A DNA stretch of 64,000 nt from the NCBI GenBank assembly GCA_964106645.2, contig OZ067044.1. One strand, given 5' to 3'. A model generated the notes under the pieces. That model was not told where the DNA came from, did not search any database, and worked only from the letters and a program-made list of their open reading frames with translations. This DNA is from Podarcis pityusensis (taxonomy: Eukaryota). Of the stretch, positions 1 through 64,000 are shown piece by piece; position 1 is the first letter of the stretch, and every line of letters starts with the position of its first letter. The position numbers were made by a program, and so were the translations under genes.

Positions 1-3000
1 CCTAAGGTGCCAGTCCTTGTGGTCTGTGTGTTTCTGAGACCTATGTAGGTGTGTGTGTCCCCACCTCACTTATGGGGTCCAAAGCAGGAAGCGCCCCCCC
101 CACTTTTTCGGCACTTCTCTGAAAGAAAACGACAGCCCCACATTGAAACGCACCTATATTCGGCTCCTCAAATAAGTCTCTCTGCTCTTTTGCAGGGTTT
201 TTTTGGGGGGCGGGCGGGCACCATGCTAGAGTGCCCCCATATCTGTCCCAATTGTCCCAGAGAAGTACCAACAGTCCTGTGCTTGTCTCTTTCCACACTA
301 CTGCTCCCACCTAAGTTGACAAGCTTCCTCCTTGCCGTGTTTCTGGGTATTGAGGATGTCAAGGGAATGTGAAGGGTAGGGTGGGGGCTTGCTGAAAAGT
401 GAGCTGGTACAAAAAGGAAAGGTGCTGTTTGAAAAAGGGTCTTTGTTCTATATGCTATGGGCAAGCTTGCACACACACACACACACACACAAATACATAT
501 ATGCATGCCATGACCTCTGCATGCCCCGCAGGGTCCTTTTCTGGTTACGTTGGGTGATGCGGAGCGGAGATAAAGATGTTTTCCCTGCTTTGCTGTCAAG
601 ATTCCTTTAGGGAGGAATGTCACAGATGGGTTGGAAGAGTTGGTGATACAAGACGCAAAAGAGTTCTGTCGTTTTGCCCTGGTCTTCCCTGTTAGGGCAG
701 CTGTACTGCATAAGAAGGCAGCTCTGATTTCTGTGATTATCTTTTTGGAGCACCCTGTCTTGGTGATTGCTGTTTGACACTTTAGTCGTCCTTTAGGGGG
801 CAACTGGGTGTTTGGGGAAAGGGAGACAACCCAGCAGCTGGCAGAGCTTTCCCTTTCTCTGTAGAATTGAGGAAGTGGGGCAGGGGATATCCGGAGTGTT
901 TCCCTCAAGCTTCCCAGCAAAATAGTTTCTATAAAAGGCGGATATCAAGTGACAGTTTTGTGTAACACTCTTCACTTCCTTGTTTATCTGCTTTCCTTAG
1001 CTAGGCTTGCCACTTCTTTAAGATTGTTGACGGATGATGTTGTACGGACTAAATATATATATATATCCCATGATGTCTGATAGGGAGGGACTGGGACTAA
1101 AACATCAGATTTGTTTCTTCATGGCCATTGCAAGCAGTGTTGGATTGAAGGAAAGGGAGTTTGTGCAAGGAAGCGAGAATGAGATGAGAAGTCTCGGAGC
1201 AGTAGCGTATAGCAACAGCAGGTTGCTCCTGAGCTGGAAACTTGGGTTCTGCTTTCTGAAACTTTCTGCTGACAGTGCACTTCTTAGGGGGAATCTGAGT
1301 GACGGCTGATGCAGCATTGCTGCTCAAGATTTTTTTTATAAAAATTGTGGTTCATTGAAATTACTTCATTTCGATGTGCTGTACCCAGGCCTGCGGTGAT
1401 TGACAGTTGTGCATCTAAGATGTGGATGTTGCCTGTTCACTATATGAGCAGTTGCTGCTTTGTATCAGGAAACTACTCTATTTATATCGTTGTTGTTGTT
1501 TTTTTTACAGGGCTAAAAGAAGAAATCACATGTACACCTAAGTAGATGATTGTTTGAAATAAGTGCGAAATCTCTAGAATGAGAACAGATGTAAATTGCT
1601 GTAGTCATAGGGTGACTTCTCTGCAATCAGCCCGATAGCTCATCACAGCACAGTCTTAATTGAACCTGCCAGACTTGTCAGCATGCTTACTCAATGCTAT
1701 CCCACCCTGTCTCGTTTTGCAGAACAGCAGTAAAGAATGCTGGTGAGGGCAAACCTCCACAGAGTAATGAAAAGTGAACTTCTTAGCATTTTGACATCAG
1801 GGTAGAGAATTCTTCCTCCCAGCTGCTTTCCTCAGGAGGCTTATCCAGTTTGTTGATTTGAATAAAAATGGGCACAATTAGCTCAATTAGCTGCTATATA
1901 AAATCTCAGTTTTCTGGCCTGATTCCTCCCGCTCTCGGCCCCACAATTCCCAAGGACTAGAATTATTTTGGTTTTGCTATAATTATCCTCATATGGGTGG
2001 GGCTCTTCGAAGGCTGCTCACCTTTTCTTTTTTGGGGCTGCCTTAGCTGTTTGTAAGAAGTTGTGGAGAGGCTGAGAGATGGCCCTGCTTTCTCTTTTCC
2101 CTTCCCAAACAGTTTGGACTGAACACAGCGAAGTTGAGTTCACTTGCTCTAATAACATATCACATGAGGGAGGGCATAACCTCAGAAGGGTTATTGAAAG
2201 CAAAAAGTGGAGATTCCATTGGCCTTTTTACAAACTGGGTTAAAAATTAAGCTCCGTCTGTGGTGTGTTAATGTGCTCCTGGAAAATATGTCACCAATTT
2301 CATAGCTGCCTTCCACATCTTGAAGTGTGGGTAAGAAGCAGTAACTCAGCAGATCATTCCAGATCTTATGACCTTAGTGGGTTTGTGGAGGTCACCAGCC
2401 TAAATATGTTTGTGTTCTCTATAGCAAGTGGGACAAGCATCTTTTCTCAAAACCTTGAGGTTTTATTCACATTGGCCTTTTTTTTGCATTTTTTTGCTCA
2501 TGAGATCTGGAACAAGTACACAATCTCTTGCAGTGCAATACACAGCTCTTCATATATGTCATGTTGTAAGTCCCTTTCAAATCTGAGGAGATGGTTAACT
2601 TGTTGGGAGGAAAGACAGTGTTACTGTGAGACATATTCTCAGTGGTAGTGCCTGTCTGGATACTTGTACGTGCATCACGAGTATAAGGAAGTAGTTATGT
2701 AAAAGAGTTTTCCATCCTATCCCACCTACAGCCTTCCAAGCAGCCCTGAGATTGGGATTTCCCTCATACTGAACATTATGGAGAATGTGCTGTTCCTTTA
2801 TCTTCTGTGTTGGACATCATTGAGTTGGGAGCAGGTTGCAGCAGTTACAGTTACGTTGTGTGGGAAATGGGAGTTTGGGTACAGTCTAGATCAGGGTAGG
2901 GAAACTGTTTTGTCTACATTATCAGGATCAGCCTCTTTGACCAAACCTGGCAGGTGTGCAAGGCTGCCAATGTGTGACTCGCAAGGCATCACAGTGACGT

Positions 3001-3573
3001 CTTGGGCCGAAGTACTTTGGACTCTCAGAGTTGGGACTTAAAAGCACCTTGTGGGCTGCTAAAAGGGAGGGGTTGTTCCTTCATTTTAGCAGAGAGTTGC
3101 ATAGAATCCCCTCCTAAAACAGTGATTTAAAAGAAGAAGAAAAAACCCTCCATTTTAGCTGATTTTGATGCACTTCTCTTTCTGAATGTTTGGAATCTCC
3201 TGCTAAAAATGGGAGGGTCCTGCTATTTTGGCAGGGGATCAGATGCAGGCTTTCATGGAAAACTGCCTAAATGATGTAGAGGAAGCCCATTTCCTTGAAA
3301 CAAGAAGGTGAACAGGATTGAACCCTGCTCCTCAGCTGATAAGTGTGGGTTCATTCCTGCTCAGTTTGGCTGTGCACTTCTGGGAACACGTACCCAGCCA
3401 ATGCAGGATTTAACAATTATCTAGTGCCTATTAGGTGATATCATGTGTGATGTCAGCCGATGGGTGAATGGGCATAGTTTTGGGGAAGTAGCCTGGCAGT
3501 TCAAATTGGACTCCTGGTGGGCCAGGATTGGCTTGAGGGCTGGAGGTTCCTCACTTCTGGCTTAGATTATATA

Positions 3574-3826
3574 CAGTGGTACCTCGCAAGACGAATGCCT
3601 CGCAAGACGAATGCCTCGCAAGACGAAAGAGTTTTTCGTTTTTTGAGTTGCTTCGCAAGACGAATTTCCCTATGGGCTTGCTTCGCAAGACGAAAACGTC
3701 TTGCAAGTTTGTTTCCTTTTGGATTTTCAATGCATTCCTATGGGAAACCGTGCTTCGCAAGACGAAAAATTCGCAAGACGAAAAAACTCACAGAACGAAT
3801 TAATTTCATCTTGTGAGGCACCGCTG
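3574..3826. mobile_element. Tc1/mariner (pogo/Tigger-like) MITE
   Basis: TA target duplication, TIR CAGTGGTACCTCGCAAGACGAA / TTCATCTTGTGAGGCACCGCTG, multiple internal TCGCAAGACGAA repeats. Confidence 0.88.
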
Positions 3827-6800
3827 TACATGCGTAAGTGAAACCTTTTGAAAGAGGTATCCATGTGTACAGTGTTTCTAGAACAGTGTGGTATGAGGAG
3901 GAAAGTTCAGCTTTCAAGTTGTTCTCAGGTGACATCTACATACATCACCATATTAAAACAATAGTTGTACTAGAGTAAAATACCTGTTCATATCTTAAGA
4001 ATAGATACTGCTGTGCAGTTGTGGGGAAGGGAGGGCAAATGGAGAAGAATCTGTACAGTCTCTCTCATCTGCTGTTTCTTGTATTGGTTTCCAGGAGAAG
4101 ACAGAGCATAAGCCCTCGTGAAATATAAGGTGCAGTGTTTGGCCATGTCGGTGGCCTTCTCCCCGTTGGTGGATGAAGCAGTGGCCTTAGCAACCATCTC
4201 CTCTCTGGGGAGCAGAGAGAATTCTTTCTCCCTCTCTTCCTGCCCCTCAGGTGTGGCCACTTCACTGCATGAAGTACGTTTGCACATGTTTCACAGTAAA
4301 ATAGCCCCCAGAGCACTTCAAAGTACTTCACAGAGCTGTAATTTCAGCTGCTCTGGGGAATCCTTTATTGTGGCACTTCCACGAGCAAATTCCAACTACT
4401 GGCATTTCTCGGAGCTAATTCTTGTGTGAATGAATCCTAAAATCGGCTTCTTTCAAACGAGAGTCCAAAACTTTTCCGTTTCATAAGTTCATTAGTAACA
4501 GTGAATGGGTTCCAACTGCAAATGCAGTATTAGGAAAACTTGGCAGTTTCTGTTTATTAAATGCAAGTAAAATAAACATGCCCATTTCTGGGGAAAATTG
4601 TGGAACACCAACATCACAGAGAGAATCTGAAGAAAACTTGGGGAAGGTGGTCAGTGGGACAGATGACAATAGAAGGGAAAGCGGCATTCAGTTTCTTCTA
4701 AACTGAAAAGGAGAAAGATGGGGATGTTAAGAGTGCTTTAAGTCCTAGAAATTTGCCACTTTCTGTTGCAGTGTTAAAGCAGTTCCTCCAGTTGACAGTT
4801 ACCAGGGAGTTGCTGCCAAGCGTCTTTCTCAATGCCTGCCTTCGAAATCTACCCTGTCCTGGGCACATCTCACAGTCCTGTCTTAAAAATGCAACAACTC
4901 AAGCTTTCTTCAAGAGGCAGCAATATATTAAAGCACAGTGATGTCGGTTTTCGGGGGGGGGGGGCTGAATTGAGACTTTTTTTTTTTGCATCAGGACAGG
5001 GGAAAAATTGGTTGGCATAAGAAAATACTCTCACATGCTGGGGTGTGATCTAATTTAGCACAATCAGTTTGCTTGTATTTATTAGACAAAGCAAAAAAGT
5101 ATTACATTCCTAGCTTGCCTAGTATTGTATTTGCAACTGGCATCCATTCATTTTCTGCAAATGAGCTTACAAAAATGGAATTTCTGCATAGGAAAATGAA
5201 GCCCCATAATTTTTTCTGCCCCATGCTGCTGGATTTTCTAAACTCAATTCTATATACATCAACGTTTGTAAGCAATTTAACAATAGCGACAACATTCCAA
5301 GCAGTAACCAGGTGTTTACTTTGAAACGTGAACCCTAGGAGGTATTTCTACCCGACTTAAAGTCAGTCTAAATTCTTTTTAGGGAGAATTGAAGAATGTG
5401 GGGCAGAGCTTAATGTGAACCTTCTTGAAGTTCTTCTGCAATTTTCTAGTTCTCTGTCTCTTAAGTTTATATGAATGCGATCAAAGTTGATAGGTACTTG
5501 TGGGTCAGAAATTCTTTCTGTCCCAATTTCCATCTATTCCCCCCTCCCCTGCTCACCCCCACTTGCTGCCTGAAACCTTGTGTAATATTTAACTTGGTGC
5601 TAGAATGTTTCTGGAATACTTGAGGTAAATTGGATGAGGCATTTGGGAGATAAGAGGGTTCAACAAAAGGGGTGACTTCACTTCTTGAATATTCTTCAAC
5701 TCTGCGTGAGTTCCCTAACCACTTGGCTCACAACTTTTCTAATATTTTGCTTTTAGTGGGAGTTAATAAATTGGGCCAGCTCTCATGTGGAAGTTGGCAA
5801 GTCTTAGTGTTAGGTACATATTTAATTGCAGCCTTTATCTCTCAAATGCTAGGATAAATTGCAGGGGCAATGCCATGTTTCCATAGATGTGGGAGGAGAG
5901 GCATGGGTTGTGCAACTTTGCAATAATTTATTCTGGGTTGCTTAGCCGCAACCTGTATCGTTTGCTGTTGTTGTTCCTCTCTTCGTTGTGTTACCATTCC
6001 CGCCAGTTACACTTCTGCTGGGGTTTTTTTTTTTTTAAAGGGATTGTTCAACGTGTTCTCTAGGGCTGAGGGCCATGGCTGCATGCTTGCACTTCATAGT
6101 ACTGCCTTGTTTAACACAAAACAGCATTTGTGATGTGCTCATTCTCCCATCTAGTTGGTCAATAGCTCTTGACAGATGGGAGAGTGAGAACTATTTGTAC
6201 AGCCTCTAAAGTGCAGCACTCTGGGAACAAAATGCAGGACTGTCTTCCTCCCAACAGTTAGTGTTAGTTCTTAAAGTTTGAAGGAGAATGAGCAAGTGTT
6301 GCATGCGATCATCCTAGCACAACCTGCTCGTGATCTGCACGTGTCTTTATCCTTACGTGAGGTTCCTGCTTGTCTCTGGTGGAAATTTTAAAATGCCAAT
6401 ACTAATTCATTTGTTTTGTACAACAGGGCACTCAACATCTTGTCTGCCATAACTCAAATACTTCACGCAGGTTGGACGATGCACATGGTTGAAAAGTTGT
6501 TTATGTAGAACTTGCACTGTGCAAAGTGCTTTAGAAAAGCCTTGCTCATCATAATCGTATGAGGTATATTTTTCAGATTTTGCAGATGACAAAATAAGAC
6601 TGTGTAGCTGAAAATCGTTTTGAGAGTTCATAAGAGCTGAGGTGGAATTTGGCCTTTTAGATCATGGGTGAGTGGTGTAGCTTCACATCATTAGCTTTGT
6701 GAAACCGTGATATATTTGTAATTGGTTTTCATCTGGGGGGGGGGCTAGTTGCTGCAAAATTTGGACATTGGGGTAAGGTGTAAAGGAAGGAATGGGTTGT

Positions 6801-7730
6801 GTTATAGGTGATGGAGCTCATACAAATTAAAAGTCATATAATTCAAAACTAGTTATACAGCAGACCCCTAATGTCTCTTTGGCTTATCTCTGTTTTCTAA
6901 GCAATTACTTCTGCATCTTCAAGCTTTCTCCTTGACCGTGAAGGCTAAACCACCTTAAAATTTTCAAGTTTGTATGTTCCTGCCAGATTTTTCATCTTGT
7001 GCTGGCATGTGGCACAACTCACAATCCACTGTAGGCTGATTCCCTTTTGGAGAAGCACAAGTTTGGCCCTAATGTTGCACACGAGCATAACTGGAAAACC
7101 TCCAAGATGTGACTTAATACCTTAGCAATACTGCATAGAAGTTTATTTACTTGGGACGTGGAGCTCTGGAACATAAGCAAAAAAGATACAGGGCTCTGTC
7201 CCAAGGAGCTTGCAATCTGATGTTTTGATAGGAATGGAGATGATAAAAGGAGGACCGGAGAGGGATGTGCAAGCGCTTCATGGAATAAATAGTTTTTGAG
7301 GGAGACATTTGAAGAAAGAGTGAAGTAGTGCCCAGAAGTTTACAACATTGGGCCTTGTTCTTTGCAATCTGTGTGCCCATATTGCAGCAGAATCTGTGGT
7401 TAATCTTGTTCCCAAGTAATGGTAATTGAGTTTACACTGAAGTGAAAGTTAGAAAGATAAAAGGAAAACAAAATATTAATGTTCAGTGACCTAGACAGCA
7501 TTTCTGTTCCATGTCCGAAATTTCCTCTGAGGCGTTTTTTTGAATCCCTAGGAGTAAGGTCTCTGGGAAACTTCATTGTGTTTTTAAAGAACGGAAGCTG
7601 AATGAAAGATGCAAGAAGGAAAGGAGTGGTTGGGTCGACAATTTTTTTAAAAAAGGGTGATATTCAGCTAAATTTTACACTGAGTGAACCCACTGAAATT
7701 AAAGTTTATGACTAAGTATGAGTCCTGATT

Positions 7731-8076
7731 CGCGGTTGGTGCTGTAGGTTAAACCACAGAGCCTAGGGCTTGCCGATCAGAAGGTTGGCGGTTCGAATTC
7801 CTGGAACGGGGTGAGTTCCCATTGCTCGGTCCCTGCTCCTGCCAACCTAGCAGTTTGAAAGCACGCAGTGCAAGCAGATAAATAGGTACCGCTCTGGTGG
7901 GAAGGTAAACGGTGTTTCTGTGAGCTGCTCTGGTTTGCCAGAAGCGGCTTCGTCATGTTGGCCACATGACCTAGAAGCTGTACGCTGGCTCCCTCAGCCA
8001 GTAAAGCAAGATGAGCGCTGCAACCCCAGAGTTGTCCGCAACTGGACCTAACGGTCAGGGGTCCCTTTACCTTTAC
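7731..8076 (+). mobile_element. Sauria SINE
   Basis: tRNA-like head with B box GGTTCGAATTC, conserved body, (ACCTTT)n tail, imperfect TSD GAGTCCTGATT/GAATCCTGATT. Confidence 0.9.
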
Positions 8077-8277
8077 GAATCCTGATTAGCTTATGAGGAA
8101 ATTCCTCAGAACACTACCTGAAGATGACTAAAGTAGAGGATAAGCGAAACTAGCACTGGGGGATAAGAACACAAAATAAAACATGCCAAAATAGAATTTA
8201 GAGTTAAGCTGAAATGCGTCTTTGCCTTTCAAAACTGTTTGTAATTTGCAAATGGCCTTTCTCTCTTTTAGCTTTTC

Positions 8278-8405
8278 CATAGAATCACAGAATTGTATAG
8301 ACCATGAGGGTCATCTAGTCCAACCCTCTGCAATGCAGGAGCCTTTTTGAACCCATGACCCCGTGATTAAGAGTCTCGTGCTGTACAGACCAAGCTATCC
8401 ATCGA
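8278..8405 (-). mobile_element. tRNA-head / CR1-tail SINE
   Basis: ATAGAATCACAGAATTG CR1-type tail and degenerate tRNA-like head. Confidence 0.65.
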
Positions 8406-9944
8406 GACCTTCCCCTTTACCTGCTACGACTTTTGCCATCTTTTCTGCTGCTTTGCTTACAAGTTTTCCTTGTGGGATTCGTGTGGCATCACCACAGAAT
8501 TGCATGGTGGAATTTTGCTGTCCCGATTCATGTGACCTTTTGAGTAGGCTGGTGGTTAGGTTTGGTGGTGTCATGTATCATGTTGTGGCACAGCATTTGG
8601 TACAGAATATTACAGAAGCCATTGTTGGCATGACAGCAAACACGGTGGCAGAGGGGAAATTTAGAAGCCATGGGAAAAAATAGTTGGCTCCCCTACCTCA
8701 ATTGTGTGTTGTTTTTTACACTAGATTGTATATAGATTGACCTGCTACACCTTCAACATAAGAGGCCCAGCACTGAGCCTCCAAGTGTTTGAGACCTAGA
8801 CTGTTCTACTACCCACCTTCTGTTTAGGATTAAAAGGCACACACATCTATTCTGCAAGCAGGAACTGTGCTATTGCTTAGCATATGAATAGGAGAACAAA
8901 TGCAAATGCTAAACATGCAATTGTTAGCTACTTACATACCTCACAGTTAAATATTAATAATAAATGTAGCTGTTTCTTAAGCTGTGTAACATAATATGCA
9001 CAAATTGAATTTTATACAGACTAGCTTTCTTTTTCTCCCCCTCCCCCCTTTGTCAACAGATCAGCTGTCTGAAAGGGAAGTGAGAAGGTTGTACAGGGCT
9101 AGTAAAGGGTGCAACAGACACACAGACAAAGACATGTGAGCAGCTCACTAGACTCAAGGATCTGAACTTGTGCTACTGGGCTGTTTTCTTTGCACATTGT
9201 TTACATTCAGGAAAGCTATTTTTGGTTTCCCCAAAACAATGCTGTTTGACCTTCCCATTTTTAAAGAGCAGAATAATTAACTTCATTAACCTCAAAATCA
9301 AAACTTTTCTACATTTTAAAACAGGTTTTTAAAAAGCAAAACAAACCCATTATTTATTTGTGTTTGCAAACGAGTCTTCCTGGAATTCCTTTTAAGGTCA
9401 TCTCTGTGGGTGTCCTTTATTAAACCTCTTAAAATATTTATTTCCCTCTCGATGTTATAAAATGATAACGTTGCTTGTATGATGACTGAGAAGGATGTTT
9501 TCCTTCCAATCGTTTGTTTACAAAGTAAAACAGATTTCACACATTTTAAGAAGGCCATAAATTCAAGGATACTTTATATTTGTATTAAGTTCGGATTTAG
9601 TTTTACAGTTCCTTTAAAACAACAACAGAAACATTGGCCATGCTTTCAATTGTGCCCAGATACACACTGGAAGGTATTAAAACAAATTTAAGACTGATTC
9701 GGTCATCTGGGGGCTGTAATCCAAAACGTCTGGAGGGCACCAGGTTGGTGAACGGCTACTCTAGAGTAACACGGTGCCTAGATTTTAAAAGGAAAAGACC
9801 AGATTTTAAACAGGAGAGCTTGATACAGCTGTCTGCAAGGAAGCCTGCTCACTGGTGGGTTCTTTGCTTGCTTTTATTGTCTAACATTTAGATAGTTGAT
9901 GGTTAGACTCCAGCATTAAGAGTAAAATAAAATGGGATGTTCTC

Positions 9945-10395
9945 CCAAGACGCCCCCATTCTAAGCAAGTTATGAACCTGCCTGCCCATTGAGATAGTTG
10001 TCTGAGGCCCTCCTATGTGTCCCATTATCCTGAGAATTGTACCCAGCTGGGACCACAGAGAGAGCTTTCCCCCTGGTTGTTTCCAGTCCTGAATTTTCTT
10101 CCTGAGGGATGCTCATCCTGTTTCCTCTCTAATGGCTTCTCATAGGATGGTCAAAGCCTTCCTTTTCCAGAAAGGGACATAAACAATTGCTCTCTTTTTG
10201 AAGTGGTTTTAATTGCTGCAGTTAAATCAACATTTTTTAAACAGGAGGGCACTTTCTATTTTTAAATTTTAGTGCTTTTATGGCTGCTTTATTATATTGA
10301 ATTGTGAAATTGTAACTGCGATTACGTTATTGTTTTAACTTAGCTGCTTTGGACTTGTTGAGGAAAGACTGGGTATAAAATGTTGCAGAAATAAA
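9945..10395 (+). mobile_element. Degenerate L2 3' end
   Basis: Decayed similarity to the 3' end of the other L2 copies in the window. Confidence 0.5.
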
Positions 10396-10407
10396 TTACG
10401 TATTTGC

Positions 10408-10552
10408 ATAGAATTGTAGATTTGGAAGGGATCCTGAGGACCATTTAGTCAAAAATCTCCTGCAAAGCAGAAATGTGCAGCTGTCCCATACGGGAATCGA
10501 ACCTGCAACCTTGGCATTATCAGCACAGCACTCTAACCAACTGAGCTATTCA
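10408..10552 (-). mobile_element. tRNA-head / CR1-tail SINE
   Basis: - strand TAGCTCAGTTGGTTAGAG...GGTTCGATTCCC head fused to a CR1-like 3' end. Confidence 0.7.
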
Positions 10553-11344
10553 TCGAGTCTTATTATTTTAAAAAAGATGTGAAACTACCTGGGGTTTGGC
10601 CTAGGGACATTTTCAACAACTGGTAGATAGGTAATGCATCTTTAGCATGTGGCCTGACAGAAGCAAGACAGTTGATGCAGTTTTACACTTTTTGATTTGC
10701 TGTATCTTGAGATGTGCACAAATATATTTGTATGGGTACTTTAAAGACAGACAACCGGCACTGAAGAATGTATTTCTGTTCTGTAGGATGCAGACTACTG
10801 GATGTTGGCTTGTCGCAAGTTGTATTAGAAGACTCCAAGATTCAAGAAAACAGCCCTAACAGTATGTTGGTAAGTTTAGAGGGTGACTTGGAGGTTTGGA
10901 GGGTCACTTCACGTGGGGTGGGGTAACAAAAAAGTTTGTCTCTAAAATTAATAGGGGTACAGTAGGAGGAAGGCGAACAGAGAACCTTCGAAATCAACTT
11001 GACAGAGTTGGAACCACTCCACTGAAAAAGTCATATAACAGTTAGTGCCAGAAATGGCCACCTCTGTCCTCGAAAGGCTGAACAATATTAAGAACATTTA
11101 AATGTATGAGCATATGACATTGCTGCATGTTGTCAAATGGTGGGTCCATATGTGTGCCAAATGGCAGTAGAATCTCTCCAGCATCTCTCTCTTTTCCAGC
11201 CTTGCTATCTGGACTTTTAATGAAGATGTCAGGATTTTAACCCAGGGCCTTTTATTCACAAAGGTTGTGTTTTACAGCTGGGTGGTGGTTGTTCCTTTTG
11301 ATAAAGAAATTGTGCTGAGAGCCCAGCTTCAGCTTTCTGTAAGA

Positions 11345-11490
11345 AGCAATTAAGGGTTAGAGTGCTTGGCTTGGACTAAGAAGACCCATGTTGAAATCCT
11401 CACCCAGTCATGCAGTACACTGGGTGACTTTGTACTGTTTCTTAGCCTTGCCTCTCTTACAAGGTGGTATTACAGACTGAGCATCACTGT
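11345..11490 (+). mobile_element. Old MIR/Squam3-like SINE fragment
   Basis: Degenerate GGTTAGAGTG...GGACTAAGAAGACCCATGTTGAAATCC...CTGGGTGACTTTG core. Confidence 0.5.
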
Positions 11491-12637
11491 GAGTCTATTA
11501 ATAACAGACTTTTAGGAGAAAAGGTATTCCTGCAAATACTCATCATAACAAGCTACTAGCATTTCTTTTTAACTCTTTCGCAAAATATAATCAATTGGGG
11601 CTAACAGAATAACAGTATATTAAAATAACTTACAATTGCCACTTCGAGTTAAAATTTGTAAGCTAGGGTTTTAGTTGCGTGGTTGCTAAAAGCAATTGTG
11701 GTCCTTTAAAAGATACAGGAAAAGCCCTGCTCACCCTTTTGAGGCCTTTGAATTTCTGTCTGCTAACTGGCAGAATAGAACCTTGATTGAGATTTTGCAT
11801 GAGTGGGATGAATGCCGGCTGTTGAAAGCCAGAAACAGATGATCATGATTTGTATCCCTACTTGGAAGTTGCTTCTTAATTGGCATGCTTGGGCATAATG
11901 ATGTTCCTAACATCTTTATCATGTAAATGGCCTCTCATGGTTGAATATGTATTGATCTCTTTGGAACGCTCACAGAAGCAGTCTTTCATGTTGAATTACC
12001 GGAACTTTGCACTTCAGCCTGAGTTATATTGATGCCTAAAGGACTGCCTCCTGGCTTGCCAGAATGTACAGTTTAAAAGGCAATAGTTCAGCTGCAGACC
12101 TGATCAATATCCGGTAACTGCAGCATAGTTGACTCACCTTCTAGGACAGTTTGAATATGAGCGTGTTTTGGCGTCATCAGAACGATTGCTGTCATCTGTC
12201 CTAGCATGCTGTTCTTCCTTCCAGCAAGCCACTGAGATGGTGCAGGGAAAGATGAGTAAGGCTCCAAAAGGCTGCTTTTTGCCATACTTGGATTAGGGTA
12301 GTACAGTGCTCCCCAATTTCTGCACAGCAACTTGGATGTCAAGGTGCCCTGCAGGATATATATATGCTCTACAGGTAACAGATTATTCCTGGCTTTATCT
12401 TGCAGACCTCTTGATTGCCAGCCACTGTGCATCTTGGTTTTTATTGCTATAATCTGCCCTAGTAGGGACTAATCTAGAGTGATAAATCTTGATAAGGGAT
12501 GTCCAGCTTCTGTAAAATCTAGGCCTATTATGTTCTTCTGCAATGTTTTGTGAGCTAGGGGGTTTAGTTTTGTTCTGCAAACATGTCTCTTTGCATGTAG
12601 TCAGGTGTCATAGTTGGCCATCACAGTTATAGAGCTC

Positions 12638-12868
12638 ATATCATAGAAATGCAGAATTGGAAGGGACCCTGAGGATCATCTAATCCAGTGGTTCTCAACC
12701 TGTGGGTCCCCAGATATTGTTGGACTACAACTCCCATCATCCCTGAGCTCTGGCCTTGCTAGCTAGGGGACCCACAGGTTGAGAAAGGCTGACTAATCCA
12801 ACCCCCTGCAATGTGGGAATATGCAGCTGTCTCATAAAGGGATTGAACCTACAACCTTGATGTTATCA
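12638..12868 (-). mobile_element. tRNA/CR1 SINE with nested hAT-type MITE (12686-12791)
   Basis: Same SINE as 10408-10552, split by CAGTGGTTCTCAACCTGTGGGTCCCC...GGGGACCCACAGGTTGAGAAAGGCTG with CTAATC duplicated. Confidence 0.75.
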
Positions 12869-15588
12869 AATGTGCAAGTTTATAAAAGTTTAGAAATTGC
12901 ACCGCAAAGGGGACTTGTAATAAACAGATATTTGTTCCTTTAGTTATAACTTGACATTGTTTTTCTTCTCTTTGTGATTGAAATTGTGTAAGTTGGTGCA
13001 GCTAGATGACCGTTGGATCCTTTCCAACTCTACAATGCTATCATTTTAAATTGATTAAAATTTGGTAAGACTTCCAGTGGCTATGTTGAAATTGCCTTTG
13101 GGACCAGATTTGGCAGGTGGGTTGCCTGTTGGCGATTTCTCAGATAGAGAGTGGCATTCTTGTTATGCAGTTGATAAACTTTTTTATTATAGGAATCCTA
13201 ATAACGTTGGGCATCTATTGCTTATTCACATTGACTTATCTCCCAAGAAAATCTGTAAATCTCAAACAGAGATACAATTACTCAGACCACTCTGTGGTCC
13301 AAAACCTTGTGTCTCAAATGTCATCCTGTGTTGTGGCCAGTTCCCATAGCATTTTTTTTTTCAAAGAACAGAGTGCTCTTTTATTCATTTTATTGTAGCT
13401 GACACCAGGTCTCACTTTTATTTCCACAATTGCTTTTCTTCTCTTAGCGGTATATGCTACTTAGTTGATTTTCTTTTACTTTCTGTGGCCTTCCTGGTCT
13501 TTTCTTCCTTCAGCACTGCTTCAACCATCCTCAACCATCCCCAACCAACTCACCCTCCTTTTGTTTATCGTCACACATCTCAAAAGGTGGGTTTCTCCTC
13601 TGCCTTCAGCTGCCTTTGTCACTGCCTTGTTGGACCTTGATATTCTTCTACAGACTCTGTACATCACTTTATGATGCCATGGAAGGGGACACTCGTCTGA
13701 AACGAGTAGTTGCAACTGGAAACCAATAGGGGAAAATGCTACTAAAATTTCGTATCGTTTATCAAACTGGCTGCTCCTATGAATAAAACAGCTTTTCACT
13801 CTGAGTGTTCAGTAGCACTGTTTCATGTTAAGGAAACTTGCATCCTTTGAGAGCCAAGTCCTTAATAAGAGAGGTCCTAAAACTTGCTTTGGTCATTGAT
13901 GAGAGGAAATTCAGTCTTCAAATCGCCAAATAACTTTGTTTTTGTACTTCTGTTAAAGATTGTCTGCATACTTGAAATAAGAAACGTGCCTGTATAAATG
14001 AAAGTTCTACGTAGCAGTTGGGCCAAGAAACGTCTAAAGAAGGGGGTTGTTTCCCCTCTCTCAAATGTTACCATCAAATACAAAAGAGCAGAAGTGCTTT
14101 CTGAATCACTCTTAGCAGCTGTTGATTCAGATTTAAATGCTTCCGATAATAACCCACACGCCTGAAGTTGTTATCGGGAAATCAGAAATGCTGGAACATA
14201 GGATAAGAGTTTTGGCTTCTGGCTTTGTGAGCACTCGTCAACAATGTTTATAAAGTCCCAAGCTATATGTGACATTAAAAACACTTCTCAATGACAGGTG
14301 TATCTTTAAAAAACTGCAAATAACAGCCCGTGGCCCCGGAAAGAACTGTAGCAGATGATGAAGCAAAGTTTATTCCGTGTCCTGTCCCAACAAATATGGT
14401 TGATAGGCAAGTGCTATTTGCATTAGGAAGGAATGTTGCTTTCTGATTAAAATAGCAGTTCCGGAAGAGCAATTTTTGCTGGAACCGTGCTGGGTGGAAT
14501 GGATCAAACTTCACGTCATCACCTACTGAAGTCTCAGGTGGGGGAGGCAGTAACTATTATTTGCAGTTTTCAAAAGATACACACTAGGTTAAACCATTTC
14601 ATACATTCAAGGGAGTAATCCTATACAAAAGAAGCTGGCGTAAAGCAAGCTGGCGTAAATTAAGCTGGCATAAACTTATAGCAGATCCAAACCCCATTCA
14701 GGAGCCAGACTACTTGCAAGGAGCCAGCATAAAATTGCTCCCAAGTGTATCTTAACTTTTTCTTTTCTAAATTAGGCGTTCATCACAATGGCAGGCTTGC
14801 ACCTGGTCTGATGTTCCAAGTGTCCCTGCTGTTGTAAGATTTGTATAAGAACCACAACAGTGGAGTGTTAGTTTACTGTTGGGAGATCTTCCAGTATCTT
14901 GGACTTATTTCCTCTTTGAAAAGGAATGTGTGGGCAGTCCTGGCCAAAAAATGGCAGTGTGGTGTGCCTCTTTCAAACAGACCAGCCTCCATAACCCCTT
15001 GCCTTGATTGAACCTGGTGTATCTGCCACTAGTATCAGACTGTGAAGAAGAAACAGTAGTCAGAGAATTATAGAACTGTAGAGTTGTAAGGGACTCTGAG
15101 TGTCACCCAGTCCAACCACTGAAGTTAATGTGAGAAGGAGTCTTTGCTTTTTGAATAGGTAGCTGTAACTTCTATTTCATATTACTCTTGCATTCTGCAT
15201 TTAGATTTTGTTGCCCCAAACTGTTCTCAAAATAGTCTCATATTTTTCTTGCAGAAATCTAATTTCTGGAACGCCACATTATCGCCTACTATGTAATTAA
15301 AAATAATTAAGTCTTTGAAATTACATATTTTCACTCTCAAAAATAAGGGCCCCCATCACACCTTTGTGATTGTCTTCCGCATCTGCTTTTGGTGGCAAAA
15401 TGTCAGTTTCAAAAGGTTATTTTAAAAAGCTATTTAATGAATGGGTGTAATATTTTTATCCAGATTTTCAGTTTGTAATCTGTTAGTGCAGGAACTCTCC
15501 CTACTTTTTTTATGTACACTTTGGACTGTTTCTTGAGTTACCTGTTAGGAAAAATAAAAAGAAAACCAAAGAAAAAATGCTTTTGAGT

Positions 15589-15627
<39 letters not shown>

Positions 15628-16491
15628 TTATTACTTATACCCCGCCCATCTGGCTGGGCTTCCCCAGCCACTCTGGGCGGCTTCCCAAAAAAATATTAAA
15701 ATACTGTAATACATCAAACATTAAAAGCTTCCCTAAACAGGGCTGCCTTCAAATGTCTTCTAAAAGTCTAGTAGTTGTTTTTCTCTTTGACATCTGGTGG
15801 GAGGGCGTTCCACAGGGAGGGCGACACTACCAAGAAGGCCCTCTGCCTGGTTCCCTGTAACTTCGCTTCTCGCAGTGAGGGAACCGCCAGAAGGCCCTTG
15901 GAGCTGGACCTCAGTGTCCGGGCAGAACGATGGGGGTGGAGATGCTCCTTCAGATACACTGGAGCAAGGCCGTTTAGGGCTTTAAAGGTCAGCACCAACA
16001 CTTTGAATTGTGCTCGGAAACGTACTGGGAGCCAATGGAGGTCTTTCAAGACCGGTGTTATGTGGTCTCGGCAGCTGCTCCCAGTCACCAGTCTAGCTGC
16101 CGCGTTCTGGATTAGTTGTAGTTTCCGGGTCACCTTCAAAGGTAGCCCCACGTAGAGCGCATTGCAGTAGTCCAAGCGGGAGATAACCAGAGCATGCACC
16201 ACTCTGGCGAGGCAGTCCACAGGAAGATAGGGTCTCAGCCTGCGTACCAGATGGAGCTAGTAAACAGCTGCCCTGGACACAGATTTGACCTGTGCCTCCA
16301 TGGAGAAGTGCGAGTCCAAAATGACTCCCAGGCTGTGCACCTGGTCCTTCAGGGACACAGTTACCCCCTTCAGGACCAGGGAATCCTCCACACCTGCCCG
16401 CCTCCTGTTCCCCAAAAACAGTACTTCTGTCTTGTCAGGATTCAACCTCAATCTGTTAGCTGCCATCCAACCTCCAACTGCCTCCAGGCAC
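15589..16491 (-). mobile_element. L2-clade LINE, 5'-truncated, with (TTG)n tail
   Basis: ORF2 end: RLNPDKTEVL, SRLDYCNALYVGLP, LQLIQNAAARLV, HITPVLKDLHWLPV. Confidence 0.92.
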
Positions 16492-16554
16492 TTGAATTGT
16501 TGACGCTGGGGGTGCTTGGGAGACCCTTAATGAAATTTACACACCTGACTCCCA

Positions 16555-16559
<5 letters not shown>

Positions 16560-16589
<30 letters not shown>
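16560..16589. repeat. (CA)n microsatellite
   Basis: Direct reading. Confidence 0.95.
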
Positions 16590-16592
<3 letters not shown>

Positions 16593-18019
16593 TGCTTTTC
16601 CACATATTGTTGAGTGCAGCTGAGACAAGATGACTGTGTTAACAATAAAAATATCTCAGAAGTAAGTCCTCTTAGGTATAGTGGGATTTGATTCTTGTGT
16701 AAGAGTGCAAGGATGGCAGGCCTAATGATGAAAAAACATTGGAAGAAGTGATGGCAACTGCTTCTTGCATGCATTTACTGTCTGCTGCAAATTCTTCTTT
16801 TGTGTGAAAGGAGAAAGTTCTAATAGTGGCTTCTCATAGAAAGTTTTAAGAGCAGCCAAATTAGTCAAATACCATGTGCTTACCTCTCCGTGAAATACCA
16901 CATTTCTTTCCAGATTTCTAGTTGTGGAATTACTGGTAGAGTGTGTTCTTGGAAATAATTACTGGGGTTTTTTTTACACTTGGTCCTTAAAATATATAAA
17001 ATAAAAGGTCAGTTTATTAGACTGCATGTAGTCTCCTCAGTCTAACCTTGACCAAGAACTACTTGTGTACCACCAGCGATCTATAAATATGAAGACATGG
17101 CAAATGATATACTTCTGGTCTCCTCATTCTATTTTTTTTTCAAAAAAGGTACACATCTGTGTTTCTTTGTGAGCCTGCTGTTCATGCAGATGTGTTCACT
17201 CACCTAGAAAATGTTTAACTGCCAGGTTTCTTTGTGTAGGTGTCTCCTTGTGGATAACTTGTACTGTCTCAGTTTTTTGCACTGTTGAAGAAATGGCCCA
17301 GTGATTTTGGGGATTAGTTTGGCTTGTTTGATTTAAATGGCAGTCCTATAACTTGTATCCAAGGGTTGTTGAGTAAAGTCTAAAGAGTTGGCCTGGATTT
17401 TCCCCGAGCATCTTCCCTTTTCTCTTTCCCCCTACCCCCAACTCTTTGGCCATTACTCAATAATCCTTGGATGGTTCCTCTGTAAACTTGAGTATTTTTT
17501 TAATGAACTGCTGTTGTCATTTCCTATTATTTAACAGGAAGCTTCTACCTGACAGGTTTAGCAATGATAATTTTTAAAAGGATACAAGTTATAGGACTGT
17601 CATTTAAATCAAACATGCCAAACTAACCTAATAACAAATGATGGAATGCTTATTGAAATAGGGCATGCAGCCTTAACAGCTGGTTCCCACCTGGTCTTTT
17701 ACAAGGTTCATTTGCTTGCCTGACACCTGTTCAGATGGATGCCTCTTGCTAACGCCTTTGATCGTACTACTGCCAGTGACTGTGAGCCAAGATGCTGCTG
17801 ATCCCCTTCTGATCCTTCCCTCTGAAGTGTCACCTCGAATTTGGTGGGGGAGCATTGATGAATGGATTGTGTCACTTTTTGTGATCAGAATAAATTTTCC
17901 ATTTCCAGCATCCAGACTTTTTGTTTTTTTATTGAAAAATTCAGGACCTTTTTTTGATTTAAGGAATGTTGAGTGTTTGTATCTGAGAGCACATGGGTTG
18001 GGTTGTTTAGCCTGGAGGT

Positions 18020-18140
18020 GAGAAGCCTGTGGCCTTCAGATGTTGCTGGACTGCTACCTACCATCAGCATTTCCAGTGGTCAGGGATGATGGAAGGAATT
18101 GTTGGACGACATCTAGAGCCCCATGGGTTTCTCATCTCTG
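18020..18140. mobile_element. Degenerate palindromic MITE
   Basis: CAGATGTTGCTGGACT...CAGGGATGATGG...ACATCT family core. Confidence 0.55.
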
Positions 18141-18169
18141 GTTTAGCCTTGCATCAGCTGATTACGTAG

Positions 18170-18475
18170 TTAAAGAGGAGACCCAGAGGAGATATGATAC
18201 CCATTGAATATCTCAAGGACTGTCACATGGAAGATGGAGCAAGCTCCTGCTCTGGAGACTAGTACCTGAACCAATGGATTCAAGTTACAAGAAAGGAGAT
18301 TCCGACTAAACACCAGAAAGAAGTTTCTGACAGAAAGAGCTGTTCAGTAGTAGAACCATCTCCCTTGGGAGGTGATAGACTCTCCTTCATTGAAGGTTTT
18401 TAAAACAGAGTTTAGGTGGCCATCTCTCACCCATGATCTAGTTGAGAATCCTGCATTACAAGGGATAGGACTGTT
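18170..18475 (+). mobile_element. CR1 LINE 3' end (older)
   Basis: CAAGAAAGGAGATTCCGACTAAAC...TCTCCTTCATTGAAGGTTTTTAA typical of CR1 3' sequence. Confidence 0.8.
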
Positions 18476-19700
18476 GGGATTTCATTCCTGCCATTGCAGG
18501 ATGTGTGATTGTTTTCATCTCATGTCTGTGTTGACATTCCATACTGTTGGAGTCACGAGAAGGGAAGTTCAGTTACACTTTTCCGTTATGTTGCACTTTT
18601 GCTTTTCTGCTCTCTCAGAGATGAAGGAGAGGGGAGCTATGATTTCTTTTGTTCTGTTTTGTACATAATAACGTAGCTTAGAAATCCACACCTCCAATGC
18701 CTAGCTTCTGCTTGGACTCTGCTTATGTATTGCATGCATATATCTTCGGATATATGTCGCAGAAGCGCATTGGGAAAGAAGAGTGATGAATCATCCCGAG
18801 GGTCACTTGTGGAGGAGAACGCAGCTGCCTGGCATTTTCCAAGTTGGTGCAGAAGCCCAGCGAGGTCCAGCTCCATGTACCCAGGCACCAACAAGGACTA
18901 GATAACTCTCAGGGTCCCTTCCAACGCTTGTGCTTTATGAAATAATAGAGTTTTTTTCCAATGGTGCATGGAATTTAACTGAAAGATTTGACTGGGGGGA
19001 GGGAATGCAATTTTTTTTTTGCACACTTAATGATGGTTTTATTTTAGGGATGGGGAACCTTTTTGGGTTTGTGGGCCAAGTCCTAATCAGGATCAGCCTC
19101 ATGGGCCAAATTTGACAGGTGAAGCTGCTGGCAACCACACGGTTGTTAGGTGAGCAGAGCTTCACACCTGTTAAAATCCCTCCCACAGCTTTGCAAGTGG
19201 TCCTTGCTTCCTTCTTGTTTCTCGGTTCCTACTTGTTCATTCACTCCCAGACTTCCCTTTACAGAGGTGAATCTTAGGATAATCAGCGAGAGCTGGAATT
19301 CAAGATTCTGCCAGGGGTTTTGGCCCCATCTTGCTTTCTACTGGAGAAAGCTTTAAAACCTGTTTCCTAACGTTTCAACAGAAGCTTGTCAGCTGTATTG
19401 GAGGTGCCGAATCCTCTTTTAAAAAACAAAATCCCACTTTTGCTTACATAAATATTTTGAGTGAGATCCTTTCTGCATAACTTAAACGTTAGTCTTTGAG
19501 CGCTTAACTGCTGTGCTTTCTCAACATATGGCAGCTGTGTTATCAAGGGTGATGGATTGCAGTGCTGTCATAATTGGTACCATGAAATGGTTCAAAGGAG
19601 ATACGGAAATGTGGTGGTGTTTTGTTACGTTTTTAAAAATTAACTTTTCTTTTTCTTTTCAAAGGTGGCTTCCTTGCTCCAGATGCACAGTAAGTAGTCT

Positions 19701-19765
19701 GTAGCTGTAAACATCCCCGACTGGAAGCTGTAAGCTTTAGCTTTCAGTCAGATGTTTGCTGCCAC
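19701..19765 (+). ncRNA. MIR30D: pre-miR-30d hairpin (5p 19706-19727, 3p 19741-19762)
   Basis: TGTAAACATCCCCGACTGGAAG and CTTTCAGTCAGATGTTTGCTGC match the vertebrate miR-30d arms and pair as a hairpin; CNNC (CAAC 19780-19783) downstream; upstream of ZFAT on the same strand as in other vertebrates. Confidence 0.97.
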
Positions 19766-20056
19766 CGGCTATTCATAAACAACGGTGGAAGAAAAAGATC
19801 CATTATAACGATACATTATTTTAAGCTGACAGGCATGGAGGGGTTGTCTTAACACTTTTTAAATAGATGCCAGGGATTTGAACATGGGGTCTTCTGTATT
19901 CAAAGCATGCGTTCTTGCCCATTTCCCCCCTCCCTCATTTTTCCTAAACCTTCTTTGCATTCTCTGCCTTACAACCTGCCCTTTTGCACAAACACACGTA
20001 TACAAAGGGGTGCAGTATACATATTATTTAGTAATATTTTATCTATCCATTTTAAT

Positions 20057-20809
20057 GGGACGCGGGTGGCGCTGTGGTCTAAACCACAGAGCCTAGGGCT
20101 TGCCGATCAGAAGGTTGGTGGTTCGAATCCCCGCGAAGGGGTGAGCTCCCGTTGTTCGGTCCCTGCTCCTGCCAACCTAGCAGTTTGACAGCACGTCAAA
20201 GTGCAAGTAGATAAATACCGTATTTTTCGCCCTATAGGACATACTATTTCCCCTCCAAAAATGAAGGGGAAATGTGTGTGCGTCCTATGGGGCGAATGCA
20301 GGCTTTCGCTGAAGCCTGGAGAGCGAGAGGGGTCGGTGCGCACCAACCCCTCTCGCTCTCCAGGCTTCAGGAGAGCCCCACCGCCAGACCCACAAGCTGG
20401 GGGACAGCGGGGAGGCGGAACGCCGCAATCCCGCTGTCCCCCGACTTTGTTAGAAGGCTGGCGGGGGGGGGGGGAGAAGCCTGCTCCTCCCCATCGCCAG
20501 CCCCACAAGCTGGGGGACAGCGGGCAGGCGGAACGCCGCCATCCCACTGTCCCCCGACTTGGTTAGAAGGCTGGCGGGGGGGAGAAGCCTGCTCCTCCCC
20601 GTCGCCAGCCCCGCAAACTCGGGGGACAGCGGGAGAGGCGCAGCACGCCATCCCGCTGTCTCCCGACCTGGTTTGGAGGCTGGCGGAGAGCTTCCCCTTC
20701 CCCCAGCCCTGCAAGCTCCCAGAGCGATGCCGAAGCTGCACGCCGCTTCGGCATGGCTCTGGGTCCTGTTCTGGGGGCTGGGGTCAGGGGTCCTTTACCT
20801 TTACCTTAT
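20057..20809 (+). mobile_element. Chimeric Sauria SINE containing a truncated Tc2/pogo-like DNA transposon
   Basis: SINE head 20057-20217, then CCGTATTTTTCGCCCTATAGGAC terminus at a TA, GC-rich repeats, then SINE tail from ~20782; 13-bp TSD TATCCATTTTAAT. Confidence 0.85.
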
Positions 20810-22005
20810 TATCCATTTTAATCATTTACCGGTATATACTGCCCTGCATCCTATCAGAAGCCTCTTAGAATATTTGTTATCCTTCTGTTTGCTTAATGTT
20901 TGTGAAGCCTCTGGAAGTTAAGCTTGGAACTGAGTAATAAAATCTGACGTTAACCATCTAAAAAGGCAGGAATACAAGGGACAAGAAATGCAGGATGCTC
21001 AGGAAGCACCCTGTTTTGCACGACATCCTTGTGATGTCATATGTGACATCCATGTATATGTGCTTGAGCAGGCTATCCCCCACCTAAATGCCAAAAATGC
21101 ACTGAAAGGACAGACTGTGGCTTTCTGCCATTACGGGCTCCTTTTTAGATTACATCATTTATATTTATTCCTCCACTATGTATAGCAGGCCAGCAACTAG
21201 GATTTATAATAACCAACAAAAATGCTTTGCTCTTGTTTGTCAGAAGTAAAGCCGCTCGAGTGTCAATCAGCAGTTTTTAAAATAGTTGATTGTTTCTTAC
21301 TGGTATTCACAATAAACCTTTAGACATGATTGTAAGTTGTGATGATAGGGAGAGGGTATACTTTATTGCTACAAACAAGAATTCTTCAGTGTTCTCGCTT
21401 TCAGATGTCTAAATATCCATATGATGCTTACCTTTCAGATACTCTTCTTAGAACAGTTCTAAAAATATGTTTCATTCTTTGCATTTCATTCTTGAAGTGG
21501 ATTTATTTACTCTCACATATGCTCTTACCAGCTGAAGTGGCCATATTGTTATCCTGTTTTGTTTTTTCTTTATTTTCACCTCCTTCGTGGCAGCACTAGA
21601 GTGTTAATCTTGCCATTCCATTTGCTCTCCGGCTCAGATCATTTCGAAACCTCCTTTGTGAATTGGAGTGTCACCTGAGCCAATTGAGTACTGGTGTTAA
21701 TAATGGCTGCAATTCTAAAACTGGAGCTGTTTTGAGTCTGCAAAATCAGACACTGCGCTTGTGCTACGTACAACCACGAGCTGTTGACACACCTGTTGTC
21801 TCAACGGAGTGAGGACTGCAGGAACATGATGCACTAAGCTTGCTGAAAGACACAAGCTCCTTCTCTGCTCCATTGCATAGATGGGATGTCTCTCTACTTG
21901 AGGTTGCTGGAGGAAGGCACGGTAGTATATGTAGAAAAGATTATCTGCCCAGTCAAGTGGCATTTACACACCTTATTTGTATAATAACCAGTTGATGGGC
22001 TAGGT

Positions 22006-22136
22006 CAGGTTTTCCCAAACTCAAGTCTCCAGCTGTTTTTGGAATATAACTCCCAGCATCCCTAGCTAGCAGGACCAATGGTCAAGGATGATGGGAACTG
22101 TAGACCCAACTGGAGACCCAAGTTTGGGGAACCCTG
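22006..22136. mobile_element. Palindromic hAT-type MITE
   Basis: TIR CAGGTTTTCCCAAACT / AGTTTGGGGAACCCTG, 8-bp TSD GGCTAGGT/GGCTAGAT. Confidence 0.85.
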
Positions 22137-22480
22137 GGCTAGATAATACTTTTTTTAATATATATGAAGAAACAGGTTTCTAATACAGTTAGCTTTCCTG
22201 GAAGGTTGCTGAAGGTCACTTTCCCCAGCCTCCTACATGCATGCAGGCTCCACAAATCCCAAACAAAAACATGGTTCATTCAGATAGTTTCTCAGTAAGG
22301 CTCTAAGGGCCATTGTTCCCAGGGCAGGCCTAAAAGGAAAATCCAGATGACTGAAGCAAGTGAAATGAGCCATGTGTTACTGGAGAAGGCTTTAAAAAAA
22401 GAAGACAAAACAATTGCTGATCATTCTTTAGATGGGGTATTCCTTATCAGCTTGAAATATGAACATTAGCTAGGCAGTTG

Positions 22481-22481
22481 A

Positions 22482-22520
<39 letters not shown>
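22481..22520. repeat. (AAT)n microsatellite
   Basis: Direct reading. Confidence 0.95.
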
Positions 22521-22521
<1 letters not shown>

Positions 22522-22524
22522 TGA

Positions 22525-23066
22525 TCCAGTAGCACCTTAAAGGGTAAAGGGACCCCTGACCATTAGGTCCAGTCGTGGCCGACTCTGGGGTTGCGGCGCT
22601 CATCTTGCTTTATTGGCCGAGGGAGCCGACGTACAGCTTCTGGGTCATGTGGCCAGCATGACTAAGCCGCTTCTGGCAAACCAGAGCAGTGCATGGAAAC
22701 TGTTTACCTTCCCGCTGGAGCGGTTCCTATTTATCTACTTGCACTTCGATGAGCTTTCGAACTGCTAGGTTGGCAGGAGCAGGGACTGAGCAACGGGAGC
22801 TCACCCCGTCACGGGGATTCGAACCGCCGACCTTCTGATCAGCAAGTCCTAGGCTCTGTGGTTTAACCCACAGCACCACCCGCGTCCCTATAGTAGCACC
22901 TTAGAGACCAACTAAATTTGTTCTGGGTATAAGCTTTTGTGTGCATGCACACTTCTACCCAGAACAAACTTACCGTAGTTGGCCTCTAATGTGCTACTTG
23001 ACAGTTTTTAATTCTTTTTATTTATTTCGACTGCGTCAGACCAACACGGCTACCTACCTGAATCTA
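22525..23066. mobile_element. Penelope-like terminal-repeat fragment A with inverted arm, interrupted by a Sauria SINE
   Basis: Same family as 23187-23381 and 32001-32136; partial hammerhead stem GTGTGCATGCACAC at ~22939-22952; long arm 22956-23066 in opposite orientation to copy B. Confidence 0.75.
22540..22888 (-). mobile_element. Sauria SINE inserted in Penelope-like fragment
   Basis: Full-length reverse copy; 12-bp TSD AGTAGCACCTTA (22528-22539, 22892-22903). Confidence 0.92.
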
Positions 23067-23186
23067 TGAACTATGCAGAAATTGATGGCAAGACCAATAT
23101 ACCAAGCTCCTCACCCACCAATGAGTTTTCTTAGCTTACTTAAAGGTGCTTGTGTGCACACATGAAAGCAAACACAATGCCTTTGT

Positions 23187-23381
23187 AGATTCAGGTAGGT
23201 AGCTGTGTTGGTCTGACACAGTCTAAATAAAAAAATAAAATAAAAATTGTCCAGTAGCACCTTAGAGACCAACTAAGTTAGTTCTGGGTATAAGCTTTCG
23301 TGTGCATGCACACTTCTTCAGATGTATACCTAGAACTAACTTAGTTGGTCTCTGAAGTGCTACTGGACAATTTTTTTATTT
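23187..23381 (-). mobile_element. Penelope-like terminal-repeat fragment B with inverted arm and hammerhead motif
   Basis: 13-bp TSD ACAATGCCTTTGT (23174-23186, 23382-23394); 23242-23292 inverted at ~23325-23375; hammerhead core in the loop. Confidence 0.8.
23286..23326 (-). ncRNA. Minimal type I hammerhead ribozyme motif (Penelope-associated)
   Basis: - strand CTGAAGA-A-GTGTGCATGCACAC-GAAA-GC-TT-ATACC: CUGANGA and GAAA boxes, palindromic stem II, palindromic AGCT stem III, CUU cleavage triplet; stem I weak in this copy. Confidence 0.7.
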
Positions 23382-23882
23382 ACAATGCCTTTGTGATAAC
23401 CCTTGTGTCATAAGCTGGTTGGGATCCTATGAAGTATGCAAACGGTTCTGTGTCTAAGGGGCTTTGAAACTTGCTCTTATGAACACAGGATCACTGACTC
23501 AAATGGCAAACAAAATTGAGGGGACTTTTAAAAAGCAATTTGTAGTATGGCAGAGGAATGCACTGTTTAGAGATATGAAAGTAAAGTGCTACTGAGATTA
23601 CTCAAACTCTTGGATGAATCTCAAGTCGCTATTTGGATCCCTGCTGCAATGTGCAAGCAATTAATCTTTTAATTTTCACCTCAGCTATGCTTTAAATTCA
23701 AATTTCTGGGAGATCGTAGGGGAATGTCAATAAGATATATTACTTGCATCATGATGGAATAGTGTGACCACTGTCTGCTTGCTTTTATTGCCTCTTGTGG
23801 TTTTTATTCCCTTATTTTTAAATCTTTGCTTGTTCTTTGAACAATAAAAACTTAACATGCTGTCAACAGAAAAAGGAAAGGT

Positions 23883-23885
<3 letters not shown>

Positions 23886-23916
<31 letters not shown>
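23886..23916. repeat. (CA)n microsatellite
   Basis: Direct reading. Confidence 0.95.
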
Positions 23917-23919
<3 letters not shown>

Positions 23920-24125
23920 TACAGACATGTTCAAAAGCAATGTGTCCTAGTTGAGATTTTAACTCCCTTAAAACGAAAGTTATGGCTTCAGCAAGGGGGA
24001 TTTAAGGCTGGAAAATAATGTTGATTCTCTCCATTGCATTCTGTGTACCTGGTATCTTGAAATATTGAAGTATGGACTCCTTTGAAGTGCATCAGTGTTG
24101 TGTTCACATTGTTATCCCTGATTCT

Positions 24126-24198
24126 TAGTTCATGTAAACATCCTACACTCAGCTCTAACAGACGGAACGGCTGAGAGGTGGGTGTTTACTTCAACTGA
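24126..24198 (+). ncRNA. MIR30B: pre-miR-30b hairpin (5p 24133-24154, 3p 24171-24192)
   Basis: TGTAAACATCCTACACTCAGCT is mature miR-30b-5p; complementary arm CTGAGAGGTGGGTGTTTACTTC; CNNC (CTGC 24209-24212); clustered 4.4 kb from miR-30d. Confidence 0.97.
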
Positions 24199-24905
24199 TT
24201 TGGAAAATCTGCCTTCCTGAATAATCAAGCCATGAAACTGGATAGACTGCGGGAGAGGGCAACCGTCAACTGTGCTGATTCCCACCTCATTTGAATAAAT
24301 GCAACCTCCAATTATCTGTGAAAGTGGTAATCCATAAAATAGTTTGTCTTCGGTTTTGTGTAATACTGTGTGTGTATTTGCCCTTTTGTGGCAGTGGTTT
24401 GCTTCAAGATCTACGCTGAAGGCCTATTTTCAAAATTTCCCTTTCATCTGCTGTAAACCAATTCCAAATAGTTTACTATAAGGAGTGATGCATGCAGTCT
24501 GACACAAGGCAGAGTGGAGGTTGGTCTTAAACACAATAGTCAATGTATGTGGAATGCCATATCTGTGCAAAATATCTTGCATTTTCAATGTGACCTTGAT
24601 ATAGTTCCGGTTCATGTCCTTGGTGTGCCTGTCTATTCTCTCCAAAGATGGAAAAAATAGTCCATATTGTAGGGAATGCTCAAGCAGGAACTAAAACAAG
24701 TCCAAACGGACACTTTGGTTAGCTAATATAATTGAAGTGTTGCTTGCCACTATGATGCTGTATTGCAAGTGACAAGTAGCTCATTTTAAAAGCATCTTAA
24801 GTAGCGTGGAATCTCTTTATTAAAATGTAAGTTTCTACCTGAAATCTACAAACCATTTGTGCTGAGATAGACTGCAGTGAGCACTGGTTAGCTGAAAGCT
24901 GAGGT

Positions 24906-25083
24906 CATAGATGTCAACCTTCCCTTTTTTTGTGGGAAATTCCCTTATTCCAGCGCCATTTCCCGCTGCTATCCCGGATTGTTAGATATCCTGTAGACTG
25001 TCCCCGGGACAGGTGAGGCTGCTGATCCCTTATTTTTGAGGCTGTTGATCCCTTACTTTCAAATCTGAAAGTTGACAGCTATG
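24906..25083. mobile_element. hAT-type MITE
   Basis: TIR CATAGATGTCAAC / GTTGACAGCTATG, perfect 8-bp TSD GCTGAGGT. Confidence 0.9.
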
Positions 25084-26339
25084 GCTGAGGTTGAGTTGTA
25101 GATGGTTGCTGGTGATTTCCATCTCAAAAATTGTGGAGCATGCGCATTGTTTTGCTTTCTCGTTAACCGTGTTTGTGCATTTGTGGTCTTCACAGGGCTG
25201 CTGCACTGCATCGAACTTAATTTCTCATGCTAGAGAAAGGCTGTTTCCAGGCAGGTCTTGACTTTGACCTGCCCTGGTGGTATAAATTTGCAGTAACTAC
25301 AGTACTGTCTTCCTTTCCAGTTTGTAATGCCAGTTAAGCATTCTGATAGTACCAAAAAAGAAGAAGTTAATGAAGGTAAAAGACAACACGGCCGTTCATA
25401 CTGGGGGTTTGGTGATCCTGCTGCTAGCTCTGCATTATCTCGCCTGTGTTCCTTCTGCTTATCCCATTAACCCCAGGGACGACTCAAAATATCAGCCCAG
25501 TCTCTTTGTGAATATATGCATGCTGAATGCAACCCCCCCCCCCCGTGACAAAGTGCCCTTATTGACTTCAAAGAAGTGAAAGATTTTGTGCGAAGCCCAG
25601 CAAACTAGGGAGATGGCCTGTGTGTACATGTCTTTGCCAGTAACCTCAGCAGAACACAATGTGAGGCTTGTGGTTGAAGTTCCATGGGCATTACAAGTCT
25701 AGGGGAGAGGACAAAATTGGCTTCTGAAGAGGATGGAGTTGAGAGGTTTAATTATCAGATCTATACTCATCCAGGGGGAAATTGCAGAAGAAATGAGTTT
25801 TGAAACAGTGCAGTGTTAAGATCATTATGCACTTCCATGTGGATTTTTTTAAATAAAAAAATATGCGTATTTTAGAAGTTAGTTCCTCCCAAGAAAGGTA
25901 TACTATTTCCCCTCTTATATGCAACTAGCTTTCCATGGTAGCCACAACAGGAAAACCTCCCTCTGACAATTGATTATAGCTGGCATAAGATCGCAGTTGA
26001 TTTCTGGTTTGTACTCTTATCTTGTGTTTCAAAATGAGGCCTAAACCCTGAAACCTGAGCTTGTCTGTTGACATAACCTGAAGCTGATTTTTCTGTTCAC
26101 CTACAGGCAGGCTGGATAGTTGAGTGCCCTTCACTTATCCAGGGTATGGCCTTACTGGAAATGTCACTCCCCATTGCCTCTCGTTGGGGTCATGTTAACA
26201 CTGCACCTCGAATACCACAGTAATTGTCCCAGTAATTGTCCAATAGCTTCTGTTTTAATAAAAATCAAGGCCACCTTATGTAACTTTTAAACTAACCAGA
26301 TGCAGGTGCATTAAACTGGCTCATTTACTTGGGAGATAT

Positions 26340-26700
26340 CAGAAGCACCTTAGGAAAACTGTGCTGGATGAGGCCAAAAGGCCCACCTAGTCCAAAATCC
26401 CATTCTCACAGTGGCCAACTAGATGCCGTTGGGAAGCCCATGAGCGGAACCTGAGAGCAACAATGCTCTTCCTCTTTGAATATCAGTTGCTGCAAATCAC
26501 AAGGCTCACTGGAGGTGGAATATAGCCATAATGGCTAGCATAACTCCATCCTCCATGAATTCATCTAATTTTCCAAAGCCATCCAAGTTGGTGGTCATCA
26601 TTAGCTCTCATGGGAGCAAATTCCGCATTTGTGTACTGTGAGAAGAAGCTATTTCTTGTGCTAAACAGAGGCTTGGCTTCATTAGATGAGTTCTGGAATT
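26340..26700 (-). mobile_element. Degenerate CR1-like 3' end
   Basis: GCTGGATGAGGCCAAAAGGCCCACCTAGTCC...CACAGTGGCCAAC resembles a common squamate CR1 3' UTR. Confidence 0.55.
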
Positions 26701-27510
26701 ATAGATACTCTGCCTGCATGGTTGTCACAACACGCTAACAATATATTATTTGGCCTGCCATGGTAGTGATAGCAGTGTTGAAGACTCACTTAACACAGTG
26801 AGTCTTCATTCAGTGGCCAGGTTGAAAAGATTTGTCCTGCCCTTCATGCATTTTTGTCTGAACTCGGGTTTTCTACCGTTAAGTTTTACAAAGCCAGCAG
26901 CATTTGCAGAGGGTGTACTGAATATATTTATGACCTTAAGTCGCTTCTCGTTGAAGCTGGCAAGCCTTTTAGTCTGAAGGAGTCAGTGGCATGAAGGTCC
27001 CTTTTATATTCTGAGCTTCCTGTAAAATACAGGAGCAAGCAATGTGATTTAAACTGCCTTGCAGCTGTAAACTGTGATTTCCCCAGAAGGTTCGTCATCC
27101 AGCAGAACAAGTTTTGCCACCTTTGACACATAGCTTCAGACAGCATAGGAGGAGGGGCAGAAAGTGTCAACAGGTTGCAGTAAGCAAGGAGAAGTTGTTC
27201 TCCCTTAAGCAGCGGTGCATTGATGCACAGCCTTATTAAGTCTTGTCAGCTGTATTAAAGAGAAACCTCATTTCTCAGAAGAGTATGCCAGACAGTCAAC
27301 GCTGCTGTCTGTTCTGGCTGTCAAGGGCTAGAGAGTACCATTGGGTGACCTTGCCAGCTTGACTGAGGCAGCATTGTCCAGGCTTCAGAACCCTGGTGCA
27401 GCAGCAAGTGCAAAAGTAGTGACACATAATTAGCTCTGATAGTAGATGCAAAATAAGATGATAAGCCCGTAGAAATGTTTTTGCTTTTAACTATGTGAAT
27501 GTGTGTATAT

Positions 27511-27859
27511 GACGCGGGTGGTGCTGTGGGTTAAACCACAGAGCCTAGAGCTTGCCGATCAGAAGGTCGGCGGTTCGAATCCCCGTGATGGGGTGAGCTC
27601 CCGTTGCTCGGTCCCTGCTCCTGCCAACCTAGCAGTTCGAAAGCACGTCAAAGTGCAAGTAGATAAATAGGTACCGCTCCGGCGGGAAGGTAAATGGCGT
27701 TTCTGTGCGCTGCTCTGATTTGCCAGAAGCGGCTTAGTCATGCTGGCCACATGACCCGGAAGCTGTATGCTGGCTCCCTCGGCCAATAAAGCGAGATGAC
27801 CGCCGCAACCCCAGAGTCGTCCATGACTGGACCTAATGGACAGGGGTCCCTTTACCTTT
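27511..27859 (+). mobile_element. Sauria SINE
   Basis: Full-length; TSD ATGTGTGTATAT (27499-27510, 27860-27871). Confidence 0.92.
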
Positions 27860-29299
27860 ATGTGTGTATATATGGGGGGGGGGTGGGAGGATGAAAACTG
27901 CTGACTATGGGCTGCCAAGCAGGGTGCTTTTTTAAAAAAGTGGGATTCCCACGTTTATTAAAACGTTGCCACCCTAAGCTTCTTGAGGAAGAAGAGCGGG
28001 ACAGAAATCAAATACGTAATTAATTTCTGCTCCTTAAGGCGTATTCCTGGTGACGTACAGGCTGGCAGAGAGCACAGTCTATAGGCATTTTGTGGCTGAG
28101 ACCCAAGGTGGTTAGCAGTACTGTATGGGAACAGGATTGTATCGCTTAATCATGAGAAGGAGATGGCTTTGAAGAGGCATAACCCCATTTTGTAAAATAT
28201 TATTAATAAAGCTGGGCCCCTCTGGATGCAATTTTATTTGTGAACCCCAATATTTATCCTGTCTGACACCAAAGGCCCAAGATCTTTAGCGTCTAGTGCT
28301 GCATGAGTTGTGCTAGGTGGGTTGCTGTTCACACCCACCTGGATTTTGCCCCCCCCCCCAACCTTCCAGCTTTCGTCTTGCCTGTAACGGGGAGTGGGTG
28401 GGTGCCCCTGGTCCACCCTATAAAAACTTCTTGGGGATTCTTTATGCAAGGAGCTGTCCAGCCCCACAGAGATGCTGAACGCCTGTGTGGCTGAATTCAG
28501 CCCACTTCTCTTGACTGCTGTATACGATCCTGGACTGATCCAAGATAACTAAAGAAGAGCGCTATATACCTCCTTAAGGTTTTAAGCACTGCCTGTTTAT
28601 TACAGAACTTGAGAATATTGGAGGTTTGTTTCTCTGCTGGACGATGCCTAGCTATCACTTTTATAAATAAATATTCTGGATGTAAAATTTTAGACTGGCC
28701 GGTCACTTATTTACATTCAAGTTATAAGCTGGTTTTGTTGCACTGGGAATTTGGCATGGTTTAGCAGGGTCTGAAGCTGAAAAAGGGCATGCATGAATAC
28801 ACATGTGGCATCCTGCCCTGAAAAAAGCAAGCTTTGTTTATTTTTGAGCCTTCTCTTGTACTTAAATATATGAAAACAACTGATGGTGGTGTTAATCTCC
28901 CTAGAATAACTTTCTTGGGTCACTAGCTTAGCCTAACTTACATCACAAGATAGTGAGCCCAGGTGTCAATGTTTATATTAAGCATTTGGGTGGGGTACAT
29001 AAAATTAAACCTGAGTTACATTGTCTACAACAAAAAATGTCTCAAACTGGCTGTAATTGATTTGTTTGTAGGATTGTACGATTTAAAAACAGCAACACTG
29101 AACGTATTTTTGTTACTTCTGGAATTTTTTTCAATAAAAACATATTATTAATTTTTTTAAAAAAAACAGTAGCAGTATTTGTTGCTACTATTTCCTTCTG
29201 GGTAGGCACATTACTGCCCAGTCACAGTTAGACTAAAATCCCGAGTTTCTTAATTCTCCTAGTTTTCTCCCAATGGTAGCTTGTTGTGACTTGTTTGCA

Positions 29300-29910
29300 A
29301 AGCATTTTAAGGATAAAATTGCCTGCATCTGCCAGGACCTTGACTCCAGTTACAGCAGACGAATCTTGAGAGGTGCCCAGAACACTGTCTAGTTCTGTTG
29401 TGTTGGATGAGTTTCAGTTAGTAAGGCTCAAGGACGTGAATCAGGTGCTTGGATGGGTCAAGGTGACCACTTGCACTCTGAATCCTTGCACATCTTGGCT
29501 GATAAAAACTAGCGAGGAAGGAGCAGCTGGCTGGGCCAGGTAGGAGATTAATGCCTCCCTGTGAGAAGGGATGGTCCCTGTCTGCTTGAAGAAGGCAGCT
29601 GTAAAATAAGTATCAGTAAGTAAAATTTAAAACAAAACAAAAAGAGAAACCCTCACTGGATTTGGAATATCTAAGTAATTACCAGCCAGCTACCAATATC
29701 CCCTCGGGCAAGTTTCTTGAGCGGGTGGCCGTGGGCCAGATCCAGGTGCTCTTGGAGGAAAATGATTTTCTGGGTCCATTTCAATTGGGGTTTTGGCCTG
29801 GTTTTGGCATAGAAACTACTTCGGTCACCTGGTATGATGAACTCTGTCTGGAGAGAGACAGGGGAAATGTCTTAGTTGATTTTCCCCAACCTCTCTGTGG
29901 CTTTTGAGTT
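29300..29910 (+). mobile_element. Degenerate L2 internal (RT N-terminal) fragment
   Basis: LSNYQPATNIP..GKFLERVAVGQIQ...FQLGFWPGFGIET resembles the NYRPISNLP / FQSGFR motifs. Confidence 0.7.
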
Positions 29911-32000
29911 ACACTTAATCCGTGTATTGCAACCTAAGCCCATTGGAATGGTTCTTCACTCTGGGAAATGTGGAATGTATAGTACACGTTTCGCTTTCGT
30001 GTGCAATGTTCATACAGTCACAACTGTCTTTAAGTTGTGCATACTATATATATTTTGGCACATTGTACTTTTCTCCGGCTGATTCTTCAGGCCCAGATTT
30101 ATTAGGGCCCATGCTTTTGAGGAAGCGTCACACTTCCTCTCCTGAAATGTGGTACAGTACTTCCTCAAAATCGCTCATTTCTTTTTAAAACAAAACAAAA
30201 CAGAATGTTAGTTGTAAGTAACCCCATTCAAACCAATGGAAGAAAACACAGCTATTAATAGGACCTATAATGCAAGATTGAGCATGTTTACCTAGAAGCA
30301 AGTTTCACTACCCAGTGTCAGTATGCTGGAGTAAAGCCTAGCACACTGATTTCAGCTACTGCTCGTTTAAGGTTACACGAGAAAATAAAGGTTACTGTCT
30401 GCCAAGAAGATAGGAAATTGACCAAATTCCTAGAGAAGATCCCAAAATCCCTTAAAACAAACAGAAATAGGAGTGGGACTCTTGCTCAGGAAGCATGGAA
30501 GGCAGATGGAGATGGCATTCCTGACATATTTAATTCCAGTGCATATTTCTTCTACACACCATGTCTGCCTTTTTATTAGGACCTTATTCTGCTTACGGCA
30601 GGAGACGCAGCTATTCATTTCTCTTGACATCCATCTGTTTTTACACTCAAGTACCTCATTAAGATAAATCTGTTCACTCTTTTTCATCCCAGCTGATCTT
30701 TCCTTTTCGTTTTCCTCTCATCTTACTCTTAAGATCATTTGCTTGTATGTGGGGGCGGCAGTTTTAGTGCATTATATATAAATTGAGTCCTGTTCTGCTA
30801 TTATTGCTAAACTTCTAATAGCAGGAGATTTTTGTTCCTGTTGGAACATGATTAACAAAATGCTTCTCTAATCGAAGAAGGGAGTTTCTGCTTTGCCTCC
30901 AACCAGATTATCTGCCATTTCTCTTCAGATTTTTTGCATGTCCAACCTGAGCATGAGTGCATTCTAACTTGAAAACGTTCCTCCTGCATTTTGCAGAGGA
31001 GCAGTTCTTAATAGAATATAAAGGGTCAGTAGTACTGCAGTGTAGTGAAGAAGATGCTTAAAATGACGAACTTTGAGTACTGCTTAACAGGGAAGAATGT
31101 CTTAAACACTAGGCGATGCCATGTGGATTTTGCCTTCAGTCTTCAAAACGTCTTGACCTCTTCTGAAGATGCTTGATACTGTTATTTTTACTTTGTCGAG
31201 GCAACACGGATTTTGCTTGTAAGCTGGTTTGCAGAGAATTGACTGGCTGGAAGCCGAGGTGTTGCAGCATGATTCTAAGCATGCTTCCCACTGCTTTCAA
31301 AAGTGTGTCCTCTAATACACGTAGTCCCTGATGGCTGCTTTAATGCAAGACATTAAAATGAGCAAAGGCTATTGTATTTGGAAGTGTTATTTGCTAAGCT
31401 GTACACACGGCTATTTCCCCTGCAAGCTACAGGGAAATCCCTACCATAATATGAGGAAAAATTTTCACTATACCCCGTTGCTCAGAAATCAAGCCTATTT
31501 CCCCTCTTATGGGGCGTAATTAAGATTCCAGCCAAGCAGAACTGTCGCTTGATGAATCCAATATACAAGTACCGGTAATTTTTTTGCTCTCCTGGGAGCA
31601 TAATCTCCTGACCTATGCTGGGAGACCCACAAAGACTCTGATGTCATACTAATTTAGAAACGCTGGAGAATGGATTCCCCATCCCCTGTATAACATTGGA
31701 AAACCCCGTTCTTTACCCCTTGAGGGGGTGGGTAGAATCATAGTAAAATAAAAAAATGGCTGGCTATTAATGATGTGTTTGCCCCTTGAGCAAGTATATT
31801 CTGTTTTTAGATATTGCAGGTATGTCACAGCAGCCATTCTTACAGCCTGCTCTTCTGCTAAAAGTGCCCAGAGGGTGGTGCACAACATACTCATAAAACC
31901 ATGTTATGTAACCTCTGAAAGTCTAGCAAACCGTTTCTAAAAGCAATAACAAAGAACATGCCATATAGTTAACACTTAGGGAAAAAACCTAACAGTAAAA

Positions 32001-32136
32001 AGATTCAGGTAGGTAGCCGTGTTGGTCTGACGCAGTCGAAATATATAAAAAAATTAAAAAATTATCCAGTAGCACCTTAGAGACCAACAAAGTTTGTTCT
32101 TGGTATAAGCTTTTGTGTGCATGCACACTTCTTCAG
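32001..32136 (-). mobile_element. Penelope-like terminal-repeat fragment with mutated hammerhead (GAAA to AAAA)
   Basis: Same family; flanked by direct repeat CAGTAAAAAGAT (31993-32004, 32134-32145); ends exactly at the CTGAAGA box. Confidence 0.78.
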
Positions 32137-32539
32137 TAAAAAGATGTTAACACAGAAATGAAACTAGGTGTTGTCTATTAAAAGCCTGACAAAATAAGGA
32201 ACGCCTTCAATTTCTGTTAAAAGACACATAAAAAGCAAGCTGTTGTTGACAGAAGAGCGTTCTAGAGATGTGACAACATCTTAGAAAAGGCCACATCCTT
32301 GGTGCTTTATGAATGACCTGAGGTGGCTCTGAGAACAGGTAACCTGGCCCAGAGTTAAGGGCTTTTAAGAGTATGTAACCAGTACTTTGAATTGAGCCAG
32401 AAAGGTATGCCAGTGATGGCTTCAGGGACATGTTACTCGCTTTCACGCTCCCTCTTAAGAGAAATCAGCTGCCCTTATTCTATATGATAAATCTGCAAGC
32501 TGTGCATATTCTGTCATAAATTGCCATTCTTCTTTAGTT

Positions 32540-32980
32540 GCAGACTAAACATACAGAATAAGAGAACAAGAAGAACATATGTTTAGAGAAGATTGGAAAA
32601 CGTTTATTGAATATAGGGGGAAATTGTGTACACCTGAAAACGTCAGCATTAAGATAAATTCCACAGTGTAAATTTTTTATTTATTTTATTTTATTAAATA
32701 TTTTCTTGTTTTACAGAATTATGTGTAATGTCTCTCGTATTTCTTCCATGTAACATTTTTACAAATCCGTTTCATTTGCTGAGACATTGGGGGGGGGGGG
32801 GGGATAAGTTTTGATGGATGCAATAATGGAATACAGAACGGTTTAGTTTTTGTAAAATACGCAGGGATGTATGATATGCAAAATGAACCATGGAAAGAGA
32901 AGAAGAGAAGCCACTGATATTTTAAGGTTGTTTCAAGGAGTATTTTAAATTGTAAAACAGAAAATTTAATAAAAATTAGA
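32540..32980 (+). mobile_element. L1-like 3' end with rearranged/inverted segment
   Basis: TYRIREQEEHMFREDWKTFIEY-like ORF2 end, AT-rich 3' UTR ending AATAAAAA. Confidence 0.5.
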
Positions 32981-33189
32981 GGAAACAGCTGGCTGTGGCA
33001 GCATGCAGACTAACGAACGGCAGCAAGAGATTTAGATCTGGTACAGCAAGACGGACAGATGTAATATATATTTCTATGGTAGCAATTCCCCTGTTCAGCT
33101 TTGATCAGGCCACATATATCGAACCAGCAATAATAATTGAAAATAAAACGAAACTGCCCGGTTAAAGGGGGGAGAGGAGCAACATTCTA

Positions 33190-34200
33190 GATTAACCAAT
33201 CAGCGACACAACCCTGAATTTGAACCCGCATAACGTAATATAAATTAAAAAATACATATTTTCCTAGGGTGATGTCTACTACTGCAGCCAGGACTCTAAT
33301 AAAAAGCTCGCAGAGCAGGAGCGACGCATGCGCCCTAAGCAGGGTGGGAGAGCTGGGGCCGGCCAATCAGAGGAGCGGGAGCTCTCGCGCGCCGTCCAAC
33401 GGCCGCTCAGGCCCGCCCGGGCGCGTGCCCGGACCTGCCCAACGGGGGAGCGTTTCACCCCCCCCGCCCACCTCCCTCTCGCTACGTCACTCGAGGAAGA
33501 CGAAGGAAGCCGCCATGTCGGACGCGGCAGATTCGCCATAACCTTTTCCCCGCCGCGGCCTGCACGCCGCCGTTTTAATAATAACAGCAGCTTAATAATG
33601 CGCTCCCGTGTATAGATACGTATTTATTTATTTTTAACAAAACCTTAGCGCTCCTCGAATTTGAGAGCAGGGTATGGCGACGGCGGCGCTTCTCCTGAGG
33701 GGACGAAAGTGCTAGTTCTTCCTCTCTCTTTTAATTCTACGGTTTTTATTACCACCCCTCACCCTCCTCATATTCGGCCATGGAAGCTCCGTCGGCAGGT
33801 GAGTGCGGGCGCCGAGGGGGGCCTTTTTTAATATATGGAAATCGCGTCGGCGGAGGGATTCCGCCCCCGCGCGGGGCCTGACGGGACGTGGCGCGAGAGT
33901 CCCGAGCGGGCGTCGTCGTCACCGGCACTTCCGGTTCAGTGGTGGGCGGGCATGGCGTCGGAACCGGAAGTGTGCGTGTGCGCTTGCGCGCGCGTCTGTC
34001 TTGTCATCACGGTGCGCACAACCTGGTTGGCTGTGGTCCTCGGGGCGGAGAAAGCGACTTTTTCTTAAGGACGCGAGGAGAGCGAAGCTGCCCGATGTCC
34101 TCTCCTCATAATGGAAGCGCCACGCCCTTCCAGCTGCGCCCACCTATTTTTCGCCCAAACGCGGGCCTCGAAGCCACAACCCTTGGGGTTTGAGAGTCTC
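33190..34200 (+). promoter_or_regulatory. ZFAT: ZFAT CpG-island promoter / exon 1 region
   Basis: Sharp CpG/GC enrichment; CCAAT boxes at 33196 and 33363, half-CRE TACGTCA ~33483, GC boxes, ETS sites CACTTCCGG (33926) and CCGGAAGTG (33964); surrounds the start codon. Confidence 0.9.
33780..33798 (+). CDS. ZFAT: ZFAT coding exon 1 (MEAPSA + G, phase 1)
   Basis: GCCATGG Kozak, 19 nt then GTGAGT donor; joins exon 2 in frame to give MEAPSAGNRSIFMCK, like the human ZFAT start METRAAENTAIFMCK. Confidence 0.88.
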
Positions 34201-34398
34201 GTGCTCTACCTATTGAGCTATCCAGCCGCCGAGGCTTTGGAACGGGAAACCTCGTTAATGGAACAGAGAAGCCTAACTGTGGCACCGAGTGAAGGAAGCG
34301 CTGCTTTTTATCTGTCCCATCGATAACCTCAGCCAAAGCTGCCCATCCTGCTTTTAATTGAATTGAAATATTTAATGTCACTTGTACAGCTTGTATAT

Positions 34399-34754
34399 GG
34401 GACACGGGTGGTGCTGTGGGTTAAACCACAGAGCCTAGGACTTGCCAATCAGAAGATCGGCAGTTTGAATCCCCGTGACGGGGTGAGCTCCCGTTGCTCG
34501 GTCCCTGCTCCTGCCAACCTAGCAGTTCGAAAGCACGTCAAAGTGCAAGTAGATAAATAGGCACCGCTCCGGCGGGAAGGTAAACGGCGTTTCCGTGTGC
34601 TGCTCTGGTTCACCAGAAGCGGCTTAGTCATGCTGGCCACATGACCTGGAAGCTGTACGCCGGCACCCTCAGCCAATAATGCAAGATGAGCGTCGCAAGC
34701 CCAGAGTCGGTCACGACTGGACCTTATGGTCAGGGGTCCCTTTACCTTTACCTT
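34399..34754 (+). mobile_element. Sauria SINE
   Basis: Full-length with (ACCTTT)n tail; imperfect TSD TACAGCTTGTATA/TACAACCTGTATA. Confidence 0.92.
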
Positions 34755-34874
34755 ACAACCTGTATACAGTGAGATTAAGAGAGCTGAGTGGGGGGTGCTC
34801 GTGTAGTCTTAATTTCCCTCGTTTACTGATGCACACCCACCAAACCCAAAAGTCAGTTGCCCTGTTGTTATTTT

Positions 34875-35225
34875 TTAATTCAGCAGCCTAACAGCCCACG
34901 GATAGAAGCTGTTCTTTACCCTGTTGGTGCGACTAATCATGCTTGTATATCTTCTGCCTGAGGGCAGGAGATCAAGAAATTGCCGGCCAGGGTGTGAATC
35001 ATACCTGAGAATTTTCCTCACTCTCCTGAGGCAACGTTCTTCCGCTATTTCATCCAGCGGATTCACGGGACAGTCCATAATATCACCACCCTCTGTAGGC
35101 ACTTCCTATAAGATGATGTCAAACCAGCGTACCACACCGTGATGCAGTATGAAAGGACACTTTCTGTTGTGGACACCGGTAGAAGGATATCATCAAATGT
35201 TGATTGACATAGTTCTTCCGCAATG
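34875..35225 (-). mobile_element. Rex1/Babar-type LINE 3' fragment
   Basis: DSHPGRQFLDLLPSGRRYTSMISRTNRVKNSFYPWAVRLLN is the characteristic Rex-Babar ORF C-terminus. Confidence 0.82.
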
Positions 35226-35797
35226 CCCCACAAATTCAAAGGGGGGAGAAGGAAAAGAAGCTCATTTCCACTTTTCCTAGACCAGTGGTCCTATGCCCTA
35301 TGGGCCACATTTTCAGAATAAAAATTTGCTCGCACCGCACCTAATTTTTTTATTGTTAAGAAATACATTGGAAAGAAAAAGCAAAAACCAGCAGTGCTGG
35401 ATTTATAGCGTAGAATGCAGCCTCTTTATAATATCATCATGGGGCATCCAGAATGTATGAAACAATGCATCTGCTTACTCAGGAGTTCTATGCTTCATGT
35501 CCTTGCATTTTGAAAAAGCTTTAGCTAGCCTTTGCCGTTGAAGTTGGTTTGTTGTGGGTCGTCATGTATAACAAGGATCTAAACCTTTTGTTCTGACCCA
35601 GTGCCTCACTTCTGAGTTGTCACACTGGGGGTTATTCTCAAAATTATGTGGACTCCTACATAGTACATCACTACTAAAACGAGTTCTTGCACAGGCAAAT
35701 AGTCAGATTCCATTTAAGATGCAGTCCTACACACGCTTACCTGGGAGTAAGTCCAGGGTAAGTAAGTGGGGCACTCTTCTGAGTAACTATGTGGGGT

Positions 35798-36258
35798 AGA
35801 TAAACAAACTGGAATGTGTCCAGAGGAGGGCAACCAAAATGGTCAAAGGCCTGGAAACGATGCCTTATGAGGAACGGCTAAGGGAGGTGGGCATGTTTAG
35901 CCTGGAGAAGAGGAGGTTAAGGGGTGATATGATAGCCATGTTCAAATATATAAAAGGATGTCATATAGAGGAGGGAGAAAGGTTTTCTACTGCTCCTGAG
36001 AAGCGGACACGGAGCAATGGATCCAAACTACAAGAAAGAAGATTCCACCTAAACATTAGGAAGAACTTCCTGACAGTAAGAGCTGTTCGACAGTGGAATT
36101 TGCTGCCAAGGAGTGTGGTGGAGTCTCCTTCTTTGGAGGTCTTTAAGCAGAGGCTTGACAACCATATGTCAGGAGTGCTCTGATGGTGTTTCCTGCTTGG
36201 CAGGGGGTTGGACTCGATGGCCCTTGTGGTCTCTTCCAACTCTATGATTCTATGATTC
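35798..36258 (+). mobile_element. CR1 LINE 3' end (young)
   Basis: Open ORF2 end [23 protein letters not shown]...WNLLP...FKQRLD; (ATTCTATG)n tail. Confidence 0.93.
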
Positions 36259-36397
36259 TAGATCTGTCAGTAGAGCAAGAAACTCTTAATCAGAGTTGTG
36301 GGTTTGAGTCCCATGTTGAGCAAAATACTCCTCCATTGCAGGGGGTTGGACTAGATGGCCCTTGTGGTCCCTTCCAACTTTACAGTTCTATGATTCT
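36259..36397 (+). mobile_element. tRNA-head / CR1-tail SINE directly behind CR1
   Basis: Degenerate tRNA-like head, then the same GGGGTTGGACTAGATG...TTCTATGATTCT tail. Confidence 0.7.
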
Positions 36398-39074
36398 GTC
36401 TGTCCATGGCTTTCTTTCCATAAGCCTTCTGTGCATTTAGTAAAGACATGCAAGGCTTCAAAAGCAGGAAGACCTACTAGGCACCCTTTTGAGTACCTGG
36501 CACCTCAAGCTTTAGAAGTTTAGAAATTGCAAATTGCCATTCCTATGTATGTAGAACTTCCGTTTATGAAGCCTTTGTCCTTCTTGTGCTTCTGCTATAG
36601 CTTTTTCCTGTTTGATCTCCTGGATTTGCTGCCATTTCCTCCACCCGATCCTAGCCTGTTGCCTTTTGTGCTTTGCGGATGACTTTTGTAACTACCAATA
36701 CACCGCTGCTGCAAGTTCTTACTTTGAATTGTCCTCTTTTTGTTACACCTCCTCATAAAGAAAAATAACGAAAGACTTCTGAAGGAGATGTTTTGTCAGT
36801 GCTGCTGAAAATATTTTTGCCCCCCTTCCTTCCCACCCCCCTATTTGAATCAGCCCTCCTTGGAATAACATTTGCCAGTGTGCCTCTGGTCTTGAGCTCT
36901 GTGTTGCAGCTGCTGCAAGTGGCTGCTAGAGGTTGCTGTTTGCACGCAGAAGGAGGCTCTTTCAAACCAAGCAGCTGGATGCCACGCTTAACTTGCTAGC
37001 TGTTGACTTAATAATCAGGGTTGCTAGTCAGTTAAATAATTTTGGCTGATTGGTTGGATAAAAGGCAGGTGATTAATTAACTACAGTTAAGTAAAATCTG
37101 CATTATGTCCAAAACGGAAGGTGGGTGCCTTTTGAGATTTTTCAGGTTGTTTTCTTCAGCAGTGTTTGCATGGCCAGTAAAGTTCAAGGCTCTTCATCAC
37201 AGGGGAGGCATCCTTGAGTAGAAAAGACTCCCTGTTTCAGATGTTGCAGATGCAGGGAACCTTTATCAGCCAGAGCACAGAGAAATGAAAAGAGCAGAGC
37301 AGCCTTAGAGAGGGGTAGGAAGGCAGGGGCCTTCAGTCCTTGCAACTGCCTCATTGGGGCAAGACTTACTGGGAAGAGTTTTTAGGATCACTAGGCCTGC
37401 GCTGCTTTGGTTTCTTTGAATAAAGAGTTAACTGCACCGGCACCTTGTTTTTTTATTGCTCTTGACACTCCCCCCCCCCTCCAAATAACATCACAGCGGG
37501 CACCCAGTATTTAAAACAGCAGAAATAAATAAAAGCAATTAAAAGCTATCAATAAAAGAGTTAAGAAATAACAAAGCAACTGTAAAACAGTAAATAACAA
37601 AGCGGCTATAAAATAACCATAAAATCTTAGCTGCAGCAGCGTAAATCAATTTCTCGTTCAACGCCTGTGCAAATAGCCACTCTGTAAAATAGGTGCCAGG
37701 TGAGTAGCTTCAATGAAAGGCCCTTTGCTTTGTCCTCAGCTGCCTTACCAATGGGGGATGGGCGTGGGGCTGGAGTTAGCTCTGCCATTGTCTGGAGAGT
37801 CCGATTGAATGGAAGGCTGAAAGTGTCGCTCCATCTATTATTAGTGATGCTTCTAATTATCCTTAGGTCTGAGGGTGTGTCACAACAATGCATCCGAGAC
37901 CAAACAGGAATCATACATCCAGGCAGAAGGAGGGCACCCCATTTTGGTCCAAGAAGAAGGAGAGGATGAGGTGCTGTCTTTATGCCAACCACTCTTAAGC
38001 ATTCATCTGACCCCTGATGGCAGAGAGTTGCTTGGTGTAGCAGAGGGAGTCTCTGAGATTTTGCCCCACAGTTTGAGAACCGAGGTACAGCTTTGTGTGT
38101 AGCGAGGAGCCCAGTCTATTTCCTCCTGCTGTGGAATGCAGCACTTGCAAGAACAGGGCATTGTAAGGAAATTAACAGTGAGATCCTACATGTTTACTCA
38201 CAAGTAAGTCTCACTGCATCCAGTGGTGCTTACTCCTTACTAAGAATGTTTAGAATTGCAGCCCTAGGAGGGTGTGTTTTGACTGGTACAATGACAACAG
38301 TTGATTATTTTTTATTTTCACAATGCTTTTGTGTCAAATAAACTGGTCCTGAAATAAATTAGATTTTAGGTTGGTAGGAGAAGTTTGTGTGCAGCAGGCT
38401 GAATAATTCCACTGTCGTTCCGCTCATGGTGTACCTGCATACTTAGCCGATTAACAGCTTCTTTGATTCTCTGCATATTTTATTCATTGTCTAATTAATT
38501 GCTCTGTTGACTTCCCCTCCTAGTTAATTACCCACAGCCTCCTCATCAATTCCATTCATGCTTAATTTGGAATATTGTTTATTTGATTCTTTGCCCTTAA
38601 GTGGCTGTTTCTGTTATTGTCCTGTTGATTCCCAGCCTAATTATCAACTGATTTATCAATTACCCGTTGCATATTTGTTCAGCTGCTACGGGGATCGGTG
38701 GAAGCCTTATTATTATTAGTAATTATTTATACAGTGTGCTGTGTGATTTCCCTCTCCAGTTCCATTCATCCTTGCAACCAATATGAGAAGCTGTTCATTA
38801 TCATTCTGACTTTACGGGCAGGGAATCGGTTTGCAAGCGTGAAGTTCGCTCAACTAAACCACAGTACATTATAGCACCAAACTTCTTGGCACATGTAAGA
38901 TAAGTGTTGTTAAATCCGAGCTAGGTAGATCAGATCTGCAAGCTTTCTTCTTCATCTTCTGCAAAAAAATGACTATATTGAGAATAAACAGAATAGAATA
39001 AAACCCTTTAAAGCATGCATGAGGATCACATGTCCTGACAGATAAACCCCAGCATGGCCCAAGGATCAGGATGG

Positions 39075-39630
39075 AGCTTAATGGCTTCGGTCCTGTATAC
39101 CTGAAGGAGGATCTCCTCTCCAATTATTCAACCTGGACACTGAGGTCCAACTCTGAGTGCCTTCTGGTGCTTCCCTTATTGCAAGAAGTAAAGTTACAGG
39201 GAACTAGGCAGAGGGTCTCCTTGGTAGTGGTGCCTCACCTGTGGAATGCCCTCCCGTTAGATTTCAGAGAGATAAACAATTATATGTCTTCCCGACAATT
39301 GAAGTTTTTTTATTTTATTTTTTTATTTTTATTGGATTATGATTTGATATGCTAATTGGATGTTTTTATTGGAAAATTAATAAATGCTCTAATAAAACAA
39401 CAACAATTATATGACTTCCCAAATACAGGGAAGCTACAGGTGCTGTATTTCCCAAATACAGGTGCTACAGGAAGGAATTTTTTTATTATGACTTCCCAAA
39501 GACATCTTAAGGCAGCCCTGTACAGGGAAGGTTTTAATGTTTGGTGTTTTACTGTGGTTTTATAACTTGTTGGAAGCCTGCCAGATTGGCTTGGGCAACC
39601 CAGTCAGATCGGGGCCTTAATAATAATAAT
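39075..39630 (+). mobile_element. L2 3' end with internal AT-rich insertion
   Basis: GPVYLKE...KLQGTRQR...LWNALP; (TAA)n tail. Confidence 0.8.
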
Positions 39631-41039
39631 AATATAAACATCTGGAAGGCCACATGTTCTCTTGTCTATGCTTGAGAGAGCGGGCAGCTCTTCCTGACTA
39701 CCGTCAGCTTTGGATGTTGCAAAGGAGCATGCGCTGGGTCCAGTGGGCGCGGGGACAGCCAGAAGGGTTGCTGTTTTTCATTTCATTTTCTGCAGTTTTT
39801 GGTGCTCTGCAGAAATGCAGGAACCGTTAAAGGGCTGGGACTCTTGCCAAGCGATCTAAGCAAGACAGGTACAGGAGAGAGAACAAAACGTTGGCAAAAG
39901 GGAGTCAGCCTATATTCAACTTCTGCATATCCAGCTGGCCCTGCCTACCTACCCCAACTTCCCCCGAACCTTCTACTGGGGTTTCTCACTTCTTCCAGCC
40001 ACCTCCCACTAGTAACTGCCTCGCCACCCTGTCCAATTGTGACATCACAGGAAGTTTGTAGCCCGTGGCAACTGCTTAGGGATGCATCTGCACAGCCTCG
40101 CATCCTGGTACTGGAAAGGGGAAGGTCATGAACGTTACTTAGATGTATTTAGAAATACCTTGATTTAGAAGGTAGAAGATGGCTTGCTTATGCTCTGCTG
40201 TCCCCTTCATTGCTGCTTTCGGGGAAAGCCTCGTTGGCTTGTGACATCCATGAAAGGCAAACACAGATACGGTGAGGGGATTGGCCCTCATTCAACAGTT
40301 ATCATCCAGCCACCTCCACTGGCCAGTCTGTCAACCTCCGCTGGCTTCCATCCATGAATATCCAGTGGTTCATTCGCCCAGAACCTGGAGGGCAGCCTAC
40401 ACCGCTATCTGAACATGCAATTCCCAGGCATACCGTGTCTGGTGGGTGACCTATGTCCACACTCTCCATTCATACTTACCTCAGCATCAACCCACAAATA
40501 TCCACACAGCTTTTGTCAGTGGTCTTCTGAAGGTGAATTTCAACCAGCTTACGTTCACAAACTTCAGCCTCCTTCAGCCCTGCAGCATCCCGGGCTTCCA
40601 CATGCTAATCACAGCTTCTGCCAGGTCCATTGGCAGCTTCCAACCATGGATATCTGCCGCTTTTAAGCCGCGGTCCTGCTCAGCAGGTACACTTACGTAC
40701 TCGTTGCTCCACAGCATCTCATTGATGGATGATGGCCTCCTTCCATTTGCCACTGCCTCCATGCGGAAGGAGACCACCAAGTACTGAATAACACAGCTGT
40801 TGTCCACTGTGTCCTCTTCAAGCTTTTGCCTTGGGCTTTCTCCTTGGGTTGCTTTTGTATATCCACTGAGCTTCCATGTGCTTTTGTGACATCACAGGAT
40901 ATCCACAGCCAATAGCAGCAGCTGGAGAGGCATCATCATCATGACCTCCTCAGGCCTCACAATGGTGTGTGGAGCTCAGCAGCCATTTCCCCGTTGCTTG
41001 TTTGCTGTGTACAGCTCACTCCTTATCTGTAATGACACC

Positions 41040-41500
41040 AGAGAAAGGCATGCCATGAATCCACCTTCCCATTTTGATTCTCTGGTGCCCTATCTGCATA
41101 ACCTGGCAACCCCAAAATATAGATGCCCTTTTACTCTTGCAAGGTTGAATGTATTGCCCTCGGCTGTACTTGAGGGACAATTCTACCAGATTCCACACGA
41201 AAAACGCTTATGTCCCTGTGGAGATAACAGCACCGAATCGGTGGTGCATGCCCTTCTGGCTTGCACTCTTTATAAAGACTTGAGGAATGAGATTATCACC
41301 CCTCTTTTATTGCCCATTCCGGGTCGCCCAACCACTGCCACAGATGAGCAGGTGACAGCAAAGGTTGCAGGGCTTTTAGCTGGGGCAATCAGAATAAGAT
41401 CCACTATTTGACTGTGTTTTATATAATCAACTTTTTATTTCTGTTTTGTGTATATTGCAATGTTCTTTTGTTGCTATGGCCTATGGCTGATGCAAATAAA
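41040..41500 (+). mobile_element. RTE-X-like LINE 3' end
   Basis: FTLARLNVLPSAVLEG...RLCPCG...ESVVHALLAC C-terminal CCHC motif, then 3' UTR with AATAAA. Confidence 0.7.
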
Positions 41501-42329
41501 GTATCATGCTTTAATTTTAAGGATGCCTGATTGCATGCGAGTGCAGCATGTCAAGTATGGAAAGTAAAACCGATATATTTTGTTGTTTGAGGTAGAACAG
41601 AAAGTGGTTGAGTCCACCACTGCAGTATCCCAAGGCCAGCAGAGCTATTTTGCTACCCAAGCAGATGATCCTACGATCATATCACCCTGGGAGTAAAAAT
41701 ACAATAATAATGAAGGGTGACATCCAATATTGTGTGATCTGGTTTGTTTTTGTGCAGCAGCCCCTCCCTCTTTCCTGGCTGCAGTCATGCTCCTAAAATC
41801 TATTTTAGGGTGTTGGGAGGGGTCCTTCTGGAGCAGATTTTGGGTACGTATGTAGCTACAGGGAGAAGGAAAGCAGACATCTGTAGTGCAAGCGGGCAGT
41901 CATAATCAGGTAGCAACCTAATCAATTAACTAACAATCTGCTTGTTTTTCTTGTTGCCCAAATTCAGCCACTTGAGACACGTGCCTTACACTGCCAAACA
42001 GTAAGGCCGGTCCGGAAAGCATATTTTCCCCCTTGCCATCATAGAGAGATAAGAGCCAAAAGAGCGTAGATTACGCTCATGATCCAATAGCATGAGATGA
42101 CCAACTTTTATGTGTTCCGTGGGCATAGCATTATATGAATAGTGCGTGGTGTAGTGAAATACAGTACTGGGATGTTCATCACCATTTCAACTGCTCTGAG
42201 AGGTGCTGCTTACCTACAGGAAGAGTACAAAGCACACTCCTGCAAGGCACACCATGTGCACCATGTGCCATTAATCTAGATACCTTTTTTATTCCTTTCT
42301 ATTGGCAGTAGGACCCTGCATGCCTCCGA

Positions 42330-42884
42330 TGTCAGCATCGCCCTAGAGCCAGTGCACCAACTGGACTCTTGCACCTCAACCCCGACTGGGCTAGGCGAGC
42401 TGGGTAGCACCGCCAGAGACCTCCTTCTCACAGGAAACGGTCACAGTGCTGTGGACTCACAGCTCAGAGCTGAGAGCACCGGATTCACTGTCTCAATAAT
42501 ACAGTCGTTGCGCAGCAGAGTTTTGCAGAGTCTTGCAGAGTATAAACCACTCGGAGAGCAGCTCTGTAAAATATCTTCCTTTTATTCTATAACTACAACT
42601 ATGATACAAAGCTATATACAGAGCTGAATATTCTAAGCATAAATCAATGCTACACTGAGAGTCTGAAGCTGCTCTTAGCAGCAATCTTATCTCTAGGATC
42701 TCTAACACTCTCACTCTCTCCGATACACTGACTGACTGACTCTCTCTCTCACACACACACAGATATGTTGCTGGGCAGAATAAGTAGATAGGCAGGACAC
42801 GCCTCCTTCTCTCTGGAGAGTCAGCAGAGACCATCAGGAGATGATCAGGAGATTCTTGTGTATGGGAGGGGTGAAATCTCCTCA
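42330..42884 (-). repeat. 3' LTR of copia element (555 bp)
   Basis: Preceded on the - strand by PPT GAAATGGGGGAGGA (42885-42898); - strand TATATA (42613-42618) and AATAAA (42581-42586). Confidence 0.95.
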
Positions 42885-43161
42885 TCCTCCCCCATTTCAT
42901 CCGACCATTTCAAGAATCTTTAACATAACTGCAATTTGCACATACACTCCAAAAGTTGTTCTCTGCTTACAACCTTGGTTAACATATCTGCAGGTATCTC
43001 TCTCCCGGCATATAAAACACTTTTACAATACCATTGAATAAGCAGCTTCTGGAAAAATCTTCACACACATTTCTTCCTTTCAAATACAAATTGACATTTC
43101 TAATTAGGCAGATTTGAACAAACCATTTTTCAGAACTCAAATACACGCTTTCCTTCAAATA

Positions 43162-45699
43162 TCAGGTAAGGAAATAAATAAAGCGTTTTGTGCTACTACT
43201 CTCAGCACACTTCATGCTAGGTTTGAAAACCCCACCAGAGTTGCTCGTGACCGCAGCCTTTGCAAACTCTTCAGAAAACCTTTTCGGTGGTACACCCTTG
43301 GTTGTTCTCTCGGACCTGCGCAGAACTCTTTGATCCTCTTGTTCTGGTGCTTCCTCCTCTTTGGGAGAATGGGGAGCTAAAGTATATGAAGCTGCTAAGT
43401 CTGAGTCAGCGTCAGACTCACCTGAGGCTTTTGGGCTCTGATAATCTGTGCCATCATCTGGAACTACATTGGCATCAGGATTATCACCACCAACAACACT
43501 TGCCTCCCTCTTAACTTTCTTTGCCCCTTTTGCACCATCATCACAAATGGGATGATACTGAAAAACGCCAACTCTGTCCCATTGTGGATTGTCATCAATA
43601 CTCCTGGTCAGCCTTATGGTTTTCGTGTCTGTGATCAGAACACGATAAGACCCTTTCTCATATCCTAGGAAAATACCATGTTCTCCACGCTTGCTCAGTT
43701 TGTCACCCTGTGAGGTGTGCACCCAAACCTCCGAACCAAAAATTTTAAAATGCTTTACACATGGCTTTCTTCCGTGAAGCATCTCATATGGGGTGCAATT
43801 TACACTAGACTGGTATCTCCTGTTATACACATGACAGAAAAACGAAAGAGCTTCAGCCCAATAGGGATTGGGTAACCCCGAATCATGTAACAGCGTTCTG
43901 ATTCCTTGCTGCAGAGTCTGGTTTACTCTCTCACATAAACCATTCTGCCAGGGTGATCTGGGCGTGGCTGTCCTATGCTCAATGCCCTGTTCAGAAAGAA
44001 AACTCTCAAACTCTTCTGAACAAAACTCTCCACCCTTGTCTGTGAAAAGAAAACGTACATTCTCATTATGTACATTTCTGAGCCATTTACAAAACTGGCG
44101 AAACTTGGTAAAGGCTTCAGCCTTTTTCTGCAGCATATAGACCCAAACATATTTCGAATAGGAGTCTATCAGAACCATGAAAAACCTTGAATTGCCTCTA
44201 GAGAGCGCTAGAGGCCCCACTAAGTCTGCATGAATGACTTCATATGGTTTCTTGGCCTCTCTCCCAGACTCTGTACCTTTGGGAGCTTGCCTTGCCTTAC
44301 TCTCTGCACAAGAAACACATTTCATGTGGTAGGGACATTCTTTCAACTTCATACCCTGAACCATATCAGGCATTTTTGCCACAGCCTGGAAATTCAGATG
44401 ACCATAAACGCGATGGTAATAATGAATACATTGGTCATGCAACTTCTCATTCTTATCCACAGACAAATTGCAACACTCTTTCTCAGTTGCTTCTGCAGTG
44501 CCTGTACCTGAAACAAAAGGCAATTGGTACAAACCATTTACACATTTTGCATACAGAATGAGCTTGCCATCTCTAAGAATTTCACAGCGAGATTTAGCAA
44601 ACACCACCTTAAACCCTTGACGATCAAGCTGGGAAACACTCAACAAATTGTCCTGAATATCAGGCGCATACAGGACATTCTTAATAGTTGCATTCAGGCT
44701 CTTTAAGAACACAGTTCCCTGAGCCATACTCGTGAGAACTGTCCCATCTGCTTGATGAATTTCTTTCTCTTGCTTCTCAAGCTGAACAAAGAGATTCTTA
44801 TCTTTGGCCACGTGGTTTGAACAGCCAGAGTCGACCACGAAGAAACTCCGCCCACGTTGACTGGAACAGCGAGAGATCAAGGCCTTTGAAGTAGCAGGTG
44901 CATGGGGATTTCGTCCTCCTCCCCCTCTGCCTCTGAAGTTTCCCTTCTTCTTTGAAGACTTCTTACACTGGAAACTCAAATGGCCTTGTGCTCCACATGA
45001 AAAGCACCGCTTCAATTTCAAAGCTTTAACAGCAGCAGTTTCACTTTCACTTTCCCCTGCTGAAGACTCAGGCACATTTTCAAGCATATTTTTAACAGCA
45101 CAGTACCGGCTTTCTTTAACAGCCTGTCTGCGATCCCACTCATTCAAGAGCACGCTAGACACATAATCTTCTGTTAGCCGGTCAGAAGGCATTGTGGAAA
45201 TCTGGGCAGCCACTCCATCATAAGACTCATCTAGGCTATTGATCATCAGCATTGCAAACACAGCCTCTGAAATAGCCAGGTCTCGCTGAACAAGGTCCTG
45301 TCTGAGACGCTTTAATTGAGATAGATGGCTAGGCAAATCACCACCTTTCTCCAACTGCAGCCTGCACAGCTTCTTAAAGAAAATCACACTGGAACCAGCA
45401 TTTTGTCTAAGATGCATATCTCTCAACTTATGCCAAACAGCTTGTGCAGTCTCTTGACCCTCTAAGTTCACCAGCAAGTGGTCTGAAACACTCAAAATAA
45501 TTGTCCCTCGGGCTTTCATATCTGCAGCATGCCATTCAGCCCAATCATCATCATCCTTATCTGGAGGGTCATCTTCTATCGTGTGAAATAGCTTTTCCCT
45601 CTGTAAAAGCGCTTTCATCTTTACTTGCCAAACTGCATAGGTTTCAGGCGTGAGGAGAGGAAAGGACAGAGCCATCTGGCCAGAATGTGCACAGGCCAT
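43162..45699 (-). CDS. copia Gag-protease-integrase polyprotein, 845 aa, lacking RT/RNase H
   Basis: Gag N-terminus YAVWQVKMKALL, CCHC knuckle CFSCGAQGHLSFQC, protease VVDSGCSNH, HHCC (HRVYGH...CVSC), integrase IHADLVGP / TDKGGEF / QNGLCE with D(35)E spacing, GIFLGY, RRSERTTKG; stops before any RT motif. Confidence 0.93.
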   Translation of the reverse strand: MACAHSGQMALSFPLLTPETYAVWQVKMKALLQREKLFHTIEDDPPDKDDDDWAEWHAADMKARGTIILSVSDHLLVNLEGQETAQAVWHKLRDMHLRQNAGSSVIFFKKLCRLQLEKGGDLPSHLSQLKRLRQDLVQRDLAISEAVFAMLMINSLDESYDGVAAQISTMPSDRLTEDYVSSVLLNEWDRRQAVKESRYCAVKNMLENVPESSAGESESETAAVKALKLKRCFSCGAQGHLSFQCKKSSKKKGNFRGRGGGGRNPHAPATSKALISRCSSQRGRSFFVVDSGCSNHVAKDKNLFVQLEKQEKEIHQADGTVLTSMAQGTVFLKSLNATIKNVLYAPDIQDNLLSVSQLDRQGFKVVFAKSRCEILRDGKLILYAKCVNGLYQLPFVSGTGTAEATEKECCNLSVDKNEKLHDQCIHYYHRVYGHLNFQAVAKMPDMVQGMKLKECPYHMKCVSCAESKARQAPKGTESGREAKKPYEVIHADLVGPLALSRGNSRFFMVLIDSYSKYVWVYMLQKKAEAFTKFRQFCKWLRNVHNENVRFLFTDKGGEFCSEEFESFLSEQGIEHRTATPRSPWQNGLCERVNQTLQQGIRTLLHDSGLPNPYWAEALSFFCHVYNRRYQSSVNCTPYEMLHGRKPCVKHFKIFGSEVWVHTSQGDKLSKRGEHGIFLGYEKGSYRVLITDTKTIRLTRSIDDNPQWDRVGVFQYHPICDDGAKGAKKVKREASVVGGDNPDANVVPDDGTDYQSPKASGESDADSDLAASYTLAPHSPKEEEAPEQEDQRVLRRSERTTKGVPPKRFSEEFAKAAVTSNSGGVFKPSMKCAESSSTKRFIYFLT

Positions 45700-46051
45700 G
45701 TCTGCTATTACTTAGAGCAAGACACTTCCCTCGTGCAACACAGATAAAGCCTTGACTCCCTCAGCCACTCTCTCTCCCACTCAGAGCGCAATTAACAGGC
45801 AAACAGGGATGCTATCTTCTTTCTTTGGCAGTCAGCAACATACCTCCATAAATCAAGCAGCAGCAACAGCAACAGCGGCAGCTTGAACACTCTGCTCCAA
45901 AACAGCTCTGCTTCTGGGCACCGCAAATCAGTCCAGCATGCAGCGTCCGTTCCACCGTCCGGCAATCAGCAACAGAAACCTCTGGCGACTGGGACGCCTG
46001 GGACGCCTGGGATGACTGGAACAACGCCAGGTCAGACGACTGGAACAACGA

Positions 46052-46065
46052 CTGGGCCCATAACC
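46052..46065 (-). promoter_or_regulatory. Primer binding site complementary to the anticodon arm of initiator tRNA-Met (half-tRNA priming)
   Basis: + strand CTGGGCCCATAACC equals the internal anticodon-arm sequence of tRNAiMet; same PBS type as Drosophila copia. Confidence 0.9.
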
Positions 46066-46067
46066 GA

Positions 46068-46626
46068 TGTCAGCATCGCCCTAGAGCCAGTGCACCAACT
46101 GGACTCTTGCACCTCAACCCCGACTGGGCTAGGCGAGCTGGGTAGCACCGCCAGAGACCTCCTTCTCACAGGAAACGGTCACAGTGCTGTGGACTCACAG
46201 CTCAGAGCTGAGAGCACCGGATTCACTGTCTCAATAATACAGTCGTTGCGCAGCAGAGTTTTGCAGAGTCTTGCAGAGTATAAACCACTCGGAGAGCAGC
46301 TCTGTAAAATATCTTCCTTTTATTCTATAACTACAACTATGATACAAAGCTATATACAGAACTGAATATTCTAAGCATAAATCAATGCTACACTGAGAGT
46401 CTGCAGCTGCTCTTAGCAGCAATCTTATCTCTAGGATCTCTAACACTCTCACTCTCTCCGATACACTGACTGACTGACTCTCTCTCTCTCTCACACACAC
46501 ACAGATATGTTGCTGGGCAGAATAAGTAGATAGGCAGGACACGCCTCCTTCTCTCTGGAGAGTCAGCAGAGACCATCAGGAGATGATCAGGAGATTCTTG
46601 TGTATGGGAGGGGTGAAATCTCCTCA
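46068..46626 (-). repeat. 5' LTR of copia element (559 bp)
   Basis: Direct repeat of 42330-42884; followed on the - strand by TC + GGTTATGGGCCCAG primer site. Confidence 0.95.
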
Positions 46627-46870
46627 TCCAGTTCCCACTGTTATGGAACTATCAGTGCAAGCAGAGTGACAGTGAAAAACTCTGGGCTTGTTGTACTTTT
46701 GGGGGGGGGGGGGATAGCAACCACTATGTATTGCTTCTCAGCGATCAAACCAAATTAACAACAAAAAAGATCTTGACTTGAATAATTTCATGGGTTTCCT
46801 TTTTTCAGATTAACTGTTAAAATGGGAAAAGAAGTTAATAACCCACCTTAATTTATGTTATATTTTCCAG

Positions 46871-47041
46871 GAAACAGATCCATCTTTATGTGCAAGCTCT
46901 GTAACTTATTTTCCCCGAACCAGTCACAACTGCTGTCTCATGTCTCCGAGCAGCATTCCGAAGAAGGGATTAAGGTGGATGACATCGTTATTCCTCTCAG
47001 ACCTCTTACGACGCCAGCAAATCTAAATAAAAACGGAGAAG
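46871..47041 (+). CDS. ZFAT: ZFAT coding exon 2 (first C2H2 finger)
   Basis: ttttccag acceptor, gtacgg donor, 171 nt; IFMCKLCNLFSPNQSQLLSHVSEQH...IPLRPL matches ZFAT. Confidence 0.95.
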
Positions 47042-47787
47042 GTACGGCCAGAAGTCGGCAAGGATGCAAATAATTATTACCGCTGTTCTTTGCGTTATGT
47101 TAAATTTATAAAATTGCTTCAGCCTCAGAAACGACCAGATCCTCTGCTTAATTCATGACAGCAGGAAAGTCTTTTGCTTAATTCATGAACGCTTCCAACT
47201 GCAGTGATTAAATGTCTCTGCATAAGGCATGGAAAGCTTTGATGGTTTCATGAGTCTGCCAGAGGATTTGTTTGTTTCATGAATTATAATATTTGCTTAA
47301 TGTCTGCAACTTCATATGTTGAGCTATCCCCCTTCCTTTTCGTAAAAGAAAAGAAGCCTTAATGAAGCAACTTCACAGACTCAGCTTTGTGTGCGGTGTG
47401 CATGAAACCTCACACAGCTGCACTAACTGTTCCGCACCCCTGTTCACGAACAAGCACCCCCCCCAATCCATTACCTTTCATTCACATTCATCCCACAACC
47501 CCCCAACACCCAGTTATCCTGCTTTCTCTCCCTACCCCAGGACTTTCCTTTTCCTGCCACCTCTTCCTTTCCCTTCTCTGGTGGCCCAGCCACAGAAAAT
47601 GTCCTTTGGGATGCTGTTGCAGGTGCCACACTCCTTGCTGGAGACTACAAGTTCTCTGCCACCTGATCACCTCTCCTTGTTCCCTTCACAGTTGCGGCTG
47701 AAGTTGTGGCATCACAACCACAAAGAGATCAGGTGGTTGGGAGGCCAGATGCTGTGGTTTGGCATCTTTCCAGAGGATGCTCTAGCT

Positions 47788-47925
47788 CAGCGATGGCCAG
47801 ACTTGGCCCTCCAGGTTTTTTTTGGAACTACAGTTCCCATCATCCCTGACCACTGGTCCTGTTAGCTAGGGATGATGGGAGTTGCAGTCCAAAAACAGCT
47901 GGAGGGCCAGGTTTGGCGATTGGTG
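47788..47925. mobile_element. Palindromic hAT-type MITE
   Basis: ACTACAGTTCCCATCATCCCT...AGGGATGATGGGAGTTGCAGT hairpin, same family as 22006-22136. Confidence 0.8.
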
Positions 47926-49628
47926 CGTTTGCACTTCATGGCTGAGTGTCACATATGAACCTGCCTGCCTGGTGGCCAGTTATAGTAGCAGCTGGGTTGC
48001 TGAATGCCAAGCAAAGCAAGAGAAGGAATGGGAGGCTACCTTCTGCAGGTCTAGAATTGTTTTTGTGTGTCCAGATGAGAAGTCGGTGTCTCCAGACAAG
48101 ACTTCAGCCCCCATAATGTGGGTGCCATTATATCTGCTGCAAGGCTGCCATTACAGGGGGGAAAACCAAACTTCCATCTGGCAAGGAGACAGCACTGCAG
48201 CTGTAACGCGTAGCATGGCTCACAATGTGGCATGATGTCCTCCTGTGAACGTCACCACTAGAAATAAACGGCAGCGACGTGGAGGCTTTCTTTGTGACGG
48301 TAGCTATCACATTCAAGTGGCAGGAGTTGTGGCCATGGCTCATTTACTTGATAACCGACACATCTTTTTGAAAGCTGAATGTGCCCAACTTTGTGCCTAA
48401 CTACCAATGAGAGGGAAAATTCAGGCTTTTCTTTGGAAAGCCACCAATGCAACAAAAAATGAATAAAACTGCAGTCATTTGACGAGCTGATTGCCTGAAT
48501 GTTATGTTGGTATTTGCAAAAAAAATTTAAAAACCTCTCCCCGTGATTCATTTCAGATAATAGCTCTCTTTTTATGCAAAGACAGAACAAGGACTATTCA
48601 TAATTTATAATGGAAAATTAACACTGGGACTATTAAGCAATTTTTTAAAAAAAAGTAAAAATAAAACCATGCAGCAAAGGTTGAACAACTTTGCTGATGA
48701 CAACGCCAACTCCACCACCGAAATAGGGTGACAGTTTCAACTTCTCATTTTTAAGAACAACATTGCCACTGATGATAAAGGATTCCAGGCTCGACGTCAT
48801 TATGAAGGCTTCTTAAGCCCAGTTTGGCAACTGGATTTTACAAAAGTTACCAGCTAAGCCATCTGTGGCCTAGAAAAAGAGGGAAGGACCCACATTTGCA
48901 AAGCTGTTCTGCTCAGTCGTCCAGAGGCAGTTCTTTCTTGGCACAGACAATCTGGGGTTTTTTGTTTTTTACACACCTGCATTATTGTATAAATGATAGC
49001 AAGGCTCAGGGGTCAGTGTACTGGAAGAAGCATCTGTTATTGCTTATTGTTGATTTTGGGTGATATCCAATGTTACTCAGACTCGGAGCCAACACATTTA
49101 GCTTAATTTCTGTTATTTCAGTGGTTGGACTCTCGGTGTGACTAACAATGGATATCACCCTTTAATTATTTTATATTGCATTTTTTTAATATTGTCTTGT
49201 TTATAAGTCAGCCAGGATGGCTATAATAAATCAAATTAATAAATTAGAAATACCTCCCAGCACATATCTAGGACTTGATGTATAGATTAAATTCAGTTCT
49301 GTTGCTCACTGAATTAGCTGGCTATTTGTTTGCATTTGTGGTAATTGCAGATATGGTGATGATAGTACGGACAATAATATTTCTAATTTTGTTACCCTTT
49401 TCGGGCATTCTTTTTTAAAGGGAGTGGTGTCACTCTTCTGACCCCCACACATTCATTTGGGGTTTACAAGACATGTAGGCTCTGTTCTGATCTCCAGTGA
49501 ACATCCAACAGATAGAGATTGAGCGACTCCTCCATGTCTTGGATTATTTCACTTGAGTTGTGATCTCCCTGTATGCCAAAAGCCATTGTGTGATGGCCCA
49601 TCGTTTACTGCTTGAAAATCTTACCTTC

Positions 49629-49882
49629 AAGAAGAAGAAGAAGAGTTTGGACTTGATATCCCGCCTTTCACTCCCCTTCAGGAGTCTCAAAGCGGCTAAC
49701 ATTCTCCTTTCCCTTCCTCCCCCACAACAAACACTCTGTGAGGTGAGTGGGGCTGAGAGACTTCAGAGAAGTGTGACTGGCCCAAGGTCACCCAGCAGCT
49801 GCATGTGGAGGAGCGGAGACGCGAACCCGGTTCACCAGATTACGAGTCTACCGCTCTTAACCACTACACCACACTGGCTCTC
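49629..49882 (-). mobile_element. tRNA-derived, L2-tailed SINE (Squam3-like)
   Basis: - strand head GAGAGCCAGTGTGGTGTAGTGGTTAAGAG with B-box-like GGTTCGCGTCTCC, MIR-like core, (TTC)n tail. Confidence 0.78.
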
Positions 49883-51444
49883 AAGTGGTGATGCGAACTT
49901 GCTTCCACAGTGTATAATTTGTTATATGATGGAAGGTAAAGAGCATGTGTAGTTTTTGCTATGGAATTTTAATGTCTCGTCTTGAGCTACCTCCCCAACC
50001 ATGGCGGGGAAATAATCTCCAGATCTTTCTGTGCGTTTTGTGAAGTCCTGCTCCTTGGGGTATCAAGACTTTGTGCGACTGTCATTCATTACAGTTATTG
50101 TTTTTGAAGCGCTCAAAACTATCAAGGGTTCTACGAAGATAAAATCAGCAGGCTTGCAATCTATTCCTAGATGCAAATCAGCTAGCTAAATGTTACACCT
50201 ACAACCACCGTCTGATAAGAGTGATTTTGTGTTGTTGGGTGTTTTTTTAAAACTTTTTTAAATGGCAGCTTTGCTTTTCCTTTTGTGTATGTGTGAATAG
50301 CGGTATAGCTTGTTATGACTGTACCCGGTAGGTCCATTCCCTGCCCCCCTCCGACACTTTCCCCTATGTATTCTGAATCTATACCAAATAATTAATGAAG
50401 CTCAGTGCTCTAAAAATCTAAGCACATGTTAGTCACATCCCAAGGGAATAATGAAAATGTAGGGTGTTTTTTTTCCAGCACGGTAGCCACGGTTTTGCTC
50501 TTCTGCAGCAACAGCATTTAATCCTCCCCCCCCCCCTTTTCCCAATGCATGCCTGTTAAAGAATTTACAAAATTACATAATTATTAGATGGCACTTGGAT
50601 GAAAAATGTGCATTGGAGAAAGAACAGTATAAAGATTTTTCTCTTGACATGGTTTATTTCTCAATTTCTTTTTGAAATGTCATGTCTCTGGATATTAGTC
50701 TAGGCAGAATGTGTTTTCTCCACTTATGCATGGCTTTGAGTGGCATTTGCTGGCCTCCCGAAGTCTAGATGACAAAAGAGCCGGTTCTCCTCAGCCGACA
50801 GGCAGGCAGGTTTCATAATAGATTAGATGAGGGCAGTGCTTGCTCTTTTCCTATACTAGGAATGGGGAGGCTGAGGCCCTGGGGTCCAATGTGGCCCTCC
50901 AGACCTTTCTGCTTGGACCTTGGAACTGTCCCCAGGCCGCACACCCCCAATGGTCTTGCTTTGAACCTGTCCCCCCCCCCCCATCTGGCTGGAATGTGCC
51001 TGTGAACTGCTAATGCCCCTTGACTGAATGGAGAAGAGAGAGAAGGGGGCGTGGGATATGTGTAGAAACAAATACACAGGGAGATTTTTGGCTTTGGCCT
51101 TGCTGACCCCTGGCATGTGACCTTCAAAAGGTGCCCAGAAAGAATTTCAGCTGTCGGACTGTCAAGGTTTCTGCACCCCTGCCCTAAAAACCTACATCTT
51201 CACACCTCAAATGGAAAATGAGGGGACAGAGTTAAATGGACTGAACAAAAGCAGTAAACTTTGGGGGGAAATATAACCCTGCCATGGTCAGTCAAGGCAA
51301 GGTCTCCCTTTGGAGACTTGCTGCCCACTATGAGACCCTAGAAATAACTGCTTAGAGAAATCCAGACCCAAAAACAAATGTTTAGTTTTTAATGTGCACA
51401 GCTTTAGAATCGGAAGTTCCAGAGAGCTCCTTGTCTTAATATTT

Positions 51445-52347
51445 TTCTCTCAAGGGCTGTCACGAGGAAGAGGGAACAAGCTTGTTTTCTCCTGTTCTGG
51501 AGAGTAGGACTCTGTTGGGTTGAAATAAACGACAGACGAGTGACAAGTGTCATATGGGAGGCATCTACCGAGCATGTCTCGGAGAGTCCCTTTTATTGAA
51601 TATTACAGCATTGCCACATATGTGCTTGTTGCTGATTGGTTAACACAAATACAATGCAAGGACATTAATCATCAATAGATTAAAGGTTGGGAAAGGGAAC
51701 ACATGGTTAGACAGGTATGAAAACCTCCTTATTAAACTATTACTAGTGATTGATATTGCATGACTTAAAAGAACATAACCATCGCATTCCGTAGACGTGG
51801 TCAACCATGCATTAAGAACAGGTCAGGGTATGATGTTTCATGAACTCAATGTGAACTGAACATTCTAGGGTGGATGAGGACTCATGTGCAGAAGCAGAAC
51901 TTCCCATCATCTCCCCCTTCCCTTTTTTTTTTTTTTTTTTGCGAAATGTTGCTTTGTGATTTCAGGGTGGATGGGGCAAAAATACTTCGGGATACGTGGT
52001 TTGCCAGCGCATGCCCGAAGTAAGTCTGCCCACATCTCCCCTATTATTTACTGTTGGTGCTGCCACTTCGCAAAGTAGGCAGCAATGATTTTATTAGGTG
52101 GCTGAGGAGGCCGTTGGCTTCCACTTATAAGAAATGAGGTTCTGACTAAGCGTCAGGATTAACTTTCTGACATTAAGAGATGTTCAACAGTGGAACAGAC
52201 TCCCTCGGAAGGTGGAGGACTCTCCTTCCTTGGAGATTTTTAAGCAGAGGTTGAATGGCCATCTGACATGGATGCTTCAGCTGAAATTCCTGATGATCCT
52301 TGGACTAGATAACCCTTGGGTCCCTTCCAGATTATATGATTCTGTGA
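51445..52347 (+). mobile_element. CR1 3' end split by LTR-element remnant (CR1 parts ~51445-51512 and ~52114-52347)
   Basis: CR1 sequence breaks after GTAGGACTC and resumes colinearly at TGGCTTCCACTTATAAGAAATGAGG. Confidence 0.78.
51513..52110 (-). mobile_element. Retroviral/gypsy-type 3' LTR (51513-51909) with PPT and short internal remnant
   Basis: TGTTGGG...CCCATCA terminal inverted repeat, - strand (A)nGGGAAGGGGGAGA PPT abutting TG, CCAAT and AATAAA on - strand. Confidence 0.72.
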
Positions 52348-52558
52348 CTCCAGGGCTCATTGGTGCTCTAGTCTTAGCTACCCTATCCCCTTGTAAAGCT
52401 GCACCTCCTGCACATAAATGCAATATCACAAGGAAGAAACATGGTATCTTGGCTGCTGCTAGAAGCAGCAAGTGCTTGGGACACAGGGCAGCCCTTTGGG
52501 GTATAATCTTGGGACTTGGGCTGGCCGACTCCATAATCCAAACACCAAACCTGTAGTA

Positions 52559-52696
52559 CAGGCTTCCTCAAACTCGGCCCTTCAGATGTTTTGAGACTAC
52601 AATTCCCATCATCCCTGACCACTGGTCCTGCTAGCTAGGGATCATGGGAGTTGTAGGCCAAAAAAACATCTGGAGGGCTGCGTTTGAGGAAGCCTG
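52559..52696. mobile_element. Palindromic hAT-type MITE
   Basis: TIR CAGGCTTCCTCAAAC / GTTTGAGGAAGCCTG, same internal hairpin. Confidence 0.85.
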
Positions 52697-52752
52697 ATAT
52701 ATTAAGTCTTAGGATACTCAAATACAGGAACAGCCTTGAGGTTAGGCACTCA

Positions 52753-53138
52753 TTCTGAGCACAATTCAAAGTGTTGGTGCTGACCTTTAAAGCCCTAAAC
52801 GGCCTGGGTCCAGTATAACTGAAGAACTCCACCTCCATCGTTCTGCCCGGACACTGAGGTCCAGCGCCGAGGGCCTTCTGGCGGTTCCCTCGCTGTGAGA
52901 AGCCAAGTTACAGGGAGCCAGGCAGTGGGCCTTCTCGGTAGTAGCGCCGGCCCTGTGGAATGCCCTCCCACCAGATGTCAAAGAGAAAAATAACTACCAA
53001 ACTTTTAGAAGACATCTAAAGGCAGCCCTGTTTAGGGAAGCTTTTAATGTTTAAAAGGTTATTGTATTTTAGTGTTATGTTGGAAGCCGCCCAGAGTGGC
53101 TACGGGACCCAGCCAGATGGGCGGGGTATAAATAATAA

Positions 53139-53180
<42 letters not shown>
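52753..53180 (+). mobile_element. L2 3' end with (TTA)n tail, ~100 bp before ZFAT exon 3
   Basis: Highly similar to the reverse complement of 15589-16020. Confidence 0.9.
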
Positions 53181-53182
<2 letters not shown>

Positions 53183-53284
53183 TCTTGGGACGAACTCGCC
53201 CATTACCAGTTGAAAGAACAGCGTAGGTGCTCATTAAGAGCCACGCACAGCTGTTTGACGACTTCTTAACATTCCTCCCAACAG

Positions 53285-53551
53285 AGCTCCTCGTAGTGAA
53301 GAGGAAAAGAGGCAGGCCGAAAGGATCGACCAAGAAATTTTACGCTGATGAAGAACTGGCAGAAAGCAGCAACTGCGCTCCAAGCGAGGCTGCTCCAGTG
53401 GGAGCCGAGGAAGGAGGGGAGTTGGCGGAAGTTCCGCCAGGCAACCTGGAATGCCGGAAGTGCAACCGGAAATTCTCTAATTCCCGGCAGCTACGGAAGC
53501 ATATCTGCATTATCGTCAAACCCGAAGATTTGGAGGAGGAAGGTGATGCAG
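53285..53551 (+). CDS. ZFAT: ZFAT coding exon 3 (AT-hook and degenerate finger)
   Basis: cccaacag acceptor, gtagat donor, 267 nt; KRKRGRPKGSTKK AT-hook and LECRKCNRKFSNSRQLRKHICII. Confidence 0.95.
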
Positions 53552-54874
53552 GTAGATGAGCTTTCTCTTGTGTTTTTCTGAAGGCATGTGCTGTGATCCA
53601 CAGAAGAACAATACGTCTGCATGTGGGGAAAGCCGACATACGCAAAGTTGGTGTTTTCGTTTGCTAAGTCTACCGTTGTGGCTCCTGTTGCCAGCCAGGC
53701 AAGGTGCTGTTGAACGTTAAGGATCATTTAGGATTGATTGGGCCTCTGGGCAAATTCAGGAGAACCATGGTCTTACACAGTTTGGCTTGACAACTGTAGA
53801 GAGGTATTGGAAGGTTACAGAAAGGAGCCGTAACACTCAAACTGTATTTGATGGACTTTGAATCACTTAGGCAGGGCATACGCCTTGGTTCAAAGCAGAG
53901 TTAGAAGCTCAGATATAGAAGCTAGGCGCCAAATTGCTCCGTAAACCAGGGTTACAGTCACCATTTGGGGGCCAGACAGCTCGGAAGTTGTATTCTTCAA
54001 ATTTTTGGTTCCTGAAATTCATTCGGATTGTGCAGATAAAAGTATAACTGATAGAATTCTACAGGATGGGGTATTAGTATGTGAAAACTGTGAAGATCCT
54101 CGGATCCTCGGGCATGCGCCTCCAGGCCTGGCGCCATCCTGGCACCCAGGCATCTTCAGTTTGTTTCAAGAGGCCGATAGCCACGTGCAAAATGCACCTG
54201 GTGAATTTTGGTTCAAAGTAGGTACGTCACACCATTTATATAGGTAACTTCTTGCATTTGTGGGCTGTTTTCATTTTTAGTTAAGCACCCACGTTGACTT
54301 TGTACTTGCAAGGTAATTTTGAGTATATATGGAAATTTTCCACTAAAGCTGGTTGCCTATGTTGCTTTCCCCAGAGATTAATTTATAGGTAGCGTTGGGT
54401 AGTATCTGGTGCTATGAGATCTAAATAAAGCTGGCAGGACTTAAAAGGAGCTTTGGGGGGTAATGTTCTTTGTTTTCTGCTTTATTTTATTGCTTAAGGA
54501 AGCCGTCTGGTTTCCTCATTTGTGACATGTGTCCCTTGTCTCCTCCACATGTTATTTTCAGCAGTACTATTATACTATTCTAGCATAATGGGATTAGTAA
54601 ATGCTTTTAAATGTGATCTTTATGTACATCACTGAAACTCGCTGTCCTTGACCCCACAAGCTCATTAAAACCATAAAATGTGAGCTTGATAACAGTTTCT
54701 TACATAGACTACTCATGGTTTTTCCAGCTGAAATTGGTTTCTGCTTTTATAGAAGAAAACAACTTTTCTGTCTGCAGGTGATGAGAAAAATAAACCAGTC
54801 CATGTCATGCAGGAAATTAATTCTTGCCACTGCCCAATGCCTTCTTTTTGATACTGACATAAAATACGGCCTAG

Positions 54875-55003
54875 CTTGGGATAGCCAATGGGTTGGCCTC
54901 CAGATGTTGGACTACAACTCCCATCATCTCTGACTGCTGGCCATGCTGGTTGATGGGAGTTGTAGTCCATCAACATCTGGAGGCCAACCCATTGGCTATC
55001 CAT
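54875..55003. mobile_element. Palindromic MITE
   Basis: GGATAGCCAATGGGTTGGCCTCCAGATGTTG is perfectly inverted at 54971-55001. Confidence 0.8.
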
Positions 55004-56312
55004 ACACTGGATCTTTTGGACAATGCCCAAGGGGCATTTTCCAAGCTGTGAGATGTTGGTTTGATTGTATTACGTTGTTAACATTCTGCCTACCAACCTT
55101 TTTAAGGCTTCAGATGCATCTAAGCCTTTGGTGAGACACTATCTTCCCAAACTCAGCTAGAAAGGCCCACTGGGAACTGTCAAGAGCTTTGGCTTTCCAT
55201 GCCTCACTCCACCCCAATCTGACCCAGAAGAGGCTCTGGTTTTCATTGTCTTTTTCCCTGAGAGGGCTTCAGATTCCAACAGAACAGGGTACTCTCCAGC
55301 TCAGGAGGAGAAAGAGAACTCCCTTGTAGATGCCTATCTAAGGCAACCCATATTATCTGGTTCCAGGACCTGAAAAATGGTTGGTTGCCTGACCAGGGTG
55401 AAGCTTAAAACCAACAGTGGTGTCCTAGGTGCCCTGTTTATTATGTCCACTTGGCCAGGAATTAGATCAAATGGCCCACGTAACACCAAGCCACCGGTCA
55501 TCATTGCACACCTGGTGCAAACGTTACAAAAATAATTGTTCCCTCTCCATTTATATATATATATATGGCATCTGTCCTGCAGGGGAGTGGTAGTAAAGAT
55601 TTTAAACAAAACGAAACCCCAAACGCTCCAATGAAGAGCAAGTTCAAAGTGTGCCAATTAAAGGACCAAAACATGTACTGCAGATTCACCAGGGAGCCTC
55701 CTCCAATTACGAATGCACGACACACGGCGGAGGAACCAATTAGGGACGCTGAACAGAAAATATTGATGGCTTCAACAGTCTAGCTCGAAATGCTGTTGAA
55801 CATACTGATTCATATGTCATTGACAGCCGCCTTCCTCAACAGTAGAGACGTGAACATCCCATAAATGGGAGTCTAAATTCAGATGCAGCATAGCATTAAA
55901 TTACTTGTGCATGCCACACTGGGATTTAAATCGCATAGATCTGGATACAGGAGGTCAGTTTATTAGTTTGCCAAATCAAAGTGCCAGCTGTTCAAACTGA
56001 TTGCTTAATGTTCCTTAGGAATGCAGAACCAGGGTAAAGACTATTCATCTCAATCAGGCTGTTGCGAGGGGGGGGGGAATTCTCAAAAAAAACCCCACAT
56101 TTGTTTTAGTCATTCTAAGTCGAATGGGCTTGCCGTTCATCCACAAACAGCTTGTAAATATAGATGGAAGGCAGAGGAGGAGAAAGCAAAAAGTCCAGAT
56201 TGTGAGGAACTGGGCAATGCACCCACTAACAGGGCTTTTGTGGGGCTCCTTCCCCTGCAGCTGTCATCTGGTAGGGTTGCTCAAGAACTTTGGCCAAAAA
56301 CGTCTTTTTTTT

Positions 56313-56698
56313 ATTGTTGTTGTTGTTTAGTTGTTTAGTTTTGTCCGACTCTTCGTGACCCCCTGGACCAGAGCACGCCAGGCACTCCTGTCTTCCACTG
56401 CCTCCCGCAGCTTGGTCAAACTCATGCTGGTAGCTTCGAGAACACTGTCCAGTCATCTCGTCCTCTGTCGTCCCCTTCTCCTTGTGCCCTCCATCTTTCC
56501 CAACATCAGGGTCTTTTCCAGGGAGTCTTCTCTTCTCATGAGGTGGCCAAAGTACTGGAGCCTCAGCTTCAGGATCTGTCCTTCCAGTGAGCACTCAGGG
56601 CTGATTTCCTTCAGAATGGATAGGTTTGATCTTCTTGCAGTCCATGGGACTCTCAAGAGTCTCCTGCAGCACCATAATTCAAAAGCATCAATTCTTCG
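56313..56698 (-). mobile_element. Bov-B (RTE) LINE 3' end
   Basis: RVPWTARRSNLSILKEISPECSLEGQILKLRLQYFGHLMRR...LEKTLMLGK; (CAA)n tail. Confidence 0.93.
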
Positions 56699-57182
56699 TC
56701 ATTTTTATTATGGCAACCCTGTCATCTGGCCATCATATACTGTACCCAGTACCCTCGTCTCTGCTCACGGTATCGTTCACACTCTCCAACGGTAGTGAAG
56801 TTCTACTTCCTCCCCATAGTGTTACCTATGTTAACCCCATTTCAAATGCCATTTCCCACCTTTGCAAGCAACCTCACTGTGCCCGTTCAGTTCCTGCACT
56901 GAAGCCCCCCCCCCCCACTCTCCTGGATCGCAGGCTTCGATTGCAAAGCTTTCTGAGGTCGCAAAATTGTTCCCCGTCTGCTTCCTGATTTTGGCATTTT
57001 AGAGCTCCCTTTACCCCCATGTCAAAGTGCACGAGGGACAGTAGCAAACATTTTGCAGGCTGGTTTCTTTTACAAGAACAGAGTGGAGCACCCAGGGAAG
57101 CCGCTGAGGGTGAAACTTTGCCGCGCAAGATGAGAATCCACATGTTCCTCCTTTTACCTTCTTTCCGATGTTTGCTCTTTAG

Positions 57183-57356
57183 GTAATGATTCTGACGTTG
57201 ACCTTGACAGGAGGGAAGATGAGCGAGAAAGAACGCCAAAGAGGCAACGGCTTCAGAGAACCGAGAAGAGCCTTTCAGCGAAGGACGCAGACCAGCTCTC
57301 GGGAGCTAAGAATCCTATTATAAGTGTAGTTCTGACAGCCCACGAAGCAATTCCAG
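57183..57356 (+). CDS. ZFAT: ZFAT coding exon 4
   Basis: ctctttag acceptor, gtaact donor, 174 nt; my translation GNDSDVDLDRREDERERTPKRQR...SGAKNPIISVVLTAHEAIP matches ZFAT (missed by the ORF track). Confidence 0.93.
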
Positions 57357-58304
57357 GTAACTGTTAACTGTTCCCTCCTAGAAACTTTTACTTCAGGAAG
57401 CCATTAAAATAAAATGAACAGCTCCAAACATTTGCAATCTGAAGCAGACCTCATAATTCCCTTTATCTCATCATAAAGATTCACCCCCCCCCCATGTAGC
57501 TCTTAAATTGTAGGCATCTGCATTGCTGCAATTGCAGTTCAGAATCTTGAGAATCTCTAATTTCACATCATTTTATTTTTCTTTCGGTTATCAAGATTGC
57601 AGAAGGGGACAAATATTGAAGACATGGCAGAATAGGTGATTCACATCATGATTTCAGTCAGCAAGGGGAAAAAACCTGGTTTAAAATTATTGATTTCAAT
57701 CAAGTTTCCTGTTGATACTTTATATGTTTCCTAAACAGTGGTGCAAATTTGACCATTTCCTTTGGCCCCTTGTCTTAAGGTATTAGCTCACATAAATATT
57801 TACAGTTTCTTTCTTTTTTTGTTTAAAGATATGTACTATTATTGCATGCTGCCATTTCTCTAAGGAGCTCCAAAGCTGTGTGTGAGTTTTTCACAATGTG
57901 TCTACTTGCAAAAGTGCACACACATTTTTTGTTAACCATGCGTAGCCCCAGAACTCAGCAGTCTGCAAAGATTTTACAAGCTGACATCTCATTTCAATCC
58001 TGAATCAAGTACAGTCTTAAACTTTGACCAAAAGTCTTTTGGGAAGTAGAAGGGGGCAGGGAGAAAGGCCAGACATCACCTGCTCTTTTCTCCAGCAACA
58101 CAAGACACCATTAGGCTTTTGAGATGTAGATAAACAAGTTCTTCCCTCCCCTTGTTTTGTACAGCGGTGGATTTCAAGCTGTTGTTCTGATGTTAGATGT
58201 TCCAGAACAGTGGAAGCTGGAGATTTTTGCAGGTTTTGTCATGCACAGATCATTGCCTCTCTCTTTCTCTCTCACCCACATTGATTTCGCCGATGCATCT
58301 ATAG

Positions 58305-59248
58305 CAGTGGTTTTCAACCAGTGTGCTGTGGCACCCTGGGGTGCCTTGAATGATGGTCAGGGGTGCCGTGGGCAACACTGACCTCTGTCCCTCTTTCCTT
58401 CCCTCCCTCCCTTCCTCTGATGCCCTCTTGCACCTCTGCCTCCCAAAGAGATCTGTCCTGAGAGATCTGCATTGGCTCCCAGTACGTTTCCGAGCACAAT
58501 TCAAAGTGTTGGTGCTGACCTTTAAAGCTCTAAACGGCCACAGTCCTGTATACCTGAAGGAGCGTCTCCACCCCCATCGTTCAGCCTGGACACTGAGGTC
58601 CAGCTCTGAGGGCCTTCTGGTGGTTCCCTCATTGCGAGAAGTGAGGTTACAGGGAACCAGGCAGAGGGCCTTCTTGGTAGTGGCACCCGCCCTGTGGAAC
58701 GCCCTCCCTTCAGATGTGAAGGAAATAAGCAGCTATCTTATCTTTAAAAGACATCTGAAGGCAGCCCTGTTTAGGGAAGTTTTTAGTATTTAATGCTGTA
58801 TTGTTTTAACACTTGACTGGGAGCTGCCCAGAGTGCCTGGGAACACTCAGCCAGATGGGCGGGGTATAAATAAATTATTATTATTATTGCACAGCTATTG
58901 TTCCAGCAGCCCTGGCTACAAGCTCCCCAGGCAGATGGTGTCTCCAGGGCTGTCCAGAGGGTGCTTCCCAGGCCCCTGTGGGGCAGTGTGAGGAGGCACC
59001 TCTCTTTGAGGCAGGGGGACGGAAAGCTCAGAGAACAGGGGCGGCAGCAGCGGCTGCCCAGAAAACTCCCAAGCAGAGGGGAGAAGAGAGGAACCCTCCA
59101 CAAGGGAGGGTGTTTAAATGGGGTGAGGGGCTGCTGACTCTGCAGGCAAGGGGTGACATAACTGGGCTCCTGAGCCCCACAGGGGGGTCGCAGAAAGGAA
59201 GTAGTTGGTCAAGGGAGCTGGGGACCCAAAAAAGGTTGAAAACGTCTG
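58305..59248. mobile_element. hAT-type non-autonomous DNA transposon with nested L2 (58452-58888)
   Basis: TIR CAGTGGTTTTCAACC / GGTTGAAAACGTCTG, 8-bp TSD ATCTATAG/ATCTATGG. Confidence 0.82.
58452..58888 (+). mobile_element. L2 3' end
   Basis: VLRDLHWLPVRFRAQFKVLVL...FKRHLKAALFREVF and (TTA)n tail. Confidence 0.9.
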
Positions 59249-60374
59249 ATCTATGGAGATGTTTAGGGCACTGTAACTTTTTTCTTTCCACAAACCCATA
59301 AAGACATTACTTAAATAATGCAAAATTTCCCCAGAGAGTTTCACCAGACAGAAAAAGAGAGATTTATTTCATAAGGTTTGCAGCTGGCATATATAAGATA
59401 AACTCATGCATTTCCCCTGCCCGCTTTGACTACAGTAGATCATCTGAAATGCAGGTTCACATTATTTAAGCTGCAGGGATTTTGTTATGCCTTAACACTC
59501 GGTGTCAACCTTTCATCTGAGCTGAATACACTTCACAATTGCCCCTTTCTTCTTCAGATGTTCTGTAATAAAATCCTGATAGAAGATGCCATGTAAGCTT
59601 TCGATCCTCCTGGAAGAACAGTGGGAGGAAAGACAGAGCATTAGTAGTCTCTCTTTTCTGGGGTATTGAGAAGGGTGTCCTGAAATGCTTGCATAACTTT
59701 TATATTAGCTGCTCAATCCGCTCGTTTTTCAGTGACACTCAGTATCGGGTTGAGAGGCATTCTTCACCTTTTTGGCATGAGACTTGGGCCAAATTCTTTT
59801 CATCAGATCTGACTGATTGCAATTTTCTAGTCGGAAGAGGTCAGACGCACAAACAGAGCAATCCAGTATTCCTATTATGCTGGACCAGGGATAGTTTGCT
59901 GCTACTCCAGCAGAGCGGCTGCAACATCCAACGTGTGCTCAGTCATGGAGCGAAGCAGAAAAAACTCACAAGTAGAAAGCATGAAAAACAGTGTAAAAAT
60001 TACTGATGGATCCACAGCACCCCTGGAAATACTGTACAACTATTATGCGCCAAGCTGGGACCGTACTGGTCACGATGCCCAAATGCTGCATTTATACAGA
60101 GGGAGCCATAAAACCCATGCTGCAGACATCACAAGAGTAGGGAAATGCAGAGTTAGGGACTCTGCTCTTATCTGAGGCTAAACCTTGGCAGGAGGAAGAA
60201 AGGAATAAAGAAGCATTTTGCTTTTCCCAGCTGCTGCAGCAGTTTTAAGGACAAATATGAGCCCAATAATTCCTTGCTAATATTTTCCTGCTTTTGAACA
60301 TAGACCAGGTGATTATACATAATATTCAACAGGCAGTATTTCTGTTTGGTGTATGTTCTTAGTATTTATCCTAG

Positions 60375-60530
60375 TCTTCCCTAACCCAGTGCCCTCTGGG
60401 TGTTGCTGGACTACAACTCCCATCAACCCTGACCATCAGTCATACTGACTGGGGCGGTTAGGAGTTGAGGCCCAAATATCTGGAGTTGTGACCCAGAACA
60501 TCTGGAGGGCACTAAACTGGGGAAGCCTGC
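60375..60530. mobile_element. Degenerate palindromic MITE
   Basis: GGACTACAACTCCCATCA core with CTTCCC...GGGAAG ends. Confidence 0.65.
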
Positions 60531-60641
60531 CTTATTCTATTGTGAGTGCGCACACGCGAGCGGACGCACACACACTTAAAATCTCAGTGTGCAGGTGATC
60601 TTTTTTTTAAACTGAATTGTGTGTGTTTATTTTGCTTGTAG

Positions 60642-60798
60642 GAGCTACAATAATAGTTCCAGTCGAGGCTGCTGCTACTCCTGAAACAGAACAGCCAGCA
60701 AACCCAGAGACAGCACTGCCAGACTCCTCTCAGCGAAGGGGCTACCAGGAATATGCCATTCAGCAAACCCCTTACGAGCAACCGATGAAATCAAGCAG
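60642..60798 (+). CDS. ZFAT: ZFAT coding exon 5
   Basis: gcttgtag acceptor, gtaact donor, 157 nt (phase 1 to 2); ATIIVPVEA...RRGYQEYAIQQTPYEQPMKSSR. Confidence 0.95.
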
Positions 60799-62398
60799 GT
60801 AACTTCCATTTTCAAAACAAGTTCTGTTTCACTCCTTGCAGAAACACTGCATAACCTTAAAGCGACCGAAGGGAACCAACCAGCTGAAGCCAGGCTTCCA
60901 GAAAGATGATCCTGGAGGGTATAGAAATTTAATTAACACATAAATATTGGCGATTTCATTACACAGTGTAAGTATACTTTTTTAATAAATGCATCCAGTG
61001 GAATTTGCTGCTTGCCTCGTATTGGTCACGGGGTCCACAAGGCATAGTTTTTCAGGTGATTAGCATGACTTAAGATTGTATGAGGACAGTATCTGGTGAT
61101 GTAGCCCAACAGGTAGGGAACAAGGAAGAAATGGGAGGGAGGAAGGGAGCATGAGGCCAGAGGGGGAGTACAGGGCGCAAGTCAGTTGCAGGGTGCTTGG
61201 GCCAGATCCACCTGACCCAGGAAGGTTCATACGGGACTTCTGGCCAATCAGAATGGGGAGCCAATCAAGGGGGCAAAAACATCACCAAGTGTAGCCCCTT
61301 CCTCAGGTTTCTGTGTTGTCTATGTCAGTTATGAGAACCTAGATCCATCTGGTAGACCAGATCCCTATCTTCCCTACACCCACAGACCCAAGTCTGCCAG
61401 TTGGGCTGGGCCACCAACCTGTCAATCACCTGATGTCATTATGACATCACACGAACCATTTTTGCCCACACACTTTGAAATCGACCTGTGCGGGCAAAGG
61501 GGCAGCGCTGTGCAGGTCCTGACAGCCAGCTGTTGGTTCTGTGCATGAGACTTTGCAGGTGCCACTGATCGGCAGACCTCTTGTCATTCCAGCTGTGTCT
61601 TTACCTGCCTCACACTTGACAAGACAGGTGGGCATGGCTTGGTCAGAACAGCCTCATTGGCCAAATGGGGAGACCTTGCAAGTCAAATTAGAGCTGGATG
61701 TTCCCCACTTTTGGTCTATGAGTATCTCTTCCATGTCAGGACCTTCTAAATCCCCACATTCTAAGATATAATTACGATAGAGTGCTTGATATTTATTGTA
61801 TTTTTCTCTTTCCCCCCTTTTTTCTCCTCTTTCTGGTATTTTTTCTTATCTCTCTTCCTTAGATTAGTTTGGTTTTTCTTCCATTTCATGCTGAAAACAT
61901 TGAATAAAAATTGATTAATAAAATACAATAAATTCCCACAATCTAATCTGGCAGAGAGATTTGTTGAGAAATGTGCCACCTCCTCTCCACTGGTGACATG
62001 GGGCTGTCCAGAACTGAGGACGCACTTTTAAGATACAGATTCTAGGGTTGTCAAGAGTTTGTTTAATACCTCCAAGTTAGAAAAGAAATAAATGTTGAGC
62101 TCAACCTGAAAGTGGCTGGCAGCCCTCTTGTTGGCTAGCTAGTTACTGAACAGCAGCAAAAGGCATTTCTACCAACTTATTTCTTGGAATTGGCAAAGTA
62201 CCAGGGTGGGGGATCAAGTAAAACTGGGAGAAAAGTTGTCTCCTCCCCTTTCTGACCAACAGGAAGCATAGAAGGGCAGAGATAGGAGAAACAGTCATCC
62301 ACTCAGCCCCAACCAACCTGGTCTTGAAAGTTGGCCGACTTTGAAATGCCTGCCTTAGCGGCGTAAGCGATTTGTGTCTCAATCCCGTTTCTCTTTAG

Positions 62399-63843
62399 GT
62401 TGGGCGCAACCCAGCTGAAGATCTTCACCTGCGAATACTGCAACAAGGTGTTCAAGTTCAAGCACTCCCTCCAGGCCCACCTGAGGATCCACACCAACGA
62501 GAAGCCTTACAAGTGCTCGTTCTGCAGCTACGCCAGCGCCATCAAGGCCAACCTGAACGTCCACCTGCGGAAGCACACGGGGGAGAAGTTCGGCTGCGAC
62601 TACTGCCCCTTCACCTGCCTGAGCAAAGGCCACCTCAAGGTGCACGTGGAGAGAGTCCACAAGAAGATCAAGCAGCACTGCCGCTTCTGCAAGAAGAAGT
62701 ACTCGGACGTCAAGAACCTGATCAAGCATATCAAGGAAGCGCACGACTTGCAAGACAAGAAAGTGAAAGACGTCTTTGATGAGCTCCGGCTGATGACCCG
62801 CGAAGGGAAGAGGCAGCTGCTGTACGACTGCCACATCTGCGAGCGCAAGTTCAAGAACGAGCTGGACCGCGACAGGCACATGGTGGTCCACGGGGACGAG
62901 AGGCCCTTCGCCTGCGAGCTGTGCGGCCACGGAGCCACCAAGTACCAAGCGCTCGAGCTTCACGTCCGAAAGCACCCGTTCGTCTACGTCTGCAGCGAGT
63001 GTTCGAAGAAGTTTGTCAGCTCCATTAGGCTCCGCTCGCACATCAAGGAAGCGCATCGGGACTTGCAGGAGGCTTCCATTTTTAACAGCTCCATCAACCG
63101 GAGCTTTTGCCTCCTGGAACCAGGAGGGGACATTCAGCAAGAAGCCCTTGGGGAGGAGTTGTCGCAGACCGCGGCTGAGCTCTCGCTTTTAAACTCGAAG
63201 GAGCTGTGTATACCGAAGAAGTTGGGCAAATCGAGTGCGGTGGAAGGAAGCCAGGATGAGGACCCCGGTGGCAATTTGGAAACTTTCCCTGCTCCTCCTG
63301 TAGAACCTGATAGCTCTCCAGTTGCAAGCGGAACAGATTCACAGTGCCAGCCTGCGGCAGAATTAGCCTTGCCAGAAGCATGCCCAATTAGCGCTTCGGA
63401 TGACCTTCTGCAGAAAAGTGCTCCTTCGGCTTTGGATGAAGCGGAGACCCTCCCTGGAAAGGACTTGACTCCTGACCGTTCATTAAATTCGAAAGGCGAA
63501 GTAATGCAGATTTCTGGAGATGGGAGCCCCAGTATAAACCAGAACGAGCAAGTTCTGCAGTGTGCTCCTGTCCCTGAAGAAGAGGGCCAAACCCTCTGTC
63601 TAGGTGCTCAGGAAGCTGACAAGTCAGCTGCTGAAAAGGCAGACTCCCCCACGCCAATGTCCCATCCGGAATCCAACACCGCCATCAGCGAGAATTCAGA
63701 TTCTTGCACATTGCCTTCAGAGAATCGGACCGGAGCTGCGGCCTTTATGCAGATTTTGGATAGTTTGCAAAAACGGCAGATGAATACCGCCTTGTGTGAG
63801 AAGATCAGGAAAGTCTACGGAGACTGGGAGTGTGAATACTGTG
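62399..63843 (+). CDS. ZFAT: ZFAT coding exon 6 (large C2H2 zinc-finger exon); gene continues beyond the window
   Basis: ctctttag acceptor, gtgagg donor; LKIFTCEYCNKVFKFKHSLQAHLRIHTNEKPYKC... tandem C2H2 fingers, acidic linker, ends IRKVYGDWECEYC. Confidence 0.97.
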
Positions 63844-64000
63844 GTGAGGAGTATGCAGAGTCTGGGGGTGGGGGAATAAAATATACAAGGAAATCCAGGC
63901 TTATGTACTTCCTGGCTTACGTAGCTTTGTGGAAAGCTTTGGTGGGGTTGTTGTTTTTTTTTACTTCCTGCTGAGAAAAACAAAACAAAAACCAAGTTTG

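What the first reader, a model, noticed from the sequence alone, without database searches (positions are those of the whole stretch)
42330..46626. Young RT-less copia element that keeps an intact Gag-protease-integrase: candidate semi-autonomous parasite family
Seen: by eye the LTRs differ by only two substitutions and a 4-bp (TC)n slip, so the insertion is recent. The 845-aa ORF is uninterrupted with all catalytic motifs (CCHC, DSG, HHCC, DD35E), yet only ~260 bp separate its stop from the PPT. There is no RT. That gap holds a frameshifted RNase H C-terminal relic (GIVKVFYMPG / EIPADMLTKVVSREQL..., 43032-42920; ADMLTK at 42974-42991). Inference: the relic looks more decayed than the LTRs have diverged, so RT loss probably preceded transposition. 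The family would build its own particles and integrase while borrowing RT/RNase H in trans. Known non-autonomous types are mostly non-coding (TRIM/LARD), gag-only or gag-defective, so a gag-PR-IN type in a vertebrate would be unusual.
Basis: partly seen in the sequence, partly recalled or inferred. Interest (0 to 1): 0.82.

Follow-up and report, generated by a model that had tools for sequence, protein, structure and literature searches.

The report
Abundant RT-less copia retrotransposon family
This is one recent copy of a jumping-gene family in a lizard-like genome that has lost its reverse transcriptase yet has multiplied to roughly a couple of hundred copies, is transcribed, and keeps its capsid-protease-integrase gene under natural selection, so it probably makes its own particles and integrase while taking the copying enzyme from another element.

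Summary
A minus-strand Ty1/copia element lies at 42328-46626. Its LTRs differ by 2 substitutions and a 4-bp slip. It has one 845-aa Gag-PR-IN ORF and no RT. About 44 residues of RNase H survive as a frameshifted tail.

The deletion is a family trait, not a local accident:
- Contigs from five other sequencing runs are collinear across the junction at about 99.2% identity.
- In the best-holding DNA run, element contigs have about 180x the k-mer depth of the single-copy flanks.
- A related organism has an empty site here but hundreds of copies elsewhere.
- Its stranded RNA-seq reads cover the element on one strand only, the ORF's sense strand under the usual library convention.

The ORF is under purifying selection inside the RT-less lineage. 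Of 34 variable sites, 23 are synonymous, against 9 expected. Pairwise omega is 0.10-0.23, against 0.13 versus an RT-bearing relative.

The RT donor was not found, so trans-complementation remains inferred. The closest precedents are mouse IAP 1-delta-1 and the semi-autonomous LTR elements of wheat, so this is a new variant of a known kind.

First readers of this scan noted similar RT-less copia copies elsewhere in this genome. Those notes are unchecked.

The parts
46066..46626 (-). 5' LTR (561 bp), starts TG, ends ...CATC
   Evidence: Direct repeat and alignment. The boundary is set by the PBS that abuts it and by the empty-site joint.
46052..46065 (-). Primer binding site, 14 nt, complementary to the anticodon stem-loop of initiator tRNA-Met (half-tRNA, Hemivirus type)
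   Evidence: Sequence read. The tRNA sequence is from my memory. Two unrelated copia contigs (L008, L011) have the same PBS and differ at one base in the last 10 nt of U5.
45700..46051 (-). 5' untranslated leader
43162..45699 (-). 845-aa Gag-CCHC-protease-integrase-SH3 ORF, stop included. The last ~7 residues lie past the 5' deletion breakpoint (~43186).
   Evidence: All six compared copies keep 845 codons.
43054..43185 (-). 132 bp between the two breakpoints, with no detectable homology to RT or RNase H
   Evidence: tblastn and blastn against RT-bearing relatives.
42920..43053 (-). Relic of the last ~44 residues of RNase H, with a 1-nt frameshift near 43000-43006 and the ancestral pol stop
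   Evidence: tblastn of P0002 residues 1295-1338. Frames shown.
42885..42897 (-). Polypurine tract ending GGGGGAGGA, directly before the 3' LTR
   Evidence: The RT-bearing relatives L006 and L007 have the same arrangement.
42328..42884 (-). 3' LTR (557 bp)
   Evidence: A read from another copy leaves the LTR into a different flank exactly at 42328.
46627..46629 (-). Target-site duplication GGA, left copy
   Evidence: Empty-site contig of run X8, joint 42312->46627.
42325..42327 (-). Target-site duplication GGA, right copy
   Evidence: Same joint.

Best explanation
This is one young copy, of order 1 million years old, of a large and recently active lineage of Ty1/copia (Hemivirus-like) LTR retrotransposons. 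An internal deletion of about 1.2-1.4 kb removed RT and most of RNase H.

Shown:
- The deleted structure is shared by many copies and by several related organisms.
- The family is transcribed on one strand, the sense strand under the usual library convention.
- The insertion is absent at the orthologous site of a related organism.
- The Gag-PR-IN ORF evolves under purifying selection as strong as before RT loss.

Inferred mechanism:
- The element's RNA is translated into Gag-PR-IN.
- These proteins act preferentially on the RNA that encoded them. Gag packages it, and the integrase recognises the family's own unusual TG...TC LTR ends.
- RT and RNase H enter the particle from an RT-bearing copia element, probably by co-assembly of that element's Gag-Pol.
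- cDNA synthesis is primed by a half initiator tRNA-Met, and the family's own integrase inserts the cDNA.

The cis advantage of a working ORF would explain why non-synonymous changes are purged even though the element cannot replicate alone.
For: Anatomy:
- LTRs, PBS, PPT, ORF domains and relic are as described.

Family trait:
- L001-L005, from five runs, are collinear across the junction at 99.1-99.3% identity. They encode four distinct 845-aa variants.
- In run X1, single element contigs have depth 3066-3520 against 16.5-18.1 for the flank contigs that carry this insertion. The post-ORF bin (7314) is as deep as the ORF bins.
- Run X8 has an empty site here (depth 34) but element bins in the tens of thousands.

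Transcription:
- X23 stranded RNA reads give depth 11-36 on one strand, at most 1.9 on the other and zero in the flanks.
- An X15 RNA contig bridges 43293-42964.

Selection:
- 23 synonymous against 11 non-synonymous changes. The spectrum-matched expectation is 9.0 +/- 2.5 synonymous, and 0 of 20,000 simulations reached 23.
- Omega is 0.12-0.14 for the window copy against each contig, and 0.129 against RT-bearing L006.
- No indel or stop occurs in any of the six copies.
- Of the 18 listed differences to organism E's RNA, 11 are synonymous and 7 are not.
- The relic in organism E is far more diverged and carries a stop.

Precedent for a cis-acting protein in a trans-dependent deleted element: IAP 1-delta-1 (PMC6466679).
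Against: - No RT-bearing partner was identified. The nearest full-length relative is only 67% identical in Gag-PR-IN, and it uses the 3' end of tRNAiMet rather than the half-tRNA site.
- Only two RT fragments above 40% identity to that relative's RT exist in the protein collection.
- Variants are clustered, and synonymous divergence (2.4-3.4%) exceeds non-coding divergence (~0.5%). This points to recombination among lineages, so part of the synonymous excess could have been imported from RT-bearing relatives.
- Logan contigs are majority paths through many copies, not single loci.
- Copy number comes from k-mer depth, not from counted loci.
- The assignment of the transcripts to the sense strand rests on the usual library convention plus a single host-exon read.
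Confidence: 0.6

Rival explanations
1. Ordinary passive non-autonomous element. The RNA is simply packaged and copied by a helper's proteins. The ORF is open only because the burst is recent, and the synonymous bias was imported by template switching with autonomous relatives that are themselves under selection.
For: - Variants come in tight clusters (45409/45406/45403, 44488-44458, 43879-43862).
- dS is 4-6 times the non-coding divergence.
- The depth profile suggests modular sharing of segments among subfamilies.
Against: - No RT-bearing relative closer than 67% was found to donate such tracts.
- Variant alleles do not track L006.
- All six sequences share the deletion, so under a single origin their differences arose after it.
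- Omega equals the long-term value, with no sign of relaxation.
- The neighbouring relic has decayed while the ORF has not.
Confidence: 0.27
2. The family took RT from a helper that is now extinct or silent. The copies are fossils of a finished burst, and present-day transcription has no consequence.
For: - No helper was seen.
- This copy has already gained two LTR substitutions and about five private non-synonymous changes.
Against: - The insertion is absent in a related organism.
- The U3 half of the LTR has about 2x the internal depth, so there are few solo LTRs and the family is young.
- Another first-reader note reports identical LTRs in a sister copy. That note is unchecked.
Confidence: 0.1
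3. One-off deletion at this locus, or an assembly collapse.
For: None found.
Against: - The same junction is present in contigs of five other runs and in RNA of another organism.
- The junction region has about the same depth as the ORF, hundreds of times the flank depth.
- The junction contigs of X1 match the window exactly.
Confidence: 0.01

Closest known systems
Mouse IAP 1-delta-1 (I-delta-1) endogenous retrovirus subtype
   Same: - It is a vertebrate LTR element with a shared internal deletion that still has an ORF.
- It cannot replicate alone and needs proteins in trans.
- It is nevertheless the most active form.
- Its own protein helps in cis (PMC6466679).
   Different: - IAP is a betaretrovirus-like class II ERV. 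Its deletion fuses gag to pol, and it keeps RT.
- Here the element is Ty1/copia, the deletion removes RT and RNase H cleanly, and Gag, PR and IN stay whole.
Semi-autonomous and non-autonomous LTR retrotransposons of wheat and barley (RLG_Sabrina/WHAM with RLG_Wilma; BARE2 with BARE1)
   Same: They are long-lived lineages that lack part of the coding set and depend on a partner. Partners are recognised by shared PBS, LTR termini and timing of activity (PMC9744471).
   Different: - These are plant elements. Sabrina and WHAM lack both RT and IN, and BARE2 lacks functional Gag.
- A lineage that keeps Gag, PR and IN and lacks only RT/RNase H is not among those described there.
Drosophila copia / genus Hemivirus (Pseudoviridae)
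   Same: - Single gag-pol ORF with the order Gag-PR-IN-(RT-RH).
- PBS complementary to an internal part of initiator tRNA-Met rather than its 3' end (ICTV profile PMC8515867; copia's PBS is from my memory).
   Different: - copia is autonomous and makes 5-bp duplications with TG...CA ends.
- This element lacks RT, ends in TG...TC and shows a 3-bp duplication at this locus.
TRIM, LARD and TR-GAG non-autonomous LTR elements
   Same: They are LTR-bounded, have a PBS and PPT, and are mobilised in trans.
   Different: They have no ORF, or only gag. This element encodes three of the five enzymatic or structural functions.

Membership tests
Ty1/copia (Pseudoviridae) LTR retrotransposon | Copia-type Gag and domain order PR-IN upstream of RT-RNase H | tested here: met
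   PF14223, Pol_BBD, rve and SH3_retrovirus hit in that order. The RNase H tail relic lies downstream of IN.
Ty1/copia (Pseudoviridae) LTR retrotransposon | RVT_2 reverse transcriptase and RNase H | tested here: not met
   No RVT_2 hit. About 452 residues are missing relative to P0002. It is therefore a deletion derivative, not a complete member.
Ty1/copia (Pseudoviridae) LTR retrotransposon | LTRs with PBS for initiator tRNA-Met and a PPT | tested here: met
   The tRNA sequence itself comes from memory.
Ty1/copia (Pseudoviridae) LTR retrotransposon | 5-bp target-site duplication and TG...CA termini | tested here: not met
   The empty site in X8 leaves a 3-bp GGA duplication, and the LTR ends in ...CATC. 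This rests on one locus only.
Genus Hemivirus | Primer is only a short internal segment of the tRNA | tested here: inconclusive
   The 14-nt PBS matches the anticodon stem-loop of vertebrate tRNAiMet as I remember it. No tRNA sequence was available from a tool. Unrelated copia contigs L008 and L011 carry the same PBS, with a near-identical U5 end.
Partly coding, trans-dependent deleted LTR element (IAP 1-delta-1 type) | One internal deletion shared by many independently inserted copies | tested here: met
   Depth is about 180x single copy. Loose ends lead into other flanks. The orthologous site is empty in organism E.
Partly coding, trans-dependent deleted LTR element (IAP 1-delta-1 type) | Retained ORF that matters for the element's own spread | tested here: met
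   Omega is 0.10-0.23 among RT-less copies, with 23 synonymous of 34 changes against 9 expected. This is indirect evidence, and recombination is a caveat.
Partly coding, trans-dependent deleted LTR element (IAP 1-delta-1 type) | Missing function supplied by a full-length partner | not testable with these tools
   The source genome cannot be searched here. No partner turned up in the protein collection.
TRIM / LARD / TR-GAG | No coding capacity, or gag only | tested here: not met
   An 845-aa Gag-PR-IN ORF is present.

The most novel reading that the evidence does not exclude
A stable two-component retrotransposon in an amniote. A Gag-PR-IN half-element lineage would be kept by its own purifying selection and would outnumber any RT-bearing element of its own lineage. 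It would obtain RT and RNase H from a different copia lineage, one with other LTR ends or another way of using the tRNA primer. The unit of replication would then be split between two co-evolving genomes.
Probability: 0.2. Interest if true: 0.85.

Novelty: new variant of a known kind. Interest (0 to 1): 0.62.

Why it matters
Non-autonomous LTR elements are usually seen as passive RNAs that ride on a helper. Here a lineage has discarded only the polymerase. It still reached high copy number, and its capsid, protease and integrase remain under selection as strong as in autonomous relatives.

That pattern implies a strong cis preference of Gag and/or integrase for their own RNA or cDNA. It also gives a natural system for asking how RT gets into a particle built mainly from RT-less polyproteins. 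Ty1/copia elements are scarce in amniotes, so an active, abundant family shared by several species is useful for squamate genome evolution as well. This copy sits about 240 bp from a coding exon of a zinc-finger gene.

Tried and rejected
- A word search with the last 245 residues of the ORF, meant to recover diverged fragments that carry the junction, returned nothing.
- The RT-region search found no close RT in the runs that hold the 845-aa form. This is absence of evidence only, because Logan contigs are short.
- A metagenome scan with the U5-PBS motif gave four loci. Two look like chance matches. Two (L008, L011) are a distant copia family, with RT 31% identical to P0002. They are not helpers, but they support the U5/PBS boundary.
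- I tested whether clustered variants were copied from the L006 family. They were not.
- ARAGORN and Rfam found no RNA gene inside the element.
- A PDB search with the host exon gave only generic C2H2 fingers. Naming it ZFAT rests on my memory and on the two mir-30 genes nearby.
- The loose end at 43220 in X23 is a sequencing adapter, not an RT junction.
- A 5-bp duplication with TG...CA ends was considered. It would need two adjacent mismatches, and another copy also ends in TC, so I rejected it.
- Searches used an in-memory majority-letter reference of the ORF, only to count changes. It was neither printed nor saved. The pairwise figures need no such reference and give the same answer.
Full report
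ANATOMY

The element lies on the minus strand. Two direct repeats, 42328-42884 and 46066-46626, differ by two substitutions and a 4-bp (GA)n slip. Between them is a single ORF, 45699..43162, of 845 aa. It hits copia-type Gag, a CCHC knuckle, the Pol beta-barrel protease domain, the integrase core and the post-integrase SH3 domain. It has no RVT_2 hit.

The 5' LTR is followed at once by a 14-nt site. As I remember the vertebrate initiator tRNA-Met, this site is complementary to its anticodon stem-loop. That is the half-tRNA priming that defines hemiviruses (PMC8515867). A purine tract ending GGGGGAGGA precedes the 3' LTR. The same tract precedes the LTR of two RT-bearing relatives.

THE DELETION

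The closest full-length relative in the protein collection is P0002 (1338 aa, contig L006). It aligns with the window ORF at 67% identity up to about residue 838. Its last 44 residues, including the stop, align with 43053-42920 in two frames one base apart. About 452 residues, meaning all of RT and most of RNase H, are therefore missing. The 132 bp between the two breakpoints has no detectable homology.

IS IT A FAMILY?

Evidence from other runs:
- The protein search returned a cluster of four distinct 845-aa variants from five Logan runs.
- Their contigs L001-L005 are collinear with the window element at 99.1-99.3%. L001, L002, L004 and L005 run on across the ORF stop and into or through the relic; L003 stops about 80 bp past the stop.

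Evidence from the best-holding DNA run (X1):
- The two contigs that join this insertion to its flanks match the window exactly. Their k-mer depths are 18.1 and 16.5.
- Single internal contigs have depth 3066-3520.
- The bin covering the post-ORF relic region (7314) is as deep as the ORF bins.
- This puts the family at roughly 180-200 copy-equivalents. It is a depth estimate, not a count of loci.
- The U3 half of the LTR is about twice the internal depth, so solo LTRs are few.

Evidence from a related organism (E):
- A contig joins 42312 to 46627. The site is empty there, while element bins reach tens of thousands.
- Reads leave the LTR ends into other flanks, which shows other insertion sites.

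Distribution: at least seven organism labels in six or more studies hold half or more of the sampled words.

Neither is met.

TRANSCRIPTION

Raw stranded RNA-seq of organism E (X23) gives depth 11-36 with the first mate on the plus strand. It gives at most 1.9 on the other strand and zero in both flanks. This asymmetry excludes DNA contamination, which matters for a family with hundreds of copies. By the usual library convention the RNA is on the minus strand, sense to the ORF. The one read on the plus-strand host exon has the opposite orientation, as expected.

A second run (X15) is RNA, because it holds the host exon 46868-47041 with spliced ends and no intron. It contains a contig that bridges the ORF stop and the relic (43293-42964).

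In organism E the relic is much more diverged than the ORF and carries a stop codon. The expressed copies there are therefore also without a working RNase H.

SELECTION

Among the window copy and L001-L005, all six keep 845 codons without any indel. Of 34 variable ORF sites, 23 are synonymous and 11 are not. When the same mutation types are placed at random, 9.0 +/- 2.5 are synonymous, and none of 20,000 trials reached 23.

Pairwise Nei-Gojobori omega:

| Comparison | Omega |
|---|---|
| Most pairs of RT-less copies | 0.10-0.23 |
| Window copy against each contig | 0.12-0.14 |
| Window copy against RT-bearing L006 | 0.129 |

Constraint has therefore not relaxed since RT was lost. Of the 18 best-supported differences between the window and organism E's transcripts, 11 are synonymous. 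Three of the seven non-synonymous ones lie in the short tail at or beyond the breakpoint.

All compared copies share the deletion, so these changes most simply arose after it. This means that RT-less elements with a working Gag-PR-IN leave more descendants. That requires some cis preference of the proteins for their own RNA or cDNA, as was shown experimentally for mouse IAP 1-delta-1 (PMC6466679).

CAVEATS AND UNEXPLAINED POINTS

- Synonymous divergence (2.4-3.4%) is several times the non-coding divergence (about 0.5%; Fisher p between 2e-5 and 1e-3).
- Variants cluster within 10-30 bp. Both points suggest exchange of tracts between lineages, so part of the signal could come from relatives whose RT status is unknown. 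The tracts do not come from the L006 family.
- Purine transitions outnumber pyrimidine transitions 20 to 5 on the sense strand (p = 0.009). This strand asymmetry fits mutation during the RNA/cDNA cycle.
- Logan contigs are majority paths through many copies rather than single loci.

THE HELPER

No helper was identified.
- No full-length protein closer than 67% appeared.
- Only two RT fragments above 40% identity to P0002's RT exist in the collection: one in an anguid lizard and one Logan contig, L007.
- L006 uses the 3' end of tRNAiMet, not the half-tRNA site, and has different LTR termini. It is an unlikely partner.
- In X1 the R-U5 half of the LTR is 4-5 times the internal depth, while the U3 half is about twice. 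Other elements therefore share R-U5, and a helper may be among them.
- First readers of this scan noted, on other pieces of this genome, one intact young copia and several RT-less copia copies. One of those is 4278 letters long with Gag-PR-IN. These notes are unchecked leads and I could not see their sequences.

AGE AND CONTEXT

Two substitutions in 562 aligned LTR positions give about 0.6-2.5 million years for neutral rates of 3e-9 to 0.7e-9 per site per year. The rates are assumed. The element is antisense to a spliced C2H2 zinc-finger exon and about 240 bp upstream of it. The window also holds two mir-30 genes. From memory this is the ZFAT / miR-30b-30d locus, which was not tested.

VERDICT

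The element is a member of an abundant, transcribed, multi-species, RT-less Gag-PR-IN copia lineage under purifying selection. Trans-supply of RT is the only reasonable way for it to have multiplied, but the donor is unknown. It is a new variant of a known kind, namely partly coding, trans-dependent LTR elements. It is not a new category.

Noticed in passing
window 42325-42330 and 46625-46629: Against the empty site in organism E, only 3 bp (GGA) are duplicated and the integrated LTR ends TG...TC. The canonical copia pattern is a 5-bp duplication with TG...CA. A second copy in organism E also leaves the LTR right after ...CATC.
   Followed up: partly
L006:640-660 versus window 46052-46065: The 67%-identical RT-bearing relative primes from the 3' end of tRNAiMet (TGGTAGCAGAGG, after a 2-nt spacer). 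The window family uses the anticodon-loop half. Two related copia lineages therefore use different parts of the same tRNA.
   Followed up: partly
window 43162-45699 versus the non-coding parts of the element: Synonymous divergence among RT-less copies is 4-6 times the divergence of leader, relic region and LTR. Variants sit in tight clusters (45409/45406/45403, 44488-44458, 43879-43862). This suggests mosaic ancestry through template switching.
   Followed up: partly
window 43162-45699: A<->G differences outnumber C<->T differences 20 to 5 on the sense strand (p about 0.009). This strand bias would fit mutation or editing at the RNA or cDNA stage.
   Followed up: no
window 42942-43025: Run X1 holds a subfamily (depth ~308, about 17 copy-equivalents) in which 82 bp of the RNase H relic are replaced by 14 other letters. 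RNA reads of organism E show a similar variant at 43035.
   Followed up: no
window 42328-42884 (LTR): In X1 the R-U5 half of the LTR (about 42328-42620) has 4-5 times the internal depth, while the U3 half has about twice. The integrase region is 2-3 times deeper than the Gag-protease region. Related subfamilies seem to share modules.
   Followed up: no
window 46868-47041 (+): A C2H2 zinc-finger coding exon is spliced in RNA run X15. It lies about 240 bp from the antisense element. From memory it is the N-terminal exon of ZFAT.
   Followed up: partly
window 19698-19768 and 24125-24198 (+): Two mir-30 precursors reach the Rfam gathering score (65.4 and 59.9 bits).
   Followed up: no
window 42312/42313: Organism E has 14 extra letters in the flank, 12 bp from the insertion site, relative to the window.
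   Followed up: no
L008:460-900 and L011:780-1200: Two JGI metagenome contigs carry a distant copia family (RT 31% identical to P0002). Its PBS is the same half-tRNA site, and the last 10 nt of its U5 (...CTAACATC) differ from the window's at one base.
   Followed up: partly
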